Shown here: piece by piece, positions 1 through 64,000 of the stretch
Position numbering within the stretch: position 1 is the first letter of the stretch
How the letters are laid out: every line of letters begins with the position of its first letter
Assembly: GCA_965203805.1 (NCBI GenBank)
Contig: OZ241917.1
Span: 1,984,001 to 2,048,000 of the forward strand
Direction: 5' to 3'
DNA length: 64,000 bases
DNA from: Candidatus Latescibacterota bacterium
GTDB taxonomy: Bacteria; Latescibacterota; UBA2968; GCA-2709665
Notes under the pieces: generated by a model
Told to the model about the DNA's origin: nothing
Databases searched by the model: none
The model's input: only the letters and a program-made list of their open reading frames with translations
Translations under genes and position numbers: made by a program

Positions 1-646
1 CGAAACCGACGAGGTCCGCGCCGTTGTATACAACGCGCACCTTCTCCTTCACAGACGGGAAATTCCCCGCGCACGCCTCGGAAACGGCGATAATTCTCGT
101 CACGCAAGCACACCGTGCCAGCCTGTGGAAGAACCAGCGTCTGAACGCGTTACTGTATAGTGTACGGCAGTGCCAGACGACCCGAGTGCCACAAACCATA
201 CCGGCCACTGTGCCGATCAATTTCACCATCATCTGGTTACAATAGACGATTCCGAAACGCTCATGAGAGACCATGCGAATCAGAGCAAACGTAAACCGAA
301 CGATATCGAACGCATTCAGAACCACCGATGCCATTCTGAACACGCGGTTCTGACTCCGGAACCGCAGTTCCGCCAGGCGTTCCTTCAGTCGGGGCTCGAT
401 ACGGTACGGGACCCGGATCGCCTCCAGCCTGCATTTCAACACACCTTCGTTAGGCATCACGACCAGCGGCTCGAACAGCGAGGAATCGAGGTGCTTCAAC
501 AGATAGAAGAGGCTGTTCCCGGCCCCCCCGCGCCCTGTGCATCCCGTCAGGAAAAGCACCTTGACCTTGCCGTTGTTCTTTCCGGCGCACAAAACGGGCG
601 ACGATGCATTGACCTCGCCGCCCTTTTCTGCGAAACGCATAAACAT
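1..646 (-). CDS. GT4-family glycosyltransferase (N-terminal part, runs off window edge)
   Basis: Manual minus-strand translation from ATG at 646, overlapping the upstream TGA: ...KVLFLTGCTGRGGAGNSLFYLLKHLD...VVWHCR...IIAVSEACAGNF...VRVVYNGADL, typical of the GT4 N-domain. Absent from the ORF track because it has no stop in the window. Confidence 0.8.
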   Translation of the reverse strand, partial: MFMRFAEKGGEVNASSPVLCAGKNNGKVKVLFLTGCTGRGGAGNSLFYLLKHLDSSLFEPLVVMPNEGVLKCRLEAIRVPYRIEPRLKERLAELRFRSQNRVFRMASVVLNAFDIVRFTFALIRMVSHERFGIVYCNQMMVKLIGTVAGMVCGTRVVWHCRTLYSNAFRRWFFHRLARCACVTRIIAVSEACAGNFPSVKEKVRVVYNGADLVGF

Positions 647-2367
647 CAGTTCAGCCGCCTGATGATGTGATACCCAAGCGGCGTCTGAACGATCCCGCTG
701 GTCTCACCCACCCGCAATTTCAACACTGCCTCCTCAAAGGCGGGATTCAGATCGCCGGGCGAAAAGAACCCCAGATCACCGCCGATCTCCGCGGAAGCGT
801 CATTGGAATGTTCCCGGGCCAGGATCCTGAAGTCCTCGCCCGCATTGAGTTTATCGAGGATTTCCTGCGCCTCGATTTCCGTTTCCACGAGGATGTGGTA
901 CACCCAGAGCTTGCCTGACTGTATCCCCTCGATCTCGTCGATCTTCATTTGAGCCGCCTGCGCGATCTCTTCGTTCGGACTGAAGGTGACGGCTTTTTCG
1001 AAGGCCTGCTTCGCCTGGTCAAACTCCCGCTTCGAGGTCCGGGCCAGACCAATATTGAACAGTACGCCCGCGTTGGTGGAATCCACCGCCAATGCTCTGT
1101 TGTAAACGACAAGCGCCGAGTCCAGGTCCTGCTGTTGCGCGTGAATCAAGGCGAGATCTCCATACGGTTCCAGAACATTCGGATTCGATTCTATAGTCGC
1201 CTCCAGAGCCTTCTTGGCCTGCTCCAGGTCTCCCTTCTGCAGATAGACCTGTGCGACGCCGTACTCCAGACGGGCGCGTTCGGACTCCGGCGCAATCTCC
1301 ATGATCAACCGATACTCGCCAAGCGCCAGGTCCCATTGCCGCAGAACGGTATACAACCGTGCGAGCGCGGAACGGGTGTCCAGATCGCGCGGCTCCAACT
1401 GCGACACTTTCTCCCACGCTTTCCTGGCAACGTCCAGCGAGTCCACCTCGGCCGCCATCTGACCCATGGACCGATGCACCTCGGGATCGTCCGGCGCGAT
1501 GGAAGCCGCCCGCCGGTACGCGGCAAAGGCCTCCGGGGTCCGTCGCATCGAGTGGTAGATGGCCCCCTTGTTTACCAGCAGGGTGACGTCGTTCGGATTC
1601 TTGTCCAACTCCTTTTCAAGCACCGATATCGCACGAATGTACAGCCGATTCGCATCCTCGGGTCTTCCCAGCGCCCCGTAGACCTGGCCCTGATTGATCA
1701 TCAGTACCACGCTCTCGGGGTTGTTCTTCAACCCCTGTTCGAATACCGACAGCGCCTTGTCAGGGTCCTTCAACGCAACGTGCAGTCCCGCCAGGGACTG
1801 GTATGCCTCGATATTCTGAGGATCCAGCGAAACCACGTCCCTGAGGTCCTGAATAGCCAGACCGGGATTTCCGGCCTCCTGATACAGCATTGCCCTGTCC
1901 ATCAGCAGGAGGACGGATTTCGGAATCGCTGCCAACCCACGGTTCAAGGCTTCCAGCGCCTCACGGCCCCTGTTCAGCTGCGCGTGGATCCTGAAGAGCG
2001 CGTCGTAAGGCGCTTCGATTTCCGGCCCCAATTCGATCGCCCTCTCAAACGCCCGGATAGCGCCTTCCGGCTGGCCCATCTGCGCGAATACCATCCCGAG
2101 GACGCCTTGAGCATTCGCGCTATCCGGGAACGTCTCCGCGAACAGCCGAGCCGTAACCAGCGCGGAATCGGCCCGGCCACGGGCGCCGTGCTCGCCGATC
2201 TCCGCCAGGAAGTCCCGGCTCGTGGCTTTTTCGCTCCACAGTATCAGACAACAGATGACAACAATCGTCCGTTTCAACCGACCGCCTCCATTTGGAAAGT
2301 TGATCCGAAGTCCTTCCGGATGTCCTCTGGTCGCTTCGCCTCTCCTTTTCCGCGAATACCTTGACAA
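646..2367 (-). CDS. TPR-repeat protein with C-terminal parvulin/PpiC rotamase domain
   Basis: Many TPR units; C-terminal HILV...F..LAREHSND.SA..GGDLGFF....L.PAFEEAV..L..GE.SG.V.TPLGYHII. True start may be downstream of 2367. Confidence 0.88.
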   Translation of the reverse strand: MSRYSRKRRGEATRGHPEGLRINFPNGGGRLKRTIVVICCLILWSEKATSRDFLAEIGEHGARGRADSALVTARLFAETFPDSANAQGVLGMVFAQMGQPEGAIRAFERAIELGPEIEAPYDALFRIHAQLNRGREALEALNRGLAAIPKSVLLLMDRAMLYQEAGNPGLAIQDLRDVVSLDPQNIEAYQSLAGLHVALKDPDKALSVFEQGLKNNPESVVLMINQGQVYGALGRPEDANRLYIRAISVLEKELDKNPNDVTLLVNKGAIYHSMRRTPEAFAAYRRAASIAPDDPEVHRSMGQMAAEVDSLDVARKAWEKVSQLEPRDLDTRSALARLYTVLRQWDLALGEYRLIMEIAPESERARLEYGVAQVYLQKGDLEQAKKALEATIESNPNVLEPYGDLALIHAQQQDLDSALVVYNRALAVDSTNAGVLFNIGLARTSKREFDQAKQAFEKAVTFSPNEEIAQAAQMKIDEIEGIQSGKLWVYHILVETEIEAQEILDKLNAGEDFRILAREHSNDASAEIGGDLGFFSPGDLNPAFEEAVLKLRVGETSGIVQTPLGYHIIRRLN

Positions 2368-2513
2368 GCTCCCGTATTCCCGGTATTATCCAGAGGTCTT
2401 CGATACGCCCGACGCAACAGCGTCCATTGACATGCTTCCGAGCCGGTCATGCTGCTTGTGGAAGGCTCGGCTTCAGGGCGGCGATAATCCGCCTGAACCC
2501 CCGTTTCCTTAGT

Positions 2514-3137
2514 ATGAGCGTCCTGCAACGGGATCCCATTCCAGCGATACTGCTCTCGCTCGCGGCCAGCTATCTGGCGCTCGACCATCTTCCGGACCGG
2601 GTCCCGGTCCACTGGGACGCGTTCGGACGTATCGATGCGGAACTGCACAAGCGGGTCGGCGTCTTTCTGCATCCCGGGGCGATGACGTTCGTCTACATTT
2701 TCTTTCGTTTGATCCCGCTTGTCGACAGAAACCGGGTGCGGCAGTTGAAAGAGATCGGACTCTACGATCCATTCCGAAACGGCGCGGTTCTCCTCTTCGG
2801 ATACAGCCATCTCCTTTTGCTGGGCATCGGCCTGGGGTGGGTAGACCGCGGCGCAAACCTCTTTGCGGGCCTGCTTTCGCTCTCCTCCATCCTTGCGGGT
2901 AACCACCTCAAGCACCTGCGCTCCGCGCGGTTCGATCGTCTCCTTGGCCGGATCGGTGTTTCGAGCGCGCCGGACGCGCGGAACCTTGCCTGCAATATCC
3001 TCATCTTCTGCGGGGCATTGGGGCAGGCAGGCCCCGCAACCGGCACCCTGCAAGTGGCCTGGTTTCTGTTGCCGCTGGCCGCCGGTACCTTTCTCGCGCG
3101 TCGCAGCTATCCCGTGAATCGGAAACCGGCGCCGTGA
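2514..3137 (+). CDS. DUF1648/SdpI-like membrane protein
   Basis: LPDRVPVHWDAFGRID motif plus several hydrophobic helices; ATG 2514 chosen within ORF 2361..3137. Confidence 0.7.
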   Translation: MSVLQRDPIPAILLSLAASYLALDHLPDRVPVHWDAFGRIDAELHKRVGVFLHPGAMTFVYIFFRLIPLVDRNRVRQLKEIGLYDPFRNGAVLLFGYSHLLLLGIGLGWVDRGANLFAGLLSLSSILAGNHLKHLRSARFDRLLGRIGVSSAPDARNLACNILIFCGALGQAGPATGTLQVAWFLLPLAAGTFLARRSYPVNRKPAP

Positions 3138-4021
3138 CCGTGCTCAACGAACGGCTGACCCTTCAGGCCGGCAGTCTCGCCATGATTACGGCCGTCCTCT
3201 GGGGCGGCAACTCTATCGCCATCAAGATCGCCCTCGACGGCCTGCCTCCGCTCGCCCTTGCCGCCGCCCGCTTTCTTCTGGGCGGATTGGCTGTAATCCC
3301 GTGGGCGTACCTCTCCGGCGTACCTCTCCGGCCAGGATCCGGCGAAAGACGAGGTCTGTTTCAGCTGGTTCTGCTCTTTGTCGCGCAAATCTACCTGCTC
3401 AATGCCGGCACGAATATCACGACGGCCGGCAGGTCGACCGTCTTCATCTCCACGTATCCGTTTTTTACCGCCGTCTTCGCCCACCTGTTCATGCCTGGAG
3501 ACCGGCTGAGCGGCCTCAAGATTTCAGGTATGACCCTCTCGTTTGCCGGTGTCGTGCTCGTGTTTGTCGATAGTCTGGCCAGTGGACGCCTCGGCTATCT
3601 GCCTGGAGACGTCATGGTGCTGGCGAGCGGTCTGCTGCTTGGCGCCCGACAGGTCTATACCAAGAAGCTGACCCAATACATCCATCCCGCCCGGCTTCTG
3701 TTATGGCAGGCTGCGCTAAGCCTGCCTGTATTCATTCTGCTGAGCGCCCTGCTGGAGGACCTGAAACCCACCGTCATCCGACCGGGTATCGTTGGTGCGA
3801 TCATCTACCAGGGTCTCGTGGTTGCCGGGTTCTGTTTTCTGGTATCCGTAACGCTCCTGCGACGCTACAGAGCCAGTCGCCTGGGCGTGTTCGGTTTCGT
3901 TACGCCCGTTGTGGGCGTGGTATTCAGCGACCTGCTGCTGGGAGAGGTGATCTCCACGACACTATTCATCAGCGTGCTGATGGTTGGAATCGGTGTCGCT
4001 ATTGTCAATACGGAGACCTGA
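3134..4021 (+). CDS. DMT/EamA-family transporter
   Basis: LWGGNSIAIKIAL...PPL.LAAARF, about 10 TM segments in two repeats. Confidence 0.9.
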   Translation: MTVLNERLTLQAGSLAMITAVLWGGNSIAIKIALDGLPPLALAAARFLLGGLAVIPWAYLSGVPLRPGSGERRGLFQLVLLFVAQIYLLNAGTNITTAGRSTVFISTYPFFTAVFAHLFMPGDRLSGLKISGMTLSFAGVVLVFVDSLASGRLGYLPGDVMVLASGLLLGARQVYTKKLTQYIHPARLLLWQAALSLPVFILLSALLEDLKPTVIRPGIVGAIIYQGLVVAGFCFLVSVTLLRRYRASRLGVFGFVTPVVGVVFSDLLLGEVISTTLFISVLMVGIGVAIVNTET

Positions 4022-4097
4022 CGAACGACCGGCGCAACCAGGCCTCCATGCGAACACGTCTCCGGGTCCGGACGCCGCCAAACGGCGTTTCGACCGA

Positions 4098-5441
4098 CTA
4101 CGCCTCCCCTACCATGACGAACGCCACGTCTGCAACATTGGTTCCCGTCGGACCCGTCATCACCAGGTCGCCAAGCGGCTTGAAGAAGTGGTACGCGTCG
4201 TTGTTCTTCAACGATTCTATGGCAGACAGTCCTGCTGATTCCGCTCGTGCGATCGTTTCGGCATCCGCAATCGCCCCCGCGGCGTCCGTCGGACCGTCGG
4301 TCCCATCCGTCCCGCCGCTGAACAGAACCGTCCCCTCCCATCCGGACAGATGTATCGCGCCGGCCAGCACCAGTTCCTGGTTGCGTCCACCTTTGCCGTT
4401 TCCTCGAACGGTTACCGTTGTCTCGCCGCCGGCGATCACGCAGGCGGGAGCGGTCACAGGCCCCCCGGATTCGAGGATTTCCTTGCCGATGGCCGAATAA
4501 ACGTGTGCGACCTCACGAGCCTCGCCCTCCAGGCGCGTGGACAGCACCAGCGTATTATAGCCCAGATGCCGGGCGCGTTCGGCGGCAGCGGCCACCGCCA
4601 GACCGTTGCTTCCGACAATCACATTGTGGCATCTCTCCAGCACAGCGTCTCCCGGTTTCGGCGTTTCCGGAATTGCTCCCGCCGCGCCTGCATCGAACCG
4701 GTCCCGCACCGCTTCAGGCAGCCGATCCGAAACCTCGTACTTGTGAAAAATCTCCAAACAGGCTTTGAACCTGGACGTATCGGGTACCGTGGGCCCCGAT
4801 GCGATCACGTCCATCGGGTCGCCGATGACGTCCGACAACATCAGGGATACCACAGTGGCCGGAAACGCCGCACGCGCGAGCCCCCCGCCCTTGACCCTGG
4901 ACAGATGCTTGCGGACCGCGTTCAACTCCACGATATTGGCGCCGCATTCAAGCAGCAAACGGGTTGTCTCCTGCTTTTCCGCCAGCGTAATCCCCTCCGA
5001 TGGCGCTGGCATCAGCGCCGAACCCCCGCCTGAAATCAGGCAAATCACCAGGGTCCGGTCGTCGGCCTCTTCCAGCAGCCCCAGAATCTGACGCGTCCCG
5101 TCGACACCGGCCTCATCCGGAACCGGATGTCCGCATTCAACGATTCTTATCCGGTCCAGCGGCTCCGCGTGCTCGTACTTGGTATTGATGACCCCATCTG
5201 AAATTCGCTCGCCCAGTATGCCTTCGAGCGCGATACCCATCCGCGGCGACGCCTTGCCGGTACCCACCACGAGAACCCTGTCGAACGCATCCAGGTCGTA
5301 ATCCGTACCATCGATGATGAGCGTGTCACCCTGCGTTCCGGCGAATCGCTTCACGCACTCCAGAGCGTCCACCGCCGCCACTGCCGATTCAAATATCGAC
5401 GAAGCATCGGCGCGCATTCCGGTAACGGTGAACTTACGCAT
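4098..5441 (-). CDS. Glycerate 2-kinase (MOFRL/TtuD family)
   Basis: GTGKAS, GHPVPD, LISGGGSAL, SDVIGD..DVIASGPT, GGETTV, GGRNQE, GTDGTDGPT, TGPTGTNVAD. Confidence 0.93.
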   Translation of the reverse strand: MRKFTVTGMRADASSIFESAVAAVDALECVKRFAGTQGDTLIIDGTDYDLDAFDRVLVVGTGKASPRMGIALEGILGERISDGVINTKYEHAEPLDRIRIVECGHPVPDEAGVDGTRQILGLLEEADDRTLVICLISGGGSALMPAPSEGITLAEKQETTRLLLECGANIVELNAVRKHLSRVKGGGLARAAFPATVVSLMLSDVIGDPMDVIASGPTVPDTSRFKACLEIFHKYEVSDRLPEAVRDRFDAGAAGAIPETPKPGDAVLERCHNVIVGSNGLAVAAAAERARHLGYNTLVLSTRLEGEAREVAHVYSAIGKEILESGGPVTAPACVIAGGETTVTVRGNGKGGRNQELVLAGAIHLSGWEGTVLFSGGTDGTDGPTDAAGAIADAETIARAESAGLSAIESLKNNDAYHFFKPLGDLVMTGPTGTNVADVAFVMVGEA

Positions 5442-5506
5442 CCTGATCGATCCCCATATTTGCCGGCCACCTCATCCCCTGGCCGGTCCGCGGTGCGACC
5501 GGTCGG

Positions 5507-7774
5507 CTACCTTCGAATGTCGAACGTGATGGCCGCCCTGCCGGTCTGCCCGCTGTTTTCGTCCAGAACCAGGATTTTCAGGACCTGCCTCCCGGGTTCC
5601 GAGGCACCCATATCCAATTCAAGGTAGGCCGGCTCGTCGGTAGCCGTGCCGACGTGTTCATATTCAATGCTGATGACGTTACCTTCTTCGCGTTTCCCGA
5701 TCAGGCGTCCGAGTCCACTCAATACACGCGCGCCCACGCTGGTTCGCCCCAACGATCGTATCTCGTACGAAATACGATATTTCGTCGATCCGAATTCATC
5801 CCGTTTCAGATTATAGATTTCGTAATAGATGAACACCGGTTCGCCGAAGCGGTAGGTCCTGGACGCCATGGGAATCACTTCGATATCACCCTTTACGAAC
5901 CGGCCCCGTTCCGCGACGTTGATTTTCGCCCCCATTTCCACTTCGCTCAACATCAGATTCATCCCTGAATACGCCTTCAGGTTGCGGTCTTCTCTGTATA
6001 TCTGCGTCCTGCCGGAATTCCGGTCCATCACCTGCACGTCGACCCGGTAGACGCCAGAGGGCAACAGGATCCGGTCGATTGCAGGAATAAAGGTCCCGCC
6101 CGACGTGTCCACGACACCCGAAGTGCGGAGGACCATATCGTCGTCTGTCCGGTAAACGGGCCGGTTCTCGTCGTCGTAGACCGCCACGCCCCGGACCAGG
6201 TGCGCCAGCCGCCCCGCATCCCCATCCCGGTATGTCAGATCCCGGGTGGGTATGCCGTAGTACACCTCCATCGCGGTCTTGTCATTGTCGCCTCGAAACG
6301 AAGCCGTATAGAAATAGAAGTCCAGCGGACCCGTGGCGAACGTCGGGCGGTAGGTGGCCGGCTGCCGCGCCACCTGATTGAGCAAGACGGCCTTCGGGTT
6401 CATCCTCTGCCAGATTCTCGTGATCCGCCCCGTACCCACGGGCATTCTCGCAAATTCGTACGGCCCGGGAAAATGCGGTTGAACGAAAGTCATTTCGATG
6501 CCCTGGCCCACGCTGGTATATATCCAGTATTCCCATATGCCGCTCACGGGATAGACCGGCCGACCCAGTATGGACGACTGGGCGACCTCTCCCAGGGACC
6601 GGACTTCGTCCTTCATAAGCTTCGCGGCGGCCGCTCCGGCCGACGCAATCAGGCGATCCTTGACCGCCAGCACCCTGGGGTCCGTCTCGAACCGGACATC
6701 GCCGGATCGGCTGACATGATCCGGATCACCGAAGCGTATATAGACTTCCCCGCGGTCGTCCCAGGGGAATTTGTACTGTCCGTGATTCTCCCTGGCCGTG
6801 GCCACACGGCGATAGTGTTCAACCTGGCGCTCGTTCGCGGCCGATACCGGCGCCGGATCCTGCCCGACCCAGAACCCCTCCGCGGTCGCCTTCAATTCCT
6901 CCAATGAAAGGTCGCCGGGATCTGCGCCGACCCCTGAAACCAGACTCAGGTCATAGTAGAGCCGTTGCTCCTCCGGCTCCAGCAGCGCAATATAGGCTTC
7001 GAAGGTGGCCTGCGCCCGGTCAAAGTCCCGCCGCCTCTGGTAGACATCCGCGAGTTCCAGCACCGCCCGGCGCTGATGCGGGTTCTGCGTTCGGATCACG
7101 GACAGCAGTTCGTCGATTGCCTGCTCCGTCCGATTCAGCAGCTTCAGTACGACCCCCAGCTGCAATCGCGCGCCGAAGTGGTCCGCGTTCACCGCAATCT
7201 GGTCCCGGTAGGCTCGTTCCGCCTTTCCGTATTCCCCGTCTGTCTCTTCGATTCGTCCAATCTGATAGAACGCATCCGGGTGGCGAGGGTCCATCCGGAC
7301 CACCTTGCGGTAGGCCTTGAACGTCTCACTGCTGCCGAAACGCTGGTACGTCTGCGCCAGATTGTATTGGGCTTCGACGTAGTTCTTATCCGCCCGCAGG
7401 GCGTCACGGAACGCATTGATCGCATTGCGGAGTTGCTTGGGCCGGTCCCGATACGTGAGGCCCAGGCCGTTAAAGGCCGGCGCATACCGCTTCCGCTTCC
7501 TGAGCGCCTGCCGGAACATCACTTCGGCCGAATCCAGTTCGCCGTGTTTCAAAAAAAAATGACCGAGACCCACGTAGGACGGCGCGTGTTTAGCGTCGAG
7601 CGAAATTGCCGCTCTGAAAGCTCCTGCGGCCGCTTCAAGCGCCCCATCATTCAACAGGGCCATCGCCCGGTCGTAGTCCGCCTCGGCCACACCGCGGCCG
7701 TCGCCTTTGGCCTGCGCCGGGCCGCTGAAGACGAGCGTCGTCAGGACGACCACGTGCCACGTGAATCGTTTCAT
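5507..7774 (-). CDS. Secreted TPR + GWxTD-domain protein
   Basis: Signal peptide, TPRs, FW...DP.P....NE...EHYRR..A......WDDRGEVYIRFGDPD. Confidence 0.85.
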   Translation of the reverse strand: MKRFTWHVVVLTTLVFSGPAQAKGDGRGVAEADYDRAMALLNDGALEAAAGAFRAAISLDAKHAPSYVGLGHFFLKHGELDSAEVMFRQALRKRKRYAPAFNGLGLTYRDRPKQLRNAINAFRDALRADKNYVEAQYNLAQTYQRFGSSETFKAYRKVVRMDPRHPDAFYQIGRIEETDGEYGKAERAYRDQIAVNADHFGARLQLGVVLKLLNRTEQAIDELLSVIRTQNPHQRRAVLELADVYQRRRDFDRAQATFEAYIALLEPEEQRLYYDLSLVSGVGADPGDLSLEELKATAEGFWVGQDPAPVSAANERQVEHYRRVATARENHGQYKFPWDDRGEVYIRFGDPDHVSRSGDVRFETDPRVLAVKDRLIASAGAAAAKLMKDEVRSLGEVAQSSILGRPVYPVSGIWEYWIYTSVGQGIEMTFVQPHFPGPYEFARMPVGTGRITRIWQRMNPKAVLLNQVARQPATYRPTFATGPLDFYFYTASFRGDNDKTAMEVYYGIPTRDLTYRDGDAGRLAHLVRGVAVYDDENRPVYRTDDDMVLRTSGVVDTSGGTFIPAIDRILLPSGVYRVDVQVMDRNSGRTQIYREDRNLKAYSGMNLMLSEVEMGAKINVAERGRFVKGDIEVIPMASRTYRFGEPVFIYYEIYNLKRDEFGSTKYRISYEIRSLGRTSVGARVLSGLGRLIGKREEGNVISIEYEHVGTATDEPAYLELDMGASEPGRQVLKILVLDENSGQTGRAAITFDIRR

Positions 7775-8105
7775 CTGCCATCTCCCGCGAGGAGTTCCGT
7801 CAATGTCCTGACGCTAATCAAAGGGGCATCGAGGCGCCGCAACCGGAATTCACCGCAAAATACTAATGATACAAAAAAGGCCCGAAAAACACAAGCACGG
7901 GCAAGGGTTCCGGCCCGAAAACGTGCCATCGTTACTCCCAGCCGAATCAGCTCGCCTCGCCACGTTCCATGCGTTCGAACAGGGGCCGGTAATCCCGTAT
8001 CCACTGACGTGCCGATTTTTGGACCGGTCCATGTACGCGATTCGCAACCACAGCGTCTCCTGACGAGTGCTTTCCACGACCCTATCCAAAAGCATCCGCA
8101 GGCTG

Positions 8106-9032
8106 CTACGGTGCGTCACGACCGCCTCCCTCGGGAACGTGAAGCCCGATCGTTTCCAGGTGCATTTCCAAGAACTTCAGAAACGCCGTGGCGGCGCGTG
8201 AAGGATGTCCGCCGTCTCGTCGCACCATCCCAACCTGCCGCACGGGAATCCCCGTCACCCGAAGCGCGGTCAGCCTGCCCGATCTCACTTCCTCCCGGAC
8301 CGCCACTTCGGGCACGATCGCGACACCCAGGCCGATCTCGACAAATCGCTTGATGACTTCAATGCTGCCCAGTTCCATCGTAACTTGCGGGTGAAGCCCT
8401 GCTTCGGAGAACATCCGATCCATCAAGCCTCTGCTTGTGCTGCCCCGTTCAAGCATCAACATCGCGCAGTTGCTCAGCGCGCGCAGGTCCACCGTCTGCG
8501 CATGGGTCAGGGGATGCGCCGGACCGCAGACGGCGACGTCTTCTCTGATGAAGAGCGGCCTGGTCCTCACCCTGGGTTCGGTTACCGGCAGCGTGGCCAG
8601 TCCGAAATCCACCGCGCCCTCCAGAACCAGCCTTACTACCTCAGGAGACATCCGGTCGGTCAGGCGGATCTCGATTCCGGGGTACGCCTGGCGAAACGCC
8701 TTTACAGCGGGTGGCAGCACATAGGCGCAATTCGTATCGCTCGTGCCGATACTCAGCCGACCCACCCGCAACTCTCCGAGGGCTGCCATATCCTGCCGAA
8801 TCTGCGCGGCCATCTCCAGAATCGCCTCGGCGCGCGCAAACAGGAGCCGACCGGCCCCGGTCAACAGGATCTGTTTGCCGCGGCGCTCGAACAGGTCTTC
8901 GCCGAGTTCATCTTCAAGCGCCTTCACCTGAAGACTCACTGCGGGCTGGGTGAGAAACAGCTTCTCCGCCGCGCGGGTAAAGCTCTTCTCGCGCGCCGTT
9001 TCCACAAACCCCTTAAGCCGATCAAGATCCAT
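8106..9032 (-). CDS. LysR-family transcriptional regulator
   Basis: SFTRAAEKLFLTQPAVSLQVKALEDELG..LFER HTH plus substrate-binding domain. Confidence 0.95.
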   Translation of the reverse strand: MDLDRLKGFVETAREKSFTRAAEKLFLTQPAVSLQVKALEDELGEDLFERRGKQILLTGAGRLLFARAEAILEMAAQIRQDMAALGELRVGRLSIGTSDTNCAYVLPPAVKAFRQAYPGIEIRLTDRMSPEVVRLVLEGAVDFGLATLPVTEPRVRTRPLFIREDVAVCGPAHPLTHAQTVDLRALSNCAMLMLERGSTSRGLMDRMFSEAGLHPQVTMELGSIEVIKRFVEIGLGVAIVPEVAVREEVRSGRLTALRVTGIPVRQVGMVRRDGGHPSRAATAFLKFLEMHLETIGLHVPEGGGRDAP

Positions 9033-9145
9033 TCGTCAGCTCTCCGTTGCGCGATTGCGGCGCATGGCAGTGCTCTGGCGCAACAGCTCCCCGTATCGTG
9101 AAATGATCTCGTTGTTCATAAATATATAATATAACAAAAATTAAA

Positions 9146-9166
9146 TTAATAAATTTTTTTTATTAA
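9146..9166. promoter_or_regulatory. Candidate LysR binding box in the lysR/purA divergent region
   Basis: TTAATAAA-N5-TTTATTAA inverted repeat containing ATAA-N7-TTAT (T-N11-A) within a very AT-rich tract (about 9115-9185). Confidence 0.6.
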
Positions 9167-9258
9167 ACAGGGTTCGTTATTATCTCATCGTGCCGCTCGA
9201 TGGCGCATTCTTATGGCTTCGCAGGATTCAAGGACAGCGTTCGATATGGAGGTGCAAG

Positions 9259-10269
9259 GTGGGTGCAACGATTGTCGTAGACGCGCTCTGGGGAGATTCC
9301 GGTAAGGGAAAAGTGGCGGCGTATACCGCACTCAGACAGAAAGCCGCCTTCTGTGTACGCGCCGGTACGGGCACCAATGCCGGCCACAGCATATACTTTG
9401 AAGACGGCTCCGAGATTCGGACACATCAATTGTGCTGCGGCTGGTTACATCCCGATACGCAGATTCGGATAGGCTGCGGGGTCGCGGTAGACCCTGAAAC
9501 CTTCGTGCGTGAAATCCAACGATACAAACTCGCGGACCGTACCAGGGTGGATCTTAGATGTCCGGTGATCACGCCCGAACATCGCGCCCGTGAGAAAGGA
9601 GACAGGCATCTTGCCGCCACTCTGGGCAGCGTCTGCAGCGGAAGCGGCGCCGCCAGAGCGGACTTTGTCCTGCGCAAGGCCAGGCAGGCCCGCGACATAC
9701 GGAACCTTGAGGAATACCTTTCCGACGTGCCGCGTGAAATCAACACCGCCTGCAGGGACGGGCTGTCCGTCGTCATCGAATCCAGCCAGGGTACCCATCT
9801 GTCGCTCGCGCTGACCACGGACTACCCCTTCTGCACGTCCGACAACTGCACTGCCGTCGCCGCGGCGGACGACGTGGGCCTGAACTGGCAATACATAAGG
9901 GACGTCATTCTCGTGGTTAAAGCCGTGCCCAGCCGCGTGGGCGAGGGCCCGCTGCCGTTCGAAATGGGGATAGGGGAGCAGGACAGACGGGGCATCGCCG
10001 AATACGGCGTCACGACCGGTCGACGTCGCAGAAAAGCCCGCGGGATCTCCTGGGCACACTTTGAAGAAGCGGTAATGTTGAACGGCCCGACACAGATCGC
10101 ACTCACGTTCTGCGACCATCTCGATCCACGAGTACGGGGAGCGCGTAAGTCGGAGGCCCTCACGGAACCGGTTCTGGAGCTGATTCGTGAACTGGAGACA
10201 CGCGCACAAGTTCCTGTGACCATCGCGGAAACGGGGAAGTATTTCGGCGACATCGTCGACCTGACTTGA
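9259..10269 (+). CDS. purA: Adenylosuccinate synthetase, short archaeal-type, divergent
   Basis: WGDSGKGK, NAGH, ESSQGT.LS, YPFCTS, RVGEGP, EYGVTTGRRRR; about 336 aa; GTG start after GGAGG. Confidence 0.8.
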   Translation: MGATIVVDALWGDSGKGKVAAYTALRQKAAFCVRAGTGTNAGHSIYFEDGSEIRTHQLCCGWLHPDTQIRIGCGVAVDPETFVREIQRYKLADRTRVDLRCPVITPEHRAREKGDRHLAATLGSVCSGSGAARADFVLRKARQARDIRNLEEYLSDVPREINTACRDGLSVVIESSQGTHLSLALTTDYPFCTSDNCTAVAAADDVGLNWQYIRDVILVVKAVPSRVGEGPLPFEMGIGEQDRRGIAEYGVTTGRRRRKARGISWAHFEEAVMLNGPTQIALTFCDHLDPRVRGARKSEALTEPVLELIRELETRAQVPVTIAETGKYFGDIVDLT

Positions 10270-10304
10270 AGGGTATTACGCCCCGTCAGACGCGACTGCG
10301 AGGT

Positions 10305-10601
10305 CTAGTTGTCGCTGTCTCGCGCGTCACGGATGATTTCCAGCCAGGCCGACTCATAGCCTGCGAGCGCCCCCCGCCAGGCATTTCGATTCCCCACCCC
10401 CTGCTGTAATGCCAATGCCAGGCTGTCTACGATCCGCTCGGCATCGTCGACAGTGTCCAGACGCTTCGCATCCATCGCCTGGATGGCGACGCCGTTGAGT
10501 TCGGTCTGTATGCGTTCAACTACCCTGCGAAAATCGTCGCTCAGGAATGCCAGCGTGTACCCGCCATTGAATCCGTTTTCCTGAACCCCGTGGTTGGACA
10601 T
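10305..10601 (-). CDS. Hypothetical helical protein (~98 aa)
   Basis: ATG 10601 preceded by GGAGG; MSNHGVQENG...; no recognisable motif. Confidence 0.6.
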   Translation of the reverse strand: MSNHGVQENGFNGGYTLAFLSDDFRRVVERIQTELNGVAIQAMDAKRLDTVDDAERIVDSLALALQQGVGNRNAWRGALAGYESAWLEIIRDARDSDN

Positions 10602-10735
10602 TGTGTACCTCCTGGCCTGCGGCATTGGGTTACCATTTCTTTTCGCCATCATTACATCCTAATTAATACTGAACAAATGAGCAGTTGTCAAGACGAGTAG
10701 AAGCGTTATATATGAACTACAACGATTCTGACCTT

Positions 10736-10873
10736 GATTCGTCAATTTCCGGTGACGTTAAATCGAATATACGCAAGTTGATAAAGGCGATTCGACATCG
10801 GAGTTCCAGGAACGTTCAGGTCACTGGACGTGATCGGAAAAAATGTGCTTCCGGACGACCCTTTCGGCCCGTT
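10736..10873. repeat. Dispersed intergenic element, copy 1
   Basis: About 84% identical by eye to 27455-27590, same orientation. Confidence 0.85.
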
Positions 10874-11229
10874 GAGGAAATAACTGCCGGGTCACGGCGT
10901 TACGACACATGCCGTATCGCACGGATGCTCTATGTGCTTTTTGTGGCCAATTATACGGTTATCTTTTTTCGAATTGAGTCCCCATCTATCGGGCGATGCC
11001 GGAAAACTGCCATGCGCTCGTGAAATAACTTTACCCATGCTCACGTTCTCACATATATTGGGTGGCCGCCGTTGCTTCCGGCAGGGCGGAAAACCACTTT
11101 GAAAGGAGACGGGTTCGGCGCGCGTCAGTCGAAGTGGCAGGCCGATCGGCTCCGGCGCAGCCGTTGTCCGGCAAAGAAAACGAGTTTTCTAATCGGTATC
11201 GAAACGCTTTTTTTTCAAGGAGATATGCT

Positions 11230-12750
11230 ATGTTCAAAGGGAGTCTCCGTACAAGCTGCCTCCCGCTGGTCGCGGGTCTCGTCCTGGGCTGCGGCGCCGA
11301 CCGTCTCACGACGCCGCAGGATGCTCAGACGAATGGAAACGTTCGGCAGCCGTTGGCCAAACTGTCGGCGAACGGGCAGACGCCGCAGGCTGTGGTCGTC
11401 GCCCGCCTTAGACAGGCCGGCGCTCCTGTAAGCGGCGCCACCGTGGCGTTCGCCCGCTCGATTTCAGGAAGGGGCGCCACCTACGAGTGGACCGGCGCGA
11501 CCGATGGACGCGGGCAGGCGCGAGTGGCGGTCGGAGAAACGCAGACGGGCGGATACTATCGCGCGCAGGCACGCAAGAACGGAGTCCCTATAGGGTCGTG
11601 GTCCAGCATCCCGATAAACCGCAGCGTCCAGGTCACAGTTGAACTGCCTGTCGGCGAGAAGGCACGCGTCACGGGCTCAATCGGACTGACTCCGGGCGGT
11701 CTCCCCGCAGAAATCCCGATTGGCGTGGTTGCGCCCTTTACGGTCAGTCAGACCCAATACGGTGCGGGCATTGTCAGCGGCCTGACACTTGCACTCGAAG
11801 AGATCAACGGCACATCGACGCTCGGGGGCGCGAATATCGTCTTCAAGAGAGAGGACTCCCGCGGCATGGCGCAGGGTGCCGTTGACGCGTTCAACAAACT
11901 GATTTTTCACGATTACGTCCCCGTCATCCTCGGTCCCGCCCTCTCCACCGAAGCCAAAGCCGCATTTCCTGTCGCACAGCAGAACCAGGTTGTCGCCTTC
12001 AGTACAACCTCTGCCGCGTCGGGACTGAGCGCAATTGGCGACTTTATCTTTCGTGCGAGTCTCAGTGTAGACGTGCTCATCCCTGGCGGGGTCGCCACGA
12101 CACGCGAAAAACTGGGATACCGCAGGGTCGCCCTTCTGGTGGACTCCACCGACGTCTATTCCCGCAGCAGCGACGACGCGCTGCGTAGCGCCCTCACCGA
12201 AAACAACGTCGAGATCCTGACGACCGAGACCTTTGCGACTGACGATACCTCGTTTGTCGATCAACTTGACAGAATCAGCGGCCTGAATCCCGATGCCGTT
12301 TTTGTTTCCGCCCTGTCCCGGCAACGCATTCAGATTCAGGTCCATGCCCGACGCCAGGGCATCGCTGCCAACATTCCCTTTATCGTGCCCGGGTTGACTC
12401 AGGAGGAAGTTCGGGATGCCGGCGATGCCGCCGAGGGTGCGATCGCCTTTACCGGCTGGACGGCCACGTCAACCACACCCGGGAATCACTCCTTCGTGGA
12501 GAATTACAGGTCGCGATTCGACGCTGAACCGAATCGGTGGGCTGCGCAGTCATACGCCGCGCTTTATGTTCTTTCAGAAGCAATTGCAAATGCCGGGTCC
12601 CCGGATCCCGGCGCCATACGCGAAGCGATGGCCGCCATCACGGACCTGGACACCGTTCTCGGTCAATTCTCGTTCGACCGCAACGGGGACGCAGTCTACG
12701 ATCCGGTCGTACTGGTCGTGAGAAACGGTGAGTTCGAGGATTTCGAGTGA
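11230..12750 (+). CDS. Lipoprotein: shared N-terminal beta-domain + LivJ-like (PBP type 1) substrate-binding domain
   Basis: Lipobox-like LVLGC; C-terminal IPIGVVAP...G..LALEEIN...EDS.G...A...F.KLI...ILGP, ending G.FSFD.NGD. Confidence 0.85.
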   Translation: MFKGSLRTSCLPLVAGLVLGCGADRLTTPQDAQTNGNVRQPLAKLSANGQTPQAVVVARLRQAGAPVSGATVAFARSISGRGATYEWTGATDGRGQARVAVGETQTGGYYRAQARKNGVPIGSWSSIPINRSVQVTVELPVGEKARVTGSIGLTPGGLPAEIPIGVVAPFTVSQTQYGAGIVSGLTLALEEINGTSTLGGANIVFKREDSRGMAQGAVDAFNKLIFHDYVPVILGPALSTEAKAAFPVAQQNQVVAFSTTSAASGLSAIGDFIFRASLSVDVLIPGGVATTREKLGYRRVALLVDSTDVYSRSSDDALRSALTENNVEILTTETFATDDTSFVDQLDRISGLNPDAVFVSALSRQRIQIQVHARRQGIAANIPFIVPGLTQEEVRDAGDAAEGAIAFTGWTATSTTPGNHSFVENYRSRFDAEPNRWAAQSYAALYVLSEAIANAGSPDPGAIREAMAAITDLDTVLGQFSFDRNGDAVYDPVVLVVRNGEFEDFE

Positions 12751-12779
12751 GGTGAACGAACCACAGGAGGAGGAGAACG

Positions 12780-13604
12780 ATGCGCGAGATGCGGGTTGGC
12801 GTCATGATGAGCGCCGGTTGGACACTGGAACAACTCCGGCAGGTGCGGAATCTGGGCTTCGACAACGTACAGATTCACGCCCCGGCCGAGGACGTCCTGG
12901 CGGACAGACGTCGAAGTACCGGTCTGATCCGGGACATTCATTCCGAAGGCGTTGAAATCACTACGGTCTTCGCGGGGTTTTCAGGGGAGAATTACGCCGA
13001 CATTCCAACCGTCAAGGAAACTGTCGGGTACCTCAATCCATCTCTGCGTGAGGAACGCATCGAAATTACCCGGCGGATTTCCGACTTCGCAAATGCGCTT
13101 GGCGTTGACAAGGTAGCCGCGCACATCGGCTTCGTCCCGGAAGATCCGGATCACGCCGATCACCATGCGATGATTGAATGTGTCGGAAGGCTGGCAGACT
13201 ATTGCGGCCGTAACGGACAGGACTTCTGTCTGGAAACCGGTCAGGAAACCGCTGCCGCTCTGCGCCACTTTCTCGAAACGCTGAATCGCGACAATGTCGG
13301 CGTAAACTTCGACCCGGCCAATATGGTCCTTTACGGAAGTGGAGAACCCATTCAGGCCCTCGATGTGGTGGCCGACTACGTCGTCAGCGTCCACGCGAAA
13401 GACGGTAAGTGGCCTCAGGGCGAGGGCCAGCTCGGTCGAGAGTTTCCCCTCGGTCAGGGGGACGTCGGGATGGATCGTTTCATTGCCAAACTGAAACAGA
13501 TCGGATACCTCGGTCCCGTCACGATGGAACGTGAAATCCCGGATTGGGACCAGAAGGTGAGGGACCTGGTCCAGGGCAAAGAGCTCCTCGAAAGCCTGAT
13601 TTAG
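12780..13604 (+). CDS. Sugar phosphate isomerase/epimerase (xylose-isomerase-like TIM barrel)
   Basis: LETGQE, NFDPANMVLYG, VHAKD, G.GDV, TMERE; GGAGGAG RBS. Confidence 0.9.
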   Translation: MREMRVGVMMSAGWTLEQLRQVRNLGFDNVQIHAPAEDVLADRRRSTGLIRDIHSEGVEITTVFAGFSGENYADIPTVKETVGYLNPSLREERIEITRRISDFANALGVDKVAAHIGFVPEDPDHADHHAMIECVGRLADYCGRNGQDFCLETGQETAAALRHFLETLNRDNVGVNFDPANMVLYGSGEPIQALDVVADYVVSVHAKDGKWPQGEGQLGREFPLGQGDVGMDRFIAKLKQIGYLGPVTMEREIPDWDQKVRDLVQGKELLESLI

Positions 13605-13628
13605 CCGGCAGTCGCCGGACCTCGCACG

Positions 13629-13711
13629 CAGAAACGCCCTCTCTTCGCAGGGTCACCTTTTGGCGGGAGGGAAGGTCCAAAAGGAAAACAACGGTAGAAA
13701 GGGCGTCTCTG
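13629..13711 (-). ncRNA. Candidate ~80-nt hairpin small RNA (alternatively a terminator between convergent genes)
   Basis: 15-16 bp outer stem whose G-U pairs work only on the minus strand, 8-bp inner stem, loop ACCUUCCCUCCCG; TATAAT 5 nt upstream of the AGAG 5' arm. Confidence 0.4.
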
Positions 13712-13887
13712 TGATATTATACGTCTGCGCAACGCCAAAGTTTCAATCGGAAAGGCGTCTGCTTCAGCGGTAAGACTGCCGGCTACAGGCCGGGTACAAG
13801 AACCGGGCCGGGCCGATCCATCCCGCATCGGAAAATCACGATCGGTACCTCTGGGAGCCGTGCACGTGTTCGGTCGCCCTCGCCGCC

Positions 13888-14778
13888 TCAGAAGTACTTT
13901 CCGACACCGATTGAAAGCGAGAATCCACTCAGGTCTCCGGGATTGCCCAGCGCATCGGAAAAGCGAGCCAGGGTGTAGCGTCCGTCGGTCGTTACGGCCA
14001 GGTTCCCGTGCTCTCCGAACCGAACGCTGCACCCGGAGAGAACATAACCGCCGAGGGTGAGTGAAATATCAGGGAATCCGCCTATCGGTCCCCCAAACTG
14101 CGTTATTCCCACATTGATGCCTCTATATCCTCCCGCAGACCCCGTCCCGAAGCCCAGTTCGCCCGTGGTGTAGCCCCCGTAACCGCCGCGATGGTCGTAT
14201 CGAACAAAAGGTCCGGCGCCGAAACCGACGTGAGGCACGATTCGTCTCTTCACCCCGAATTGCCGCAGCAAGCCAACGGGCATCGATATGAGGGTTACGC
14301 GCTGCACCCCGGGACGCAGATGCTCGCCGAGCTTCTGCGAAGCCTGAAGCGGTCCGTACGTCATATATTCGTTTGCCGCGATCAGCCGCAGTACCGGTGA
14401 GAGCCGCCGGTCGTACCCCAACCGGAATCCGAAGCCGCCGGTGGCGCTGGAGAAATACAGGCTCAATCCGTTCAACGCTCTCAGACTGTTCCGAGGCCGG
14501 AGAATATCACCCTGATTTGCGTCTTCCGTCCACCGGACGGGACGAACCAGGTTTGCCGGAACGCCCGACCTTCCGAACCCTGTCGTCACCGGCGGCGTGA
14601 AATCCGGACCGATCCACGGCATCTCGGCATCGGTCGGGACGCTGTGCCCGCCCGGCAGGACACAGGCCCCCATGCCGACCCCGGGCAGCGTCCGTTCCGG
14701 AGGCGGCCCCTCCGCCGCGAGAGAGGTCGCGGCCGCCACTGCCCCCAAACATGCGAGAATCGTCAGAGTACGTCTCAT
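13888..14778 (-). CDS. Secreted protein, probable outer-membrane beta-barrel
   Basis: Signal peptide, PHVGFGAGP, amphipathic strands, terminal FSLSIGVGKYF; ATG 14778 after GGAGG. Confidence 0.65.
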   Translation of the reverse strand: MRRTLTILACLGAVAAATSLAAEGPPPERTLPGVGMGACVLPGGHSVPTDAEMPWIGPDFTPPVTTGFGRSGVPANLVRPVRWTEDANQGDILRPRNSLRALNGLSLYFSSATGGFGFRLGYDRRLSPVLRLIAANEYMTYGPLQASQKLGEHLRPGVQRVTLISMPVGLLRQFGVKRRIVPHVGFGAGPFVRYDHRGGYGGYTTGELGFGTGSAGGYRGINVGITQFGGPIGGFPDISLTLGGYVLSGCSVRFGEHGNLAVTTDGRYTLARFSDALGNPGDLSGFSLSIGVGKYF

Positions 14779-14849
14779 AATGCACCTCCGAGGAAATGAC
14801 CGGCGCGAACAGGGCCGGACGTTGAACCGTACTTCTGCACCGAACATGC

Positions 14850-16016
14850 CTACGGTGTAATCACCAGGATCCGATCGTCGTCGGTGCGCGGCTGACCTCG
14901 ACCGTCCCGGTTGCTGGTGGCCAGGTACACCTCGCCGTCGGGACCCACCAGCACATCCCTGAGGCGGCCGAACCTGCCGTTGAACCGGTCGTCCCTCGCC
15001 GTGGCGCGCCGGCCGTCTGCAGACAGAGAAATGACCCAGAGCGCCTGCCCCTTCAACGTGGTAAAGAGAAGACTCCCCTTCCAGGCCGGTATCAGGTCCT
15101 CATTATAGACGTCCGCACCGGCGGGCGCGATCGTCGGCGTCCACGCGGCGAGCGGTTCCACCACATTGTTGGACGTGCAGAACGCGGTCTCGCCCGACAG
15201 GACGTCATTATCGCAAAATCCGCGCGCGCCCGGCCAGCCATAATTCCGCCCGGGCAGAATCAGGTTGACTTCGTCGTTATCGAGGGGCCCGTGCTCCGTG
15301 CTGTATAGCAAGCCGGTCGCAGGGTGAAATACAAGTCCCTGGGCATTCCGGTGTCCAAAGGAATAGACCGCTGTGCCGAAAGGATTGTGCTGCGCGGGCC
15401 GACCTTCGAGGTCCAGCCGCAGGACCTTTCCCGCCAGTGAATTCAGATCCTGCGAAAGCGAGGGCAATTGCGCGTCACCGGTCGTAAGGTAGAGCAAATT
15501 GTCCGGGCCCACCGCGATCCGGGATCCGTCGTGGTTCGGCGCGCCCGGGATGCCGTTCAGCAGGATTTCGGGTTGCCCCAGTGCCGTTCCGTCATAACTC
15601 ATCCGCACGAGACGATTCTCAATGCCATCGCCCGTCCGGTAGGAATAAACCGCATAGACATAGGGCTGTTGATGAAATTCCGGGTGGAACGCAATCCCCA
15701 TCAACCCGCTTTCGCTCAGTTCGAAGGCGTCAATTCGACCCGCCTCCGTTACTGCGCCCGACTCCGTATCCACGCGGGACAACGTGCCGTTTCGCTCGCT
15801 TACCCAGATATATCCATCAGGTCCCCAGGCCAGGTCCCACGGCGTATCCAGACCGGTTGCCAGCGTCTGCACCGTAAAACCATCCACCGTGTCGTCGGCT
15901 GCCGACCCGACCCCGTTATCGGTCGACGGATCTCCCGGTTGGGAGTCGTTCGCGCCTCTTCCACAACCAGCAACCGCGAACATTACGAGCAATGCCGCCG
16001 TGACGAGGTGTGCCAC
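14850..16016 (-). CDS. PQQ-dependent sugar dehydrogenase (glucose/sorbosone family) lipoprotein
   Basis: GLDTPWDLAW.PDG, HDGSRI..GPD..LY.TTGD, GHRNAQG, EHGP...DEVN, GRNYGWP, GRLRDV..GPDG. Confidence 0.92.
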   Translation of the reverse strand: MAHLVTAALLVMFAVAGCGRGANDSQPGDPSTDNGVGSAADDTVDGFTVQTLATGLDTPWDLAWGPDGYIWVSERNGTLSRVDTESGAVTEAGRIDAFELSESGLMGIAFHPEFHQQPYVYAVYSYRTGDGIENRLVRMSYDGTALGQPEILLNGIPGAPNHDGSRIAVGPDNLLYLTTGDAQLPSLSQDLNSLAGKVLRLDLEGRPAQHNPFGTAVYSFGHRNAQGLVFHPATGLLYSTEHGPLDNDEVNLILPGRNYGWPGARGFCDNDVLSGETAFCTSNNVVEPLAAWTPTIAPAGADVYNEDLIPAWKGSLLFTTLKGQALWVISLSADGRRATARDDRFNGRFGRLRDVLVGPDGEVYLATSNRDGRGQPRTDDDRILVITP

Positions 16017-16085
16017 CGTTGCCAGCCTCCGTTCGTGAATAGCGCAAACCGACTCACGGCCGGATGCTTGTTGATTCGGTCAACT

Positions 16086-19000
16086 CTAGAACAACCCGGT
16101 GAAGTCTATCGAGAAATACTGCTTGGGATGGACTGTTTCCGCGAAATCCGTTGGCCATGCCAGGTCGTAGCGGAACAAAAAGGCGCCGAGATTGGCTCGA
16201 ACACCGAATCCGTATCCCGCTTTCAGATCCCGGAGTTCAAAACCACCGTCCCGCGCTTCCCACGGTTCGAAGCTGTCTCGATCGAACGCACTCCCTACAT
16301 CCATGAATAATTCGCCCTGGACGTTCTGGAAGAAGAGCGGCAATGGCCAACCCATTGCCAACTGCCGGATCAGCGGAAAGCGAAAAGCGACATTGGCCAG
16401 CAGGAACGAGTCTCCGGCCATCTCGAATACATCGGCGCCGCGCAGCGGCCAGACAAAACTGGAGAAAAATACGCGTTCCCGGTCGACGGACGCGAATGTG
16501 GCGTAATTCGGATTGATGGAATTGTTCACGCCGCCGAGGAAAAAGACCTGGCTGTTCCGGCCGAAACTGGTCCCTCCTGACATGCGGATCGCAAACGTGT
16601 ATTCCTCCAGCATCGGGACATATTTGCGGTAGTCGGCCTGCACCGTGCCGTACCGCATCCCCGCCCAACTGCCTCTGAGAGACAACCTCGCCCGCCTTCC
16701 CTTTATCGGGCCGAACTGGGAATACAACGCATTGTCTTCGACGAGGTCCAGACTGTTAATTACGGCCCAATTGTCGGAAACGGGCGTTCCACTGCCGCGG
16801 ATGACCCTGCCCGTATAGCCGGCGCGAAGGTATTGACTTTGATAGGAGCCGAGATTCTCGCGTGAAATGTTGATCCCCTGCATACTCGTCTCAAGTCGTG
16901 TAAACCGGTTGAACGGGCGCTGGAACACAGCCCCGCCGCCGTAGATCCTGTCGGCAACGATCTGACCGTTCGATATGAAGAAGTTTCGAGTGTGCAGCGC
17001 ATTCAGGTAATAGTTGGTCTGGTGTTTGAGGTTCTGGTATCCAACGAAAAGGTCGCTGTCTTTGAGGGAGAAGCTCAACCCGGTTCTGATCAGGATTCGG
17101 TGGTCGCCCATCACGTCGGTCAGCGACAGATGGAGCAGGCTGCTGACACCGTAGAAGGTGTCGAAGCCCGCGTTGGCGCCTAAGGACTCGGGTTTGAGTT
17201 TCACGCGGTATTTGTTGATCGTGAACGCCTTGTTCCAGTCTCGCAGCGTCAGTTCCCTGTCGCCGTCGGTCTCCAGGCTGTCGCCGTTGGCAGCCTCCCC
17301 GTCGTCGGCGCCGCGCGCTTCGGCGGCCGCCAGCGCCATCTGGTCCGACATCCACGTCTCCACCTTCCGGTCCGCCGTCGCCGCCGACGTGTCAGCCTCT
17401 GCCGCTGCGGCCACGACCGCGCTGTCGGGCGCCGCCCCGCCGTCCGCGGCTTCCTGCCTGCGTTCCTTCTGCAACTCCACGAACGGCCGGTCTTCGATGC
17501 CCGCCAGCCGCTTCGCGTAACGCGTCAGCGGCAGGTCCTCCATCCCGCGCTTCTGCTTCGGCGGGTCCTTCATCACGAAGATGTCATAGCCCCCGCGGTG
17601 AAACGTCGTGAACGCCAGCTTCTTCCCGTCCGCGCTCCAGTCGATATACCGCGCGCCCGACAGCAGATTGCTGATCGGATACATCTGCGACCCGTCCACG
17701 TGCGCGATGTAGATGTTGCCCACCCCCGTCCTGTCCGACACGAACGCCAGCGTCTTTGAGTCCGGCCCCCACGTGGGATGGCTGTCGTTCACCTCGCTTG
17801 ACACCACCTGCCGGATCTCGCTGCCGTCGGCGCGAAGCACGAACACGTCATACGTCCCGAACGTGAAGTCCTTCGACCCGTCGTATTCCAGATCCGCCAC
17901 GGGACGGTCCGAACTGATCGCGATCCACTCCCCGTCCGGCGACCAGTCCAGGTGCTTCTCGTCATACGGGTCACGCGTCATCCGCCGCAGACCCTCGTCC
18001 TCCACGTTCACCACATACACGTCCGACCACCCGTCCTTCAACCCCACGATCGCGATCTCTTTCCCGTCGGGCGACCACGTCGGCTCGAACAACCCGTCCA
18101 GATCGAACTTGAAACGCTTCGTCACCCGCTTCTTCCGCACGTCCAGCGTATACAATGTGTTCTTGTTGTGCGACTTCGCCGCAAACGCGATCTGCTTCCC
18201 GTCCGGCGACCACGTGATCCCCGGACGCAGCACGAACAACCCCTCGAAATCCGACGAACGCTCCCCCTCCACCAACCGGCCCAGATCCTGACCGTCGATC
18301 GCCGACATCAGATAGATGTCGAACGTCCCCTCACGCTCCGTCACATACGCGATCTTGTCGCCCTGTGGCGAAAACGACGGCGCGATATTGTAAAAACCCC
18401 GACCCGCGCCCGCCTCCGTCAACTGCTTCGCCACCTCCTCCGACGGATGGTGCAGGTTGATCTCGTTCCAATACTGACGCTTCAACCACAACTGCCACTT
18501 CTCGTCCAACTCCTCCACACCCTCGCCCACCGACGCCTTCAGCGCCTTGTCCACCGATCGCGCAGAACGAAACGACGAAATGAACTCCGCCACCTTGTCC
18601 CTGCCATACTCCTCCTCGATCATCACGAAGACCGACTGCCCACCCTTATACGCAAACGCGCCGCTCAACGACATCATCCCCGGCACATAGCCCGTGATCG
18701 TCGCGTGACGCATGAAATTGTCCGCCTCGCGGTCCCATCCCCCCTGCGATAAATACTCCGCCACTCCCTCCGCAATCCACAACGGCGGCAACGACGCCGT
18801 CTGCGTCATCATCGCGCCCAGCCACCCGCCGCCCGTCCACATCTCCAGCGTCACCACGTGCGCCAACTCGTGGTGGATCACATGACGGAAATCGCTATAC
18901 GATCCCGTATACGGGATCACCACGCGACCCTGCGCAAACTCCGTAAACCCGCCCGTGAACTCCGACTGCTCCGTCGGCGTGATGTTCGTCACCGAAAACC

Positions 19001-19280
19001 CGTTGTGAGAATTGTAGATCACAATCGGATACCGGTCCTTCAGCGTATACTTCAGATCCTTCTCCAATCGCACCAGCGCACGCTCCGCCTCCTTCGCCGC
19101 AAACTCCGCCGCAGGCTGCGACACCTTGTCGAAATAAATCTTGAAATGCTCCGTCTCCAGATAGTGCCAGTCGTAATCGTCATACGTTACCTTGTTCTTG
19201 CCGAAATACTCCTGACCCACTGCACTCCCGCACACGAAAAGACTGACGAGGATCCCTAACAGCAAACAGCGCCGGATCAT
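16086..19280 (-). CDS. Peptidase-MA-like + TolB/PD40 propeller + Omp85-like barrel protein
   Basis: QEYFGKNKV, HELAH and WIAEGVAEY, repeated WSPDG motifs, C-terminal AGYGFGVR.NLG.F.FRYDLAWP...FSIDFTGLF; ATG 19280 after AAGGAGG. Confidence 0.85.
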   Translation of the reverse strand: MIRRCLLLGILVSLFVCGSAVGQEYFGKNKVTYDDYDWHYLETEHFKIYFDKVSQPAAEFAAKEAERALVRLEKDLKYTLKDRYPIVIYNSHNGFSVTNITPTEQSEFTGGFTEFAQGRVVIPYTGSYSDFRHVIHHELAHVVTLEMWTGGGWLGAMMTQTASLPPLWIAEGVAEYLSQGGWDREADNFMRHATITGYVPGMMSLSGAFAYKGGQSVFVMIEEEYGRDKVAEFISSFRSARSVDKALKASVGEGVEELDEKWQLWLKRQYWNEINLHHPSEEVAKQLTEAGAGRGFYNIAPSFSPQGDKIAYVTEREGTFDIYLMSAIDGQDLGRLVEGERSSDFEGLFVLRPGITWSPDGKQIAFAAKSHNKNTLYTLDVRKKRVTKRFKFDLDGLFEPTWSPDGKEIAIVGLKDGWSDVYVVNVEDEGLRRMTRDPYDEKHLDWSPDGEWIAISSDRPVADLEYDGSKDFTFGTYDVFVLRADGSEIRQVVSSEVNDSHPTWGPDSKTLAFVSDRTGVGNIYIAHVDGSQMYPISNLLSGARYIDWSADGKKLAFTTFHRGGYDIFVMKDPPKQKRGMEDLPLTRYAKRLAGIEDRPFVELQKERRQEAADGGAAPDSAVVAAAAEADTSAATADRKVETWMSDQMALAAAEARGADDGEAANGDSLETDGDRELTLRDWNKAFTINKYRVKLKPESLGANAGFDTFYGVSSLLHLSLTDVMGDHRILIRTGLSFSLKDSDLFVGYQNLKHQTNYYLNALHTRNFFISNGQIVADRIYGGGAVFQRPFNRFTRLETSMQGINISRENLGSYQSQYLRAGYTGRVIRGSGTPVSDNWAVINSLDLVEDNALYSQFGPIKGRRARLSLRGSWAGMRYGTVQADYRKYVPMLEEYTFAIRMSGGTSFGRNSQVFFLGGVNNSINPNYATFASVDRERVFFSSFVWPLRGADVFEMAGDSFLLANVAFRFPLIRQLAMGWPLPLFFQNVQGELFMDVGSAFDRDSFEPWEARDGGFELRDLKAGYGFGVRANLGAFLFRYDLAWPTDFAETVHPKQYFSIDFTGLF

Positions 19281-19835
19281 AACTGACCTCCTTACCAGTG
19301 CCGGCGTTGGGGCGGCCGCTTCTTCCAGGCGGGAAACGGCGCCTATGGCGGTGGCGCGCCCACCCGACTCCCATCGGTTGGCGTATCTCAAGATCGTTCA
19401 AGGGCGATGGGGTGAGGGTCGGCCGCCGGGATTTTACCGCCCCCACCCCTGCTCCCGCACGACATCCGCGGGAAATACTCACATCGATAAACCGGATGTC
19501 ATTCGCTTCAGAGAAAGCGGTCGATCCATCCGTCGCACTACACCACTTAGAACGACAGTCCAGCCAAATCGTTCCCCCATTTTTTCCAGTGACATCCTCC
19601 CGGTCTTCCCTATATTAGCCGGCACGGTCGTCAGATCTCACACATACGGGTCTATGCCCTCAACCGGGTATCCCCTGAAGTATAATTGATGTACCACCCG
19701 GTGGACGGCACGCGAGAGCGCGCTACCGGACAGCTGGAAATCGAAATGTCGATCTGTCTGGCAATTTACGGCGCACCTAGGCATTAAATCGGACGCCGGC
19801 GCCAACGCCAGACAGCGCCACGGGAACCATAGTCG

Positions 19836-21023
19836 ATGGAAAAAATCAGAATCGGCATCCTCGGCCTGCGGCGGGGCATTGCTCATCTGCGCAACTTTCT
19901 GGCCGTGGAGCACGCCGACGTCGTGGCAGCGTGCGACCGCTTTCCCTATTACCGCGATCAGGCTCGCACCCTGTTGGAAGATCAGGACTCGTCGGCCGAA
20001 CTGCTGGGGGAATACGAAGACCTTCTCGAACGCAAACCCGACGCCGTGGTCGTCGCCAGTAACGGCAGGCTTCAGGTAGAACACGCCTGCATGGCACTCG
20101 AAGCCGGCTGCCACGTTCTTTCGGAAGTCCCGGGCGCGGACTCGGAACAGGAACTGATACGCCTTCGCGAGGCCGTGGAACGGACCGCACTGACCTACAT
20201 GCTCGCCGAAAACGCCTGTTACGCCGGTTTTGTGCCACTCTGGCGGAAGTGGATCCTCGAAGACCGCTTCGGGCCCGTCTCCATTGCAGAAGCCGAATAC
20301 CTCCACTACCTGCCGCAAACGCTCTTCACGCCGGACGGAAAACGTCTCTCGCCAAGCCAGGCGCGGTCTGGCGGCGGCGCGGATGCGAGGCCCATATGGC
20401 GAGCCGACCAGCCTCCGATCCAGTACCTTACTCACGACCTCGGCCCGCTGCTGGAAATTCTGGACGACCGCGCCGCTTCAGTGACCTGCCTGAGCGCCCC
20501 GTGGCGCAGCAGGGAAGCCCCATTGAGATCGGATGGGCAGATCGCGCTCTTCCATACGCAGAAGGGCACGCTGATCAAAATCATGGTAACCCTGAACACG
20601 ATCCGTCCGTCCGAACACCGCTACCGACTTTTCGGTACCGAAGGCAGCGCGGAGATGTTTTCGTACGAAAACTGCACCCGTTATTTCGACAACGGGGGCA
20701 GTGAAAAAGACGGATGGCGCGTTCTGCCGGTCAGCAGATCCGCCGTCGGCGATGCCACAGGCGGCCACGGAGGAACCGATCTGAAAGTCGCCCGGCACTT
20801 CACGGAGACCCTTCTGAACGGCCGTTCCTCTCCCATAGACGTCTACCGCGCCGTCGAATACGCGCTACCGGGAATCATCGCCGCCCGCTCGGCGGCAATG
20901 GGCGGCACTCCCATGGCGATCCCCGACCTGAGGCGGGAACCGTATTCGGGGACGGACTTCTGGGACACCCTGCAGATTCCGGAAACCGACCCGCCATCCA
21001 CTGTCTACCGGCCACCCCACTAA
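19836..21023 (+). CDS. Gfo/Idh/MocA-family oxidoreductase
   Basis: IRIGILGLRRG, DAVVVAS...H...ALEAG.HVLSEVP, YMLAEN, GGHGG.D. Confidence 0.9.
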   Translation: MEKIRIGILGLRRGIAHLRNFLAVEHADVVAACDRFPYYRDQARTLLEDQDSSAELLGEYEDLLERKPDAVVVASNGRLQVEHACMALEAGCHVLSEVPGADSEQELIRLREAVERTALTYMLAENACYAGFVPLWRKWILEDRFGPVSIAEAEYLHYLPQTLFTPDGKRLSPSQARSGGGADARPIWRADQPPIQYLTHDLGPLLEILDDRAASVTCLSAPWRSREAPLRSDGQIALFHTQKGTLIKIMVTLNTIRPSEHRYRLFGTEGSAEMFSYENCTRYFDNGGSEKDGWRVLPVSRSAVGDATGGHGGTDLKVARHFTETLLNGRSSPIDVYRAVEYALPGIIAARSAAMGGTPMAIPDLRREPYSGTDFWDTLQIPETDPPSTVYRPPH

Positions 21024-21083
21024 TCGACCCGCCTTCGATCCCGTCCGTCGCGACTCCGGCTGGCATTACATTATCGTTCAAAA

Positions 21084-22808
21084 ATGGCATACACATCCAT
21101 CGAACTGCAACTTCTGAAAAACAGGCTGGAATCCATCGTGGACGACATGGCAATCACGGTCGTTCGCACCGCCTACTCAACCATTCTCAGAAATTCGATG
21201 GACTTCTCAACCGGCTTCTGCGACGCCGGCGGCCGGCTGGTTGCCCAGGGTCTCTGCCTTCCCCTGCATCTGGGAAGCCTGCCGGACGGTCTCTCCGCCA
21301 TCCTCGAACGGTATCGCGATGCCATTGACGACGGCGATGTGTTTCTGCTCAACGATCCGTATGAAGGCGGCACGCACCTGCCCGACCTGTACATCTACAA
21401 ACCCGTGTTCGTCGACACCCGTCTGCTCGGATTCGCGACGGCGATCGCACATCACACCGACATCGGCGGCCGGGTTGCCGGCGGAAACGCATGCGACTCC
21501 ACGGAAATCTACCAGGAAGGACTGCGGATCCCGCCGCTCAAGCTCTACGCTTCCGGACGTCCGGTCCAGGCGATTTTCGACCTGATCGAACGCAACGTCC
21601 GAGTCCCCCGCAACGCGCTGGGCGACCTCCGCGCCCAACTGTCCGCCTGTCACATTGGCGAAAGCGCATTCGCCGCCCTGGCGCGGGAACAGGGTTTCGA
21701 TCGCCTTCAGAACGGATTCTCCGAGCTTCTGGATTACTCCGAACGCCTTACGCGATCGGAGATCACGGCCCTGCCGGACGGTCGCTACAGCTTTACCGAC
21801 GTACTCGACGACGACGGTATCGATCCGGGCCCGATCCCGATCACTGTCACGGTCGAGGTTGCGGGCAGCGCGCTGTCGGTAGACTTCACCGGCACTGCGC
21901 CACAGGTGGCGGGGGCCATCAACTGCGTCGCTTCTTTCACCAGGTCGGCGGTGTATGCGTGCCTGCGCTGTCTCATGCGGACGGACATCCCCACGAATTC
22001 CGGCTTCTTCCGCGCCGTTGACGTGCGCATCCCGTCCGCCACGATTGCCAACCCGGTGCCGCCGGCGCCTGTCGCCGCCCGCGGCCTCACCGGCTTTCGA
22101 CTCGCCAATACAATCATGGGCGCGCTCGCCCAGTCGGCGCCGCACATCGTACCCGCGTGCGAAGTGGGTGGAGACACTGGTATTTCTATCGGTGGATACC
22201 GGGCGGACCGCACCGCGTTCGTCCTTCTGGAGTTCCTCTTCTGCGGATGGGGGGGACGTCCGGACAGGGACGGTATTGACGGCTGCGCCAGTATCGTGGT
22301 CAATTTCTCCAACAACCCGGCCGAAGTCATCGAAGCCGAATACCCGCTACAAATTCTCGAATACGGATTTTTGCCCGACACGGGCGGGGCGGGCAAATAC
22401 CGCGGCGCCTGCTCGATTGTTCGCGAATACAGGTTTACGGAAACACAGGCGACCCTGCAGATCCGATCGGACCGCCACAAGTCCCGCGCCTACGGCCTGT
22501 CGGGAGGGCTGCCGGGATCCCCGTCCAGGAACATCCTGAACCCGCAGACGGAATCCCGGGAATTGCCCGCCAAGACGTTGCTTACCCTTAAACGAGGCGA
22601 TGTCCTGCGGCACGTACTCGCGGGGGCAGGCGGCTGGGGCAGTCCGCTGGAACGCGACCCTGAACGCGTACTGGACGATGTCCGAAACGGAAAAGTCTCA
22701 ATCCGGTCCGCCGAACGAACCTACGGCGTTGCCATCAATCCCGATACGCTGCAGATCGACGGCGCGGGCACGAGCCGGCTCCCATCCCGTTCCGGGACTG
22801 AACACTGA
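21084..22808 (+). CDS. Hydantoinase B / oxoprolinase subunit
   Basis: RTAYS..L...DFS, NDPYEGGTHLPD, HHTDIGG, EIYQEGLRIPP, GGAGKYRG, GGWGSPLERDP. Confidence 0.93.
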   Translation: MAYTSIELQLLKNRLESIVDDMAITVVRTAYSTILRNSMDFSTGFCDAGGRLVAQGLCLPLHLGSLPDGLSAILERYRDAIDDGDVFLLNDPYEGGTHLPDLYIYKPVFVDTRLLGFATAIAHHTDIGGRVAGGNACDSTEIYQEGLRIPPLKLYASGRPVQAIFDLIERNVRVPRNALGDLRAQLSACHIGESAFAALAREQGFDRLQNGFSELLDYSERLTRSEITALPDGRYSFTDVLDDDGIDPGPIPITVTVEVAGSALSVDFTGTAPQVAGAINCVASFTRSAVYACLRCLMRTDIPTNSGFFRAVDVRIPSATIANPVPPAPVAARGLTGFRLANTIMGALAQSAPHIVPACEVGGDTGISIGGYRADRTAFVLLEFLFCGWGGRPDRDGIDGCASIVVNFSNNPAEVIEAEYPLQILEYGFLPDTGGAGKYRGACSIVREYRFTETQATLQIRSDRHKSRAYGLSGGLPGSPSRNILNPQTESRELPAKTLLTLKRGDVLRHVLAGAGGWGSPLERDPERVLDDVRNGKVSIRSAERTYGVAINPDTLQIDGAGTSRLPSRSGTEH

Positions 22809-22856
22809 GCGTGCGTCAGGCATTGCCCGGCGCCGCCAACGGAACAAAAAAGGAAC

Positions 22857-22887
22857 AGCGGGGGCACACCCGGTACCGCCCGCTTTT
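22857..22887. terminator. Possible terminator between convergent hydantoinase B and A genes
   Basis: Imperfect AGCGGG...CCCGCT hairpin, followed by a short T run and preceded by an A-rich tract. Confidence 0.35.
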
Positions 22888-22915
22888 CGAACAGGAAATT
22901 CCACGGCAATTTCAC

Positions 22916-24994
22916 TCAACCCACATCGATTACGATATTCCTCCAGTCGTCCACGCGGACGGCAGCGTCCGGGGGGACCAGCGTGGTGGCGTCATAGTCT
23001 TCGACGATGACCGGGCCCGGTACGGGCGTATCCCGGAGGAAACGCCGCGACAAGACCGGTGTTTCGATCCATCCCCGGGGTTCGCCGAAATAGGCGCGCC
23101 TGCTGCCCGGTCCTCCGCCACTTCCTTCCGGCTCATGGATGTCTCTCCCGTGGGGTAACGGCGGCTGGGGCAGAAACGCACGGACCCTCAGGGTTACGAC
23201 CTCGACAGCGTCGCTCTCGGCGCGGTGTCCGTACGTCCGCTCGTGTTCGGCTTCAAAAGCGTCCCTCAGGTCGGCCAGAGTACCGCGGTTCCATCGCCCC
23301 AGGGGCGCCCTGATCGAGAGTTCAAAGGATTGCCCCGCATACCTGAGATCCACGAAGTTTTCCACGGTTGATCCTGGCAACCTCTCTCTGGCCTCGTCAG
23401 CCATCCTTCCAAATGTGGACTGTAGCTCAACCGGTTCTGTTTCCGTCAGGTGTTTCAGCCTGGTTTGCGCCAGATCGTACTGCATTCCCGCGGCGACCAG
23501 ACCGATCGCGCTGAAGAGTCCCGGGGCCGGCGGAACCAGCACCTCCTTAATTCCGAGCGCTCCGGCCATTCCGACGGCGTGCAGGGGACCGCTTCCGCCG
23601 AAGGCCAGTAACGAATACCTTCGGGGATCGCGGCCGCGCTCAGACGAAACCGCCCTTACGGCCCTCACCATTCGGGCAACCGCGATCCGGTGCGCACCGA
23701 GGGCGGCCTCATCCTCCCCCACGTCCATTTCCGACACGACCCATTCCCGCAGGGCGCTTCGGGCCGACGCGACGTCCAGAGACAGGCTGCCGCCAGCCGG
23801 TCCTTCGGGATTCAGATATCCCAGCAGCAGGTTGGCGTCGGTGAGCGCAGGCCGATTCCCCCCGCGCCGATAGCTGGCCGGTCCGGGGTCCGCTCCGGCA
23901 CTCTCCGGTCCCACCTGAAGCGCTCCGCCGCCGTCAACGTGCAGGATACTGCCGCCGCCTGTCCCGATTTCGGCCAGATCGATACAGGGGACCCGGATCG
24001 GGTACCCTCCCCCGGCCATCAATCTTCCCGCAACAGACAACCCGCCGCCGACCTCATAATCCGATATGCGAGAGATACGACCGCCTTCGACGAGCGACGC
24101 CTTGGCCGTCGTCCCGCCCATATCGAACGCAATCAGATCCGGGCATCCGATGCGCCGTCCCAGCGCCGCGGCAGCGACCACCCCGGCGGCCGGCCCGGAT
24201 TCGAGAATCTGAACCGGGCGCTCGACCGCAGTTGTGGTCCCGGTGACTCCACCGCTCGACTGCATGATCCTCAGCGGCGCGTCGATGTCCAGGGCCTTCA
24301 CCCGTGCGTGAAGATCACCCAGGTAGCCCTGCACCACGGGCATGACGTATGCGTTTATCACCGTGGTGCTCGTCCGCTCGTATTCCTTGATCTCAGGCAG
24401 GACATCGGACGACAGCGAGACTGTCCACCGCCCGGCTGCACGCAGCATCTCGCCGATCCTGATCTCGTGGCCGGGATTCACGTACGCATTGAGCAGACAC
24501 ACCGCGACCGACACCACACGCTCTCTCTCCAGGTGTTCGATCGCAACGTGAACGCTCTCCTCGTCCAGTGTTTCCAATACGTCGCCGGCGGCGTCAATCC
24601 GTTCATTGACCTCCAGCCGGAGATACCGGGGCACGAGTGGTTTCGGCTTCTCCCATGAAAGATCGTACAGCCGGGGCGCCCGCAGCCGCCCGATCTCCAG
24701 CACGTCGCGAAAACCCCGTGTTGTAATCAGGCCGGTGCGCGCCCCGGTGCCCCCCAAAACGGCATTGGTCGCCACGGTGGTACCGTGGATGACTTCCGTC
24801 ACCTCCGCCCCCGCTCCCATGACAACCTGACTCACACCATCCACGATGGCAGTCCCGTAATCTCCGGGAGTGGACGGCAGCTTGCAGACTGCCACGCGGC
24901 CGTCCCTGTCCACAGCCACAACATCCGTAAAGGTGCCGCCGATATCGATGCCAATACGCACGGTCGTTACGATCCGGTTAGCGGGTGTCCTCAA
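22916..24994 (-). CDS. Hydantoinase A / oxoprolinase subunit
   Basis: IGIDIGGTFTD, HGTTVATNA, EYERTSTT, ESGPAAG, DMGGTT, GPESAGADPGP; start may be GTG 24961. Confidence 0.93.
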   Translation of the reverse strand: MRTPANRIVTTVRIGIDIGGTFTDVVAVDRDGRVAVCKLPSTPGDYGTAIVDGVSQVVMGAGAEVTEVIHGTTVATNAVLGGTGARTGLITTRGFRDVLEIGRLRAPRLYDLSWEKPKPLVPRYLRLEVNERIDAAGDVLETLDEESVHVAIEHLERERVVSVAVCLLNAYVNPGHEIRIGEMLRAAGRWTVSLSSDVLPEIKEYERTSTTVINAYVMPVVQGYLGDLHARVKALDIDAPLRIMQSSGGVTGTTTAVERPVQILESGPAAGVVAAAALGRRIGCPDLIAFDMGGTTAKASLVEGGRISRISDYEVGGGLSVAGRLMAGGGYPIRVPCIDLAEIGTGGGSILHVDGGGALQVGPESAGADPGPASYRRGGNRPALTDANLLLGYLNPEGPAGGSLSLDVASARSALREWVVSEMDVGEDEAALGAHRIAVARMVRAVRAVSSERGRDPRRYSLLAFGGSGPLHAVGMAGALGIKEVLVPPAPGLFSAIGLVAAGMQYDLAQTRLKHLTETEPVELQSTFGRMADEARERLPGSTVENFVDLRYAGQSFELSIRAPLGRWNRGTLADLRDAFEAEHERTYGHRAESDAVEVVTLRVRAFLPQPPLPHGRDIHEPEGSGGGPGSRRAYFGEPRGWIETPVLSRRFLRDTPVPGPVIVEDYDATTLVPPDAAVRVDDWRNIVIDVG

Positions 24995-26316
24995 TCCATG
25001 AAGAGATACCTGGCGATGAAGATCACCGCCAGCAGATCCACCAGCGGGTTCACTTCATCACCACGACCTCCCAGCCGTTTGACAATGGGAAACGCGATAA
25101 ACCCCAACGCAAGTCCGTCCGAGATACTGAATGTTAACGGCATGGCGATCATCGTCAGAAACGCCGGCAACGCATCCGTGACTTCGTCCCACTTCACGTT
25201 CACTACCGACGCCATCATCAGCACGCCCACTACGATCAGCGCGGGCGCGGTTGCAAACGCGGGAATGGCCTCCATCAACGGCGTAAGGAAAAGCGCGAGC
25301 AGAAACATGGCGCCCGTCACCACACTTGCGAAACCGGTGCGCGCGCCGGCCGAAATGCCCGCCGCACTTTCGATATACGTCGTCACCGTCGACGTCCCGA
25401 AGAGGGAGCCGAACATCGTGCCCAATGAATCGGCCAGCAGCGCACGGTTGGCACGTGGAAGGCGGCCGCATTCGTCCATGAATCCGGCCCTGCCGGACAC
25501 GCCGACCAGCGTACCCATCGTGTCGAACAGATCAACAAACAGGAATACAAGGACAATGCCGATCAGTCCCACGTCGAGCGCGGCCGTCAGGTTGACGGCC
25601 GCGACGCCGAACAATCGATCCGGCCAGACGGGAAAGCCGATAATGCCCTGAGGTGGCGCAGCCACGCCGGTCACCATACCCAGAACCGCCACGCCCAGCA
25701 TTCCCAGCAATATGGCTCCCTTGACACCTCTTGCCAACATGACGCCTGTACCCAGCACGCCCAACAACGTAAGTCCAACGGGACCGCTTCTGATATCGCC
25801 CAGCGCGATCAGCGTCGCCGTGTCTCCGGCTACGATTCCCGCGTTCTGCAGTCCGATAAACGCGATAAACAGGCCGATGCCGCACGCCGTCGCCTGTTTT
25901 ATGGCGTCGGGTACCGCGTTTATTATCGCTTCCCTAACACGTACCAGCGTCAACAACGTGAATAGAATGCCTGACGCAAGAACCACACCCAATGCGAGAT
26001 CCCAACGTACCCCCATGCCGAGTACGACCGAATAGGCGAAGAAGGCGTTCAGACCCATACCGGGCGCCAGCGCAAACGGGTAATTCGATGCGACGCCCAT
26101 GATCAGCGTCGCCATTGCCGCTGAAATGCACGTTGCGAACAACAACTCTCCAAACAGATCCTTACCCAGCGCTTCCGACAACATACCCGGATTCACCGCA
26201 ATTATGTACGCCATCGTTACAAACGTCGTCAGCCCGCCAACCACTTCCGTACGGAAGGTTGCACCGTTCTCTTCGAATTGAAAATACCTCGCAATCGCCC
26301 CCATTCGTCTCTCCAT
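24991..26316 (-). CDS. NCS2/AzgA-family purine permease
   Basis: EVVGGLTTFVTMAYII.VNP, APGMGLNAFF, GIGLFIAFIG, FDTMGT, TTYIESAAG..AG.RTG. Confidence 0.93.
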   Translation of the reverse strand: MERRMGAIARYFQFEENGATFRTEVVGGLTTFVTMAYIIAVNPGMLSEALGKDLFGELLFATCISAAMATLIMGVASNYPFALAPGMGLNAFFAYSVVLGMGVRWDLALGVVLASGILFTLLTLVRVREAIINAVPDAIKQATACGIGLFIAFIGLQNAGIVAGDTATLIALGDIRSGPVGLTLLGVLGTGVMLARGVKGAILLGMLGVAVLGMVTGVAAPPQGIIGFPVWPDRLFGVAAVNLTAALDVGLIGIVLVFLFVDLFDTMGTLVGVSGRAGFMDECGRLPRANRALLADSLGTMFGSLFGTSTVTTYIESAAGISAGARTGFASVVTGAMFLLALFLTPLMEAIPAFATAPALIVVGVLMMASVVNVKWDEVTDALPAFLTMIAMPLTFSISDGLALGFIAFPIVKRLGGRGDEVNPLVDLLAVIFIARYLFMD

Positions 26317-26536
26317 CCGCGAATTCCTCCGCCATTCGCCCGCATTCTGCCTTCAAGCGCCGGTTGGCCGGTTTTTGACATTTCGGAACCCATCGTCCGG
26401 GCAGTCGGCTTTAGGCTTGATTTTGCATTGAACTTATATACCTTAATCCCTGTCGGCGAACCTTCAATTCAGCGATCAACTGCATTCGGCCTGCCCCTTT
26501 GAACTGACGATTTGGAGCAGACCACGGAGCCCGGGG

Positions 26537-27301
26537 ATGTCGGAAGATATCGGATCGATCCTCAAAAGCTGGCCGTACGATCCGCAAAACAGCATCCGTA
26601 AGGTAATCGATCCCCGCGGCGTGGAAAAAATCCAGGTTCGAGTGGACCAGGGCGCGTTCCAGGGTGTTCTGCAGATGGAACTGGACGGGCGCCCCGACGG
26701 CCAGAAACCCTACAATCAGACCTTCGTCCTGGACTACCACAAGAAACTCCTGCAGAAACACGTGGGCGCGTCCGGGTCGCCCGCGGGCTTCATTCTGGAC
26801 GAGCGCGCCTGTTCCGAAATCTTCGATGAAAGCCGGCGGATATACGAGCGTTACGTCTTTCTTCTGCAAATTCGGGACTACAACCGGGTTGTGCGCGATA
26901 CCGAGAGAAACATGGACGTTTTCCGATTTGTTAACAGGTATGCGGAACGCGCAGAAGACCGGGAAAATCTTGAAAAGTGGTGGCCGTACATTCTAAGAAT
27001 CCACGCCGTCGCCCGGGTGATGATTGCAACCCAGCAGGAAGATTACGATACTGCGCTCGAGATCATCCGCGAGGCGCAGGCGAAGATCGCAGACCTCGAC
27101 GGCGTTGAGGCCGAAGAGTTCGAAACGGAAAAAAAGCGGTCTCAGGACTCTCTTAGAGAATTGGAAGACGAAATACTGAGCAAACGCCCTCAGAGTCCCG
27201 CGGAAAAACTCAGGGAGGAACTGGCTCAAGCCGTCGAGGAAGAAGACTTCGAACGCGCCGCGGCGATCCGCGACAAGATATGGGAACTGGAAGAGAACTA
27301 G
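26537..27301 (+). CDS. Protein with C-terminal UVR (UvrB/UvrC) motif
   Basis: LQMELDGRPDG.KP; C-terminal L..AVEEEDFERAAAIRDKI. Confidence 0.8.
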   Translation: MSEDIGSILKSWPYDPQNSIRKVIDPRGVEKIQVRVDQGAFQGVLQMELDGRPDGQKPYNQTFVLDYHKKLLQKHVGASGSPAGFILDERACSEIFDESRRIYERYVFLLQIRDYNRVVRDTERNMDVFRFVNRYAERAEDRENLEKWWPYILRIHAVARVMIATQQEDYDTALEIIREAQAKIADLDGVEAEEFETEKKRSQDSLRELEDEILSKRPQSPAEKLREELAQAVEEEDFERAAAIRDKIWELEEN

Positions 27302-27454
27302 CGTGTACCGGGTTTCCCCCATTGATCCGGAAAAGGCTTGACGTATCCGATCCGTTTCGGAATTCGCAGGAACACGGACGCGGCACCTTCATAATAGTCA
27401 AATTCAGAGGAATCCTGCAAGACATTTAACACACGGACGCGGGTGTTAACCTGC

Positions 27455-27590
27455 GATTCGTCATTTTTCGGGGACGTCAGTTCGAATATACGCAATTTGA
27501 AAAAGGCGATTTGACATCGGACTTCCAGGAACCTTCAGGTCACTCGACGGTAAAGAAAAGTGTGCTTCCGGACGACCTTTTCGGACCGTT
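27455..27590. repeat. Dispersed intergenic element, copy 2
   Basis: Matches 10736-10873. Confidence 0.85.
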
Positions 27591-27721
27591 TCGAAAGATC
27601 TCGTCACAGCATCGCGTTGTTGCTTTGGTCGAATTGACGTTAATGGAGATGACTCCAGGGAGTGCATCCGCGAGCAAGGGCCCGACCGCTGGTAGAATAA
27701 CCTCGCGGTATCAGAAACATC

Positions 27722-27750
27722 TTGACTTTTCGCTGCAAAACCAATACAAT
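27722..27750 (+). promoter_or_regulatory. Sigma70 promoter of the ilvB leader
   Basis: TTGACT-N17-TACAAT. Confidence 0.75.
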
Positions 27751-27873
27751 ACCCGTCCACGGAAAGACGTTCATCCGTCGTCGCGTCTACCGCAGGTCGT
27801 GCTCCGGGTCGGGGTAATTATACAATCATAACAGGAAGACGAGGCCGCGGAGTCGTTTGAAGGAATTCTCCCA

Positions 27874-27981
27874 ATGGTTCCCAATCTGTGCGATCTCCCC
27901 GTTGCAGTCATGGTCGACAGAAGCGCCAGCCGGATCGGCGGCCTTCCGGTATCCGTATCGAGGTGGCGGCGGGGTGCGTAG
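27874..27981 (+). CDS. ilvB attenuator leader peptide (35 aa; 6 Val, 3 Leu, 1 Ile)
   Basis: GAAGGA RBS; MVPNLCDLPVAVMVDRSASRIGGLPVSVSRWRRGA*; its 3' end pairs with the terminator 5' arm. Confidence 0.7.
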   Translation: MVPNLCDLPVAVMVDRSASRIGGLPVSVSRWRRGA

Positions 27982-28009
27982 CCGGATTGGCAAATGCACG
28001 AATGTAGCC

Positions 28010-28043
28010 CGCCGTCGATGTCGATTCGACGGCGTTTTTGTTT
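28010..28043 (+). terminator. ilvB attenuator terminator
   Basis: CGCCGTCGA-7 nt-TCGACGGCG followed by TTTTTGTTT. Confidence 0.8.
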
Positions 28044-28140
28044 GCCGTCTTCGCGTATACATTTGACGGATCGCCTGCACGTGTTTATATTGCATTAAAT
28101 AATTATAAAATGGCATCTTAAATTCAGGAGTAAACGCCAG

Positions 28141-29916
28141 ATGGCAAAGCAATCCGAGCAAGTCCTCGCATCCGAAACCAACGGACGCCCTGAACGGCAG
28201 ATGGGGTTCGGTGGCGCGGCGGCGTCTCCCCCGTCACCGATGAAGGGCGCGGATATCCTGGTGGAAGCACTGGTCCGGGAAGGTGTCGATGTCATTTTCG
28301 GTTATCCTGGCGGCGCCAGTATGGAAATTCACCAGGCGCTCACACGTTCCAGAGTCCGAAACGTCCTGTGTCGGCATGAACAGGGTGAGATCTTTGCCGC
28401 AGAAGGCTTTGCCAAGGCATCCGGCAGGGTTGGCGTGTGTCTTGCCACGTCAGGTCCGGGAGCCACCAACCTGGTCACCGGGTTGGCCGACGCGAAGATG
28501 GATTCCGTCCCCCTGGTCGCCATAACGGGTCAGGTTGCGACACACGTGATGGGCGGCGACGCCTTTCAGGAAACTCCCATCGTCGAGGTCACCCGGCAGA
28601 TTACCAAACATAACTTCCTGATAGACCGCATCGAGGATATTCCCCGCGTCGTAAAGGAATCCTTCTACATCGCAAACACCGGCCGGCCCGGACCCGTGTT
28701 GATCGACGTACCGAAAGACGTGCAGCAGGCACTGCACGCGCCCCTGTGGCCGGACGACGTGGCCATTCGAAGCTACAATCCGAAGATCAGGGCCGACAGC
28801 GAGTCCATCGATCAGGTCGTCGGCGCGATCCGGGAAGCCAAACGGCCGGTTCTCTATGTCGGCGGGGGCATTGTGGCCGCCGGGGCCGCCGAGCAGCTGC
28901 GCGAGCTTGTCCGCAAGACCAATATTCCCGTGGTGCAAACGCTCATGGGGCTTGGCGTTTTTCCGGAAACCCACCCGCTCTCGCTCAGGATGGTTGGCAT
29001 GCACGGCACCGTATACGCCAACTACGCGATCAATCACGCGGACCTGTTGCTGGCCATGGGCGTTCGCTTCGATGACCGTGTCACGGGAAAGCTCGAGGAA
29101 TTCTGCAAACATGGCAGAATCGTGCACGTCGACATCGACCCGTCTGAAATCAATAAAAACAAGACCGCGCACATTCCTGTGGTCAGCGATGTCAGATTCG
29201 CACTTGAGGACCTGAATAAACAGGTGGAGCCCGGAGACTACACATCGTGGCATGCCGAATTGGAAACCTGGCGACGAAAACATCCGCTCGCTTACCAGGA
29301 AGCGGACGACGAAATCCTGCCTCAGCACGCCATCGACCTGCTGTACCGAATGACGGGCGGAAAGGCCGTGGTCTCTACGGGGGTGGGTCAGCATCAGATG
29401 TGGGCCGCCCAGTATTACCTGTTCGACGAGCCGCGCAACTGGCTCACGTCGGGAGGGCTTGGCGCGATGGGCTTCGGCCTGCCCGCCGCACTGGGCGCGC
29501 AACTGGCCAGGCCGGGCGAACTCGTCGTGAACATCGACGGCGACGGGAGCTTTGTGATGAATGTCCAGGAGCTGGCCACTCTATACGTTGAGAAGCTCCC
29601 CGTCAAGACGATCGTTATCAACAACCAGCATCTGGGAATGGTGGTTCAGTGGGAAGACCGGTTCTATCAGAGCAACCGGGGGCACACGTTCATCGGCGAT
29701 CCGGACGGCGGGATCCATCCCGATTTTGTCAGAATCGCAGAAGGTTTCGGAATTCCGTCGGCACGCGTAGACCGAAAGAAGGATCTTCAGAGCGCCCTGG
29801 AACGCCTGCTCGAGACACCCGGGCCCTATGTGCTGGATGTGATCGTGCCGTACCAGGAGCACGTCCTGCCCATGATCCCCGCCGGCCACACCTTCGCGGA
29901 TATTATAACCGAATGA
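28141..29916 (+). CDS. ilvB: Acetolactate synthase large subunit
   Basis: [73 protein letters not shown]. Confidence 0.96.
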
Positions 29917-29937
29917 ATCCAGATAAAGAGATTGACC

Positions 29938-29969
29938 TCCGGATGTTGTCCTGCAACATCCGGATTTTT
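29938..29969 (+). terminator. Intrinsic terminator after ilvB
   Basis: TCCGGATGTTG-5 nt-CAACATCCGGA then TTTTT. Confidence 0.85.
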
Positions 29970-29979
29970 GTGCCTGCCT

Positions 29980-30008
29980 GGAACGCCGGCGGCAGCGTGC
30001 ATGTCTAA
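29980..30008 (+). promoter_or_regulatory. ECF-type promoter (putative autoregulation)
   Basis: GGAAC-N18-GTCTAA; the same motif and spacing recur at 32047. Confidence 0.6.
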
Positions 30009-30146
30009 GAATCGGAAAGACGGGATTCGGGCTGCGCGCCCGGCCTCATAGCCTGACGAGGCTGTTTTTCAGACATCACCGCCGGTTGCCCTGTACAGCC
30101 GCGATAACTGCTGGTATGGACCCATGCCGTGTATTCGGGAGCCCGA

Positions 30147-30737
30147 ATGGGTGAAGATCTGGATCTGGTCAGACGCTGCCAGGAAGGAGACCATCAGGCG
30201 TATCGCGCGCTCGTGGAGCGCTACGAAGGGCGGATCTACAACCTTGCCTGCTCAATTGTCGGCGACCGGGAAGCCGCTCGCGATGCCGCACAGACCGCCT
30301 TCATTCGGGCATACCAGGCACTTCCCGGATTCCGTGCCGACGCCGGCTTCTACACCTGGCTCTACAGAATTGCCGTCAACGTCTGCCTCAACGCGGCCCA
30401 GAAAGAAAAACGCCGTCGCGATACCACCTCGCTCGACGATCTGCTGGAATCGGGGCATTTTTATTCGGAACACCTCTGGGAACGTCGCACACCCCACGGC
30501 GATTTCGAGCGGATGCAGTTGCAGGAAACGATCCAGAGAATTCTGGATCATCTTTCGCCCGACCACCGGCTGGTCATCGTCCTCAAGGACATACAGGGAT
30601 TCTCGCAGGAAGAAATTTCGGAAACGCTGAATTGTTCGGTCGGTACAGTCAAATCTCGTCTTTCTCGGGCACGCGCGAATCTGAGGGATTTACTCCGTCC
30701 CGTTTACGACGAATGGAGAGAGGGGTCAGCGCCATGA
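30147..30737 (+). CDS. ECF RNA polymerase sigma factor
   Basis: D..Q.AFIRAY..L..FR....FYTWLYRIAVN; EISETLNCSVGTVKSRLSRAR. Confidence 0.95.
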   Translation: MGEDLDLVRRCQEGDHQAYRALVERYEGRIYNLACSIVGDREAARDAAQTAFIRAYQALPGFRADAGFYTWLYRIAVNVCLNAAQKEKRRRDTTSLDDLLESGHFYSEHLWERRTPHGDFERMQLQETIQRILDHLSPDHRLVIVLKDIQGFSQEEISETLNCSVGTVKSRLSRARANLRDLLRPVYDEWREGSAP

Positions 30738-31174
30738 GAGATTCCGACGTCAAAGTCCTTTTGCCCGACTACCTGGAATCCAATTTGCCGGCCGAACTGA
30801 TGCGGGAGGTCGAGGCGCACCTGGCAGTTTCGGCCGCCTGCCGGGATGAACTGGATTATCTCAAGCGCCTGCAACGCCTGCTTGCAGGCAGACCTGAATC
30901 CGCGTCGCCCGGGCTCTGGCGGAGCATTGCGCGGCAAATTGCCGTCGAAGACGTCGCGGAGCCGTGGCGACAGTTCGAATGGGTAGGAAAGAGGTTGCTT
31001 CCCGGCCTGGCCGCCGCAGTCCTGCTTCTGGCGGTCCTCGGCAATCTCACGACCGAAGCGCCGGCCCTTACGCTGGAAGACTATCTGAATGCCCAGTGGG
31101 ATGAACAGGAAACCGAAATGCTTACCGACGCCGAGCTAACCGGCGACGTCCTGGAAGCATTACAATCGAGGTAG
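30734..31174 (+). CDS. Anti-sigma factor (degenerate zf-HC2, one TM)
   Basis: LL.DYLE..L......EVEAHLAVSAACRDEL, then a TM segment; ATGA overlap with the sigma gene. Confidence 0.85.
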   Translation: MRDSDVKVLLPDYLESNLPAELMREVEAHLAVSAACRDELDYLKRLQRLLAGRPESASPGLWRSIARQIAVEDVAEPWRQFEWVGKRLLPGLAAAVLLLAVLGNLTTEAPALTLEDYLNAQWDEQETEMLTDAELTGDVLEALQSR

Positions 31175-31177
31175 TCC

Positions 31178-32038
31178 ATGTCCGAAAACGCAACCCGGCT
31201 CAAAGCCGTTCTGCTGGCGCTGGGCATACTTGTCGTCGGTGTGATTCTGGGCGCAACCACCCATCGCTGGCTTCCGCTTGTGGGCGATAAACAAGCGCAG
31301 AAACCCCCGGATCGCCCGCGCATTCCTCAATTGGGCGCTACGTCGGAACGCCTGTTGAAGCGATATTCCCGGCATCTGGATCTGACCGAAGCACAGCAGA
31401 CGGAGATCGATCAGATCCTGGACCATAGCCGGGAGCTGATGGTCGAGGTGCGGAAGAATATCGGTTCGAAGATCGAAACGGTGAGGCGGGACACGTGGGC
31501 CAGAATTCGCGACGTCCTCACACCGGGTCAGCAGGAGATGTTCGACGAGTTGACCAGCCCGGTTTCCCCGAATATTATCCTTCGGCAATTCAAGAGACGT
31601 CTCGGTCTCAACGAGGATCAGCAGGCGGAGATCTCGCGCATTCTCAAGACGAACTGGGCAGAAATGAGAAAAATGCGCCGGAAGATCCGGGAGAGATTGA
31701 AGAAAATTCATAAAGATTCGCGCACCGAACAACTCAACCTGCTCACACCTGAACAGAGGAAACGGGCCAAGGGCAGGTGGAACCCGGATCTATCGGGCGA
31801 GAAGCGTATGGAGATGGATCGCATCAGAAAAAAAAGCCGCGAGACAACGCGTCGGCTCTTTCAGGAACGCGACGAGCAGCTGGGTCTGGCGGTGCAGAAG
31901 ACGTGGCAGGAAATCAATACCCGCCTCGATTCGAGTCAGGTGGCGAAGTTCCATCGAATAACGGACGGAATCGAAAGGCGCATGAAGTGGGAGCGGCAGT
32001 TCCGGCGTAGACCGGGCGTCAGACCTTCCAGGTTCTGA
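31178..32038 (+). CDS. Membrane-anchored Spy/CpxP-like (LTxxQ) protein
   Basis: N-terminal TM; LDLTEAQQ, VLTPGQQ, LGLNEDQQ, LLTPEQ motifs. Confidence 0.75.
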   Translation: MSENATRLKAVLLALGILVVGVILGATTHRWLPLVGDKQAQKPPDRPRIPQLGATSERLLKRYSRHLDLTEAQQTEIDQILDHSRELMVEVRKNIGSKIETVRRDTWARIRDVLTPGQQEMFDELTSPVSPNIILRQFKRRLGLNEDQQAEISRILKTNWAEMRKMRRKIRERLKKIHKDSRTEQLNLLTPEQRKRAKGRWNPDLSGEKRMEMDRIRKKSRETTRRLFQERDEQLGLAVQKTWQEINTRLDSSQVAKFHRITDGIERRMKWERQFRRRPGVRPSRF

Positions 32039-32046
32039 AGGACGAG

Positions 32047-32075
32047 GGAACACTCTCAGTCCGTCATCTGTCTAT
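32047..32075 (+). promoter_or_regulatory. Second ECF-type promoter
   Basis: GGAAC-N18-GTCTAT upstream of the Spy-like gene at 32190. Confidence 0.55.
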
Positions 32076-32189
32076 AGCGTAGAGACCCTCGTAACGGACG
32101 GACTGCAGCCGGTCACAGCACGTTCCCGTCACCTGCGGGCAACCGCCCGCTGACACCTGACAGCCGGGGAAACCGAAAGGAGAATCATC

Positions 32190-32705
32190 ATGAAACGCGT
32201 CGCCATTCTTGCCGCCGTCGTCATTCCCATCCTTGTCATCGCCTGGGTGTTGCCCACAGATGCACATCGGGGCAAACGGGGCTGGAAAGGCCGAAAGGCG
32301 CCGATGGCAGCCCTGGAACTGTCAGCCGAACAGCAGGCCAGGTTGGAAAATCTCAAACTGGCGCGGGCCAAACAGATGGCTCAACTGCGTGCCGACCTGA
32401 AGGTGGCCAGACTGGACCTCCGGGCAGCGATGCGGAAAGACGAGCCCGACGCTGCAGCCGTCAAGACGAGTGTTGCAGCCGTAAACAGCGCTCGATCGCT
32501 GATTCTGGAGAGCCGCATCAACCACCGGCTCAAGGTCAACAGCGTCCTGACGCCGGAGCAGCGGACCAGGCTTCGTGAAATGCGAAGGGATCGACCCGGG
32601 AAGGGATGGGGCAAAATGTGGCGCAAGGGACGCTACCATAAGCGTTTTCGAGGAATGGGAGAAAAACGCCCCGACGGCGCCGACAGCCGCCCGTCTTCTA
32701 TCTGA
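32190..32705 (+). CDS. Spy/CpxP/ZraP-family periplasmic protein
   Basis: Signal peptide, LELSAEQQ...VLTPEQR; AAGGAG RBS. Confidence 0.88.
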   Translation: MKRVAILAAVVIPILVIAWVLPTDAHRGKRGWKGRKAPMAALELSAEQQARLENLKLARAKQMAQLRADLKVARLDLRAAMRKDEPDAAAVKTSVAAVNSARSLILESRINHRLKVNSVLTPEQRTRLREMRRDRPGKGWGKMWRKGRYHKRFRGMGEKRPDGADSRPSSI

Positions 32706-32736
32706 CCGGATCTGCCGGGATAGAAAGGTATTGGAG

Positions 32737-33789
32737 ATGTTGTTTCGCAGATTTGCCTTCACGTCCGTGGTTTTGTCGTTCACGCTCATCGGCTGCGGAA
32801 ACAGAATCCCCGTCGAGTCCCCCACCGGGGACGACTCCAATGAAAGCGCATCCCAGGCCTCAAAGGCGTCAACGGACGAGATCAGCGCCAAACTTGAAAA
32901 CGGAAGTTCCGGCAATTCCGGGTTCCGCCACCACGGAGGACGGAGATTATCCATTGACGCGCTTAGGGATTCCCTGGGCCTGAGCGACGAACAGGTTTCA
33001 GCACTCGAGGAGTTGAATGAATCCTACGCCGCGGACGTCAAGGCAGCGATCGAAAGTGCCAAAGCATCCGGCGACCGCACGGGGCTTCGGGCGAAGTTGC
33101 GGGAACTGAGAGAGGAACATGAGGACGATTTCAACGATGTCCTGACGGACGAGCAACAGATCCGTCTCGAGGAGATCAAGGCCAATGCGGCCGCCCGAAG
33201 GAAGGACCGGGGGTGGGAAAATTACATCGCCGCACTCACTGACTCCCTGGGCCTGAGCGACGAACAGGTCGCGGACCTCAATGAATTGCACGAAGACTAT
33301 CAGGCCGACGTCAATGCCGCCAGGGAAAACGCCGGGAAGTCGGGCGACCGTTCAGAGTTCCGCACCCGGCTGAAGGAATTGAGACTGGCATTCGAAGACA
33401 ACTTCAACGACGTCCTGACGGACGAGCAACAGATCCGTCTCGAGGAGATCAAGGCCAATGCGGCCGCCCGAAGGAAGGACCGGGGGTGGGAAAATTACAT
33501 CGCCACGCTCACTGACTCCCTGGGCCTGAGCGACGAACAGGTCGCGGACCTCGATGAATTGCACGAAGACTATCAGGCTGACGTCAAGGCCGCGATCGAC
33601 AGCGCTCAGGAATCGGGTGACCGTTCGGATCTCAGGGAGAAGCTGCAAGAACTGAGAAAGGATTTCGGGGAGGACTTCAACGCCGTCCTTACCGATGAAC
33701 AGAAGGAGAAGCTGGACGAGATGAAATCCGAGGGACGGAAACGTAAGGGCAAGGGACGCCGACACCGCCACAAAGGCAGAAAAGGTTAA
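32737..33789 (+). CDS. Lipoprotein with three tandem 91-aa Spy/CpxP-like repeats
   Basis: Lipobox LIGC; DSLGLSDEQV...VLTDEQ three times. Confidence 0.85.
   Translation: MLFRRFAFTSVVLSFTLIGCGNRIPVESPTGDDSNESASQASKASTDEISAKLENGSSGNSGFRHHGGRRLSIDALRDSLGLSDEQVSALEELNESYAADVKAAIESAKASGDRTGLRAKLRELREEHEDDFNDVLTDEQQIRLEEIKANAAARRKDRGWENYIAALTDSLGLSDEQVADLNELHEDYQADVNAARENAGKSGDRSEFRTRLKELRLAFEDNFNDVLTDEQQIRLEEIKANAAARRKDRGWENYIATLTDSLGLSDEQVADLDELHEDYQADVKAAIDSAQESGDRSDLREKLQELRKDFGEDFNAVLTDEQKEKLDEMKSEGRKRKGKGRRHRHKGRKG
32968..33720 (+). repeat. Intragenic 273-bp tandem repeat (~3 units)
   Basis: GA(T/C)TCCCTGGGCCTGAGCGACGAACAGGT starts at 32968, 33241 and 33514. Confidence 0.92.
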
Positions 33790-33803
33790 AGTTCCGATTC
33801 GCC

Positions 33804-33832
33804 TTGACAACTCGGGTGCGGGTGACTAACTT
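33804..33832 (+). promoter_or_regulatory. Sigma70 promoter of the valS leader
   Basis: TTGACA-N17-TAACTT. Confidence 0.75.
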
Positions 33833-33877
33833 TCTATGAATTCAAACCCTGAGATCTCTATCATTCAGACGAAACCC

Positions 33878-34003
33878 ATGATCACCATCGGCCACAGACC
33901 CCAGAATCTCACGTTGCGGGTCAACGTAAATGTCGGCGTACGCCCGGTAGTAAATGTCAATTCGGGCGATAGTCAGGGGACTCCGTGGCGGTGTTTGAAT
34001 TAG
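33878..34003 (+). CDS. valS attenuator leader peptide (41 aa, Val/Asn-rich)
   Basis: MITIGHRPQNLTLRVNVNVGVRPVVNVNSGDSQGTPWRCLN*; 7 Val in 13 codons. In-frame ATG also at 33836; start uncertain and RBS weak. Confidence 0.75.
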   Translation: MITIGHRPQNLTLRVNVNVGVRPVVNVNSGDSQGTPWRCLN

Positions 34004-34025
34004 CAGCTTGGACAAGAACACCAGC

Positions 34026-34063
34026 AACCCGCCATCGAGTCCACTCGGTGGCGGGTTTTTTTT
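34026..34063 (+). terminator. valS attenuator terminator
   Basis: AACCCGCCATCGAG-TCCA-CTCGGTGGCGGGTT with an 8-T run at 34056-34063. Confidence 0.9.
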
Positions 34064-34487
34064 ATATGAATATCGAGGATTCCTGATGTCGCATCGACCA
34101 CACACATCGCGTTGCCTTTCCAGGCTCCCGGGCTATTCTCCGTACAGCGAACGGTCGGCAGCCACTATTGTCGAAAAACGTTCAGGCGCGATGCTGCGGG
34201 GGATTACGGTCGGCGACCAGTGGGTCGCCGGATTTCAGGTTCCCGGACGGGAAGGAAGCGCTCGATTGTGTGACGGAATTACTACCGAAGTTAGCCTCCG
34301 GGAGGACAGACAGGCCGATATCCTGGCCGCCGCAGATGTACAGCAGGATTGGCCGCGGCAGTTATGATTTGCCGGATGTGGGCCGTTACTTCGAGGTCCT
34401 CGAACTCACCGTCTTCGACGATTGGAGATTCCAGGGTACGGAATTTCCGGATTCGCATAATGGACAATACCTCCCGGGAGAATCAAA

Positions 34488-36932
34488 ATGGCATTATCCA
34501 AACAGTATCGTCCACAGGAAACAGAGCCTCGCCTTCAGGCGCGCTGGCGGCTCGCGAGTATCTACAAATTTGAGAGACAGGCCACGGGCCCTGTGTACGC
34601 AATCGACACCCCGCCTGCGACCGTGTCCGGAAAACTCCACATGGGCCACGTCTATTCCTACAGTCATGCTGATTTCATGGCGCGCTTCTGGAGAATGAAC
34701 GGCCAACGGGTGTTTTATCCTATGGGATATGACGACAACGGTTTACCCACCGAACGGTTGGTGGAAAAACTGTTGGGAATCCGCGCAAACGAAATTGGCC
34801 GCGAGGAATTCATAAATCAATGCTTGCGCGTCAGCTTGGCCACAGAAAGAGAATACGAGAGTCTCTGGATTCGGCTGGGGCTGTCGGTCGACTGGTCGCA
34901 TACCTACCGCACTATCGGTCGCGCCGCCCGGCGAATTGCGCAGAAATCATTCATCGACCTTTTCGAAAAAGGGCTCGCGTATCGTAAGAAAGCGCCTGCG
35001 GTCTGGTGCCCGGAATGCCAGACCGCCATCGCCCAAGCCGAACTGGACGAAGCGGATCGGATGGGCGAATTGGTCACAATAGACTTCCGCCTCGCGGACG
35101 GAAATCCAATACCGATCGCCACAACCCGGCCGGAGCTTCTAGCGGCGTGCGTAGCAATCTTCGTCCATCCCAGTGACGACCGCTACAGTTCGTTTATCGG
35201 CCACGACGTTACCGTACCACTTTATGGACGCGAGGTTTCGATATTGCAGGACAAGGGGGCGGATCCCGAAATGGGTACAGGGGCTGTGATGTGCTGCACC
35301 TTCGGCGACGCCGCTGACGTGGCATGGTGGCATTCTCATCACCTGCCGCTTGTCTCCGTTATCGACGGAAACGGCCGGTTGAACCGTGGATCCGGCGATC
35401 TCAACGGCCTTTCCGTACCAGAAGCCAGGCGACATATCGTAAGGACGCTTGATGATCGCGGTCTGATCCGGGATCGACGGCCCTTTCCACAATCAGTTCG
35501 GATCCACGAACGCTGTGACACGCCAGTGGAATTCATCGTCGCCCCTCAGTGGTTCATTAACATCCTCGACTTCAAGGACCGCTGGCTTAGCGCAGGCGAA
35601 GAAATATCGTGGCATCCCCCGCATTTGAAAACCCGCTACATTGAATGGATCGAAAACCTGCATTGGGACTGGTGCATCTCGCGACAGCGCAACTTTGGCG
35701 TACCGTTTCCGATCTGGTACTGCAAAGCTTGCGGAGACGTCAAAGTTGCCCCCGAACAGAAACTGCCCATAGACCCCCTCCAATCGTCCCCAGATGTGAA
35801 TTGCAATTGCGGCGCCGACGATTGGGTCGCGGAAACAGACGTTATGGATACCTGGGCTACGTCGTCGCTCAGTCCTCAAATCGCCGCTCGGTGGCAATCG
35901 AATAATGAGCTTTATGGTAACGTCTACCCAATGTCCATGCGCCCGCAGTCACATGAGATCATCCGGACGTGGGCCTTCTACACGATTGTCAGATCCCACT
36001 ATCATTGCGGTCGAGTACCTTGGAATGACGTATGCGTATCCGGTTGGGGCCTGGCTCCTGACGGTGCGGGGAAAATCAGCAAGAGCAGAGGCGGTGGACC
36101 GACGGCACCCATGGCCGCAATCAGGAAGTACTCGGCAGACGCAGTTCGATATTGGGCGGCCGGAACGGGTTTTGGAAAAGACACAGTCATTAGCGAAGAA
36201 AGAATCCAGGCCGGCGGCAAACTGATCAACAAGCTCTGGAACGTCGCCCGCTTCAGCGAACGCTTCCTTCAGGGATATCGCGATTCAATTGAACCATCAA
36301 CCCTGACCCCAGCGGACCGCTGGATTCTGGCGCGGGCACAACGCGTAATCAAACAGACAACTTGCTCTTTCCGAAACTACCAGTACGCGCAGGCAAGGCA
36401 TGCAGTCGAAATCTTCTTTTGGCGAGACGTGGCTGACAACTACCTGGAAATGGCCAAACAACGCCTTTATGCAGACGCCGAGGGCGCAGCAAGCGGCGCG
36501 AAATATGCACTATGTCACGTGCTTCGAACCTGCGTTCACCTCTTTGCGCCGTTTCTGCCCCACGTAACCGACGAGATCTACGCCGGGCTATTCGCAAAGC
36601 GTGGAGAATCCATCCACACCTCAACCTGGCCCTCGGTGGATGTGCGACTGGTGGACGATGTCGCGGAGGCGCACGGAAACCGACTGGTTGAGATTGCCAC
36701 TGCCGTTCGCAGATTCAAGAGCGAATCCAACCTCCCGCTCAGTGCGCCCGTGCATCTGTTACAGCTTTCAGTCAAGGATCATGCGCTCTCAATGTCGCTG
36801 AAGGAGGCTGAAGCCGATATGACCAGTATTACACGCGCTGACAAGCTTGACGTCCGGCTGAATCACCCTGTCGACGCCGGCCTTCGAGGCGTGCTCGAGA
36901 GCGATGCTGTATACGCGGCGGTTGACGTCTAA
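34488..36932 (+). CDS. valS: Valine--tRNA ligase, archaeal-type (short, no C-terminal coiled coil)
   Basis: IDTPPATVSGKLHMGH, YDDNGLPTER, ATTRPELL, GTGAVMCCTFGD, DWCISRQR, DVMDTWATSS, KISKS; 814 aa. Confidence 0.95.
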   Translation: MALSKQYRPQETEPRLQARWRLASIYKFERQATGPVYAIDTPPATVSGKLHMGHVYSYSHADFMARFWRMNGQRVFYPMGYDDNGLPTERLVEKLLGIRANEIGREEFINQCLRVSLATEREYESLWIRLGLSVDWSHTYRTIGRAARRIAQKSFIDLFEKGLAYRKKAPAVWCPECQTAIAQAELDEADRMGELVTIDFRLADGNPIPIATTRPELLAACVAIFVHPSDDRYSSFIGHDVTVPLYGREVSILQDKGADPEMGTGAVMCCTFGDAADVAWWHSHHLPLVSVIDGNGRLNRGSGDLNGLSVPEARRHIVRTLDDRGLIRDRRPFPQSVRIHERCDTPVEFIVAPQWFINILDFKDRWLSAGEEISWHPPHLKTRYIEWIENLHWDWCISRQRNFGVPFPIWYCKACGDVKVAPEQKLPIDPLQSSPDVNCNCGADDWVAETDVMDTWATSSLSPQIAARWQSNNELYGNVYPMSMRPQSHEIIRTWAFYTIVRSHYHCGRVPWNDVCVSGWGLAPDGAGKISKSRGGGPTAPMAAIRKYSADAVRYWAAGTGFGKDTVISEERIQAGGKLINKLWNVARFSERFLQGYRDSIEPSTLTPADRWILARAQRVIKQTTCSFRNYQYAQARHAVEIFFWRDVADNYLEMAKQRLYADAEGAASGAKYALCHVLRTCVHLFAPFLPHVTDEIYAGLFAKRGESIHTSTWPSVDVRLVDDVAEAHGNRLVEIATAVRRFKSESNLPLSAPVHLLQLSVKDHALSMSLKEAEADMTSITRADKLDVRLNHPVDAGLRGVLESDAVYAAVDV

Positions 36933-37038
36933 CGGGATCCTCAGTCGTCATCTATGGTGTGTGCCGATTTGATCTAAAAACCGTTTAAGTATCAGACCCT
37001 TTGGTGATTTTTACAGAGTGAGCCTGGAGACCTGACCA

Positions 37039-37179
37039 ATGACGACGCGTTGTTCCATCTACCACATCAATACCTCACTGAAGTCACCCGGAACAGCCGT
37101 GTGCCTGGACGTCAATCCCTACAACGATAATAACAACCATAACCCTATCCAACGGCGGGCAGGCCCAAATGGCAGCTAA
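37039..37179 (+). CDS. aspS attenuator leader peptide (46 aa, Asn/Asp-rich)
   Basis: GGAGA RBS 8 nt upstream; MTTRCSIYHINTSLKSPGTAVCLDVNPYNDNNNHNPIQRRAGPNGS*. Confidence 0.8.
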   Translation: MTTRCSIYHINTSLKSPGTAVCLDVNPYNDNNNHNPIQRRAGPNGS

Positions 37180-37196
37180 ATGTTCACCATGAAGAG

Positions 37197-37232
37197 AACC
37201 CGCCGTGGGTCGCACACCAACGGCGGGTTTTT
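37197..37232 (+). terminator. aspS attenuator terminator
   Basis: AACCCGCCGTGGGT-CGCAC-ACCAACGGCGGGTT then TTT (5-T run in total). Confidence 0.85.
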
Positions 37233-37274
37233 CATGATCGAAAACTCAGACCGTCAAAACAGGAGATTTATCCA

Positions 37275-38594
37275 ATGACCTACGTTTCAATACCCCGGCT
37301 CAGTGATCATGTGGGGCAGATCGTCACACTCTGTGGATGGATACACACCCTTCGAGACCAGAAACAAATGCAATTCATCGTTCTCCGCAATCCCACCGGA
37401 ATGGTCCAGGCCGCCGTTGAGAAACAATCGAATCCCGGCCTGGCAAGAATGGTTTCCACCCTCACACGGGAGTCCGCTGTTCGCCTCACCGGCCGTGTCG
37501 TGCCAAACCCGAACGTCCGCCTTGGCGGCATCGAAATCCACCTGGAGGGGCTCCGCATCGAAAACAGGGCGGAATCGCCTCTGCCGATCGAACCATTTGG
37601 CGAAGTGAGACCTGGATTGGAACGGAGGCTTGACTGGCGGCATCTGGACCTGCGACGCCCAGCGAACCATCTGCTTTTCCAGGTACAGACCACCATCGAA
37701 GCCGCAATGCGAAACTTCTGGCGACGCGAGGGATTCATCGAAATTCATACCCCGAAGATTATGGGCAGCGCAAGTGAATCCGGTGCCGAACTCTTTGAAC
37801 TCCCGTATTTCGACGCCACGGCCTACCTCGCTCAGTCGCCCCAGTTCTACAAGCAGATGGCCATGGCAGCAGGCTTCGAACGAGTCTTTGAAATTGGCCC
37901 CGTTTTCAGGGCGAACCCCTCGTTCACTTCGCGTCACGACACCGAGTTCACCAGCGTAGACGTTGAACTCGCATGGATCGAATCGCACGATGACCTCATG
38001 CACTTTGAAGAACTTTGGCTCTGCCATACTCTGCTCGCCGTGCAGGAATCACACGGCGAAGCAATTTTCAAGCGTTTTGGCACTGAAGTTTGCGTTCCTG
38101 ACCGTCCCTTTCCACGCATCACCATGGAAGACGCTGTCGCACGGCTCGCGGAACTGGGGTACACACCCCCACCACAAAAACAGGGCGACCTTTGCCCACA
38201 GGGAGAGCGCCTGCTTGGCGAATACATCCGGGAAACTTACGGCCACGAGTTCGTTTTCCTGACCGATTATCCTGTTTCCGTCCGCCCTTTTTATCACATG
38301 CGGTACCCTGATAACCCGATCGTCACCAAGAGCTTCGACCTTTTATGGAAAGGCCTGGAACTGACCACAGGCGCGCAACGCGAACACCGACCAGCCGTAC
38401 TGACCGACCAGGCGAAAGAAAAGCGGCTCAAGTTAGAACCCCTACGGTTCTACCTGGACTTTTTCAAATACGGGTGTCCACCACACGGCGGCTTCGGTTT
38501 CGGCCTGACCCGAATGCTCATGATTCTACTTGGATGCAAGAACGTACGGGAAGTCACGTTTGTCTATCGCGGCCCAAAGAGAATCTACCCGTAG
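37275..38594 (+). CDS. aspS: Aspartate--tRNA(Asp/Asn) ligase, archaeal-type, probably non-discriminating
   Basis: 439 aa with no GAD insertion; GWIHTLRD, RLDWRHLDLR, SESGAELF, YLAQSPQFYKQ, FRAN.S.T.RHDTEF, GAQREH, PPHGGFGFGL.R. Confidence 0.92.
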   Translation: MTYVSIPRLSDHVGQIVTLCGWIHTLRDQKQMQFIVLRNPTGMVQAAVEKQSNPGLARMVSTLTRESAVRLTGRVVPNPNVRLGGIEIHLEGLRIENRAESPLPIEPFGEVRPGLERRLDWRHLDLRRPANHLLFQVQTTIEAAMRNFWRREGFIEIHTPKIMGSASESGAELFELPYFDATAYLAQSPQFYKQMAMAAGFERVFEIGPVFRANPSFTSRHDTEFTSVDVELAWIESHDDLMHFEELWLCHTLLAVQESHGEAIFKRFGTEVCVPDRPFPRITMEDAVARLAELGYTPPPQKQGDLCPQGERLLGEYIRETYGHEFVFLTDYPVSVRPFYHMRYPDNPIVTKSFDLLWKGLELTTGAQREHRPAVLTDQAKEKRLKLEPLRFYLDFFKYGCPPHGGFGFGLTRMLMILLGCKNVREVTFVYRGPKRIYP

Positions 38595-38630
38595 GGCGCC
38601 AATTACAGAATCCGCAGGACCGACAAACAA

Positions 38631-38659
38631 GCGCCGGAGCGATGTTCCCGCTCCGGCGC
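38631..38659. terminator. Hairpin terminator between convergent aspS and lipoprotein genes
   Basis: GCGCCGGAGCG-7 nt-CGCTCCGGCGC; TTGTTTGT follows on the minus strand. Confidence 0.6.
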
Positions 38660-38841
38660 CTGTCTTCGCGGTCCATGGGCAGTATCTCCCGGTCCTTTCT
38701 TTCGAATCCGGATCAGGAAAGCACCTTTCCAACGTACCGCAGATTGTCGTTTGTTCGCGCTTCAGTTATTGTCTGACGCACGTTTTTCACGTAGGCCCGG
38801 TTGTCGACGATCCGAACCCGTGAGTCGCCCGGCTGCGTGGG

Positions 38842-39816
38842 CTAGCGGGCTTCGAAAAAGAACCGGATTGTATCCCCCTCTCTTAAAATAGCATCGAAGA
38901 ACTCCTGATCCTCCTCGTTCAGTTCTCCCGCCGCCTGAAGCACAATCCGCATGTATTGTTCCCTGGAGAGCGTGAGCGTAAATTTGTCGCCGTCCACTTC
39001 GAAGGACGACTCCATGATGAGACCGTCACTCTCCACGATGGTGAGGGTATTGCCGCTGAGCGTCCAGGTCCCCAAATCGGACCAGGCGCCCGAACTGTCC
39101 TGGTCCTCAAACGTACCGTCAGGATGGAAACGCCGGATCGGCGACAAGACGCTGTCGCGTAGACTGGTCTCCAGATCAGCCGTGAATTCCGAGACAATCA
39201 GTGCGGCGGTGGCGCTATCCACCACGCCTTCCTGCAGGATGGCGGCAATCAGATTCCGGCTTATCGTCTCAACCATATCCGTACCAACGTACGCCCACGA
39301 TCCGACAAATGCCGGTGTTGAAAGCGGGGACGAACCGATCACGCGCGCCTTCCCGCCAACGGGAAGTTCTGCCGCCACCTGGTAACCGCCATTTACCGGA
39401 ATGCTCGACCAGGAGCCCAGAACCGATCCATCCTGGATCACGCGCGCGCTGTAGTAGCCGTTCACGTTGCCGGACACGATTTCGATGCGGGCCTCGCCCT
39501 GAGCATCGGTTGTGCCCGACCAGGCAAAACTTGGCGGGCGGCCCGAAATCGAACGCGATAGCTCCACGGTGACGCCACTCATCGGCGCCCCGTCCTTCAG
39601 CACGGCGGCAACGAGAACGGCCTGACTCTTCGTCCCGCCAACCGCCAGTTTACCCAGCGGCTGTCCTGCGTGCAACTGCCGGGTCGCAGTGTCGCCCCCA
39701 TCAGACAGCGGGTCCGGTTCAGGCGCCATGAAAGTAGTTACGCGATCGCCCCCGCAGCCGGATATCACGGCCGCGGCAATCAACAGACATGACACGCTTC
39801 GAATTGCGCCAGGCAT
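38842..39816 (-). CDS. Lipoprotein: shared N-terminal beta-domain + lipocalin-like C-terminal domain
   Basis: ISGC lipobox; shared module; then FVGSWAYVG...GTWTLSGNTLTI; AAGGAGG RBS. Confidence 0.75.
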   Translation of the reverse strand: MPGAIRSVSCLLIAAAVISGCGGDRVTTFMAPEPDPLSDGGDTATRQLHAGQPLGKLAVGGTKSQAVLVAAVLKDGAPMSGVTVELSRSISGRPPSFAWSGTTDAQGEARIEIVSGNVNGYYSARVIQDGSVLGSWSSIPVNGGYQVAAELPVGGKARVIGSSPLSTPAFVGSWAYVGTDMVETISRNLIAAILQEGVVDSATAALIVSEFTADLETSLRDSVLSPIRRFHPDGTFEDQDSSGAWSDLGTWTLSGNTLTIVESDGLIMESSFEVDGDKFTLTLSREQYMRIVLQAAGELNEEDQEFFDAILREGDTIRFFFEAR

Positions 39817-40199
39817 CAAAAGCCTCCTTATTTAAATGTCTCACGAGACAACCGCGGGCATGTCCCGCGGCCATGTATCCTCAGGCTGAAAACCGGTATC
39901 CGTGTATGACCCAACGGAAGCCGGAAACCGCTACGGCGGATGCAGCCATGTTCTAAGACTCGCGAGACGGCGGATTGTTTCTGTCCGGGTCCTGTTTCGG
40001 CGAAAACCGCGGCAAAAGACAGATTCGCCAGGCAATATGCGAGCGTTCAACCCGTGACGGCTATGCGTGGAAATCATGAACAAAACACTTGACATATCGA
40101 GAGAATCCTATTATCTAATCGTTTCGGCACCTTTCCGTCGATAAGTTCCAATTAATGGCAACGGAGTGGTCGGACCACAATAAAAAAGGAGATCGGTCG

Positions 40200-40544
40200 A
40201 TGGAGGTTAACACCGAGCGGGACAATGGCACCTTGATCGCGAAGGCTGAGGGTCGCGTCGATGGGTCCAACGCCCGAGAGTTCGAGGAAGCGCTCGATTC
40301 CGCGATCACCCAGCACGAAGATGGTCAGGCCGTGATCGTGGATTTTGAAGGGCTTTCATATATTAGCAGCGCAGGCCTCAGGGTCATCCTGCTGACCGCC
40401 AGAACGCTTCGAAAACAGGACAAGGAGTTCGTAGTCTGCTCTCTCTCTGACCCAATCAGGGAAGTCTTTGAAATCAGCGGATTCGACAAGATAATACCGG
40501 TTTACGCCTCCCGGTCGGAAGCGCTGGCAGCAGTTGGAGGATAG
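40200..40544 (+). CDS. STAS-domain anti-anti-sigma factor
   Basis: GRVDG.NA..FE..L...VIVDF..L.YISSAGLRV.L...EVFEISGFDKII; AAGGAG RBS. Confidence 0.93.
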   Translation: MEVNTERDNGTLIAKAEGRVDGSNAREFEEALDSAITQHEDGQAVIVDFEGLSYISSAGLRVILLTARTLRKQDKEFVVCSLSDPIREVFEISGFDKIIPVYASRSEALAAVGG

Positions 40545-40744
40545 CAACGGGTTGGTCCGGGACTTCTTCACCGAAGCACATGGCGTTCGTTGAGGAAGTA
40601 CCGCGGGTGGAAGTGGCATATAAGCCGTATCGGGTTCACGGGGCGATCAGCGGGTCATGGGCAGAATGGCCGGCGCGACCGGCGGGTTGTCCCCCGGCTG
40701 TCGGCGGTTCCACCTGAATCTCCCGCGAATCGGAAAGGCCGACC

Positions 40745-42418
40745 ATGATCGAAGACCTGCTGCCGATCGGTTTGCTCATCGTCGTCGCCAAGCTCCTTGA
40801 GTGCCTCCTCGACCGTGTCGGACTGAGTTCAATTGTCGCCTACACGGCGGCGGGATTAATCCTCGGCCCCATCGCGGGTATTGTTGAGCCATCCAGCAAG
40901 CTGCAGATCTTCCTTGGCATCGGCGTCTTCATCCTTTTTTTCCTCGTCGGCCTCGACGAAATAGACATCCCCGGCTTTGTGGCAACCATCCGGGGGCGTT
41001 TTTTTTGTGCAGCTATTGTTTCAGTTGTGATCTCGATGGTTGCTGCCATGGTGGTCACGTCGGACCTCTTCAACGTGGATTTCGCCCTCGAACTCGATTT
41101 CAGGGACGCGCTTGCGCTCGCCGGAATCCTCTCGATGTCGAGTCTGGGGCTTGTGGCGAAGGTGCTGGCAGACAGGGGATTTCTGAAAGAACCCCTTGGT
41201 CTCGAGATATTCACCACGGTCATCATCGCCGAGATGGTCACACTCCTGGTCGTGGGATTCAGCATCGGAGAACATACCATCGGCGCACACGACCACCTCT
41301 GGGGAGGCGCCGCCAGCGTGGTATTCCTGCTCGCGCAGGTCGCGGCTTTCGCGGTTGTGGCGTGGATTCTGTCCGCCAGAGTGATGCCGCCGACAATTCT
41401 CTTTCTGAAACGACTCTTCAACGTCCCCGAGTTGTCGTTCGGATTGCTGATTGGCGGCCTGTTTCTGATGGTTGTCGTTGCCGAAGAGATGGGGCTTCAC
41501 GGGGCCCTCGGCGCCTTGCTTTTCGGCGCGGCACTGTCGGGGCTGCCGCGTCAGGTGCACAATGACGTTATGCCCGGCATTCGGAGCGCGGCGGAAGGCC
41601 TGTTTGTTCCTCTCTTTTTTGCGTCGGCCGGTTTGCGGCTCGATTTATCGTTCCTCTCGCTGCCGGTGGCAACCATCATCGCGGTGCTGACGGTTCCCGC
41701 GGCGGGAAAGTTCGCCGGCGCATTCATTGGTGCCTATGTGGCTCGACTCGACAAACCGTACGCGCAAGCGGCCGGACTGATGGCGAAAGGTGTGGCCGAG
41801 ATCGCGCTTCTGCTGGTCCTGCTGGAAAACGGCGTGATCGGACAGGACGTGTTCTCGCTGGTTGTGCTCGCGATGTTCGGCTACATCGTGCTGATGCCGC
41901 AGGCAATATCATCCGCGGTCAACAAAGCGCGCCTGACCCACCGCCCGACGCCGCCGGACGTTGTACCGACCTCCTTCGCGCGTCGCGCCCTCGACGACAT
42001 CACGGCCGGTCACGTTCTGGATCCGTCAAGGTCGTATCCCGATGTATCGCTGTCAATCAGAAAATTCGCAGATGACTGGATCGTGCCGGATCAACAGGAC
42101 TACGTCGTCGTCGACAACGGCGCCGTTGCGGGGACCGTTTCGCCGGCACGGCTGACGTCTGTCCCGATGGGATCCTGGGCGGACACACCGCTCCAGCGTG
42201 TGCTCCGACCGGACCCGCCCCATGTCGAACCCGACGAGCCCATTGCAGACGTCCTTCAAAAGCTGTCGCGCCACTCCATGTCGGTGATACCGGTCCGGGA
42301 CAAGGAGTCACACGATTTCCTGGGCACCATTACCAGTCACGACGTTATCGACCTCGTCCTTCTGATGGATGAAATCGCCGACGAGTTGAAGGAGATGGAA
42401 AGCCACACGGCGAATTGA
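40745..42418 (+). CDS. Cation:proton antiporter (CPA2-like) with C-terminal CBS-like pair
   Basis: About 12 TMs, GLILGP, LFVPLFFASAG, GKFAGA; C-terminal IPV.D......GTIT..D. Confidence 0.85.
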   Translation: MIEDLLPIGLLIVVAKLLECLLDRVGLSSIVAYTAAGLILGPIAGIVEPSSKLQIFLGIGVFILFFLVGLDEIDIPGFVATIRGRFFCAAIVSVVISMVAAMVVTSDLFNVDFALELDFRDALALAGILSMSSLGLVAKVLADRGFLKEPLGLEIFTTVIIAEMVTLLVVGFSIGEHTIGAHDHLWGGAASVVFLLAQVAAFAVVAWILSARVMPPTILFLKRLFNVPELSFGLLIGGLFLMVVVAEEMGLHGALGALLFGAALSGLPRQVHNDVMPGIRSAAEGLFVPLFFASAGLRLDLSFLSLPVATIIAVLTVPAAGKFAGAFIGAYVARLDKPYAQAAGLMAKGVAEIALLLVLLENGVIGQDVFSLVVLAMFGYIVLMPQAISSAVNKARLTHRPTPPDVVPTSFARRALDDITAGHVLDPSRSYPDVSLSIRKFADDWIVPDQQDYVVVDNGAVAGTVSPARLTSVPMGSWADTPLQRVLRPDPPHVEPDEPIADVLQKLSRHSMSVIPVRDKESHDFLGTITSHDVIDLVLLMDEIADELKEMESHTAN

Positions 42419-42542
42419 CTCCGCACGCGACCATCCGTAACACAATGGGCCGCGAACGAAGCGCGATCCGGCTACAAACCGTTAACGCAAATCCGCCGGT
42501 TTTGGAAGTTCAGCAAACCATCCTATCCCTGGGTAATTCGAA

Positions 42543-43712
42543 ATGTCAGTACTCCCGTACAAAATTCTGGTAGTGGACGACGAGCCCGACCTCGAACCGC
42601 TTATGCTGCAGCGAATGCGGCGTCCGATCCGCCGGGGCCGTTACACGTTCGTATTTGCGCGAAACGGGATCGAGGCTCTCGAACGGTTGAACCAGGATGA
42701 CACCATCGATATGGTGCTATCCGACATCAACATGCCCCAGATGGACGGGCTTACGCTGCTCGAGCAGATACCTAAAGTAGACCCGAACATCCGTTCCGTG
42801 ATTATCTCTGCCTATGGCGACATGAAGAACATCCGGATCGCCATGAATCGCGGCGCGTTCGATTTCGTCACCAAGCCTATCGACTTCTCGGACCTCCAGG
42901 TGACCATTGATCGGACGATGCGCCATCTGATCGAGTGGCGGGAAGCGCTCGAGTCCCGGGACAAGCTGATTGCGCTTCAGAACGAACTCGACGTGGCAAG
43001 CAAAATGCAACAGTCGATCCTGCCAACACGGTTTCCAGAGAACCCTGCCTACCAGGCATACGGGAGCATGGAACCCGCTCGAAACGTCGGCGGTGACTTC
43101 TTCGACATTATTCGACTCGAAGACGGTCGTCTCGGCATTGCGATCGCCGATGTTTCGGACAAAGGCGTTCCCGCAGCCCTCTTCATGATGTCGAGTCGTA
43201 CGGTGTTGCGGGGCGCGGCAATCGGAACCTCAAACCCCGGTGAGGTGTTGTTCGAAATGAACAATTCGCTGTTCGAGAACAATGAAGCCGCGATGTTTGT
43301 TACCGTCTTCTACGCGGTGTTCGATCCCGTGAACCGGCAGTTCACATACGCCAACGGCGGCCACAATTCTCCGCTGATCGTCAACTCTGACGGCCAGGCG
43401 ACCATGCTTCCCCTCACGGGTGGAATCGCACTTGCCATGATGCCGGATATCGAATACGGATACAATTCCGTCACGCTTGCACCCGGCGATACGGTCGTTC
43501 TATACACTGACGGCGTGACGGAAGCCATTGACGAGTCGGAGGAAGAATTCGGCGTCCAACGCCTGCAAAGCGTTTTCTCGAGTGCGCCGCCGGGCGACGC
43601 ACGACAGGCAAACGGTGCGGTCTTCGATGCGGTGAATGACTTCGTAGGGGAAACTCCCCAGTTCGACGATATAACCTGCGTTACGTTTCGGTACAGGGGG
43701 GAAGAGACGTGA
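42543..43712 (+). CDS. Response regulator receiver + PP2C (SpoIIE/RsbU) phosphatase
   Basis: ILVVDDE, DINMP.MDG, KP; VGGDFFD, IADVSDKGVPAA, MFVT, YTDGVTEA, QFDDIT. Confidence 0.95.
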   Translation: MSVLPYKILVVDDEPDLEPLMLQRMRRPIRRGRYTFVFARNGIEALERLNQDDTIDMVLSDINMPQMDGLTLLEQIPKVDPNIRSVIISAYGDMKNIRIAMNRGAFDFVTKPIDFSDLQVTIDRTMRHLIEWREALESRDKLIALQNELDVASKMQQSILPTRFPENPAYQAYGSMEPARNVGGDFFDIIRLEDGRLGIAIADVSDKGVPAALFMMSSRTVLRGAAIGTSNPGEVLFEMNNSLFENNEAAMFVTVFYAVFDPVNRQFTYANGGHNSPLIVNSDGQATMLPLTGGIALAMMPDIEYGYNSVTLAPGDTVVLYTDGVTEAIDESEEEFGVQRLQSVFSSAPPGDARQANGAVFDAVNDFVGETPQFDDITCVTFRYRGEET

Positions 43713-44125
43713 GCGCGAGACAATCCTTTCGTATCGGCGCGGATCTCGACGAATTGCGGCGGGTTGCCGAAGCAGCCGAGGAACTGGGACTGCAGGAAGA
43801 CTGGTCGCCAGCCCTGGTGCACCAGGTAGATCTCGCCATCGAGGAATTTGGGAACAACATTGTCCGACACGGGCTCGCGGGCGGTCCGGGCGAGATAGAG
43901 ATTACGCTGACCTCGGACGCCGAAGCGATCATGATCGAGATTTCGGACGACGGCCAACCCTTCAATCCACTTAAGGACGCGCCGAAACCCGACCTGGAAG
44001 CCGCGCTCGAGGATCGACCCATCGGCGGACTCGGCATTCACCTGGTACTTACGATGATGGATGAGATGCACTACCGGCGAGAGAACGAAAGGAATCATCT
44101 GACACTGGTGAAGCGGAGGGTCTGA
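43709..44125 (+). CDS. RsbW/SpoIIAB-like anti-sigma serine kinase
   Basis: LAIEE...NIVRHG, ISDDG.PFNP, GGLGIHLV..MMD. Confidence 0.92.
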   Translation: MSARQSFRIGADLDELRRVAEAAEELGLQEDWSPALVHQVDLAIEEFGNNIVRHGLAGGPGEIEITLTSDAEAIMIEISDDGQPFNPLKDAPKPDLEAALEDRPIGGLGIHLVLTMMDEMHYRRENERNHLTLVKRRV

Positions 44126-45306
44126 TGAGATTCGCGTTCCGCGTGTCGACGAGGTTCGTTGTCGCTTTGATCGCGCTGGCGCCCGCCATTGAGGGCGGCG
44201 AGTTGGAAACGGGAGTCTCGGACACAAGCATCGTTTTCGGCCAGTCCGCCGCTTTCACAGGTCCCGCCGCGCAACTCGGCACCGACATGAAACGTGGTAT
44301 CGAAGCGGCATTTCACGAGATCAACCAGCGCGGCGGTGTCCACGGCAGACGGTTGGGGCTCGTTTCTCGCGATGACGCATACGAGCCGGAAGCCGCCATT
44401 GCAAACACGCTCTACCTCATCAACGAGGCACAGGTGTTCGCACTCATCGGCGCCGTGGGCACGCCCACGTCCCGTTCAGCCACACCGGTCGCTGCGGAAG
44501 CCAATATTCCATATATCGCTCCGTTTACGGGTGCGGCGTTTCTCCGTGAAGCCAAATGGAACAACGTGATCAACCTGAGGGCGTCGTACGACCAGGAGAC
44601 GGAAGAAATGGTGGCGCGCCTGACTGGCGACCTGGGTATCAAGCGTATCGCCGTCCTGTACCAGGACGATTCCTTCGGCCGTGCCGGGTACCACGGCGCG
44701 CGTCGCGCACTCGAACGGCGCGGTATGGAGGCTGTGGCCGTGGGTTTGTATCCGCGCAATACAACGGCAGTGAAAACAGCATTGCTCGACTTGCGCATGG
44801 CGACTCCCGAGGCGGTGATTCTGATTGGCGCGTATGGTCCGGTTGCCACGTTTATCGCGTGGGCGCGGCACATCGGTTGGGACCCTGTTTTCATTACGAT
44901 CTCTTTCGTGGGCAGCAATGCGCTCGCCAGGCAGTTGGGCCCCGCGGGAGCGGGAGTCTACGTCACCCAGGTCGTGCCGTTTCCCGACGACGACGTCTTC
45001 CCTGTCGCATCGGCCTATCGACGGGCACTCGCAACGTTCGAGCCCGGTGCAGCTCCAGGGTTCGTCTCCTTCGAAGGGTACCTGGCCGGTCGCCTCGCCA
45101 TCGCCGCCCTCCAGCGTTGCGGCCAGGACGTAAGACGGGCCGCTTTTCTCAACAGCCTTCGCAATACCAGAATTGTCGATATCGACGGATTTGAACTGCG
45201 ATACGGCAGCCAGGACAATCAGGGGTCGGATGCCGTTTTCCTGACCATGATCAATCGTAACGGCCGCTACTATCCAATCGATAAGCTCCAGGACGCGGAG
45301 CCGTGA
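44125..45306 (+). CDS. Periplasmic ligand-binding protein (PBP type 1)
   Basis: FGQSAAFTGPAA.LG, DDAYEP, VFALIGAVGTPT, RASY.QE, VTQVVPFP. Confidence 0.9.
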   Translation: MRFAFRVSTRFVVALIALAPAIEGGELETGVSDTSIVFGQSAAFTGPAAQLGTDMKRGIEAAFHEINQRGGVHGRRLGLVSRDDAYEPEAAIANTLYLINEAQVFALIGAVGTPTSRSATPVAAEANIPYIAPFTGAAFLREAKWNNVINLRASYDQETEEMVARLTGDLGIKRIAVLYQDDSFGRAGYHGARRALERRGMEAVAVGLYPRNTTAVKTALLDLRMATPEAVILIGAYGPVATFIAWARHIGWDPVFITISFVGSNALARQLGPAGAGVYVTQVVPFPDDDVFPVASAYRRALATFEPGAAPGFVSFEGYLAGRLAIAALQRCGQDVRRAAFLNSLRNTRIVDIDGFELRYGSQDNQGSDAVFLTMINRNGRYYPIDKLQDAEP

Positions 45307-47504
45307 TCCGTACTCTGAAACAGCTTCTCAAAGGGCGCTTCCGCATCGCCACGCAACTCTATCTGGGAATCGGTGGCGCGGTTGCCATAACCATGGTTGC
45401 GAGTCTGGTCGGATGGTTCTCATTTGACCTCGTCGGCGATATCCAGAACCGCGTGAACGAGGGCAGCGTCCCGGAAATGGCCGCCGCGTTTGGCGTCGCC
45501 CAGCAGAGCGGTACCCTGGTCGCCGCGGCACCCCGTTTGACCTCGGCCGCTACGGTGGCCGACTTCGTTCGAGTCAAGGCGGATATTGCCGCAGAGCGCA
45601 GGGCGTTCGAATCACAGTTGGCAGCCCTGGTGCAAAGGGACACCCGGAAGGAAGACGAGGAGCGTTTCAGCCGAATACACAGCTATGCCGCCGCGCTGAT
45701 GTCCAACATCGACGCGATTGAGCGTGAGGTCGCCGAGCTGTTCGAGGTCAACTCGCGCAGCGAAGAACTGCGTGCGGAACTGTCCAATCTTCGGTCGAAA
45801 TTGTTCGGCATGCTCATTCCGGCCATCGACGACCAGTTGTTCTACGCGATGACAGGCTACCGTACCATCGGCCAGCCGCCCGCGCCCCGCGAGCGGCACT
45901 TTTCGGACGAAGAATTCGATCGGTACCGCCACCTCGCCGATCTAAAGGCCGATGCCACCATCGCGACACAGCTGCTGTCCAGCTCATTCAATCTGTCGGA
46001 CGCACTCCTGCTGGAGCCGTTGCGCGAACGCTTTGAGGCCGCTGCCGGGCGCATCGAGCGCAGCCTGTCGGCACTGGGTACATCACCATGGCGCGACCAG
46101 ATCGCACCGCACCTGAAGTGGCTCTTCGAACTGGGTCTGGGCGAACAGGGCGGGTTCGACCTTATCGTACGTGAGTTCGAGCTGACCGACCGGCAGCGCA
46201 ACCTTCTGCAGGACAACCTGAGTCTTGAAATCAAGCTCGGCGCGGAAGTCGAGGGTCTCGTCAGCGCTGCCCGCGAACGCACACGCGAGGCCACGCTGGC
46301 ATCTACACGGGCCATTGGTACCGGTCGCAGCGTACTGCTGGGACTGAACGTGGTCAGCATCACCGGCGCCCTGCTGATCGCGTGGCTCTTTGTCGGCCGC
46401 GTGCTATTGCGACGGCTCGAACGGCTGTCGAACAGAATGCAGGGGATGGCCGACGGCGACCTGGAAGCCAAAGTCGATATCAGCGGAAACGACGAAGTCG
46501 CGGATATGGCGGCGGCACTGGAGGTATTCAGGCGGCATGCCCTTGAAGTCCAACGCCTGAACCTCGTGGAAAAACTCGCAGAGGAGTTACGGGAGAAGAA
46601 CGAACAGCTGGAAGCCGTGTTGGAAGACCTCCGACGGGCGCAGGACCAGATCGTGATGCGTGAGAAACTGGCGGCGCTCGGCGAACTCACCGCCGGGGTC
46701 GCCCACGAGATCAAAAACCCGCTGAACTTCGTCAAGAACTTCTCCGAGGTCTCCCAGGAACTTCTGGAGGAACTTGGAGAGGAACTCCAGGACACGCTCA
46801 GCGAAGAAGGTGGTGAACTTGACGAAGAGGGGCGCGAACTCGTCCAGGAAATATGCCAGGACCTCAACGACAACCTCGCACGCATCCGGGAACACGGCGA
46901 GCGGGCTAACCGGATCGTCCAGGACATGCTTTCAATGGGCCGGGGCTCGGCTCAGCGACAGGCCACCAACATCAACAACCTGCTCGACGAACACGCCCGG
47001 CTCGCCTACCATAGCGCCAGGGCGAGCGACACCGAATTCCAACTCGATATCAAACAGGATCTGGACCCTTCCGTTGGTGACGTCGAGGTAGTACCTCAGG
47101 ACCTCGGCCGCGTATTCCTGAACATGGTAAGCAACGCCTGCCATGCAACCGACGAGAGACGACGCGCCGTCGAACAGTCGGAAGACAATAAGGGTTCTTA
47201 CATGCCCACATTGTGGTTGACGACCCGACGTGACCCGGAACATCTGGTCGTGAGCATCCGGGACAATGGTACCGGGATGCCACCGCACGTCGTAGAAAAG
47301 ATCTTCAACCCGTTTTTCACCACGAAACCGACAGACGAGGGTACCGGGCTCGGTCTTGCACTTTCCAACGATATCGTACGCGAGCATGGAGGCAGCATCC
47401 GGGTCGAAACCGAGCCCGGTGAATATACCGAGATGATTGTAGAGATTCCCCTGGAAGCGCCCGCGTTTGTGGCGGAGGAGACCAACGATGGGGATGCGCC
47501 CTGA
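45303..47504 (+). CDS. Sensor histidine kinase (TorS-like sensor, HAMP, HisKA, HATPase)
   Basis: Two TMs around a helical sensor; AGVAHEIKNPLNF, N/G boxes DNGTG, FFTTKP..GTGLGL. Confidence 0.93.
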   Translation: MIRTLKQLLKGRFRIATQLYLGIGGAVAITMVASLVGWFSFDLVGDIQNRVNEGSVPEMAAAFGVAQQSGTLVAAAPRLTSAATVADFVRVKADIAAERRAFESQLAALVQRDTRKEDEERFSRIHSYAAALMSNIDAIEREVAELFEVNSRSEELRAELSNLRSKLFGMLIPAIDDQLFYAMTGYRTIGQPPAPRERHFSDEEFDRYRHLADLKADATIATQLLSSSFNLSDALLLEPLRERFEAAAGRIERSLSALGTSPWRDQIAPHLKWLFELGLGEQGGFDLIVREFELTDRQRNLLQDNLSLEIKLGAEVEGLVSAARERTREATLASTRAIGTGRSVLLGLNVVSITGALLIAWLFVGRVLLRRLERLSNRMQGMADGDLEAKVDISGNDEVADMAAALEVFRRHALEVQRLNLVEKLAEELREKNEQLEAVLEDLRRAQDQIVMREKLAALGELTAGVAHEIKNPLNFVKNFSEVSQELLEELGEELQDTLSEEGGELDEEGRELVQEICQDLNDNLARIREHGERANRIVQDMLSMGRGSAQRQATNINNLLDEHARLAYHSARASDTEFQLDIKQDLDPSVGDVEVVPQDLGRVFLNMVSNACHATDERRRAVEQSEDNKGSYMPTLWLTTRRDPEHLVVSIRDNGTGMPPHVVEKIFNPFFTTKPTDEGTGLGLALSNDIVREHGGSIRVETEPGEYTEMIVEIPLEAPAFVAEETNDGDAP

Positions 47505-49008
47505 TCTCAGACACTTGCCGGTGTTGATATTCGCCGTATGCCTGCCCTGGGGCTGCAGCGGCGACCGTTCGGTTGCGCCGTCGGCCTCCGGGGTAGAGGA
47601 ACAGACGGTTCAATCGCTTGGCAAACTGGCTGCCGGAGGCGTTACCGCGCGGGCCGTTGTGTTGGCAACCGTGAGGCAGGACGGCGTGCCTTTGGATGGC
47701 GTTGCCGTCGCACTCGCCCGTTCGGTTTCCGGACTGGCGCCGGTTTTCACATGGACAGACACGACGGATGCGTATGGACGAGTGCGCTTGGATATCGCCG
47801 TCGTTCGCGGCAGCTATTTCAGGGCCCGCGCCACTCGCGGCGGTAGCCAGCTGGGTTTCTGGTCGAGCATTCCAGTCAACGGTGGACAAAGAGTGACGGT
47901 CGACCTGCCCGTTGGCGGGACGGCGCGGGTGACCGACACGTCGAACCTCGAGTCGGGGCGCCTTCCGGCGGCGATTCGGGTCGGTGTCGTTCTTCCCCTG
48001 TCGGGTGACGGCTCGTCTGTCGGCCGTTACGTAATAAACGGTATGGAACTTGCGCGAGAAGAGGTCAACCGGTATGAACTTGACGCCTCAACATTGGAAT
48101 TTATCGTCGAAGACAGTGAGAGCAGTGCGAGTGTCACGGCAACGGCTTTCGAAAAGCTGATTCACGAAGATAAAGTTTCGGTCATCCTCGGACCGGGATA
48201 CTCCTCATCAGCCGCGGCGGCATTTCCGATTGCCCAGCAAAACAACGTCGTGGCGTTCAGCCCGACCGCGGCGGCCGCCGGATTGGGAGCGATTGGCGAC
48301 TTCGTGTTCAGGGTCCCCGCGCCTGTAAGTCGGATTGCACAGAGCACGCTTGAGGTTGCAACCGCGAAGCTGAACTTGAAGAGCGTTGCCGTCATCTACG
48401 ACAGCACCGACGTTTTTTCTCGGAGCGGTTACGAGGAAACCGTTAAGGCACTTGATGAATTGGGGGTCGAGAGGCTTGCAGTCGAGGCGTTCGCAACCGG
48501 ACAGACAGATTTTACCGCGGCACTGGCTCGAATAAACGACGTGAGACCTGACATCATTCTGGTCTGGACCCGGCCGATACAAAGGGTCGCAATTCCAGTG
48601 CAGGGCCGCCGGCTTGGCATCCCTTACGAAATTCCATTTCTCGTTTTCGGCTTCGCTTCGAGCCAGATCGAACCGGCGGGCGCCGCGGCAGAAGGGTTGA
48701 TAACGGGGACTGTCTGGTCACCTTCAATCGATACACCGAGAAATCGTGCATTTATCGAGAATTACCGCCATAAATTCGGCGGCGATCCCAATCTGTTCGC
48801 GGCGGAAGGATATGTATGTGTTCGCATTCTTGCGGCCGCAATTGCGGCGACCGGATCCATCGTATCTGAATCCGTCAGGGACGCGCTGGCAGCAATCGAT
48901 ATGCCGACCGTTGTCGGACCATTCGCTTTCGACTCGAATGGAGACCCGACCTATCCTGCGGTCCTGCAGGTGGTCAGGAACGGCAGATTCGAAACACTGG
49001 GGAATTGA
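47488..49008 (+). CDS. Lipoprotein: shared N-terminal beta-domain + LivJ-like binding domain
   Basis: PWGC lipobox-like; paralogue of 11230..12750 (FP.AQQN.VVAFS...A.GL.AIGDF.FR). Confidence 0.85.
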   Translation: MGMRPDLRHLPVLIFAVCLPWGCSGDRSVAPSASGVEEQTVQSLGKLAAGGVTARAVVLATVRQDGVPLDGVAVALARSVSGLAPVFTWTDTTDAYGRVRLDIAVVRGSYFRARATRGGSQLGFWSSIPVNGGQRVTVDLPVGGTARVTDTSNLESGRLPAAIRVGVVLPLSGDGSSVGRYVINGMELAREEVNRYELDASTLEFIVEDSESSASVTATAFEKLIHEDKVSVILGPGYSSSAAAAFPIAQQNNVVAFSPTAAAAGLGAIGDFVFRVPAPVSRIAQSTLEVATAKLNLKSVAVIYDSTDVFSRSGYEETVKALDELGVERLAVEAFATGQTDFTAALARINDVRPDIILVWTRPIQRVAIPVQGRRLGIPYEIPFLVFGFASSQIEPAGAAAEGLITGTVWSPSIDTPRNRAFIENYRHKFGGDPNLFAAEGYVCVRILAAAIAATGSIVSESVRDALAAIDMPTVVGPFAFDSNGDPTYPAVLQVVRNGRFETLGN

Positions 49009-49087
49009 TCGCACGTCGCGGCGTCGCCGAAGATGCCCTTCGATACCGACTACATAAACCGCAACCGGAAATATTCAGGCTGTCGCC

Positions 49088-50521
49088 ATGGATTTCGACA
49101 CGTACGCTCTGGATCGGGAGTTTTACGACGAGATGTTTCTTCCGGACGGTAGTCCCAGGGAGCACTGCCGACCGCTTTTCGAAGCACTGAGCGATCTCTC
49201 CAGGGAAGAACTTTCGAGCATCCAGGAACGGGTAACGCGTTCTTTTGCCAACGAGGGGATAACGTTTACCGTATACGGCGACGAGGAAGCCACGGAACGC
49301 ATCATTCCGGTCGACTGCCTGCCGCGGGTCCTATCCGGCGCCGAATGGGGTCAACTCGTCAGCGGACTCACCCAGCGCCTCGCCGCCCTCAATCGATTTC
49401 TCCAGGACATATATAACGAGGCACGCATCATAGAAGACGGCGTGATCCCGGCGGATATGGTTAAGGGTTGCCCGCAGTACCGCGTGGAAATGCGCGGCGT
49501 TTCTCCGCCCCATGGCGCCTGGGTTTCCGTCTGTGGAACCGACCTCCTTCGCACCAACGACGGCTTTCTGGTCCTCGAAGACAACCTGCGCGTCCCCTCG
49601 GGCGTTTCGTATATGGTGGCGAATCGCAAGGCGGTGAAGGCAGGTCTGCGCCGCCTATACAGGCGTTCACGCGTACAGGACGTGGAACATTACGGCAGGT
49701 TGCTGCGCGAGATTCTGGTCGAGCTTGCTCCGGGGGGGCGTTCCGATCCCTGCATCGTGCTGCTGACGCCAGGCGTTTACAATTCGGCTTTTTACGAGCA
49801 CATGTTTCTTGCTCGCGAGATTGGCGCGGCGCTTGTCGAGGGACGGGACCTCCTCGTCTACGACGGCTTTGTCTACATGCGCACCACCACCGGCCTCCGG
49901 CGGGTGGACGTGGTCTATCGGCGCGTCGACGACGACTTTCTCGACCCGCTGGCCTTCCGCGCGGATTCCCTGCTCGGCGTGCCCGGCTTGCTCCACGCCT
50001 ACAAATTGGGCAACGTGACGCTTGTGAACGCGCCAGGCACGGGCGTGGCCGACGACAAGAGCGTCTATGCCTACGTTCCGGATTTCATACGCTACTACCT
50101 GGGAGAAGAGCCCATACTGGCCAGCGTCGAGACTTACCTGTGCCGCCATCCGGAACAGCTTGAATACACGCTGGATAACCTTGAGAACCTTGTTGTAAAG
50201 CGTGTTGGTGAGTCGGGGGGTTACGGCATGCTGGTCGGGCCCCACGCCACGCCCGAGGAACGCGAGGATTACGCCAGGGAGTTGCGTGCCGACCCCGCCG
50301 ACTTCATCTCCCAGCCGGTTCTGTCGTTTTCCCGCTCCCCGTGCCTGGTGGACGGCCGGTTCGAACCGCGGCACGTCGACCTGCGTCCATTTGTACTCCA
50401 CGGCCGGGAGACGCGCATCGTACCCGGCGCATTCTGCCGGGTTGCCCTGCGTCGAGGCAGCATCGTCGTGAACTCCAGTCAGGGGGGAGGCGGGAAGGAT
50501 CTCTGGGTCCTGGAAAACTGA
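49088..50521 (+). CDS. Circularly permuted type 2 ATP-grasp protein
   Basis: YDEM, GITFTVYG, VLEDNLRVPSGVSY, YNSAFYEH.FLA, YRRVDDDFLDP, NAPGTGVADDK, HVDLRP, VVNSSQGGG.KD.W. Confidence 0.95.
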   Translation: MDFDTYALDREFYDEMFLPDGSPREHCRPLFEALSDLSREELSSIQERVTRSFANEGITFTVYGDEEATERIIPVDCLPRVLSGAEWGQLVSGLTQRLAALNRFLQDIYNEARIIEDGVIPADMVKGCPQYRVEMRGVSPPHGAWVSVCGTDLLRTNDGFLVLEDNLRVPSGVSYMVANRKAVKAGLRRLYRRSRVQDVEHYGRLLREILVELAPGGRSDPCIVLLTPGVYNSAFYEHMFLAREIGAALVEGRDLLVYDGFVYMRTTTGLRRVDVVYRRVDDDFLDPLAFRADSLLGVPGLLHAYKLGNVTLVNAPGTGVADDKSVYAYVPDFIRYYLGEEPILASVETYLCRHPEQLEYTLDNLENLVVKRVGESGGYGMLVGPHATPEEREDYARELRADPADFISQPVLSFSRSPCLVDGRFEPRHVDLRPFVLHGRETRIVPGAFCRVALRRGSIVVNSSQGGGGKDLWVLEN

Positions 50522-50597
50522 AGAGACCGAATCCGAAGACGTTGGATGGTTAAGTCACGTATTTTGCCATTGCGGCGAAACCACGAAAGGAGAGGGT

Positions 50598-51983
50598 ATG
50601 AGAAGTTCCACGAAAGTACCGTTTTACAAACGCGTCGGCGGCTCTGTGGGACGAAACGTCCTGCTGCTGCTTGGCTGTCTGCTGTGCGGGAGCACCGCCG
50701 CATATGCGGCGGTTGACCAGGAGGCCATGTTCGTCTTCAACACCTTCGCGTTTCTGATCTGGGGCGCGCTCATTATGTGGATGTGCGCCGGGTTCACGAT
50801 GCTTGAGTCCGGATCCGTGCGCACCAAGAATGCCTCGATGATCTGTATGAAGAATATCGGCCTGTACTCCATCGCCGGGCTCGCGTATTACTTCCTTGGT
50901 TACAACCTTATGTATACCGACGTAGGGAAGTTCATCGGCTCATTTACACTCCTCTACGGCCCGTCTGCCGCCGATCTCGCACTCGTGGGCGGGCAGGAAT
51001 CGGCAAAGGCCAAAGTGATCGCGAACAAATATTCCACCATGTCCGACTGGTTCTTTCAGATGGTGTTTGTTGCGACGGCCGCATCGATCGTCTCCGGTGC
51101 GTTGGCGGAGCGGGTCAAGATGTGGTCTTTCTTTCTGTTCACGCTGGCCCTGACTGCTGTCATCTATCCCGTAGTGGGCGCCTGGACATGGGGAGGCGGA
51201 TGGCTTAGCGCAATGGGATTCAAGGATTTCGCCGGTTCGACCATCGTCCACAGCACCGGCGGCTGGGCGGCGCTCGCGGGGGCACTTGTTGTTGGTCCCC
51301 GACTGGGGAAATTCAGGAGGGACGGCAGCGTTAAGCAGACGCCGCCGTCAAATATCCTGGCGGTTACACTGGGCGTATTCATCCTGTGGTTCGGCTGGCT
51401 CGGATTTAACGGCGGGTCGCAACTGGCATTGGGCAGCGCCGCCGACGCGGTGGCAATGAGCCATGTGCTGGTCAACACGAACCTCGCGGCGGCCGCCGGC
51501 GTGGTGGTTGCCCTCATCGTCTCAAGACCGATCCTGGGCCGCATGGACCTGTTCGCCAGCCTGAACGGAGCCATTGCCGGCCTGGTCTCGATTACGGCCG
51601 GGCCAGACATCGTCCAGCATTACTGGGCCGTCGTTATCGGCGGCGTGGGCGCCGTCATCTGCACGGCCGGTATCCGGCTGCTGGAGAAGCTGAAAATCGA
51701 CGACGTCGTCGGCGCGGTACCCGCCCACCTGTTCGCGGGCGTCTGGGGCACGCTGGCCGTCTGCATCGCCGGGGGCGGCAACTTCGGCGTTCAACTCCTG
51801 GGCTGCGTGGCCGTTGGCGTGTTCGTATTCTTGATCTCGTGGGTACTGTGGCGACTGCTGGCAGCGACCCTGAGCGTCCGCGTGTCCGACAAAGTCGAGC
51901 GATTGGGCCAGGATGTCGGGGAACTCGGAATGGAAGCGTATCCCGAATTTGTGCTCACGCCGGAAGAAGCAGATGAGGATTGA
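50598..51983 (+). CDS. amt: Ammonium transporter (Amt family)
   Basis: AGFTMLESG.VR.KN, FFQMVF, IVSGA.AER, DFAGS.IVH, WFGW.GFNGGS, IDD.VGA.PAH (twin His). Confidence 0.95.
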   Translation: MRSSTKVPFYKRVGGSVGRNVLLLLGCLLCGSTAAYAAVDQEAMFVFNTFAFLIWGALIMWMCAGFTMLESGSVRTKNASMICMKNIGLYSIAGLAYYFLGYNLMYTDVGKFIGSFTLLYGPSAADLALVGGQESAKAKVIANKYSTMSDWFFQMVFVATAASIVSGALAERVKMWSFFLFTLALTAVIYPVVGAWTWGGGWLSAMGFKDFAGSTIVHSTGGWAALAGALVVGPRLGKFRRDGSVKQTPPSNILAVTLGVFILWFGWLGFNGGSQLALGSAADAVAMSHVLVNTNLAAAAGVVVALIVSRPILGRMDLFASLNGAIAGLVSITAGPDIVQHYWAVVIGGVGAVICTAGIRLLEKLKIDDVVGAVPAHLFAGVWGTLAVCIAGGGNFGVQLLGCVAVGVFVFLISWVLWRLLAATLSVRVSDKVERLGQDVGELGMEAYPEFVLTPEEADED

Positions 51984-52966
51984 TGACGACGAGTCGCGGA
52001 AATCCCAGGCTTCTTTCACGCAGCGCGCAGGGCCTTTACTGGATGGGCCGCTACCTGGAACGCGCGGAACACCTCTGCCGCCTGCTGCGATTTCAGGCCG
52101 AAGCACTGGTGGATCGGCCAATCCGGGAGATCTACTTCGGCTGGAGTCGAATCTACATGAGCCTGAACCGGCGGCCTCCCGGCGGCAGCATCACGATGGT
52201 GGGAAACGACGACTTCACGCTGGCGGATTCCTACACACTGGCCGACGATCTCACGTTCGAACGCACAAATCCCGACTCCGTCTGGAACTGTTTCTCGCTG
52301 GGCCGCGAAAACGCGCGGCAGATGCGTCACTGCATCAGCGGGGAAATGTGGACGTGCCTGAATCTCGCGTATCTGAGACTCAAGGAGCTGAGCATTGCGG
52401 ATATCTGGAAGCCCTCTCCCGAAAGCTTTTATGCTGCAACGGCGGGCGACATCAACACGTTTGCCGGCGTGGCGGAAGCAACGATGTACCGCGACGAGGG
52501 ATGGCATTTCCTGCGGCTGGGGAAACATATCGAGCGCGCCCAGTGTTCGGCTTCGTTGTTTCTTTCCCAACTCTCAGTGGACAAACTGATGGACGAGTCC
52601 TCCGACGCGGACTGGGCGAACCTCTTGCACGTCAGCCAGGCGTCTGATGCGTACAGCCGGAATTACAGTGTCGACGTCCAGCCGCGTCTGGTCCTCGACC
52701 TTCTCGTTACCGACCCTTTGCTGCACGGCTCTCTTTGCTACTCGCTCGACGCTGTGGCCGCGGAACTCGACGCCATCGGCCCGGGTTCCGACGAGCAGTC
52801 CAGTGCAGTCGCCCTTCGCATGGCCAGGCGTATGTGCGCGCTGATCCATAACGACTGGCCCGACCGGGAAGACAGGGAAGCCCTTCTCGGAAACATCATG
52901 GGTTACTGCCGGGAACTGCACGATCTTGTTACCGGCGCCTATATCGATTACGCCGTTGTCGATTGA
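51980..52966 (+). CDS. Alpha-E domain protein
   Basis: LSRSA..LYWMGRYLERAE, RENAR..R..IS.EMW, GW.FLRLG..IERA. Confidence 0.93.
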   Translation: MMTTSRGNPRLLSRSAQGLYWMGRYLERAEHLCRLLRFQAEALVDRPIREIYFGWSRIYMSLNRRPPGGSITMVGNDDFTLADSYTLADDLTFERTNPDSVWNCFSLGRENARQMRHCISGEMWTCLNLAYLRLKELSIADIWKPSPESFYAATAGDINTFAGVAEATMYRDEGWHFLRLGKHIERAQCSASLFLSQLSVDKLMDESSDADWANLLHVSQASDAYSRNYSVDVQPRLVLDLLVTDPLLHGSLCYSLDAVAAELDAIGPGSDEQSSAVALRMARRMCALIHNDWPDREDREALLGNIMGYCRELHDLVTGAYIDYAVVD

Positions 52967-53871
52967 CTTCCGGGTGTGCAGATACCGTGTCCGGATCCGT
53001 CCAGTACGAAATCAGGCATGTCTCAAGCTACCTGTACGCATTCCCCGCGCGTGAGTGCGTCATGATGCTTTGCCTGAAACCGCTCGACATGGGGGGGCAG
53101 CACCTCGTCCGTTTTGAAATCGAAACGAAACCCCGGGGGTCCCTGAGCGCTGAAGAGGATCCCTTCGGCAACACGCGGCACGTTCTCAACGTCCACGCGG
53201 AACACGCAACGCTGGAAATTGCAGCTCGATCCACCGTAAGACCGGCACGCTCCAGACCGCTGCCGCCGGGACTGGGAGCCGATGCGTGGAAGGAGATCGA
53301 CGCGTGGAGGGACTCGTTTCTTCATTGGGACTTTACGCAGCCAAGCGCGATGGCGACGCCGTCCCGCGCGCTCGCCGAATTCACAAATAAAAATGGCATC
53401 GCGCGCGGGAACGACCCGCTCGCGGACCTGACCCGGCTGTCCGAGACGTTGCACAACGCGTTTCAATATACACCGGGAAGCACCTCAGCCGCGTCATCAA
53501 TTGACGAGATTCTAAGCACGGGTAAGGGAGTCTGCCAGGACTACGCCCACGTCATGATCGCGGTTGCACGCTCCTGGGGCGTTCCCGCCCGCTACGTCTC
53601 GGGCTATCTATACGTTTCCGGCTCTCCCGAAGGCCAGGCCTGGAGTAACGCCACGCACGCATGGGTGGAATGCCTGCTGCCGAAACTCGGCTGGGTGGGC
53701 TTCGATCCCACCAACAGGAGCGTCGTCGACGAACGACACGTCCGGATCGCGACGGGGCGCGATTATCAGGATGTCTCTCCCACCCGTGGCGTCCGGCAGG
53801 GCGGCGGCGACACGCGGCTGGAGGTCAACGTCCGGATGCGTCCTCAGACCAACCGTCAATTCCGGCCTTGA
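52963..53871 (+). CDS. Transglutaminase-family protein
   Basis: D.FGN, GVCQDYAH, PARYVSGY, HAWVE, W.GFDPTN, GRDY.DV.P. Confidence 0.95.
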   Translation: MTSGCADTVSGSVQYEIRHVSSYLYAFPARECVMMLCLKPLDMGGQHLVRFEIETKPRGSLSAEEDPFGNTRHVLNVHAEHATLEIAARSTVRPARSRPLPPGLGADAWKEIDAWRDSFLHWDFTQPSAMATPSRALAEFTNKNGIARGNDPLADLTRLSETLHNAFQYTPGSTSAASSIDEILSTGKGVCQDYAHVMIAVARSWGVPARYVSGYLYVSGSPEGQAWSNATHAWVECLLPKLGWVGFDPTNRSVVDERHVRIATGRDYQDVSPTRGVRQGGGDTRLEVNVRMRPQTNRQFRP

Positions 53872-53896
53872 CAGGCTTCTCTATCCACTTTATCTT
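53868..53896 (+). promoter_or_regulatory. Sigma70 promoter of the thiC leader
   Basis: TTGACA-N17-TATCTT just upstream of the TPP aptamer. Confidence 0.7.
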
Positions 53897-53906
53897 TTAA
53901 AGTAGA

Positions 53907-53981
53907 TCCGCGCGGGGTGCCGAACGGCTGAGATCATACCCTTGGAACCTGATCTGGATTATGCCAGCGTAGGGAAGCGGA
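53907..53981 (+). ncRNA. TPP riboswitch
   Basis: GGGGTGCC..GGCTGAGA..ATACCC.TGGAACCTGATCTGGATTATGCCAGCGTAGGGAA, closed by TCCGC/GCGGA; upstream of thiC. Confidence 0.96.
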
Positions 53982-54004
53982 ACAAAGGTCTTTTAACAAA
54001 TAAA

Positions 54005-54043
54005 AAAGGCCGTTCCTTCCAGGGGGACGGTCCTTTGTTTTTT
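54005..54043 (+). terminator. TPP riboswitch expression-platform terminator
   Basis: AAAGGCCGTTCC...GGGACGGTCCTTT followed by GTTTTTT. Confidence 0.75.
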
Positions 54044-54096
54044 CGCGCACGACCCGCGGTTCTTCGGCATGCTCAGCCTGTGGGGTATCCATCTAA

Positions 54097-55806
<1,710 letters not shown>

Positions 55807-55938
55807 TACACGGTAACCGGGTTGTCATCGAGACGACAGGAGCGCGCAGCTTCCGATTTCACGAAATGCAGACGCAGTATCGGATTACATCCATTCAGGT
55901 TCTTCTCCCCGCCGGCATCGGATTTCGTCCGGAAGTCA

Positions 55939-57303
55939 TCAACTTCGCGCTTCGTCCCCGGACACCCGTCGTTGCCTGGCTTCTCTGGCGTCGGCCGGTT
56001 CGATGTGTGGCGCATCCTCGCCGGCTTCGACCATGCGCCGGATCAAGCGCGTTCTCATGATCTGCGCCACCTCCTGATGGGATGTCATCCCGATCAGGTT
56101 GCACAACTCGTAGGGATCCGCCTCCAGATCGTACAGATATTGCTCCACGTACCGGTCCGACCCCGCGTGTTTCGCCCCGTGACACTCCCGCGCGTCCACA
56201 CCGTATTTCCATCGACGGGTGCGTACGGCCCTTCCCACCTGGGCCTCGCTGATCTGGACAAACGTCTCCTCCGGCCACCCCTCGCTGTTCCCAACCGTCA
56301 GCGGCAGGATCGACCGGCCCTGCATCTCCGCAGGTACCGCGATTCCGGCCGCATCCAGCAGCGTGGGCGTCAGATCGACCGTACACACCAGATCACGCAC
56401 CTGACCCCCGCCGTCAAATCCCGGACCCTGGAACGCGGTTGGCACACGAATCGAGCTCTCGTGGCAGGACCGCTTGTACTCGGCATTCCGGGTTTTGAAG
56501 TGGCAACCGTGGTCTGACGTAAACAACACGACCGTCCGTTCCGTCAGGCCCATACTCTTCAGCGCGTCCATCATCCTGCCAAGCGCCTCATCCAACCGCT
56601 TAACCATTCCGTAATAGCCGCCCAGATGGCGTTGGGCAGACCCGCCCATCGCCGCAAGATCCGGTGGGACCCACCCGCCGGTATACCGTTCACGGTACCC
56701 ATCCGGCGGCGGATAGTCATCGATATGGTTCTGGTGATGAGGCTCGATATATGACACGAACAGAAAAAACGGGTGTTCCCGGTTCCCGTGAATGTACCGG
56801 ATGGCCGCATCCGTTACGGCATCGACCCTGTATCCCGGCAATTCGACAGGTGCACCCTCGTTGTCGTACATCACCGTCCGATATGCCTCGGACGTTGACT
56901 CCAGCGTGTTCGATGCCAACCAGTACCCGTAGCCTCCGCGTCCCTCAGGCGGAACCGGTCCGGTCGATCCGCGTCCGTTCAGATGCCACTTGCCGATGTA
57001 GGCCGTTCGGTAGCCCGCGTCTCCGAAATGGTGCGCCAGGGTCCGGCTGTCCGGCGGCAGGGGAATGCCGTTTCGAAAGCAACCCGTCGTCGTGGCATAC
57101 AACCCTGTCTGAAGGCAGGCCCGCGCGGGACCACAGACGGGCTGGCAGGTGAATGAGTTGAATGCATGGGTGCCCCGTTGCGCCATCCGGTCGAAATTGG
57201 GCGTCAGGTCCATAGGATTTCCATGAACGCCTGTTGTATCCCACCGCTGTTGGTCCGTAAAGAACACAACGACATTCGGCTTCATCGAGATGCTTTCAAC
57301 CAT
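55939..57303 (-). CDS. Sulfatase (formylglycine type)
   Basis: PN.VVFFTDQQRWD, CGPARA (CxPxR), GKWHL, TSDHG; ATG 57303 after GGAGG. Confidence 0.93.
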   Translation of the reverse strand: MVESISMKPNVVVFFTDQQRWDTTGVHGNPMDLTPNFDRMAQRGTHAFNSFTCQPVCGPARACLQTGLYATTTGCFRNGIPLPPDSRTLAHHFGDAGYRTAYIGKWHLNGRGSTGPVPPEGRGGYGYWLASNTLESTSEAYRTVMYDNEGAPVELPGYRVDAVTDAAIRYIHGNREHPFFLFVSYIEPHHQNHIDDYPPPDGYRERYTGGWVPPDLAAMGGSAQRHLGGYYGMVKRLDEALGRMMDALKSMGLTERTVVLFTSDHGCHFKTRNAEYKRSCHESSIRVPTAFQGPGFDGGGQVRDLVCTVDLTPTLLDAAGIAVPAEMQGRSILPLTVGNSEGWPEETFVQISEAQVGRAVRTRRWKYGVDARECHGAKHAGSDRYVEQYLYDLEADPYELCNLIGMTSHQEVAQIMRTRLIRRMVEAGEDAPHIEPADAREARQRRVSGDEARS

Positions 57304-57602
57304 GACGACCTCCATCTCTGTGATTTTTCGGTCCGCCGTGGGCATTATCCCGGTACTTTGCGCGCTGCAGACGTTTTTCAGCAAACCGACCGGCGCCGAC
57401 GTTCTCGCACGCCCTTCACTCCGTCACAAATCCGTCCAATCGCTTCAATTCATCTCACAGGTACCGGTCGGATGCGCGGATTCGATCGCGCCCCTTTCGA
57501 TCGCACTGCAAAAGGGCGTGACAGAATGCGTCGGCGGGGATATCTTATGGCGTCCGTGGATGCCGGTCCGACTCCCATCACACGTTGCACGGAGACGGTT
57601 CG

Positions 57603-58898
57603 ATGAATAATCTGTCGACGCGCGAACTGCTCGTCAAGGCCGACCGGTATCTTGCAGGCGGCTGTCTGGGCAGCTTTCGGATGCCGGATGAAGTCGCAAC
57701 CGTAATCCAGCGGGGAAACGGATGCCGGATCTACGACACCGAAGGCCGTGAATATATAGACTACATCCTCGGCTCCGGCCCGCTTATACTGGGTCACGCC
57801 CATCCCGCTGTGGTGGATGCCGTGCAGCGCCAGGTTGCGCTGGGGTCGACATTCTACGCGCTCAATGAACCCGCCATACGCCTCGCCGAACGCGTTGTCG
57901 AAGCCTCGCCCTGCGGGGAGTCGATCCGCTTCACCTCTTCGGGCACCGAAGGGACTTTTTCCGCCCTCCGAATGGCGCGGGCATACACCGGCCGGGAGAA
58001 AATCCTCAAATTCGAGGGCGGCTGGCACGGCGCGCACGACTATGCCCAGCAGAGTACGACACCAACGCAGCCCACGGACGGACCGCTGCCTGTCCCGGAC
58101 TCCCAGGGCATTCCCAGGGCTGTCGGCCAATCGGTTCTTGTCGCCCCGTTCAATAATGCGCATGTCGCCGAGGAACTCATAGCGTCCTACGCGGAGGACC
58201 TGGCGGCCGTTATCGTCGAACCCTTTCAGCGCGCGCTCCGACCGGCGCCAGGCTTTCTGGAATCCATCCGGAGTGCCGCAAGCGCCTGCGGCGTCGTCCT
58301 CATTTTCGACGAAGTCGTCACCGGCTTTCGCATCGCCTGGGGCGGCGCACAGGAGCGCTACGGCGTCGTGCCCGACGTCGCCGTCTACGGAAAGACGATC
58401 AGCGGCGGGTACCCGATGGCCGCCGTCTGCGGGCGGGCGGATGTTCTGGCGTGCGCGGACCCCCGCCGGAAGGGGACCGCACCGTATACCTTTGTGAGCG
58501 GAACGACAAACGGGAATCCCGTCTCTGCCGCCGCCGGCCTGGCGACGTTGGACGTACTGGAAACCGAAGGCGTCTATAGAAGGCTCTACGATGTCCCTTC
58601 CCGGCTGCGGCGCGGCCTCGAAGCGCTCGGCGTAAAGATGGGTATACCGCTTCAGGTCCTTGGCGAAGGGCCGGTGCTGCAGCCCTATTTCTCGGATGCC
58701 GAAATCCGAAACTACGCAGACACGCTTCAGGCCGACACCGGCGCCGCCAGGCGGTTCGGCATTGAAATGATCAAACGGGGCATTTTTTTCAATCCTGGCG
58801 GTAAGATCTATTTTTCTCTGGCGCACACGGAGCAGGACGTCGACCGGACATTGAAGGTCGCTGAAGCAGCTCTCCAGCGGATTCGCGTAGATTCATGA
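57603..58898 (+). CDS. Class-III aminotransferase (GSA-aminomutase-like paralogue)
   Basis: YIDY..G.GPLILGH, SGTE, KFEG.WHG..D, LIFDEVVTGFR, GK..SGG.P, GT.NGNP. Confidence 0.9.
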   Translation: MNNLSTRELLVKADRYLAGGCLGSFRMPDEVATVIQRGNGCRIYDTEGREYIDYILGSGPLILGHAHPAVVDAVQRQVALGSTFYALNEPAIRLAERVVEASPCGESIRFTSSGTEGTFSALRMARAYTGREKILKFEGGWHGAHDYAQQSTTPTQPTDGPLPVPDSQGIPRAVGQSVLVAPFNNAHVAEELIASYAEDLAAVIVEPFQRALRPAPGFLESIRSAASACGVVLIFDEVVTGFRIAWGGAQERYGVVPDVAVYGKTISGGYPMAAVCGRADVLACADPRRKGTAPYTFVSGTTNGNPVSAAAGLATLDVLETEGVYRRLYDVPSRLRRGLEALGVKMGIPLQVLGEGPVLQPYFSDAEIRNYADTLQADTGAARRFGIEMIKRGIFFNPGGKIYFSLAHTEQDVDRTLKVAEAALQRIRVDS

Positions 58899-58992
58899 CT
58901 TGTGGAGGAATAACGCCACAATGCATTTGCCGGTGAATTGCTGAAGCCCTTTCGTGGGAACGCCCGTCTGAATTCAGAGACGAGACCAATAT

Positions 58993-59973
58993 ATGGACCT
59001 TTTCCTGAGCAAGTCCACCGTTGTCGGCGCCGGTCTCATGGGCGGTCAGATCGCCATGGTTCTGGCGCTCGGAAGCAGAGAAACATGGCTGATCAGCCGG
59101 CGGCGGGAAAGCCTGGTCAAGGCGCGCGAAAACCTGGAGCGGTACGCGCAGGATCTGGACAGGCACAACCGGCTTCGGGGTGAATCGCCCGACGACGTGT
59201 TGAAACGCATACACACGACCACAAACCTCGAGACCGCTGTTGGCGGGTCCATCTTTGTCGTGGAGTCCATCACGGAAGACCTGGCGTCCAAGCAGGCGCT
59301 CTTTCAGCGTCTGGACGCTCTCGCGGCTGCCGGCGCTCCTCTTGTCAGCAATACGTCCGGCCTGCCCATCACCAGCCTGGCGGAAAAAGCCCGGGACGGA
59401 GACCGCATAGCCGGCTCCCATTTCGTGCAACCGGCCCACATCGTACCCGTTGCCGAAATCGTCCGCGGGGAGAAGACTTCGAACGAAATCATGGAACGTA
59501 TCGCAGGAATCTGGCAGCGGCTGGGCTACATGCCGCTTCGTGTGAACAAGGACGTACCAGGATTTCTCGTCAACCGGCTTCAGCATGCGCTTATCCGTGA
59601 GGCCGTCGACCTGCTGGCTTCCGGCGTCGCCTCCGCCGAGGACATCGACGCCGCCTTCCGATTGGGACTGGCGCCAAGATTCACCACCGCGGGCCCGCTG
59701 GAGCAGCGCGACATCAACGGATTGACTATGCACGTCCGCGTAGCTTCGCATCTCTGGCAGGCCCTGGGAGGGTGGGAGCAGCCCCTGGCCTACCTCCAGG
59801 CGCTGGTCGGGAAGGGAGCGACGGGGCTGGAATCCGGAAACGGCTACTACAACTGGTCTGGAAGAGACCCGCATACGGTCCGTGCCGTAAAGGACGAGCA
59901 ACTCCTGCGCCGGACCGCCGAGGTGATGGCGGACTGGGAGGCGGAGCAGGCGGCGCGCGGAAAGGGACCCTAA
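58993..59973 (+). CDS. 3-hydroxyacyl-CoA dehydrogenase family protein
   Basis: VVGAGLMG..IA, ESI.E.L..K, SNTSGL, HF..P, PGFLVNRLQ, GPLE..D. Confidence 0.92.
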   Translation: MDLFLSKSTVVGAGLMGGQIAMVLALGSRETWLISRRRESLVKARENLERYAQDLDRHNRLRGESPDDVLKRIHTTTNLETAVGGSIFVVESITEDLASKQALFQRLDALAAAGAPLVSNTSGLPITSLAEKARDGDRIAGSHFVQPAHIVPVAEIVRGEKTSNEIMERIAGIWQRLGYMPLRVNKDVPGFLVNRLQHALIREAVDLLASGVASAEDIDAAFRLGLAPRFTTAGPLEQRDINGLTMHVRVASHLWQALGGWEQPLAYLQALVGKGATGLESGNGYYNWSGRDPHTVRAVKDEQLLRRTAEVMADWEAEQAARGKGP

Positions 59974-60025
59974 CCGGGGATTCACGTTAGATCAAAGGAC
60001 GGTTTTCGTCGTTTCAGGAGGCACG

Positions 60026-60901
60026 ATGGGCGCCAACAGATTTGAAATGTCGGTTGACGAACGGTACTTCTTCGACCTGAGCGGATACCTGGTTGTGCGT
60101 AGTGCGCTCACGTCAGACGAGGTCGCCGAATGCAATGCCGCCATCGATCACTTCTCGGAACTCGTCTCCACCCGTTCGGTCGACACCGGCAGTCTCGCCG
60201 GCGGGTCATCCGTCCTGAAGGGCACACAGGGTCGAAAGGAGCTCACCGGGATGCTGGGCTGGCCCCCGCCTTACAGGGAGCCGTTCCGCCGGCTGCTCAT
60301 CCATCCCGTTGTCGTTTGTCGTTTAAATGAAATGTCGGGCAAGGGTTTCCGACTGGACCACGGCCCCCTGCTCATCGGCGCGGAAGCGGGCGCGGAGGGG
60401 CACCAGTTGCACGGCGCCGGGGAACCCTTCAGCCAGTCCGTGTGGTACCACCAGCAGAACGGCAGGATGTACTGCCGGGGCGTCACCGTAGCCTGGCAAC
60501 TGGCGGACGTCAACAAGGGTGACGGTGGGTTCTGCATCGTACCCGGCAGCCACAAGACGCGCGAACCCTCCCCGCCGGGAATACGCTCCGTCGAAGACCA
60601 TATGGACCTGGTTGAACAGCCGGTGATGACCGCGGGCGACGTCCTGTTTTTTGCCGAGACCGCGACGCATGGCACCCTTCCCTGGAGAGGCGGACACGAA
60701 CGTCGTTCGGTTCTCTACAAATACGCTTCACGAGCCGCCGCCCGTGCGACCGGGCGTCACTTTACGCCTGAAACCCGCTGGGGCGACTGGGTCCGGGACC
60801 TCAACACCGAACAGAGGGCCGTTCTGTACGGACCCGGCGTCCACACAGGCCCGGACTTTCCGAGGCTGGATTCCGACGGCGAGACGACCCGGGTCGTCTG
60901 A
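60026..60901 (+). CDS. PhyH-like Fe(II)/2-oxoglutarate enzyme (HGA motif)
   Basis: FDLSGYLVV, LHGAG, GGF..VPGSHK, AGDVLFF...HGT, RRS. Confidence 0.88.
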   Translation: MGANRFEMSVDERYFFDLSGYLVVRSALTSDEVAECNAAIDHFSELVSTRSVDTGSLAGGSSVLKGTQGRKELTGMLGWPPPYREPFRRLLIHPVVVCRLNEMSGKGFRLDHGPLLIGAEAGAEGHQLHGAGEPFSQSVWYHQQNGRMYCRGVTVAWQLADVNKGDGGFCIVPGSHKTREPSPPGIRSVEDHMDLVEQPVMTAGDVLFFAETATHGTLPWRGGHERRSVLYKYASRAAARATGRHFTPETRWGDWVRDLNTEQRAVLYGPGVHTGPDFPRLDSDGETTRVV

Positions 60902-60947
60902 GAAAACGTGACAAACGGCGCGACACGGCAAGAAGCTGGAGCAAGCC

Positions 60948-61811
60948 ATGAATGCGAAGGAACGCTATCTGTGGGATCTCACGGGCTACCTGATTGCACG
61001 CCAGGTACTGTCGTCCAGGGAGCTCGCAGCCGCGAACGAAGCCATCAACCGGTACCAGGAACGGATGCAGGTGGGCGATGACAATCTGGGCGCGCGTGAC
61101 TCGCACTCCCTCCGGGGAACCGGCCGACCTACCATGCACGGCCTGCTGCAGTTGGAACGCCCATATTGCGAACCGTTTCGACAGATGCTTGTGCACCCCG
61201 CCGTCGTGCAACGCCTGAACGTCATGTGCGGGACGGGCTTTCGCCTGGATCACGGCCCTTTGCTCATATCCGGCGTCAAAGGCACCGAAGGCCTGACCAT
61301 GCACGGCGCCGGCGAACCGCACAGGCCACACGTGGCTTACCATCACCAGAATGGCGAGACCTACTGCGGCGGCGTCACGGTGAGCTGGCAACTCGCCGAC
61401 GTGAACCAGGGGGACGGAGGCTTCACCTGCGTACCCGGCAGCCACAAATCCGGATTTCCCATGCCGCCGGGCGTACGCACGTGCGACGACGACATGGGTA
61501 CCGTGGTGCAGCCAACCATGCGGGCCGGCGACGTCCTGTTCTTCATGGACGGCGCACAGACCCATGGCACACGCCCCTGGCAGAGCGAACGGCCCCGCCG
61601 TTCGGTACTATACAAATACGCTTCCAGATCTTCCATACGGGGCGGTCCCGCCAGGGATCTGGCACCCCCTGAGATTTACTGGGGCGAAGATCTCGTGGAG
61701 GGCATGACCCCTGAGCAGCGCGCGGTTATGTACGGTCCCTGTTCCAACCACGGGGGCGAGATTCCGTTCCTCGCCGTGGACGCCGACGGGAAGGTCCGGA
61801 TCGAGCGTTGA
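60948..61811 (+). CDS. PhyH-like Fe(II)/2-oxoglutarate enzyme (HGA motif), tandem paralogue
   Basis: WDLTGYL, GFRLDHGP, MHGAG, VPGSHK, AGDVLFF....THGT, RRSVLYKY. Confidence 0.88.
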   Translation: MNAKERYLWDLTGYLIARQVLSSRELAAANEAINRYQERMQVGDDNLGARDSHSLRGTGRPTMHGLLQLERPYCEPFRQMLVHPAVVQRLNVMCGTGFRLDHGPLLISGVKGTEGLTMHGAGEPHRPHVAYHHQNGETYCGGVTVSWQLADVNQGDGGFTCVPGSHKSGFPMPPGVRTCDDDMGTVVQPTMRAGDVLFFMDGAQTHGTRPWQSERPRRSVLYKYASRSSIRGGPARDLAPPEIYWGEDLVEGMTPEQRAVMYGPCSNHGGEIPFLAVDADGKVRIER

Positions 61812-62815
61812 ACAAGGGTCTTATGGACGTTCCCGAAGCGGAAACGGTGGCACGCCTGATTCGAAATGCGTATCCGTCCTTCGCCCTGCTTGCCGGCATG
61901 CAGCTTGGCGTTTTCAATACCCTGGCCGACGGACCGATGGATGCGCAGCAAATCGCGGAAAGAATCAAGGGTTCGTCCGAGCGCCTCTCTCCGCTGCTTT
62001 ATGCACTGGTAGCCACGGGCCTGCTGCGGGTTGAAGACGGTCGGTTTGTCAACGGCAGCGAGGCGCAGCGTTTCCTGGTAGAGACCAGCCCCGATTACGT
62101 CGGCAACCTCCACCACCTGCTGTCCGATCTCTGGTCGGCAACCCTCAAGACCGCGGACTCGATTCGGCGCGACCAACCCCAGGCCGAACTCAGCTTTGCC
62201 GACATGCCCATCGCTCAGCTATATGCCTTTCTTCTGGGACTTCACCACGAAGCGCTGGCGACCGGAAGGGACCTGGCGGCGCGTTTCGATTTTTCCGCCT
62301 TCCGGCGACTTCTTGATGTTGGAGGGGGTTCGGGCGGCCTGGCCATCGCCGCGGCAGAAGCCTGCCCCAACCTGACCGCGACCGTCCTGGATCTGCCCGA
62401 GGTCGTCCCCCTTACGAGGCGCTTCATTCGTCAGGCGAACGCGACCGAACGGGTCCGCACCCTCGCCCTGGATGTCACCCGAGAACCCGTCCCGGAGGAA
62501 TTCGACGCGGCGGTTGCGAAAGCGTTTGTCCAGACCCTTGCTCCGGACCAGGCAGGTCCGGCCCTGTCGCACATCGGCGCCGCACTCCGGCCCGGGGGTA
62601 CCATCTACATCCTGGGCAACGGTATCCTGGACGACAGCCGATGTACGCCGGAAGAAGCGGCCATTTTCAACATTGTCTTCCTCAACATCTATCCCGGCGG
62701 GCGCGCGTACACGGAAACCGAGTACAGAACCTGGCTGGAGTGCGCCGGATTCGGAAACGTCCGGCGGGTCAGGCAACCGAACGGATCGAGTATCCTCACG
62801 GCGACAAAGTCATGA
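61808..62815 (+). CDS. SAM-dependent O-methyltransferase (dimerisation domain + Methyltransf_2)
   Basis: LLDVGGGSG, VLDLPEV, L.PGG, W...AGF. Confidence 0.9.
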   Translation: MNKGLMDVPEAETVARLIRNAYPSFALLAGMQLGVFNTLADGPMDAQQIAERIKGSSERLSPLLYALVATGLLRVEDGRFVNGSEAQRFLVETSPDYVGNLHHLLSDLWSATLKTADSIRRDQPQAELSFADMPIAQLYAFLLGLHHEALATGRDLAARFDFSAFRRLLDVGGGSGGLAIAAAEACPNLTATVLDLPEVVPLTRRFIRQANATERVRTLALDVTREPVPEEFDAAVAKAFVQTLAPDQAGPALSHIGAALRPGGTIYILGNGILDDSRCTPEEAAIFNIVFLNIYPGGRAYTETEYRTWLECAGFGNVRRVRQPNGSSILTATKS

Positions 62816-63014
62816 ACCGGCTGCCGCATCGGGCAGTGGCGCGGAATGCGGATTCCCGTCAGCATCGAGTTGACAAACAGGATTTCCCTGTTTACCTGCA
62901 ATACATCTTTACATAGGGGCGTCTCGGTAGATGTCATCCATCTGAAACGGTGCCGCGCCATATGCGGCGGCGGCGGCCGGTTGCCCGGATTGACGACAGC
63001 CCTCAGGAATATTC

Positions 63015-63863
63015 ATGGATACCGACCTGGCAACGTATCTGTTTGACCTTCGAGGTTATCTGCATCTTGAGAACGCGCTCTCCGGCGATGAAGTCGTGGA
63101 AATCAACGCCTGCCTGGACGAGATTCCGCCGCTCAGGCCGGGGGAGTGGTTCGGCAACGTCCACGCCCACACCTACGGAGACGACACGTCCGGCCTGAAT
63201 CTGCAACAAATCTATGAAGCCGGGGAGCCCTTTGAGAACCTGATCGACCATCCTGCGTGGTTCGAACTGGTCAAGCGCTTCGTGGGAGGCGAGGGCAGCT
63301 TCGACCACCACCACGGCCCCCTGTTCATCGACGAGAATTTCGCGAATTTTCGCGAACCCGGCGAAGCCATCGGGCTGCACTCCGGCGGGTACCCGCCCAT
63401 ATTGCGCAATCAGTTTCGCTACCACGGCGGACGCTTCATGTGCGGGCAGATCAACATCCTGGTCGCGCTTACCGACGTCGGGCCCGGCGACGGCGGCACC
63501 ATGGTCATCCCGGGGAGCCACAAGTCCAACTTCAAACACCCCCACTTCGACAGACACAGGATGTCCAGAAACGCCACGGTCGAAGGCATCAAGGGCGCCG
63601 TCGAAATTCAGATGAATGCAGGGGACGCGCTGTTGTTTGTGGACGGCATCTCGCATGGTTCCGCCCGGCGTTCCAACCCGGGTACGCGGCGCGTGGTCGT
63701 CTACCGTTACGGACCTTCATGGGGAAACTTCCGACACGGCTATCAACCGTCCCCGGAACTCCTGCGGAGGCTCACGCCGGAGCGGCGGCGAATCGTGCAG
63801 CCGCAGCGCCTCATCCCTCGAGGATCGCCGGAAAAAGCCGATTCAACGTCAGGGTCAGAGTAG
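63015..63863 (+). CDS. PhyH-like Fe(II)/2-oxoglutarate enzyme (HSG motif)
   Basis: FDLRGYL, LHSGG, GGTMVIPGSHKSN, AGDALLF....SHGS, RR. Confidence 0.88.
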   Translation: MDTDLATYLFDLRGYLHLENALSGDEVVEINACLDEIPPLRPGEWFGNVHAHTYGDDTSGLNLQQIYEAGEPFENLIDHPAWFELVKRFVGGEGSFDHHHGPLFIDENFANFREPGEAIGLHSGGYPPILRNQFRYHGGRFMCGQINILVALTDVGPGDGGTMVIPGSHKSNFKHPHFDRHRMSRNATVEGIKGAVEIQMNAGDALLFVDGISHGSARRSNPGTRRVVVYRYGPSWGNFRHGYQPSPELLRRLTPERRRIVQPQRLIPRGSPEKADSTSGSE

Positions 63864-63910
63864 GATCGACGCACTCACTTTAATCCCATACAAAGACCGA
63901 GGAGGCTCAC

Positions 63911-64000
63911 ATGGCTAACTCTCAGGACATGCTGGAAGCATTGAAGAACTTCGACACCCCGTCAATCACGAACGTCGTGGCCACGTATCCCGGAAACCCG
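63911..64000 (+). CDS. Partial CDS, possibly RraA/HMG-aldolase family
   Basis: GGAGG RBS; MANSQDMLEALKNFDTPSITNVVATYPGNP; L..FDTP...N resembles RraA-family N-termini. Confidence 0.5.
   Translation, partial: MANSQDMLEALKNFDTPSITNVVATYPGNP

Follow-up and report, generated by a model that had tools for sequence, protein, structure and literature searches.

The trp, ilvBN/ilvGMEDA and his leaders of Escherichia coli are the classical leader-peptide attenuators of amino-acid operons. Aminoacyl-tRNA synthetase genes can be controlled in the same way, as are the pheST genes of E. coli, and the auxiliary trpRS1 gene of Streptomyces coelicolor, the subject of a work cited in PMC4787780, is reportedly a further synthetase gene under leader-peptide attenuation. 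In Clostridium acetobutylicum, the charging state of tRNA-Asn is said to control an extra AspRS that serves tRNA-dependent asparagine synthesis. Excerpts of PMC4206432 cite Asn-responsive T-box control for the extra AspRS and GatCAB genes of that organism, and provide a further parallel in Thermus thermophilus and Deinococcus radiodurans, which have a second, archaeal-type AspRS.

Also relevant to one of the leaders described here are SecM and the RAPP-like arrest peptides (excerpts of PMC12992588; see also PMC10987492, PMC10951299 and PMC10951233). According to the first of these, RAGP is the arrest core of SecM, arrests ribosomes in other peptide contexts as well, and is avoided in proteomes.

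Here we describe three sites in a 64,000-nt window, the whole stretch of DNA that was analysed, from Candidatus Latescibacterota bacterium (GTDB lineage Bacteria; Latescibacterota; UBA2968; GCA-2709665; assembly GCA_965203805.1, contig OZ241917.1, positions 1,984,001-2,048,000 of the forward strand). The host genome (G000; 5,865,457 bases, 5.87 Mb, scanned throughout) belongs to an uncultured order of the phylum. The sites precede ilvB and spare copies of valS and aspS, and we predict from their sequence, with a probability of about 80%, that they are ribosome-mediated (leader-peptide) transcription attenuators.

Results

Genes and common architecture

Coordinates are window positions unless prefixed, and all features lie on the forward strand. 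The downstream genes are ilvB, for the large subunit of acetolactate synthase (28141-29916; TIGR00118, 737 bits, cut-off 538); valS2, for an accessory valine-tRNA ligase of 814 aa (34488-36932; NF009687, 1017 bits, cut-off 738); and aspS2, for an archaeal-type aspartate-tRNA(Asn) ligase of 439 aa (37275-38594; NF003483, 474.6 bits, cut-off 353; TIGR00458, 384 bits, cut-off 368). The aspS2 product is predicted from its family assignment to be non-discriminating. A canonical second valS is located at G000:C1:326802-329111 and is 33% identical to valS2. The accessory gene is present in 7 of 41 genomes, the host included, and is split in G008 and G011, while aspS2 is found in 19 of 41 relatives.

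At each site a short ORF with a plausible start is followed by an antiterminator strand and by an intrinsic terminator, a GC-rich hairpin with a U-tract, ahead of the gene. Purine-rich ribosome-binding stretches can be read before the starts of the ilvB and aspS leaders; that of the valS leader is weak. Cognate codons are enriched in the aspS and valS leaders and modestly in the ilvB leader of the host. A sequence-only reading of this DNA had noted that the leaders are long, with control codons upstream of the antiterminator, and that a GGCGG strand read in frame near each leader end pairs with CCCGCC in the terminator 5′ arm. These elements are all in place. The leaders comprise 35 (ilvB), 41 (valS, from the conserved ATG) and 46 (aspS) codons, and GGCGG encodes Trp-Arg-Arg, Trp-Arg-Cys and Gln-Arg-Arg, respectively.

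In all three cases pairing of the 5′ arm with the antiterminator and formation of the terminator are mutually exclusive; evolutionary support for this comes from counts at aspS and ilvB and was judged by eye at valS. Minimum-energy folds of full-length leaders always contained the terminator and did not separate the two states. The case for a switch is therefore the usual kinetic one, and truncated transcripts were folded instead. Neither the Rfam leader families nor the T-box model gave a match in 27500-37400 at E values up to 1. The only T-box-like match in the host genome lies upstream of pheS, and the three sites do not have the character of T-boxes.

The aspS2 leader

The aspS2 leader ORF (37039-37179) is situated in the intercistronic gap after valS2 and has 8 Asn and 2 Asp codons among its 46, with the control codons at 37114-37143. 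The antiterminator strand (37148-37158) is a copy of the terminator 3′ arm and forms a duplex of -21.5 kcal/mol with the 5′ arm, the pairing segment of which is 37199-37209; the terminator and its T-tract occupy 37197-37234 (hairpin 37197-37229 followed by T5; -21.6 kcal/mol). Among 434 terminator candidates located 5′ of genes, this leader ranks first for enrichment of a single amino acid (Asn 6/12, p 5.5e-7).

A leader was found upstream of all 19 aspS2 homologue loci with upstream DNA, in two families. A pattern scan across the phylum, covering 168 genomes, found 29 sites distributed over 28 of them, whereas the reversed control yielded 2; 24 of the 29 are true leaders. All but one of these (23/24) are followed by aspS2, and in one genome (G028) an orphan leader has been kept. 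The other five sites (L192 and L210-L213) were set aside as chance matches, having 0-2 Asn codons upstream and either no terminator (four sites) or a hairpin of -1.5 kcal/mol (L210). In an alignment of 16 sequences, 90.5% of the terminator cells are paired, with 5 pairs changed on both sides, and 94.7% of the antiterminator cells, with 3 such pairs, versus 22-59% in slid controls. Both helices thus keep their pairing through compensatory changes. Of 80 loci with aspS2 homologues that were compared more widely, 78 belong to other phyla, and no such leader was seen at any of these; the string RAGP occurs in some frame at 4 of the 78, but in an Arg/Pro/Ala-rich context. The regular expression for Asn runs applied to these loci was too strict, in that it missed true leaders as well.

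In co-transcriptional folds, the antiterminator forms when no ribosome is present or when a ribosome is stalled at Asn codons 29-33, and is lost when the ribosome stands at Gly42/Pro43. For aspS, coordinates and folds agree that the antiterminator is covered once the ribosome has reached the last codons and left exposed while it stands at the control codons.

The ORF ends close to a conserved block of eight codons (37144-37167) that terminates in RAGP, with Gly42 at 37162-37164 and Pro43 at 37165-37167, and whose codons include the antiterminator strand. The eight residues are exact in 17 and RAGP is kept in 18 of the 19 aspS2 loci found by homology. Across 12 distinct versions of the block, third codon positions vary at 8 of 8 codons and first or second positions at 1 of 16, a Gln/Arg swap; because this set was chosen partly by pattern, the non-circular count is 17/19. 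The three codons after the block are unconstrained, and the tail is free in both sequence and length. The leader resembles SecM and the RAPP-like peptides in that a small ORF encodes an R-A-(P/G)-P core close to its C-terminus and selection appears to act on the residues of that core. It does not share their setting beside protein-localisation genes, the downstream gene being aspS2, and by eye the leaders, of 29-46 residues, have no hydrophobic segment that could act as a signal or membrane segment in force-dependent release. RAGP is found 25 times in the host proteome, compared with an expectation of 54.5. One other site combining RAGP with a terminator (G000:C1:3586653) was rejected as a chance occurrence, located after a gene end and before a transporter.

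The ilvB and valS2 leaders

The ilvB leader ORF extends from ATG 27874 to a stop at 27979-27981 (27874-27981; 35 codons, with 6 Val, 3 Leu and 1 Ile) and is preceded by a promoter-like site, P1 (27722-27750; 10/12 hexamer matches, 17-nt spacer). The antiterminator strand, read from the sequence, holds GGCGG and the last leader codons (27962-27974), and the terminator (28007-28044) has CCCGCC at 28008-28013 and a stem at 28010-28034 followed by a T-tract. The Val share is modest in the host (6/35 codons) and higher in congeners, whose leader frames hold 7-12 Val; Val and Asn counts in the host ilvB leader and in relatives were made by eye. Homologous Val-rich leaders precede ilvB in relatives of both families. 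A terminator was detected at 26 of 30 ilvB loci of relatives, and 19 of these 26, mostly with Val-rich leaders, have an upstream complement of the 5′ arm at z < -2 relative to shuffles. A second promoter-like site, P2 (28063-28091; 10/12 matches in the scan), lies between the terminator and ilvB, and by eye its hexamers and spacing recur at the other 14 loci of the genus (L131-L144). The attenuator may therefore set only part of ilvB expression in the host genus. In other genera, the leader is located directly between promoter and gene.

The valS2 leader has a likely promoter at 33804-33832, with a good -35 and a weak -10 element, which was identified by reading and not called by the promoter scan; relatives have a better -10 at this position, as judged by eye. 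The first ATG (33836) probably falls at the transcript start; the start conserved in relatives is ATG 33875. From there the ORF (33875-34003; stop 34001-34003) has 41 codons, including 6 Asn and 7 Val, the latter at 33920-33958. Over the whole ORF the enrichment of Val is about twofold (7/41); among the 434 candidates the leader scores Val 7/16, p 1e-4. In the antiterminator strand (33978-33991), 13 of 14 positions can pair by eye with 34030-34043, which spans the 5′ arm and the edge of the loop. This pairing is weaker in G007 and G008, and its conservation was likewise assessed by eye in six sequences that scarcely vary. The terminator (34026-34065) consists of a 14-pair stem (34026-34057) and T8, at -25.7 kcal/mol.

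Between this terminator and valS2 lies a gap of 430 nt that contains a decayed C-terminal remnant of a methyltransferase-like gene (spacer 34066-34487), an intact homologue of which precedes the aspS leader in family f2. On comparison, this remnant and the methyltransferase of the his operon proved to be different genes. A promoter scan gave nothing convincing in the spacer, the sole called site overlapping the start codon. The leader is kept at 6 of the 7 valS2 loci, the exception (L024) having a transposase-like ORF before the gene.

Apparent relatedness of the terminators

The hairpin AACCCGCC..GGCGGGTT occurs at two places in the 5,865,457 bases of the genome, the valS and aspS leader terminators, and so it is not the generic terminator of this genome. 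Of 347 ordinary 3′-end terminator candidates, a single one carries CCCGCC in its 5′ arm. The genome-wide scans for terminator candidates used custom, crude gene calls and terminator rules, which missed the ilvB terminator. Complementarity upstream of the 5′ arm was dropped as a genome-wide detector of attenuators, its energy distributions being alike for 5′ and ordinary terminators.

In relatives, blastn aligns the valS-leader and ilvB-leader regions over 36-50 nt at 76-86%, with the terminator at the centre of the match. Matches between leaders are confined to the terminator parts, and the resemblance between the valS2 and ilvB leader peptides was judged by eye. A covariance model built from aspS leaders alone placed the terminators of valS and ilvB, as well as the his leader, within its nine best genome hits. 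These comparisons suggest that the three terminators are related. The valS2 attenuator has the appearance of a copy of the ilvB one, and the attenuators of ilvB, valS2 and aspS2, together with the tandem copies present in some genera, seem to form a small paralogous family. Other leader-peptide attenuators, at trpE (14/30 loci) and at a his operon, have different stems, which implies that no single scaffold is used across the genome.

The sequence-only reading had proposed one reusable scaffold, retargeted by swapping control codons and probably present elsewhere in the genome, and had named as refutation a generic stem together with a lack of other cognate leaders. The stem it saw in the valS and aspS terminators, AACCCGCC...GGCGGGTT, proves specific to these two sites, and cognate-codon leaders do exist at trpE and his. 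The scaffold idea holds to the extent that the three terminators look related, and fails for trpE and his, whose stems differ. Likewise, cognate leaders elsewhere were correctly anticipated, and no further attenuator of the AACCCGCC type was found in the host genome. Retargeting by codon swap does not describe valS2, whose leader resembles that of ilvB and has kept its Val codons, though it has gained Asn codons.

Discussion

Proposed mechanism

The leader ORF would be translated while RNA polymerase proceeds downstream. A ribosome reaching the end of the ORF would cover the antiterminator strand, so that the terminator forms and transcription stops. A ribosome stalled upstream at hungry codons would leave the strand free to capture the 5′ arm ahead of synthesis of the 3′ arm, allowing read-through. 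Under this scheme ilvB would be controlled by Val codons (plus Leu and Ile), the spare valS by Val and Asn codons in an attenuator apparently duplicated from that of ilvB, and the spare archaeal-type aspS by Asn and Asp codons, corresponding to the two tRNA species that its enzyme should charge. One gene of the valine pathway and two spare tRNA synthetases would then be switched on when valine or asparagine is short.

A possible pause in the aspS2 leader

The peptide tails of the ilvB and valS leaders differ from genus to genus, and there the reading of GGCGG as Arg-Arg is a by-product of the antiterminator. The aspS leader differs in that the peptide itself is, by the codon comparison, conserved, a point absent from the earlier reading. 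One explanation is that the RAGP-ending block causes a programmed pause at which Gly42 would occupy the P site and Pro43 the A site. The trailing half of the paused ribosome would rest on the antiterminator strand and enforce termination, and stalling at the upstream Asn/Asp codons would free the strand; the off state would then be independent of a ribosome lingering at the stop codon. In favour of a pause are the amino-acid-level conservation of the block, the identity of RAGP with the SecM arrest core and its scarcity in the host proteome. The leader of G016, which has no stop ahead of the terminator, also counts in favour, because there only a halt would keep the ribosome from translating across the terminator. 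Against a pause are the homologue locus G037, with Trp-Arg-Pro-Pro in place of RAGP, the absence of the residues upstream of the core that SecM needs, and the fact that RNA pairing alone already fixes two Arg codons of the block. In addition, a strong arrest of a short cytosolic peptide would have no obvious release route, and a transient pause at most is plausible. We propose the pause only tentatively, at somewhat below even odds.

The alternative is that the aspS leader is an ordinary attenuator in which the block is kept by overlapping RNA constraints, from the antiterminator and a flanking helix, or for another role of the peptide. This too falls a little short of an even chance. The antiterminator strand does correspond to two Arg codons of the block, in the host a segment immediately before the Asn codons is complementary to the Ala-Gly codons, RAGP is missing in G037, and the ilvB and valS leaders, if functional, manage without such a motif. 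Yet at the Ala, Gly and Pro codons as many as four different bases occur in third position with no change of residue across nine lineages; the upstream partner segment is not kept in family f2; and what follows Pro is constrained neither in sequence nor in length.

The aspS2 leader might even be a hybrid, in which an Asn/Asp hungry-codon sensor is combined with a SecM-type RAGP arrest core acting as the off latch of an attenuator that serves a tRNA-dependent asparagine pathway; we regard this as less likely than not. Sensor and arrest core appear so far to have been described separately, and the text of PMC12992588 does not mention attenuation, a terminator, tRNA synthetase or tRNA ligase. Such a hybrid might, with the same reserve, force termination when Asn-tRNA and Asp-tRNA are plentiful.

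Are all three elements working?

It could be argued that the valS leader and terminator are a relic of the control of the decayed methyltransferase-like gene, that the ilvB element is largely bypassed, and that only the aspS element works. The 430-nt spacer with its gene remnant, the genus-conserved promoter-like site (10/12 matches) between the ilvB terminator and ilvB, and the split valS2 genes of G008 and G011 would all fit. Nevertheless, the valS spacer has no convincing promoter, its one called site overlapping the start codon; leader, promoter and terminator of valS2 are kept in 6 of 6 genomes in which a transposase-like ORF has not replaced the upstream DNA; and in other genera the ilvB leader stands directly between promoter and gene. 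We therefore think this explanation unlikely, and prefer to view all three elements as attenuators.

Asparagine supply and the purpose of aspS2

The host genome encodes a bacterial aspS, asnS (AsnRS) and gatB; asnA was not found in it, and no asnB reached the cut-off. With AsnRS and GatB present and asparagine synthetase not found, the aspS attenuator would act like one of asparagine biosynthesis. That the leader reads exactly the codons of both tRNAs that the enzyme should charge is a regulatory argument for a role in asparagine supply. Many congeners lack both aspS2 and asnB, and aspS2 is therefore not the sole possible route; across relatives, the presence of aspS2 and asnB shows no clear complementary pattern. 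In the literature searched, we found no report of a second archaeal-type AspRS controlled by an Asn/Asp leader.

A different purpose would be that valS2 and aspS2 are inhibitor-resistant spares, induced when a natural synthetase inhibitor de-acylates the cognate tRNAs and not by starvation. Both are second copies with a patchy and often decayed distribution (aspS2 in 19/41 relatives; valS2 in 7/41, two of them split; the orphan leader of G028), and the auxiliary TrpRS of Streptomyces is reportedly a precedent. However, no biosynthetic or resistance genes were noticed adjoining valS2 and aspS2, and the lack of asnA and asnB is a sufficient nutritional rationale for aspS2. We regard induction by inhibitors as improbable next to induction by amino-acid shortage.

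Finally, a reading in which each hairpin simply terminates the gene before it and the small ORFs arose by chance was already disfavoured and is extremely improbable. The aspS leader does lie in an intercistronic gap after valS2, and GC-rich DNA yields many chance ORFs and duplexes, with upstream complementarity equally strong at ordinary terminators. But two families have kept the leader ORF, its control codons and, through compensatory changes, the two helices; pattern hits number 29 against 2 in the control; and the aspS leader ranks first in the genome.

Comparison with known systems

The predicted attenuators share with the classical ones an intrinsic terminator and a short ORF in which cognate codons are frequent and whose end overlaps the antiterminator; the ilvB, trpE and his leaders of the host are of the classical type. 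They differ in belonging to an uncultured order of Latescibacterota, and in that the aspS leader without a ribosome folds into the antiterminator and not a 1:2 hairpin, so that termination would need translation to the end of the ORF. As in pheST and trpRS1, a synthetase gene, in the latter case also an auxiliary copy, would be switched on by a stall at cognate leader codons; the targets here are instead ValRS and an archaeal-type AspRS, and the aspS leader would sense both Asn and Asp codons and carries the conserved RAGP block. With C. acetobutylicum the host would share the control of an extra AspRS by tRNA-Asn charging, although the sensor here would be a translated leader and not a tRNA-binding RNA. 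With Thermus and Deinococcus it shares the combination of bacterial AspRS, AsnRS, GatCAB and an extra archaeal-type AspRS, without asparagine synthetase; the difference is that the non-discriminating status of the host enzyme is predicted from family assignment only.

The aspS leader is similar to SecM and the RAPP-like peptides in that a small upstream ORF has an R-A-G-P core only a few residues from its end, in its conservation at the amino-acid level and in its free tail. Unlike them, it has no signal or membrane segment and no Sec or YidC gene downstream, its ORF also holds hungry-codon sensors and overlaps the antiterminator of an intrinsic terminator, and a stall within it would favour the off state. 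If the RAGP block stalls ribosomes, arrest peptides would gain a role beyond secretion monitoring and drug sensing, as a timing device within an amino-acid attenuator. More generally, the three sites would add an uncultured phylum to the known range of leader-peptide attenuation, and with it some unusual targets, the spare ValRS and AspRS copies, and their apparent paralogy suggests how such a switch can be copied and re-aimed.

Three leader-terminator elements and their genomic background

The studied genome (G000) is a single contig of 5.87 Mb, on which the window spans C1:1984001-2048000, and the relatives used for comparison are public MAGs of Candidatus Latescibacterota from the same order. 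Leader ORFs and terminators precede three genes of the window: ilvB (28141-29916; TIGR00118, 737 bits), an accessory valine-tRNA ligase gene, valS2 (34488-36932; NF009687, 1017 bits), and an archaeal-type aspartate-tRNA(Asn) ligase gene, aspS2 (37275-38594; NF003483, 474.6 bits; TIGR00458, 384 bits). The sequence-only reading described three attenuators of one design, and what it observed is confirmed. GGCGG lies in frame at the end of all three leaders, CCCGCC lies within the 5′ arm of all three terminators, and the valS2 and aspS2 terminators have in common the stem AACCCGCC...GGCGGGTT, a hairpin seen nowhere else in the genome. Its interpretation, a reusable attenuator scaffold retargeted by exchange of control codons, is partly supported. 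Rfam gave zero family matches for the three leaders, both at gathering scores and at E up to 1. Elsewhere in the window there is a TPP riboswitch at 53903-53992 (72.8 bits; gathering score 54.3).

Crude gene calls and a hairpin-plus-T-tract scan of the genome provided a background set of 4720 candidates; the scan is imperfect and missed the ilvB terminator. CCCGCC is found in the 5′ arm of 1 of 347 ordinary 3′-end terminator candidates. Enrichment for the cognate amino acid, which had been proposed as a check, was found for both synthetase leaders: among the 434 candidates 5′ of a gene, the aspS2 leader has the strongest single-residue enrichment (Asn 6/12, p 5.5e-7), and the valS2 leader has Val 7/16 (p 1e-4). 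The Val content of the ilvB leader in G000 is modest (6/35).

Conservation and covariation of the aspS2 leader

In every one of the 17 relatives' loci that match aspS2 well (L001-L017), a short ORF containing a run of Asn and Asp codons lies 90-310 nt upstream of the gene, with a hairpin and T-tract after it; the loci of two weaker matches, L018 and L019, likewise carry the leader. Sixteen of the 17 were aligned, L010 being omitted as identical to L009 across this stretch. The terminator is paired in 90.5% of cells with both sides changed in 5 pairs, and the antiterminator (columns 66-76 with 125-135) is paired in 94.7% of cells with both sides changed in 3 pairs; slid controls for these helices gave 22-59%. 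A synonymous Arg-codon change in the antiterminator strand is accompanied by matching changes in both terminator arms.

A degenerate pattern for a conserved eight-codon block in the leader (37144-37167) was run against 168 genomes from the phylum and hit 29 sites, in 28 of them; its reversed control hit 2. At 24 of the 29 sites the 15 codons preceding the block include at least 3 Asn; all 24 fall within two families of one order, and aspS2 is downstream of 23, the remaining one being an orphan leader and terminator in G028 (L197), from which aspS2 is gone. Used as a query, the aspS2 protein retrieved 80 loci from public genomes; 78 of these belong to other phyla, and none of the 78 has a leader of this kind.

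His and Tyr, as well as Asn and Asp, are frequent in the control region of the leader, both at 37114-37143 and at the equivalent position in relatives. Codons for these four residues have the form NAY and are read by queuosine-carrying tRNAs; the His and Tyr residues may be mere one-base neighbours of Asn codons.

Geometry of the switch and a possible ribosome pause

Folds were run on transcripts ending before the terminator 3′ arm. In these truncated folds, the aspS2 antiterminator forms whenever the strand 37148-37158 is free; it is present without a ribosome and with one stalled at Asn codons 29-33, and it is lost when the ribosome is at Gly42/Pro43. The untranslated leader thus prefers the antiterminator, and termination would therefore need a ribosome on that strand. 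Duplex energies are -21.5 kcal/mol for the antiterminator and -24.6 kcal/mol for the terminator arms, and full-length leader folds gave the terminator every time. Full-length folds of textbook attenuators likewise give the terminator, the choice being kinetic.

The last conserved residues of the leader are Pro, Ile, Gln/Arg, Arg and Arg, followed by RAGP. The exact block is present at 17 of 19 loci found by aspS2 homology, which is the fair count because 12 distinct DNA versions of the block were partly gathered by the pattern itself. In G036 the middle Arg is replaced by Gln and RAGP is kept; in G037, Trp-Arg-Pro-Pro replaces RAGP. Across the 12 versions, all eight third codon positions vary, by up to all four bases, as against 1 of 16 first and second positions, and the three codons 3′ of the block are unconstrained. 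The distance to the stop is 1-4 residues, with G016 lacking any stop. Such variation is the mark of selection acting on the peptide itself, over and above the RNA pairing, which fixes two of the Arg codons.

According to PMC12992588, RAGP forms the SecM arrest core, can sustain arrest after transplantation into other arrest peptides, and is under-represented in proteomes. In the predicted proteome of G000 the count is 25, where 54.5 would be expected. It is possible that the conserved block adds a ribosome pause to classical attenuation in the aspS2 leader: a programmed pause in which Gly42 occupies the P site would place the trailing half of the ribosome on the antiterminator strand. The G037 variant counts against such a pause, as do the lack of SecM's upstream determinants and the product itself, a short cytosolic peptide without any release mechanism; for these reasons a transient pause is the most to be claimed.

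The ilvB and valS2 attenuators

Val-rich leader ORFs and terminators are seen upstream of ilvB across both families. The terminator was extracted in 26 of 30 loci, and in 19 of these 26 an upstream strand is complementary to its 5′ arm (z < -2 versus shuffles). Its sequence varies by genus, and the complementary strand changes in step (by eye). The putative upstream promoter of the leader is at 27722-27750, and a near-consensus promoter-like site (10/12 matches) lies between terminator and ilvB at 28063-28091. By eye, the latter recurs at the 14 further loci from the genus of G000, and a site in genus g5 resembles it; in the remaining genera the ilvB promoter is upstream of the leader only. 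Because this site lies past the terminator, the attenuator may govern only transcripts from 27722-27750.

The leader, likely promoter and terminator of valS2 are kept in the six genomes examined with intact DNA upstream of the gene. Over stretches of 36-50 nt the terminator aligns at 76-86% with those of ilvB in other genera, the leader peptide resembles by eye the ilvB leader of genus g2, and we read the sequences as those of a duplicated ilvB attenuator. The 41 codons of the leader include, by eye, 6-7 for Val and 4-7 for Asn, so that it may respond to both amino acids. In the 430-nt gap between terminator and valS2, 34066-34487 is the decayed C-terminal end of a methyltransferase-like gene, an intact homologue of which lies directly before the aspS2 leader in one family (f2).

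Two tandem attenuators precede aspS2 in G020 (L015), G016 (L016) and G037 (L018), the first with an Asn-rich leader and an ilvB-like terminator and the second with the block-carrying leader, RAGP being replaced in G037.

Related switches elsewhere in the genome

The scaffold had also been predicted elsewhere in the genome. Other cognate leaders do exist, before trpE and his genes, but their stems differ. In the trpE leader (G000:C1:3141877-3142073), the ORF has a strong ribosome-binding site and codes for 2 Trp, 5 Tyr and 1 Phe; its final codons hold an antiterminator, and the terminator has a T9 tract. Among 30 relatives' loci, 14, drawn from both families, show a leader ORF of two or more Trp codons no more than 300 nt from trpE. 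The his leader (L180:1260-1510 = G000:C1:4254760-4255010) combines a promoter-like site, a His-rich stretch (5 of 12 residues) and a terminator of -27 kcal/mol, and is followed by one operon of methyltransferase, hisI-like and long-form hisG genes.

A covariance model from aspS2 leaders alone, run across the whole genome, matched the aspS2 leader (115 bits), the valS2 terminator (26.6 bits), the his leader with the antiterminator part of the model included (20.3 bits) and the ilvB terminator (16.9 bits). The second-best match (33.7 bits) is the terminator of a leader preceding an ABC transporter, at G000:C1:4793332-4793640 (- strand). This region has a promoter-like site, a leader of ~200 nt with very short ORFs and a terminator like that of f2-type aspS2; an ABC-transporter ATPase gene and a 707-aa gene lie downstream.

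The sole T-box-like match in the genome (G000:C1:5785174-5785468; 75.5 bits, under the gathering score of 93; E 3.4e-16) precedes a 528-aa pheS-like gene. One 20-nt GC-rich hairpin arm (terminator-like, -29.3 kcal/mol) is shared by at least three intergenic places (G000:C1:3464706, 3288798 and 2554036, - strand), each with a similar small ORF before it; the set looks like a dispersed repeat family.

Accessory synthetases and comparison with known systems

A canonical valS is also present in G000, at C1:326802-329111; it is 33% identical to the copy in the window, and the window-type gene is found in only 7 of 41 genomes, G000 included. G000 also encodes a bacterial-type aspS (764 bits), asnS (488 bits) and gatB; asnA was not found in it, and for asnB nothing reached the cut-off. 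The distribution of aspS2 is patchy (19 of 41 genomes, E <= 1e-60). Since many congeners are without both aspS2 and asnB, aspS2 provides an accessory route and not the only one. Decay is seen in these accessory genes: valS2 is in two pieces (two frames) in G008 and G011, aspS2 of G036 (L019) has three in-frame stops, and the aspS2 leader of G028 is orphaned.

The literature searches turned up neither a leader of Asn/Asp codons for aspS or asnS nor, at listing level, an amino-acid attenuator with an arrest motif in it; no paper was found joining Latescibacter* with both leader peptide and attenuation. Streptomyces trpRS1 is reportedly a precedent for a synthetase gene under leader-peptide attenuation. 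In the main text of PMC12992588, 'attenuat', 'terminator', 'tRNA synthetase' and 'tRNA ligase' are all absent.

The mechanism of the three elements is ordinary; their targets and lineage are unusual. In Thermus and Deinococcus, an extra archaeal-type AspRS and GatCAB form asparagine on tRNA-Asn, and G000 has the gene set described for them in PMC4206432.

What the first reader, a model, noticed from the sequence alone, without database searches (positions are those of the whole stretch)
33804..34063. Valine leader-peptide attenuator controlling valyl-tRNA synthetase
Seen: a promoter, then a leader with VNVNVGVRPVVNV (7 Val in 13 codons, 33920-33958, four of them GTA). GTGGCGGTGTT (33985-33995) can pair with terminator arm AACCCGCCAT (34026-34035), and an 8-T terminator follows. 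Stalling on Val would free the antiterminator; a ribosome reaching the stop at 34001 would cover it. Established: aaRS genes are T-box regulated in Firmicutes, and E. coli pheST uses a leader peptide. I know of no described valS leader-peptide attenuator, but could not search.
Basis: partly seen in the sequence, partly recalled or inferred. Interest (0 to 1): 0.88.

Follow-up and report, generated by a model that had tools for sequence, protein, structure and literature searches.

The report
Valine leader-peptide attenuator before spare valS
A short valine-rich reading frame followed by a switchable transcription stop signal sits ahead of a spare valyl-tRNA synthetase gene, and a matching asparagine/aspartate-rich one sits ahead of the neighbouring spare aspartyl-tRNA synthetase gene, so the cell probably turns on these back-up enzymes when the matching charged tRNAs run short.

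Summary
Window 33804-34063 holds a promoter, a 41-codon ORF (conserved ATG 33878, stop 34001), a strong terminator (34026-34063) and, inside the ORF's 3' end, a near-copy of the terminator's 3' arm that can pair with its 5' arm (antiterminator).

The unit is conserved in 8 of 53 genomes of the order. The frame stays open in all 8 (column shuffle P=0.006). There is no excess of third-position change. Three invariant Val codons all use GTA, the rarest Val codon.

The valS is a second, archaeal-type copy. Its relatives in another family also carry Val-rich short ORFs plus terminators.

A sibling was found at 37039-37232, before a second aspS (Asp-tRNA(Asn) ligase). It is an Asn/Asp-rich leader of the same design, seen at 23 of 25 examined aspS2 loci, and its terminator and antiterminator pairings covary.

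- The start codon is 33878, not 33836.
- A methyltransferase remnant of about 420 nt separates terminator and valS.
- In a sister genus the leader survives without valS.

There are no expression data. This is a new member of a known kind (pheST-type attenuation). No valS or aspS example turned up in four literature searches.

The parts
33804..33832 (+). Promoter of the leader transcript: -35 TTGACA (33804-33809), 17-nt spacer, -10 TAACTT (33827-33832). Expected start near 33838-33840.
   Evidence: Sequence. CCTTGAC and a TATCTT/TATATT-type -10 are conserved in 8 of 8 genomes. Not called by the consensus scan.
33878..34003 (+). Leader ORF, 41 codons plus TAG: MITIGHRPQNLTLRVNVNVGVRPVVNVNSGDSQGTPWRCLN.
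   Evidence: ATG and TAG are conserved and the frame is open in 8 of 8 genomes, with 41 or 43 codons and one in-frame 6-nt indel. Column shuffle gives 124 of 20000. Pairwise differences by codon position are 305/267/223, and 94 synonymous against 482 non-synonymous. No obvious Shine-Dalgarno sequence.
33920..33958 (+). Valine codon cluster, 7 Val in 13 codons. The invariant control codons are Val17 (33926-33928), Val21 (33938-33940) and Val24 (33947-33949), all GTA.
   Evidence: GTA makes up 13% of Val codons in 1855 long ORFs of the genome, and there is one tRNA-Val(UAC) gene.
33876..33902 (+). Segment 1: candidate 5' strand of the anti-antiterminator. It covers the start codon to codon 9 and includes the invariant GCCAC at 33891-33895.
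   Evidence: RNAalifold consensus helix with 33977-33998 and the MFE structure. Only 1 covarying pair, so support is weak.
33977..33998 (+). Segment 2, inside the 3' end of the ORF. ACTCCGTGGCGG (33980-33991) is a near-copy of the terminator's 3' arm. It pairs either with segment 1 or with segment 3.
   Evidence: The antiterminator helix is paired in 88.4% of 112 cells, against 30-57% in slid controls, with 0 compensatory pairs.
34026..34063 (+). Intrinsic terminator: 5' arm 34026-34039 (segment 3; the antiterminator uses 34029-34042), loop TCCA, 3' arm 34044-34057 (segment 4), T8 at 34056-34063.
   Evidence: 14 pairs, 9 of them G-C; -26 kcal/mol. Conserved in 8 of 8 genomes.
34075..34370 (+). 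GAGGA (34075-34079) and ATG (34086) of an internally deleted class I SAM methyltransferase gene. This remnant is the spacer between the attenuator and valS2.
   Evidence: tblastn with the intact genus-g2 methyltransferase matches N-terminal and C-terminal pieces only, in 6 of 6 genus-g1 genomes. The intact gene follows the terminator in G015 and G019.
34488..36932 (+). valS2: second, archaeal-type valine-tRNA ligase (814 aa), the first intact gene downstream.
   Evidence: NF009687 scores 1017 bits against a cut-off of 738. The canonical valS is at G000:C1:326802-329111, matching NF004349.
37026..37179 (+). Sibling leader: GGAG at 37026-37029, then an ORF at 37039-37179 (46 codons). The Asn/Asp(/His) run NPYNDNNNHN is at 37114-37143. 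Segment 2, CCAACGGCGGG, is at 37149-37159.
   Evidence: It has 46 codons in 6 of 6 genomes, a conserved GGAG, and column shuffle P = 0.009.
37197..37232 (+). Terminator of the sibling attenuator. Its 3' arm CCAACGGCGGG (37217-37227) is an exact copy of segment 2. T5 follows.
37275..38594 (+). aspS2: second, archaeal-type non-discriminating aspartate-tRNA(Asn) ligase.
   Evidence: NF003483 scores 474.6 bits against a cut-off of 353. The genome also holds a bacterial aspS and an asnS and gatB.

Best explanation
This is a ribosome-mediated (leader-peptide) transcription attenuator that senses charged tRNA-Val. It controls read-through into a spare, archaeal-type valS2 and, through a second attenuator of the same design, into a spare aspS2.

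Proposed mechanism (inferred, not measured):
1. Transcription starts near 33839, and a ribosome translates the 41-codon leader from ATG 33878.
2. When Val-tRNA is plentiful, the ribosome runs through segment 2 (33977-33991) to the stop at 34001 and covers segment 2. The 14-bp terminator (34026-34057 plus T8) then forms and transcription ends.
3. When Val-tRNA is short, above all the UAC isoacceptor that reads the rare GTA codons, the ribosome stalls at codons 17-27 (33926-33958). Its footprint ends before segment 2.
4. Segment 2 then pairs with the terminator's 5' arm as soon as that arm is made, and the polymerase reads on through the methyltransferase remnant into valS2.
5. Without any translation, segment 2 would be held by segment 1 (33876-33902) and termination would prevail.

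Shown here: the anatomy, its conservation, the open frame, the codon choice, the alternative pairings, and the parallel elements. Inferred: translation of the leader, stalling at Val codons, coupling of ribosome and polymerase, and the response to valine.
For: 1. Anatomy. In transcripts cut before the 3' arm, the minimum-energy fold contains the segment 2:3 helix in 6 of 8 genomes (partial in G010).

2. Conservation. The element occurs in 8 of 53 genomes of the order.

3. Open frame without protein-like selection.
- The frame is open in 8 of 8 genomes, and 124 of 20000 column shuffles give that.
- The only indel inside the ORF is 6 nt, whereas the flanks carry indels of 1-3 nt.
- Third codon positions are the least variable, at 305/267/223 differences.

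4. Control codons.
- There are 6-7 Val in 41-43 codons in all 8 genomes.
- Val17, Val21 and Val24 are invariant and all GTA.
- GTA makes up 13% of Val codons, so three of three has P = 0.002.

5. Segment 2 as a copy of the 3' arm. Such a copy occurs at 28 of 1898 terminators, and both attenuators of this locus are among them, starting 46 and 48 nt before the stem.

6. Other families. valS2 occurs in 12 of 168 genomes of the phylum.
- Five genomes of family f4 carry short ORFs plus one or two terminators directly before valS2.
- Examples are ...LVPSVVVQVRTAVCVV* (9 Val in the 41-aa ORF, 5 of them GTA) and MGNRQSVNVEVLPVRAAGTVSPVVGTAMLRPRRRL (7 of 35).
- These are not detectably homologous to the f1 leader beyond the terminator; the best blastn E is 0.007.

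7. The sibling.
- In a screen of 1899 predicted terminators of this genome, the top candidate is an Asn-rich ORF before aspS2, with 6 Asn in 10 codons (binomial 1e-7 per window).
- It has a conserved GGAG and 46 codons in 6 of 6 genomes.
- An Asn/Asp-rich ORF such as NNNDDNNPIRRRAGP plus a terminator stands before 23 of 25 examined aspS2 loci in three families.
- Terminator: 98.5% of 198 cells paired, 3 compensatory pairs, 0 of 500 shuffles as high.
- Antiterminator: 97.5% paired, 1 compensatory pair, 2 of 500 shuffles as high.
- One segment 3 column changes together with both of its partners.

8. No Rfam family matches.
Against: - No Shine-Dalgarno sequence precedes ATG 33878 (ACGAAACCCATG), although neighbouring genes and the sibling leader have one.
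- Within family f1 the antiterminator is supported by conservation only, with 0 compensatory pairs. Its duplex energy is not exceptional for this G+C-rich genome, ranking 77th of 1899, and controls are equally strong on average.
- The Val codons lie downstream of segment 1. A single stalled ribosome would therefore not mask segment 1 as it does in trp. The 1:2 helix itself has only 1 covarying pair.
- Val density is modest outside G000: 3 invariant plus 3-4 variable Val codons. Asp and Asn are equally enriched in this leader, at 7-10 of 41-43.
- 424 nt separate the terminator from valS2, and a promoter there is not excluded.
- In genus g2 the leader is intact although valS2 is lost. Only a 78-aa remnant survives in G019.
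- In family f4 not every unit is Val-rich: G107 unit 1 has 2 of 32, and G106 unit 2 has 3 of 29.
- In G017 a DDE transposase replaces the leader.
Confidence: 0.72

Rival explanations
1. An RNA-only attenuator: a riboswitch, or a leader that binds tRNA or a protein. The alternative terminator and antiterminator are real, but the sensor is the folded 5' region (the long-range helix 33876-33902 with 33977-33998 acting as a P1-like stem stabilised by a ligand, tRNA or ValRS itself). On this reading the open frame is incidental.
For: - Conservation is at the nucleotide level, with no excess of third-position change. An example is the invariant CGTACGCCCNGTA.
- The consensus fold closes the region with a long-range helix, and the fold is better than shuffles, z = -3.26.
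- There is no Shine-Dalgarno sequence before the ATG.
- The downstream gene in genus g2 is a SAM-dependent methyltransferase.
Against: - The frame, its ATG and its TAG are kept in 8 of 8 genomes (P = 0.006), with only an in-frame indel inside the ORF.
- The f4 leaders have different sequence but are again Val-rich ORFs.
- The sibling has a conserved GGAG, a fixed 46-codon frame, and a run of cognate Asn/Asp codons at 23 of 25 loci.
- There is no Rfam match, T-box included, at E up to 1 on the window and up to 10 on 8 loci.
- Only 1 covarying pair supports the proposed sensor fold.
Confidence: 0.12
2. An independent small transcription unit (a 41-aa micro-protein gene or a roughly 225-nt small RNA) with its own promoter and efficient terminator, and no regulatory link to valS2. 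On this reading valS2 is transcribed from a start inside the 424-nt spacer.
For: - The unit has its own promoter and a very strong terminator.
- It stays intact in genus g2 without valS2.
- The spacer before valS2 is long.
- Similar promoter, short transcript and look-alike terminator units occur elsewhere in related genomes.
Against: - The peptide does not evolve like a protein: 94 synonymous against 482 non-synonymous codon differences.
- In genus g2 and in family f4 the next gene's Shine-Dalgarno sequence starts about 15-25 nt after the T-run, which leaves no room for a promoter.
- No positionally conserved sigma-70-like site is found in the 6 genus-g1 spacers. There is one site in G000 only and one in G010 only.
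- This reading does not explain the copy of the terminator arm inside the ORF, or the cognate-codon parallel with aspS2.
Confidence: 0.1
3. A multivalent attenuator. The leader senses both Val and Asp/Asn charging, because it heads an operon with both valS2 and aspS2.
For: Asp plus Asn make up 7-10 of 41-43 codons in all 8 f1 leaders. Positions 26 and 31 are always D or N. The f4 leaders, whose valS2 has no aspS2 downstream, lack D and N.
Against: G013 and G011 keep 7 D/N although no aspS2 follows valS2 there. D/N interchange is common in any sequence, and the region is A+T-richer than the genome. aspS2 has its own dedicated Asn/Asp leader.
Confidence: 0.15

Closest known systems
Escherichia coli pheST attenuator with the pheM leader peptide (recalled; cited as the gamma-proteobacterial example in passages read from PMC1262725)
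   Same: A leader ORF rich in codons for the amino acid of the downstream aminoacyl-tRNA synthetase. It is followed by mutually exclusive antiterminator and terminator hairpins, and it controls an aaRS gene rather than a biosynthetic operon.
   Different: Here the amino acid is valine. The leader is longer (41 codons against 14, recalled). The control codons are spread out and lie downstream of segment 1. There is no obvious Shine-Dalgarno sequence. The regulated gene is a spare, archaeal-type copy, and the organisms are uncultured Latescibacterota.
Predicted classical attenuators before leuS and trpS2 in Streptomyces (PMC1262725, passages read) and the His leader before hisS paralogues in bacilli (PMC2965389, passages read)
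   Same: These are computationally predicted leader-peptide attenuators before aaRS genes outside Proteobacteria. The trpS2 and hisS cases, like this one, concern extra copies of an aaRS.
   Different: The amino acids and the phyla differ. Here two adjacent aaRS genes each carry their own cognate leader, and relatives carry tandem units.
ilvGMEDA and ilvBN leader peptides of enterobacteria (recalled)
   Same: Valine codons serve as control codons in a ribosome-mediated attenuator.
   Different: Those leaders control branched-chain amino-acid biosynthesis, not a synthetase, and have denser Val runs. No sequence relation was tested.
T-box riboswitch (Rfam RF00230)
   Same: It regulates aaRS genes by choosing between terminator and antiterminator in response to tRNA charging.
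   Different: A T-box senses uncharged tRNA directly through RNA-RNA contacts and needs no ORF. The Rfam library that includes the T-box model gave no match here.

Membership tests
Ribosome-mediated (leader-peptide) transcription attenuator | A short ORF with start and stop in the 5' leader, kept open among relatives. | tested here: met
   The ORF is open, with conserved ATG and TAG, in 8 of 8 genomes. All-open arises in 124 of 20000 column shuffles.
Ribosome-mediated (leader-peptide) transcription attenuator | Clustered control codons cognate to the regulated gene's amino acid, conserved while the rest of the peptide drifts. | tested here: met
   There are 6-7 Val of 41-43 codons in 8 of 8 genomes, and 3 invariant Val codons, all the rare GTA. 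Non-synonymous differences far outnumber synonymous ones. The density is lower than in the textbook leaders.
Ribosome-mediated (leader-peptide) transcription attenuator | An intrinsic terminator between the leader ORF and the structural gene. | tested here: met
   A 14-bp stem plus T8, conserved in 8 of 8 genomes. In G000, however, 424 nt holding a gene remnant follow before valS2.
Ribosome-mediated (leader-peptide) transcription attenuator | An antiterminator pairing that excludes the terminator, supported by comparison. | tested here: inconclusive
   For this leader, 88.4% of 112 cells are paired against 30-57% in slid controls, but there are 0 compensatory pairs. For the sibling leader the feature is met: 97.5% paired, 1 compensatory pair, 2 of 500 shuffles as high.
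Ribosome-mediated (leader-peptide) transcription attenuator | Geometry: a ribosome at the stop codon masks the antiterminator's 5' strand, and a ribosome on the control codons does not. | tested here: met
   Segment 2 ends 9 nt before the stop. The last invariant Val codon ends 27 nt before segment 2. The footprint size is taken from general knowledge.
Ribosome-mediated (leader-peptide) transcription attenuator | A 1:2 hairpin (anti-antiterminator and pause) whose 5' strand is masked by the stalled ribosome. | tested here: inconclusive
   A long-range helix is predicted, but it has 1 covarying pair and segment 1 lies upstream of the Val codons.
Ribosome-mediated (leader-peptide) transcription attenuator | A ribosome-binding site for the leader. 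| tested here: not met
   No GGAG-like motif lies within 15 nt upstream of ATG 33878 in any of the 8 genomes. The sibling leader has a conserved GGAG.
Ribosome-mediated (leader-peptide) transcription attenuator | The leader is translated, and read-through rises when the cognate charged tRNA is limiting. | not testable with these tools
   No RNA run holds the locus, and the organisms are uncultured MAGs.
T-box riboswitch | A match to the T-box covariance model (Stem I with specifier loop, T-box sequence in the antiterminator bulge). | tested here: not met
   There were 0 Rfam matches at E up to 1 on window 32000-36000. On 8 related loci at E up to 10 there were only two chance-level matches, mir-392 at 24.9 bits and ar14 at 22.6 bits.

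The most novel reading that the evidence does not exclude
A lineage-wide 'back-up charging module'. Horizontally acquired archaeal-type aaRS duplicates in Latescibacterota are each wired to their own cognate leader-peptide attenuator, so each spare enzyme is made only when its own tRNA is under-charged.

The Asn/Asp leader before a non-discriminating AspRS would then act as a switch. When Asn-tRNA runs short, charging would move from direct Asn-tRNA synthesis (AsnRS) to the indirect tRNA-dependent route (ND-AspRS plus GatCAB).

The variable Asn/Asp/His/Tyr (NAY) run might additionally report the decoding state of the GUN-anticodon tRNAs that carry queuosine.
Probability: 0.3. Interest if true: 0.72.

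Novelty: new member of a known kind. Interest (0 to 1): 0.6.

Why it matters
Leader-peptide attenuation is textbook for biosynthetic operons. For aaRS genes it is known for pheST and only predicted for a few others (leuS, trpS2, hisS paralogues). Firmicutes use T-boxes instead.

This locus adds valS and a non-discriminating aspS to that list, in an uncultured FCB-group phylum. It shows two cognate leaders in series in one operon, and tandem units in relatives.

It gives a testable rationale for why bacteria keep duplicate, horizontally acquired synthetases: they may be inducible spares triggered by under-charging of their own tRNA. It also offers a possible regulatory switch between the direct and indirect Asn-tRNA pathways.

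For annotation, these short ORFs should be labelled leader peptides rather than hypothetical proteins.

Tried and rejected
**Searches that found nothing**
- Rfam: nothing on the window and only chance-level hits on 8 loci. There are no tRNA genes in the window.
- Two exact-pattern scans of metagenome contigs found nothing. The genome-contig scan returned only the 7 known relatives.
- No RNA holder was listed for the locus (4 runs listed, none on record as RNA).
- Four literature searches found no valS or aspS leader-peptide attenuator. Supplements of the papers could not be seen.

**Steps that failed or were wrong**
- The genome search does not take DNA alignments, so single sequences were used instead.
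- A first test for 'copy of the 3' arm' that used only the last 11 stem bases missed both elements. It was replaced.
- RNAduplex energy of the upstream region against the 5' arm does not discriminate in this G+C-rich genome: test and control means are -15.8 and -16.0.
- My queries 'window:34087-34367' were one base out of frame (the true ATG is at 34086). Their results on that ORF are void. The remnant was identified instead by tblastn with the intact methyltransferase.

**Readings considered and dropped**
- The 33836 ATG as start codon was rejected.
- Matches in G016, G018 and G014 were only look-alike terminators of unrelated units.
- I looked for homology between the f1 leader and the f4 units and did not find it. 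The best E was 0.007, over the terminator only.
- A functional micro-protein was rejected on the substitution pattern.
- The genome-wide screen found no convincing leader before amino-acid biosynthesis operons in G000. The middle of the output was cut.
- NCBIfam gives the genus-g2 methyltransferase no specific name.
Full report
**1. What is there**

The sequence shows a promoter: TTGACA at 33804-33809, a 17-nt spacer, and TAACTT at 33827-33832. A leader region follows. Then comes a very strong intrinsic terminator, with a stem at 34026-34057 (14 pairs, loop TCCA) followed by eight T at 34056-34063.

The ORF 33836-34003 reads ...RVNVNVGVRPVVNVN..., with 7 Val in 13 codons at 33920-33958, four of them GTA.

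The transcript 33838-34063 folds better than its shuffles: -78.5 kcal/mol, z = -3.26, and 0 of 200 shuffles fold as well. No Rfam family matches at E up to 1, and there is no tRNA gene in the window.

The flanking genes are an LTXXQ-repeat protein gene (32575-33789) upstream and valS (34488-36932) downstream. The valS matches NF009687 at 1017 bits against a cut-off of 738. aspS follows at 37275-38594 and matches NF003483, aspartate-tRNA(Asn) ligase.

**2. Who has it**

- The genome is a MAG of Candidatus Latescibacterota, according to the record titles of the relatives.
- The element is conserved at 69-84% nucleotide identity in 7 other genomes. That makes 8 of 22 genomes of the family and 8 of 53 of the order.
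- Two further blastn hits (G016, G018) are only look-alike terminators of unrelated small units.
- Two pattern scans of metagenome contigs found nothing. No RNA run holds the locus.

**3. The ORF**

In the alignment of the 8 copies, the promoter, an ATG at 33878, a TAG at 34001 and the terminator are all conserved.

Its frame is interrupted in G013 and G010. I therefore take 33878 as the start.

From 33878 the frame is open in 8 of 8 genomes, with 41 codons in six and 43 in genus g2 through one in-frame 6-nt insertion. The other two frames carry 1-5 stops in every genome. Only 124 of 20000 column shuffles leave all eight frames open.

The peptide does not evolve like a protein. Pairwise differences by codon position are 305, 267 and 223, so the third position is the least variable. 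Non-synonymous codon differences (482) far exceed synonymous ones (94). An ORF kept open while its product drifts is what a leader peptide should look like.

The invariant codons are His6, Val17, Val21, Arg22, Val24, Ser29, Trp37 and Arg38. Pro23 is invariant as an amino acid (CCG in G000, CCT in the others). All three Val codons are GTA. GTA is the rarest Val codon of this genome, at 13% of Val codons in 1855 long ORFs. It is read by a single tRNA-Val(UAC) gene. Three of three by chance would be 0.002. Each of the 8 leaders has 6-7 Val.

**4. The switch**

ACTCCGTGGCGG (33980-33991) lies inside the ORF, 9 nt before the stop. It is a near-copy of the terminator's 3' arm, ACTCGGTGGCGG. Together with GG upstream it can pair with CCGCCATCGAGTCC (34029-34042) in 13 of 14 positions.

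- In transcripts cut before the 3' arm, this helix is in the minimum-energy fold in 6 of 8 genomes, partial in G010.
- Across the 8 genomes 88.4% of 112 cells pair, against 30-57% when the partner is slid. There is no compensatory change, so here the support is conservation only.
- Such a copy of the 3' arm (11-mer, at most 1 mismatch, 5-110 nt upstream) occurs at 28 of 1898 predicted terminators of the genome, and at 25 of 1898 in a control window.
- Duplex energy alone is not distinctive in this 59% G+C genome. It ranks 77th of 1899.
- RNAalifold also pairs the ORF's first nine codons (33876-33902, with invariant GCCAC) with 33977-33998. This is a candidate 1:2 helix with only one covarying pair.

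**5. What it controls**

The valS here is a second copy.

- G000 also has a canonical bacterial valS (NF004349) at another locus.
- Relatives without the element (G001, G002, G016) have only the canonical type, 31-33% identical to valS2.

In the six genus-g1 genomes the element lies between the LTXXQ gene and valS2. The 268-427 nt in between are an internally deleted class I SAM methyltransferase. Only the N-terminal and C-terminal pieces match the intact gene. No positionally conserved sigma-70-like site is seen there; one site occurs in G000 only and one in G010 only.

In genus g2 (G015, G019) the intact methyltransferase starts about 20 nt after the T-run, with AAGGAG and ATG. There valS2 is lost, with a 78-aa remnant in G019.

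So the leader is tied to the operon rather than strictly to valS2. This counts somewhat against a pure 'valS regulator'.

**6. Independent support from other families**

valS2 occurs in 12 of 168 genomes of the phylum.

- In five genomes of family f4 (53-56% identical ValRS), the gene is preceded directly by one or two units of short ORF plus terminator. Its Shine-Dalgarno sequence starts a few bases after the last T-run.
- Genus g25 has ...LVPSVVVQVRTAVCVV*, with 9 Val in the listed 41-aa ORF of G133. Five of these are GTA, read.
- G107 has MGNRQSVNVEVLPVRAAGTVSPVVGTAMLRPRRRL, with 7 of 35.
- Not every unit is Val-rich. G107 unit 1 has 2 of 32 and G106 unit 2 has 3 of 29.
- The second units of G133 and G118 start with GTG and were read by eye.
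- These leaders show no blastn similarity to the f1 leader beyond the terminator; the best E is 0.007. The recurrence of Val codons is therefore not simply inherited sequence.
- In G017 a DDE transposase gene replaces the leader.

**7. The sibling**

I screened all 1899 hairpin-plus-T-run sites of G000 for short ORFs rich in one amino acid and followed by a gene.

- The top hit lies in this same window, between valS2 and aspS2.
- It is the ORF 37039-37179, MTTRCSIYHINTSLKSPGTAVCLDVNPYNDNNNHNPIQRRAGPNGS. It has 6 Asn in 10 codons; Asn makes up 2.9% of residues, so the binomial is 1e-7 per window.
- GGAG lies 10 nt before its ATG.
- CCAACGGCGGG (37149-37159), inside the ORF, is an exact copy of the terminator's 3' arm (37217-37227).
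- The terminator is at 37197-37232, and the aspS2 ATG is at 37275.

Conservation of the sibling:

- The ORF has 46 codons in 6 of 6 family-f1 genomes that have it (G000, G007, G008, G010, G017, G019), with a conserved GGAG. The column shuffle gives P = 0.009.
- aspS2 occurs in 26 of 168 genomes of the phylum.
- Of 25 loci examined, 23 carry an upstream ORF with at least 5 Asn+Asp in the run. The 17 loci counted have at least 6 in 11 codons, typically ...NNNDDNNPIRRRAGPA*, followed by a terminator.
- G091 has none. G016 has a homologous stretch without an in-frame stop.
- Family f2 has no valS2, so this leader travels with aspS2.

Covariation on 23 sequences (22 distinct):

- The terminator's outer 9 pairs are paired in 98.5% of 198 cells, with 3 compensatory pairs. 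None of 500 shuffles is as high.
- The antiterminator's 9 pairs are paired in 97.5% of cells, with 1 compensatory pair. Two of 500 shuffles are as high, and slid controls give 34-66%.
- One segment 3 column (C or U) changes together with both of its partners, in segment 2 and in segment 4.

G000 also has a bacterial aspS, an asnS and gatB. aspS2 is therefore a spare that could feed the indirect Asn-tRNA route.

**8. Reading**

Two adjacent spare synthetase genes are each preceded by a short conserved ORF rich in their own amino acid. In each, a copy of the terminator's 3' arm sits inside the ORF's end, starting 46 or 48 nt before the stem. Each has a stop codon shortly after that copy, and then a terminator.

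This is the architecture of ribosome-mediated attenuation. For the sibling the alternative pairings covary. For the valine leader the case rests on conservation, the open frame, the rare-codon choice, the f4 parallels and the analogy.

I put the leader-peptide attenuator at 0.72. Weak points:
- There is no Shine-Dalgarno sequence.
- Segment 1 lies upstream of the Val codons.
- Val density is modest.
- The spacer before valS2 is long.
- The leader persists without valS2 in genus g2.
- There are no expression data.

**9. Known or new**

Passages read in PMC1262725 name the following:
- pheST in gamma-proteobacteria;
- predicted classical attenuators before leuS and trpS2 in Streptomyces.

Passages read in PMC2965389 describe a predicted His leader before hisS paralogues in bacilli. 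They also state that leader peptides were then known only from Proteobacteria and Actinobacteria.

My four searches turned up no valS or aspS leader-peptide attenuator and nothing of the kind for Latescibacterota. Paper supplements could not be seen.

The kind is therefore known. These are new members, with the added interest that they regulate horizontally acquired spare synthetases and stand in series.

Noticed in passing
window 37026-37232: A second leader-peptide attenuator lies between valS2 and aspS2. It is an Asn/Asp(/His)-rich 46-codon ORF that holds an exact copy of its terminator's 3' arm. A similar leader stands before 23 of 25 examined aspS2 loci of the phylum.
   Followed up: yes
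window 37114-37143 and relatives: The variable run of the aspS2 leader is made almost only of NAY codons (Asn, Asp, His, Tyr). His replaces Asn or Asp at several positions in G008, G007 and G019. These four amino acids share GUN-anticodon tRNAs (queuosine family, recalled). The meaning is unknown.
   Followed up: no
window 34086-34370; L015:7479-8327(-), L016:2065-2901(-): An internally deleted class I SAM methyltransferase remnant lies between the attenuator and valS2 in 6 of 6 genus-g1 genomes. It is intact in genus g2. The remnant is well conserved among the g1 genomes, which is unexpected for a dead gene.
   Followed up: partly
L072/L073 (G008), L071/L074 (G011): The valS2 match is split into two pieces at about residue 395-417 in G008 and G011. 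This is either a frameshift (pseudogene) or an assembly error.
   Followed up: no
L065:436-1416: In G017 a DDE_Tnp_4 transposase gene ends 85 nt before valS2, where other genomes have the Val leader. The Asn leader before aspS2 is intact there and starts 13 nt after the valS2 stop.
   Followed up: partly
L066:1050-1500, L069:1040-1500: In family f4 two leader-plus-terminator units stand in tandem before valS2. G139 has lost the second leader but kept both terminators back to back.
   Followed up: partly
L009:1270-1535 (G016), L037:1275-1535 (G018): Unrelated small units (promoter, about 200 nt, terminator) end in terminators with almost the same stem sequence (CCCGCCATCGA...). One of them encodes a small hydrophobic peptide. 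This terminator sequence seems to recur in these genomes.
   Followed up: no
window 32575-33789 and 31178-32038: There are two LTXXQ-motif (Spy/CpxP-like) protein genes. The larger has three near-identical internal repeats of about 90 residues, and the copy number varies among relatives (multiple tblastn pieces).
   Followed up: no

Follow-up and report, generated by a model that had tools for sequence, protein, structure and literature searches.

A leader reading frame and a terminator precede a second AspRS gene

The 64-kb window (the whole stretch of 64,000 nucleotides that was analyzed) carries a gene for an archaeal-type aspartate-tRNA(Asn) ligase, hereafter AspRS2 (aspS2), and this gene is preceded by a short leader ORF and by a predicted intrinsic terminator (Table 1). 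The ribosome binding site and the 46-aa leader with six Asn and two Asp among 12 codons that an initial annotation of this DNA had described are indeed present. Since Asn accounts for 2.9% of the residues in a crude ORF set from this genome, six Asn in 12 codons is far over expectation. The GGAG motif is found at the same site in the four closest relatives; the leader ORF matched no NCBIfam family, and a simple promoter/terminator scan detected no promoter for it.

Table 1. Features of the aspS2 leader region (positions are those of the window)
Feature	Position	Strand	Basis or remark
Shine-Dalgarno of leader ORF, GGAG	37026..37029	+	9 nt 5' of ATG at 37039
Leader ORF, 46 codons, MTTRCSIYHINTSLKSPGTAVCLDVNPYNDNNNHNPIQRRAGPNGS	37039..37179	+	ORF list; homologous ORF in 26/29 AspRS2 loci
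Region 1, putative 5' strand of an anti-antiterminator, pairs with 37154-37164	37103..37113	+	MFE folds
Regulatory codon run D V N P Y N D N N N H N (DVNPYNDNNNHN)	37108..37143	+	6 Asn, 2 Asp
Region 2, antiterminator 5' strand, core CCAACGGCGGG at 37149-37159	37146..37160	+	in codons I-Q-R-R-A
Codons R40-A41-G42-P43, invariant RAGP, candidate arrest/parking site	37156..37167	+	codon table
Region 3, terminator 5' arm CCCGCCGTGGG	37199..37209	+	fold and alignment
Region 4, terminator 3' arm CCAACGGCGGG	37217..37227	+	fold, repeat and alignment
U-tract TTTTT, expected termination point	37228..37232	+	sequence
Shine-Dalgarno of AspRS2 gene, AGGAG	37261..37265	+	sequence
AspRS2 gene, 439 aa, predicted regulated gene	37275..38594	+	NF003483, TIGR00458

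The strong predicted terminator spans 37199-37232, 45 nt 5' of the aspS2 start. Its hairpin folds at -29.7 kcal/mol (z = -5.8), a value equalled by 0/200 shuffles. The hairpin (37199-37227) was missing from the output of a simple consensus terminator scan, the likely reasons being its single G.A mismatch and the size of its loop. The exact 11-nt copy of the terminator 3' arm that had been pointed out upstream was confirmed: CCAACGGCGGG occurs exactly twice in the window, once in each of the two regions listed in Table 1, when 0.09 matches would be expected by chance and two copies were seen in 0/100 shuffles.

AspRS2 is probably non-discriminating

The AspRS2 ORF scored above the curated cut-offs of both NF003483 (474.6 bits for a cut-off of 353) and TIGR00458 (384 bits for a cut-off of 368.4). 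We take the determinants of tRNA(Asn) acceptance to be a His, not Trp, at the position of Thermococcus Trp26 and a Pro at that of Lys85. In our alignment, His24 of AspRS2 falls opposite Trp26 of 3nel/1b8a and the His of 1wyd, and the Lys85 position is occupied by Arg, so that the enzyme agrees with one of these two determinants. The nearest solved structures were archaeal AspRS and Thermus AspRS2 (1n9w and 3kfu among the matches). As judged from its sequence, AspRS2 is probably non-discriminating.

The genome also encodes an AsnRS, a bacterial-type AspRS at positions 713097-714839 of contig C1, and gatB (551.6 bits, over the cut-off), and profile searches of the genome detected neither AsnA nor AsnB, nor an archaeal AsnA-like enzyme, over cut-off. 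This gene content agrees with the earlier proposal that AspRS2 supplies Asn-tRNA through transamidation; we still only infer that supply itself, because the bacterial-type AspRS could also be non-discriminating. Among relatives with an intact AspRS2, AsnB was absent in 15/24 and present in 9/24, which amounts to a weak negative association between the two over the relatives (9/24 against 19/37). Given this weak association and the fact that the AsnB model, TIGR01536, also matches multi-copy paralogues, we do not claim AspRS2 as the sole route to Asn. Furthermore, AsnRS is kept in 18/61 relatives that have neither an intact AspRS2 nor AsnB, suggesting that the bacterial AspRS may be non-discriminating in its turn.

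The leader is conserved and travels with aspS2

When 61 related Latescibacterota genomes were compared, a leader with RAGP, an Asn run and a terminator was found 5' of 26/29 AspRS2 loci. A covariance model searched against 151 genomes gave 25 matches at 69-100 bits, with the next at 45 bits, and 24 of these 25 adjoin an AspRS2 homologue or a fragment of one. One match is an orphan leader located next to an IS605-type TnpB. The gene upstream of the leader varies by genus, being valS here and a methyltransferase in genus g6, indicating that the leader travels with aspS2. At two loci of genus g8, AspRS2 is a pseudogene with stops or frame breaks, and the leader has decayed with it, its RAGP being lost.

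These comparisons bear on whether the hairpin could simply be the terminator of the upstream valS, the small ORF and the repeat being there by chance. valS ends at 36932, no other terminator lies before 37199, and the A-rich 5' flank of the hairpin resembles that of a bidirectional terminator. Yet the leader and terminator still precede AspRS2 where the upstream gene differs, their loss or decay accompanies that of AspRS2, and the 11-nt repeat is unexpected by chance. The comparative sequence data thus already contradict this explanation, which we hold to be extremely improbable.

The Asn/Asp run was retained across relatives despite drifting sequence: the equivalent 14 codons in 29 related leaders include three to eight Asn (mean 5) and at least five Asn plus Asp, at shifting positions. 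The N-terminal two thirds of the leader differ completely between genera, only about ten residues are conserved, and the length ranges from 29 to 56 aa. The stop codon lies one to four codons past RAGP, and in one leader (L040) the frame runs on for 57 codons with no stop before the terminator. These features also argue against the 46-aa product being a functional small protein, such as a partner of AspRS2/GatCAB or a peptide precursor. Such a function would account for the peptide-level selection on the C-terminal motif, but it fits poorly with an N-terminal part, a length and a stop position that are all free to vary, and the conserved codons fall where the antiterminator arm lies; we consider it barely conceivable.

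When 185,579 species genomes were scanned for the exact pattern, 70 stretches were returned, 18 of which are true leaders (16 labelled Latescibacterota/Latescibacteria, one Gemmatimonadota and one 'bacterium'). The other 52 were rejected as chance matches in long ORFs or GC-rich frames, including one in a Caulobacteraceae transporter gene. No such leader was found at 80 metagenomic AspRS2 homologues (56-62% identity; five with less than 150 nt upstream), where four ORFs flagged by the filter look spurious.

Competing helices are conserved and covary

In the alignment, 95.0% of 242 cells of the terminator helix are paired and six pairs have changed on both sides. For the antiterminator, 93.0% of 243 cells are paired, compared to 27-58% in slid controls, and three pairs have changed on both sides. 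Here, the terminator 5' arm forms its best duplex with region 2, at -21.5 kcal/mol, a value matched by 1/200 shuffles, and region 2 is the best upstream partner of this arm in 12/12 lineages (-14 to -25 kcal/mol), with at most 1/200 shuffles as good in 11 of the 12. This test covered 12 of 13 lineages, the row of L025 having been dropped as its terminator was missed (T-run in the loop). The suggestion that the 11-nt copy competes for the 5' arm is supported by these results, and homologous leaders display both the conserved Asn run and the compensatory pairs by which the initial annotation proposed to check it. The fold of the truncated leader with the antiterminator was no better than those of shuffled sequences (z = -0.47, 63/200 as good). 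Pairing of region 1 with region 2 is predicted here and in some relatives, and differs or is absent in other lineages.

Region 2 begins 5 nt past the last Asn codon and lies wholly inside the reading frame. A ribosome on the last Asn codon would consequently cover part of it, and only earlier stalls would free all of region 2.

T-boxes control many aminoacyl-tRNA synthetase (aaRS) genes in other phyla. This, together with the conservation and covariation of both helices, could be taken to mean that the leader is a translation-independent RNA switch (a riboswitch, a T-box-like element or a protein-binding leader) that uses the same two helices, its ORF being incidental. However, an Rfam scan of the leader at E-values up to 10 gave a single 14.7-bit chance match to an unrelated sRNA and no T-box; with no relevant match at such a permissive threshold, we dropped the T-box and riboswitch readings. 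Conservation also runs by codon, the amino acid being kept while third positions vary; the start codon and its Shine-Dalgarno are retained, and what is conserved outside the helices is the composition of the peptide rather than sequence or structure. All of this speaks against an RNA switch, which we judge very improbable.

An invariant RAGP motif ends the conserved peptide

All 29 related leaders that were scanned contain RAGP: 26 belong to AspRS2 loci, and the other three are the orphan L079, L215 and L214, the last being a duplicate of L046. In a codon table, from which L043 was left out as decayed and L110 was dropped as a false regex match, A, G and P each occur in 24/24 leaders and use four, four and two synonymous codons, respectively; at the I, A, G and P codons, the amino acid is fixed and the third position varies. 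The flanking N-P-[I/N] is nearly invariant. The codon after Pro is free (N, I, K, W or A), so that conservation stops at Pro. Region 2 takes in the R codon and the GC of the Ala codon, meaning that RAGP is partly constrained as RNA too.

PMC10987492 and PMC12992588 describe RAGP as the core at which SecM and YwcI arrest, Gly occupying the P site. PMC12992588 also reports that host proteomes of many phyla avoid RAPP-like motifs. Here, the crude ORF set shows no notable avoidance of RAGP, whose observed/expected ratio of 0.71 falls in the middle of the range given by permutations; the ratios for RAPP and RGPP are 0.28 and 0.375. This lack of marked depletion leaves generic stalling by RAGP in this organism unsupported, and one of the two papers cited above reports that most of the RAPP-like sequences in its tests failed to arrest efficiently. 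No other small ORF with RRAGP or R[AG][GP]P at its end and a terminator behind it was found in the genome, showing that the RAGP module is no general device there. Altogether, we see about an even chance that RAGP, with which the conserved part of the peptide ends, makes the ribosome arrest or pause as in SecM. A ribosome parked with Gly in its P site and Pro in its A site would cover region 2, which lies at -13 to -3 nt relative to the P-site codon, and such parking would keep the default state firmly off, regardless of the stop codon position.

A leader-peptide attenuator model for aspS2

We conclude with considerable confidence, from the sequence comparisons, that this region acts as a leader-peptide transcription attenuator that would tie the probably non-discriminating AspRS2 to the supply of Asn-tRNA(Asn) and, less so, of Asp-tRNA(Asp). 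The anatomy of the leader, its conservation at 26/29 loci and the covarying helices all support the Asn/Asp leader-peptide attenuator that had been proposed at the outset, and AspRS2 would most likely be switched on when Asn-charged tRNA is short. With ample charged tRNA(Asn), the ribosome would pass the Asn codons and rest on or just beyond region 2; with region 2 covered, regions 3 and 4 would fold and RNA polymerase would terminate near 37228-37232. A shortage of charged tRNA(Asn) would make the ribosome stall within 37108-37143 and leave region 2 free to pair with region 3, so that no terminator would form and aspS2 would be transcribed. AspRS2 would then make Asp-tRNA(Asn), which GatCAB would turn into Asn-tRNA(Asn) and so complete the circuit.

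Other leaders of the phylum match the genes they precede

Independently, a second bacterial-type AspRS is found in 33 genomes of another family of the phylum (f3), and Asn-rich leaders, often two in tandem, lie before it in 19 of the 20 loci that were fetched; homologous f3 leaders have a Pro-stop at the aligned place. Related leaders carry Thr runs 5' of a thrS-like ORF, Val/Leu runs 5' of an ilvB-like ORF, Lys/Thr runs 5' of an asd-like ORF and a Lys/Asn run 5' of a lysS-like ORF. Some related leaders of the phylum are without RAGP and end in ...RRRDGA, ...RWRWP or ...PLRVF, which weighs against the arrest reading of RAGP.

These leaders also help in weighing whether the nascent peptide itself is the sensor, as in systems of the TnaC/SpeFL type: the Asn/Asp-rich RAGP chain would arrest only with a small molecule bound in the tunnel, for example free Asn or Asp, and the arrested ribosome would choose between terminator and antiterminator. 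An invariant RAGP with a nearly invariant N-P-[I/N] would be in keeping with this idea, as would the position of the Asn/Asp residues of an arrested chain, which would sit in the exit tunnel, and the L040 frame that has no stop before the terminator. On the other hand, the Asn, Asp and His positions shift between lineages while the composition is kept, a pattern more readily explained by counting of codons than by specific contacts in the tunnel. Non-homologous Asn-rich leaders that have no RAGP lie before the second bacterial-type AspRS, and the other leaders of the phylum have runs cognate to their own genes. A nascent-peptide sensor is thus clearly improbable in our view.

Returning to attenuation by codon-dependent stalling, a composite device can be proposed, to which we would give somewhat less than an even chance: the starvation-sensing Asn/Asp run would be fused to a SecM-type arrest peptide (RAGP) that holds the ribosome over the antiterminator arm, within a modular family of Latescibacterota cassettes. 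As part of the same tentative proposal, this family would reuse one terminator/antiterminator core (CGACGGCGGG vs CCCGCCGTCG) with different codon runs, and would serve aspS2, the second bacterial-type aspS, thrS, lysS, ilvB and asd. If the composite reading is true, this would be the first arrest peptide that sets the default of an intrinsic-terminator attenuator.

Discussion

If the attenuator operates as proposed, AspRS2 would be induced by undercharged tRNA(Asn), and this would be the first leader-peptide attenuator reading asparagine. It would also be the first regulatory evidence that a cell treats the archaeal-type second AspRS as an asparagine-biosynthetic enzyme. That no Asn-sensing leader had been described for aspS, as the initial annotation supposed, is in line with our literature search, which found no Asn leader in print and covered the Actinobacteria and bacteria-wide surveys (PMC1262725 and PMC4833913) by term search. 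The supplementary lists of PMC10987492 and PMC12992588 might contain aaRS-linked RAPP-like upstream ORFs.

Attenuation of AspRS2 bears on why some bacteria keep an AsnRS beside the transamidation route. More broadly, a phylum without a cultured member would appear to rely widely on classical attenuation for its aaRS and amino-acid genes, and such leaders give sequence-only access to its regulatory logic and help to annotate which AspRS copy is likely to be non-discriminating. If RAGP does arrest the ribosome, this leader would connect the study of arrest peptides with that of transcription attenuation, which are mostly pursued separately, and would constitute a compact and portable off-by-default switch.

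Classical leader-peptide attenuators are those of enterobacteria (trpL, hisL, thrL, leuL, ilvL, and pheM before the aaRS operon pheST). The aspS2 leader resembles them in combining a short ORF that carries a cognate codon run with an intrinsic terminator, and in having the 5' strand of its antiterminator adjoin the regulatory codons; as for pheM and pheST, its target is an aaRS gene. Unlike these attenuators, it would sense Asn (with Asp) and control a second AspRS that would feed tRNA-dependent Asn synthesis, it has all of region 2 in the coding frame, and it ends in a conserved RAGP, without reliance on the stop position. Its host also belongs to an uncultured phylum, unlike the enterobacterial cases.

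In Firmicutes, T-box leaders are found on aspS, asnS and asnA. The signal (uncharged vs charged tRNA), the output (terminator vs antiterminator) and the gene class would be alike, but a T-box binds tRNA directly without translation, and no T-box match was found in the AspRS2 leader. Thermus thermophilus and Deinococcus radiodurans use an AspRS2/GatCAB route to asparagine, and neither is known to place its AspRS2 under the control of a leader peptide. Like these bacteria, the genome studied here combines a bacterial AspRS, an archaeal-type AspRS2, an AsnRS and GatB, with no AsnA or AsnB over cut-off.

Finally, SecM and YwcI are RAGP-type members of the RAPP-like arrest peptides (PMC10987492 and PMC12992588; see also PMC10951299). 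The aspS2 leader shares with them a small upstream ORF with R-A-G-P at its C-terminal end, conservation that ends at the would-be A-site Pro, and a downstream gene whose expression is regulated (AspRS2 here, as predicted). Its upstream context, N-P-I/N-[RQ]-[RQ], is unlike that of SecM. The known peptides of this type act on the translation of sec/yidC genes or, for YwcI, have an unknown output, and they are relieved by a pulling force, whereas the RAGP of the aspS2 leader, a putative arrest site, follows a starvation-sensing codon run and is wired to an intrinsic terminator.

An Asn/Asp-rich leader precedes aspS2

Upstream of the gene encoding AspRS2, an archaeal-type aspartate-tRNA(Asn) ligase, the initial annotation had described an attenuator with a Shine-Dalgarno sequence, a 46-codon ORF with an Asn/Asp run, an 11-nt copy of a terminator arm and the terminator itself, and all of these elements are indeed present at 37026-37232. 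The 11-mer CCAACGGCGGG occurs only twice in the window (0.09 expected by chance), a number that was reached in none of 100 shuffles. Folding of the terminator hairpin gave -29.7 kcal/mol (z = -5.8) and that of the whole 281-nt leader a z of -2.27, while in a leader cut before the terminator 3' arm (region 4) the predicted antiterminator forms with an ordinary energy (z = -0.47). A scan for simple consensus patterns picked up no promoter and missed the leader terminator, and Rfam gave no match in the leader region.

Features of the aspS2 leader and its flanking genes (window positions)
Feature	Position	Remark
valS	34488-36932	upstream neighbour of leader
GGAG	37026-37029	
Leader ORF	37039-37179	46 codons
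Codon run	37108-37143	D-V-N-P-Y-N-D-N-N-N-H-N
11-mer CCAACGGCGGG, first copy	37149-37159	
Terminator 5' arm	37199-37209	
11-mer CCAACGGCGGG, second copy	37217-37227	terminator 3' arm
TTTTT	37228-37232	after hairpin
Archaeal-type aspartate-tRNA(Asn) ligase	37275-38594	downstream; above both curated cut-offs

The leader is conserved and its two alternative helices covary

AspRS2 homologues were found in 29 of 61 related genomes (E up to 1e-60) and, among 168 genomes of the phylum Latescibacterota, in 26 (E up to 1e-100), which belong to families f1, f2 and f4 only. The Asn run is kept in homologous leaders: at 26 of the 29 AspRS2 loci, a short ORF carries an Asn/Asp run, ends in ...N-P-[I/N]-[RQ]-[RQ]-R-A-G-P and is followed by a terminator, the gene upstream of this leader not being the same from genus to genus. 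At one exception (locus L033), a related leader lies 2.6 kb upstream, ahead of ABC-transporter genes; at the two others (L043 and L044, genus g8), AspRS2 carries stops or frame breaks and the leaders have lost RAGP (RRRRHP, RRWRPP). AspRS2 also has internal stops or frame breaks at L045 and L046, yet the leader is intact there; of the five genomes whose AspRS2 copies have decayed, four have AsnB. From 21 leaders, a covariance model was built; run on 151 genomes, it gave 25 matches at 69-100 bits, the next best scoring 45 bits. None of 80 metagenomic AspRS2 homologues (56-62% identity) had such a leader.

At L079, L205 (G028:C19), an orphan leader with its terminator precedes not AspRS2 but an IS605-family TnpB gene (OrfB_IS605 and Cas12f1-like TNB domains). 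In three g6 genomes (L025, L027, L036), the terminator and the start of AspRS2 are separated by an insertion of ~80 nt (TGACTGACGTTACGCA...), possibly a small repeat element. A partial model match confined to the terminator part (27.4 bits) lies at 34027-34070 (+) in the window, ~420 nt before valS.

Compensatory pairs were scored in the 21-sequence leader alignment. The antiterminator (columns 9-20 with 69-80) had 93.0% of cells paired, compared to 27-58% with slid partners, and three pairs changed on both sides, a score reached by 1 of 500 shuffles; the terminator had 95.0% of cells paired and six such pairs (0/500 shuffles). In an alignment-free duplex test, the best upstream partner of the terminator 5' arm (region 3) lay between -1 and +14 nt relative to the Ile codon of the C-terminal motif in every one of the 12 lineages assessed (extending to +33 in L021), with duplex energies of -14.4 to -25.5 kcal/mol that were reached by at most 1 of 200 shuffles in 11 lineages, L040 being weak (39/200). 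Pairing of region 1 (37103-37113) with region 2, the antiterminator 5' strand, was predicted in the window leader and some relatives, not consistently.

Altogether, the leader is real, and these comparative and structural data fit classical attenuation: a ribosome stalled at the Asn/Asp codons would leave region 2 free to pair with region 3, allowing read-through, while unimpeded translation would place the ribosome over or past region 2, so that the terminator could form.

Related leaders carry other codon runs

Mid-scoring matches to the model were related leaders, sharing a core of CGACGGCGGG against CCCGCCGTCG and differing in their codon runs. With downstream genes named by eye from translations, Thr-rich leaders precede a thrS-like ORF in four genomes (L224, L226, L230, L241), Val/Leu-rich leaders an ilvB-like ORF (L223, L227), Lys/Thr-rich leaders an asd-like ORF (L231, L233, L235, L242, L243) and a Lys/Asn-rich leader a lysS-like ORF (L238); these genes look cognate to the runs. 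AspRS2 was found in 0 of 76 genomes of family f3, 33 genomes of which have a second bacterial-type AspRS (59-66% identity among themselves, about 45% to the housekeeping copy). Asn-rich leaders were found in 19 of 20 upstream regions fetched (L247-L266; also L237), commonly as two leader-terminator units in tandem (e.g., ...QNNNNPLAPLRVF and ...NNNDNNPAIRARWRWP). The second unit and the window leader share the Asn run, the terminator and the TTTTTCATG that comes next; the unit ends in a Pro-stop at the place aligned to the motif of the window leader. Both groups of leaders lend independent support to codon sensing, and the initial attenuator interpretation is supported by leader conservation, covarying helices and these codon runs.

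At L038, L039 and L040, the RAGP leader is likewise the second of two tandem leader-terminator units, the first (e.g., ...NPDSNPNNYGIQWRDLVLP) lying at about -450 to -300 relative to AspRS2, and therefore two attenuators would act in series. In the window, upstream of ilvB (28141-29916), a terminator (GCCCGCCGTCGA...TCGACGGCGTTTTT, ~28007-28040) comes after a 35-aa ORF (MVPNLCDLPVAVMVDRSASRIGGLPVSVSRWRRGA), and its 5' arm is complementary to the GGCGGCGGG stretch at the ORF end; this unit (27874-28040, +) appears to be an ilvB leader from the L223 and L227 cassette family. Upstream of asd on the same contig (G000:C1, ~992,700-993,100, outside the window), a structured element starting with GGTAGAGGCGC resembles, by eye, a lysine riboswitch, and g30 relatives have a Lys/Thr leader in that place.

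RAGP may park the ribosome over region 2

In a codon table of 24 leaders, the motif Ile, Ala, Gly and Pro were invariant while third codon positions varied (Ala: GCA 4, GCC 3, GCG 3, GCT 14; Gly: GGC 1, GGG 3, GGA 18, GGT 2; Pro: CCA 1, CCG 23). Since Asn replaces Ile in two further genomes, R-A-G-P alone forms the invariant core. Ahead of the last Arg, two positions alternate between Arg and Gln via A/G changes, and since both bases pair with U in region 3, these positions look RNA-constrained. Pro is followed by a codon for N, I, K, W or A, and the stop lies 1-4 codons past the motif, except in L040, where it comes only beyond the terminator, the frame staying open for 57 more codons.

In SecM and in YwcI of B. 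subtilis, ribosome arrest depends on an RAGP core whose Gly occupies the P site and whose Pro is essential (PMC10987492, PMC12992588); the main text of these papers, as far as available, mentions neither attenuators nor terminator-coupled cases. A generic effect of RAGP is argued against by its not being clearly avoided in the ORFs of the window's genome (observed/expected 0.71). When Gly42 occupies the P site, the ribosome would enclose region 2, at -13 to -3 nt from the P-site codon, and we thus infer that RAGP may be a parking signal over region 2.

Gene content favors Asn synthesis on tRNA

The solved structures nearest to the window AspRS2 are archaeal AspRS and Thermus AspRS2. It has a His at the position aligned to Trp26 of the discriminating Thermococcus enzyme, as does the Sulfolobus enzyme; a second residue, which we take to be a discrimination determinant together with the Trp26 position, was not matched.

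The window is part of a single 5.87-Mb contig. A true AsnRS (488 bits), a bacterial-type AspRS (764 bits) and gatB (552 bits) are present in this genome, and no match to AsnB, AsnA or the archaeal AsnA-like enzyme passed the cut-off; a weak class-II match turned out to be EpmA. Such gene content supports the proposal that AspRS2 feeds transamidation and is induced so that Asn is made on tRNA. This reading is not exclusive: of the 61 relatives, 58 have AsnRS and 28 have AsnB, the latter being absent from 15 of the 24 genomes with intact AspRS2, and 18 have neither intact AspRS2 nor AsnB.

Neither a leader sensing Asn nor an attenuator before a non-discriminating AspRS was found in the literature searched, which covered few subscription journals, and a term search of the accessible parts of attenuation surveys gave no mention of Asn. 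To a textbook mechanism, the AspRS2 leader adds a new amino-acid specificity as well as a new variant in anatomy. Its genomic setting has known counterparts: Thermus and Deinococcus, in which Asn is made on tRNA, have the same AspRS2-route gene set as the window's genome.
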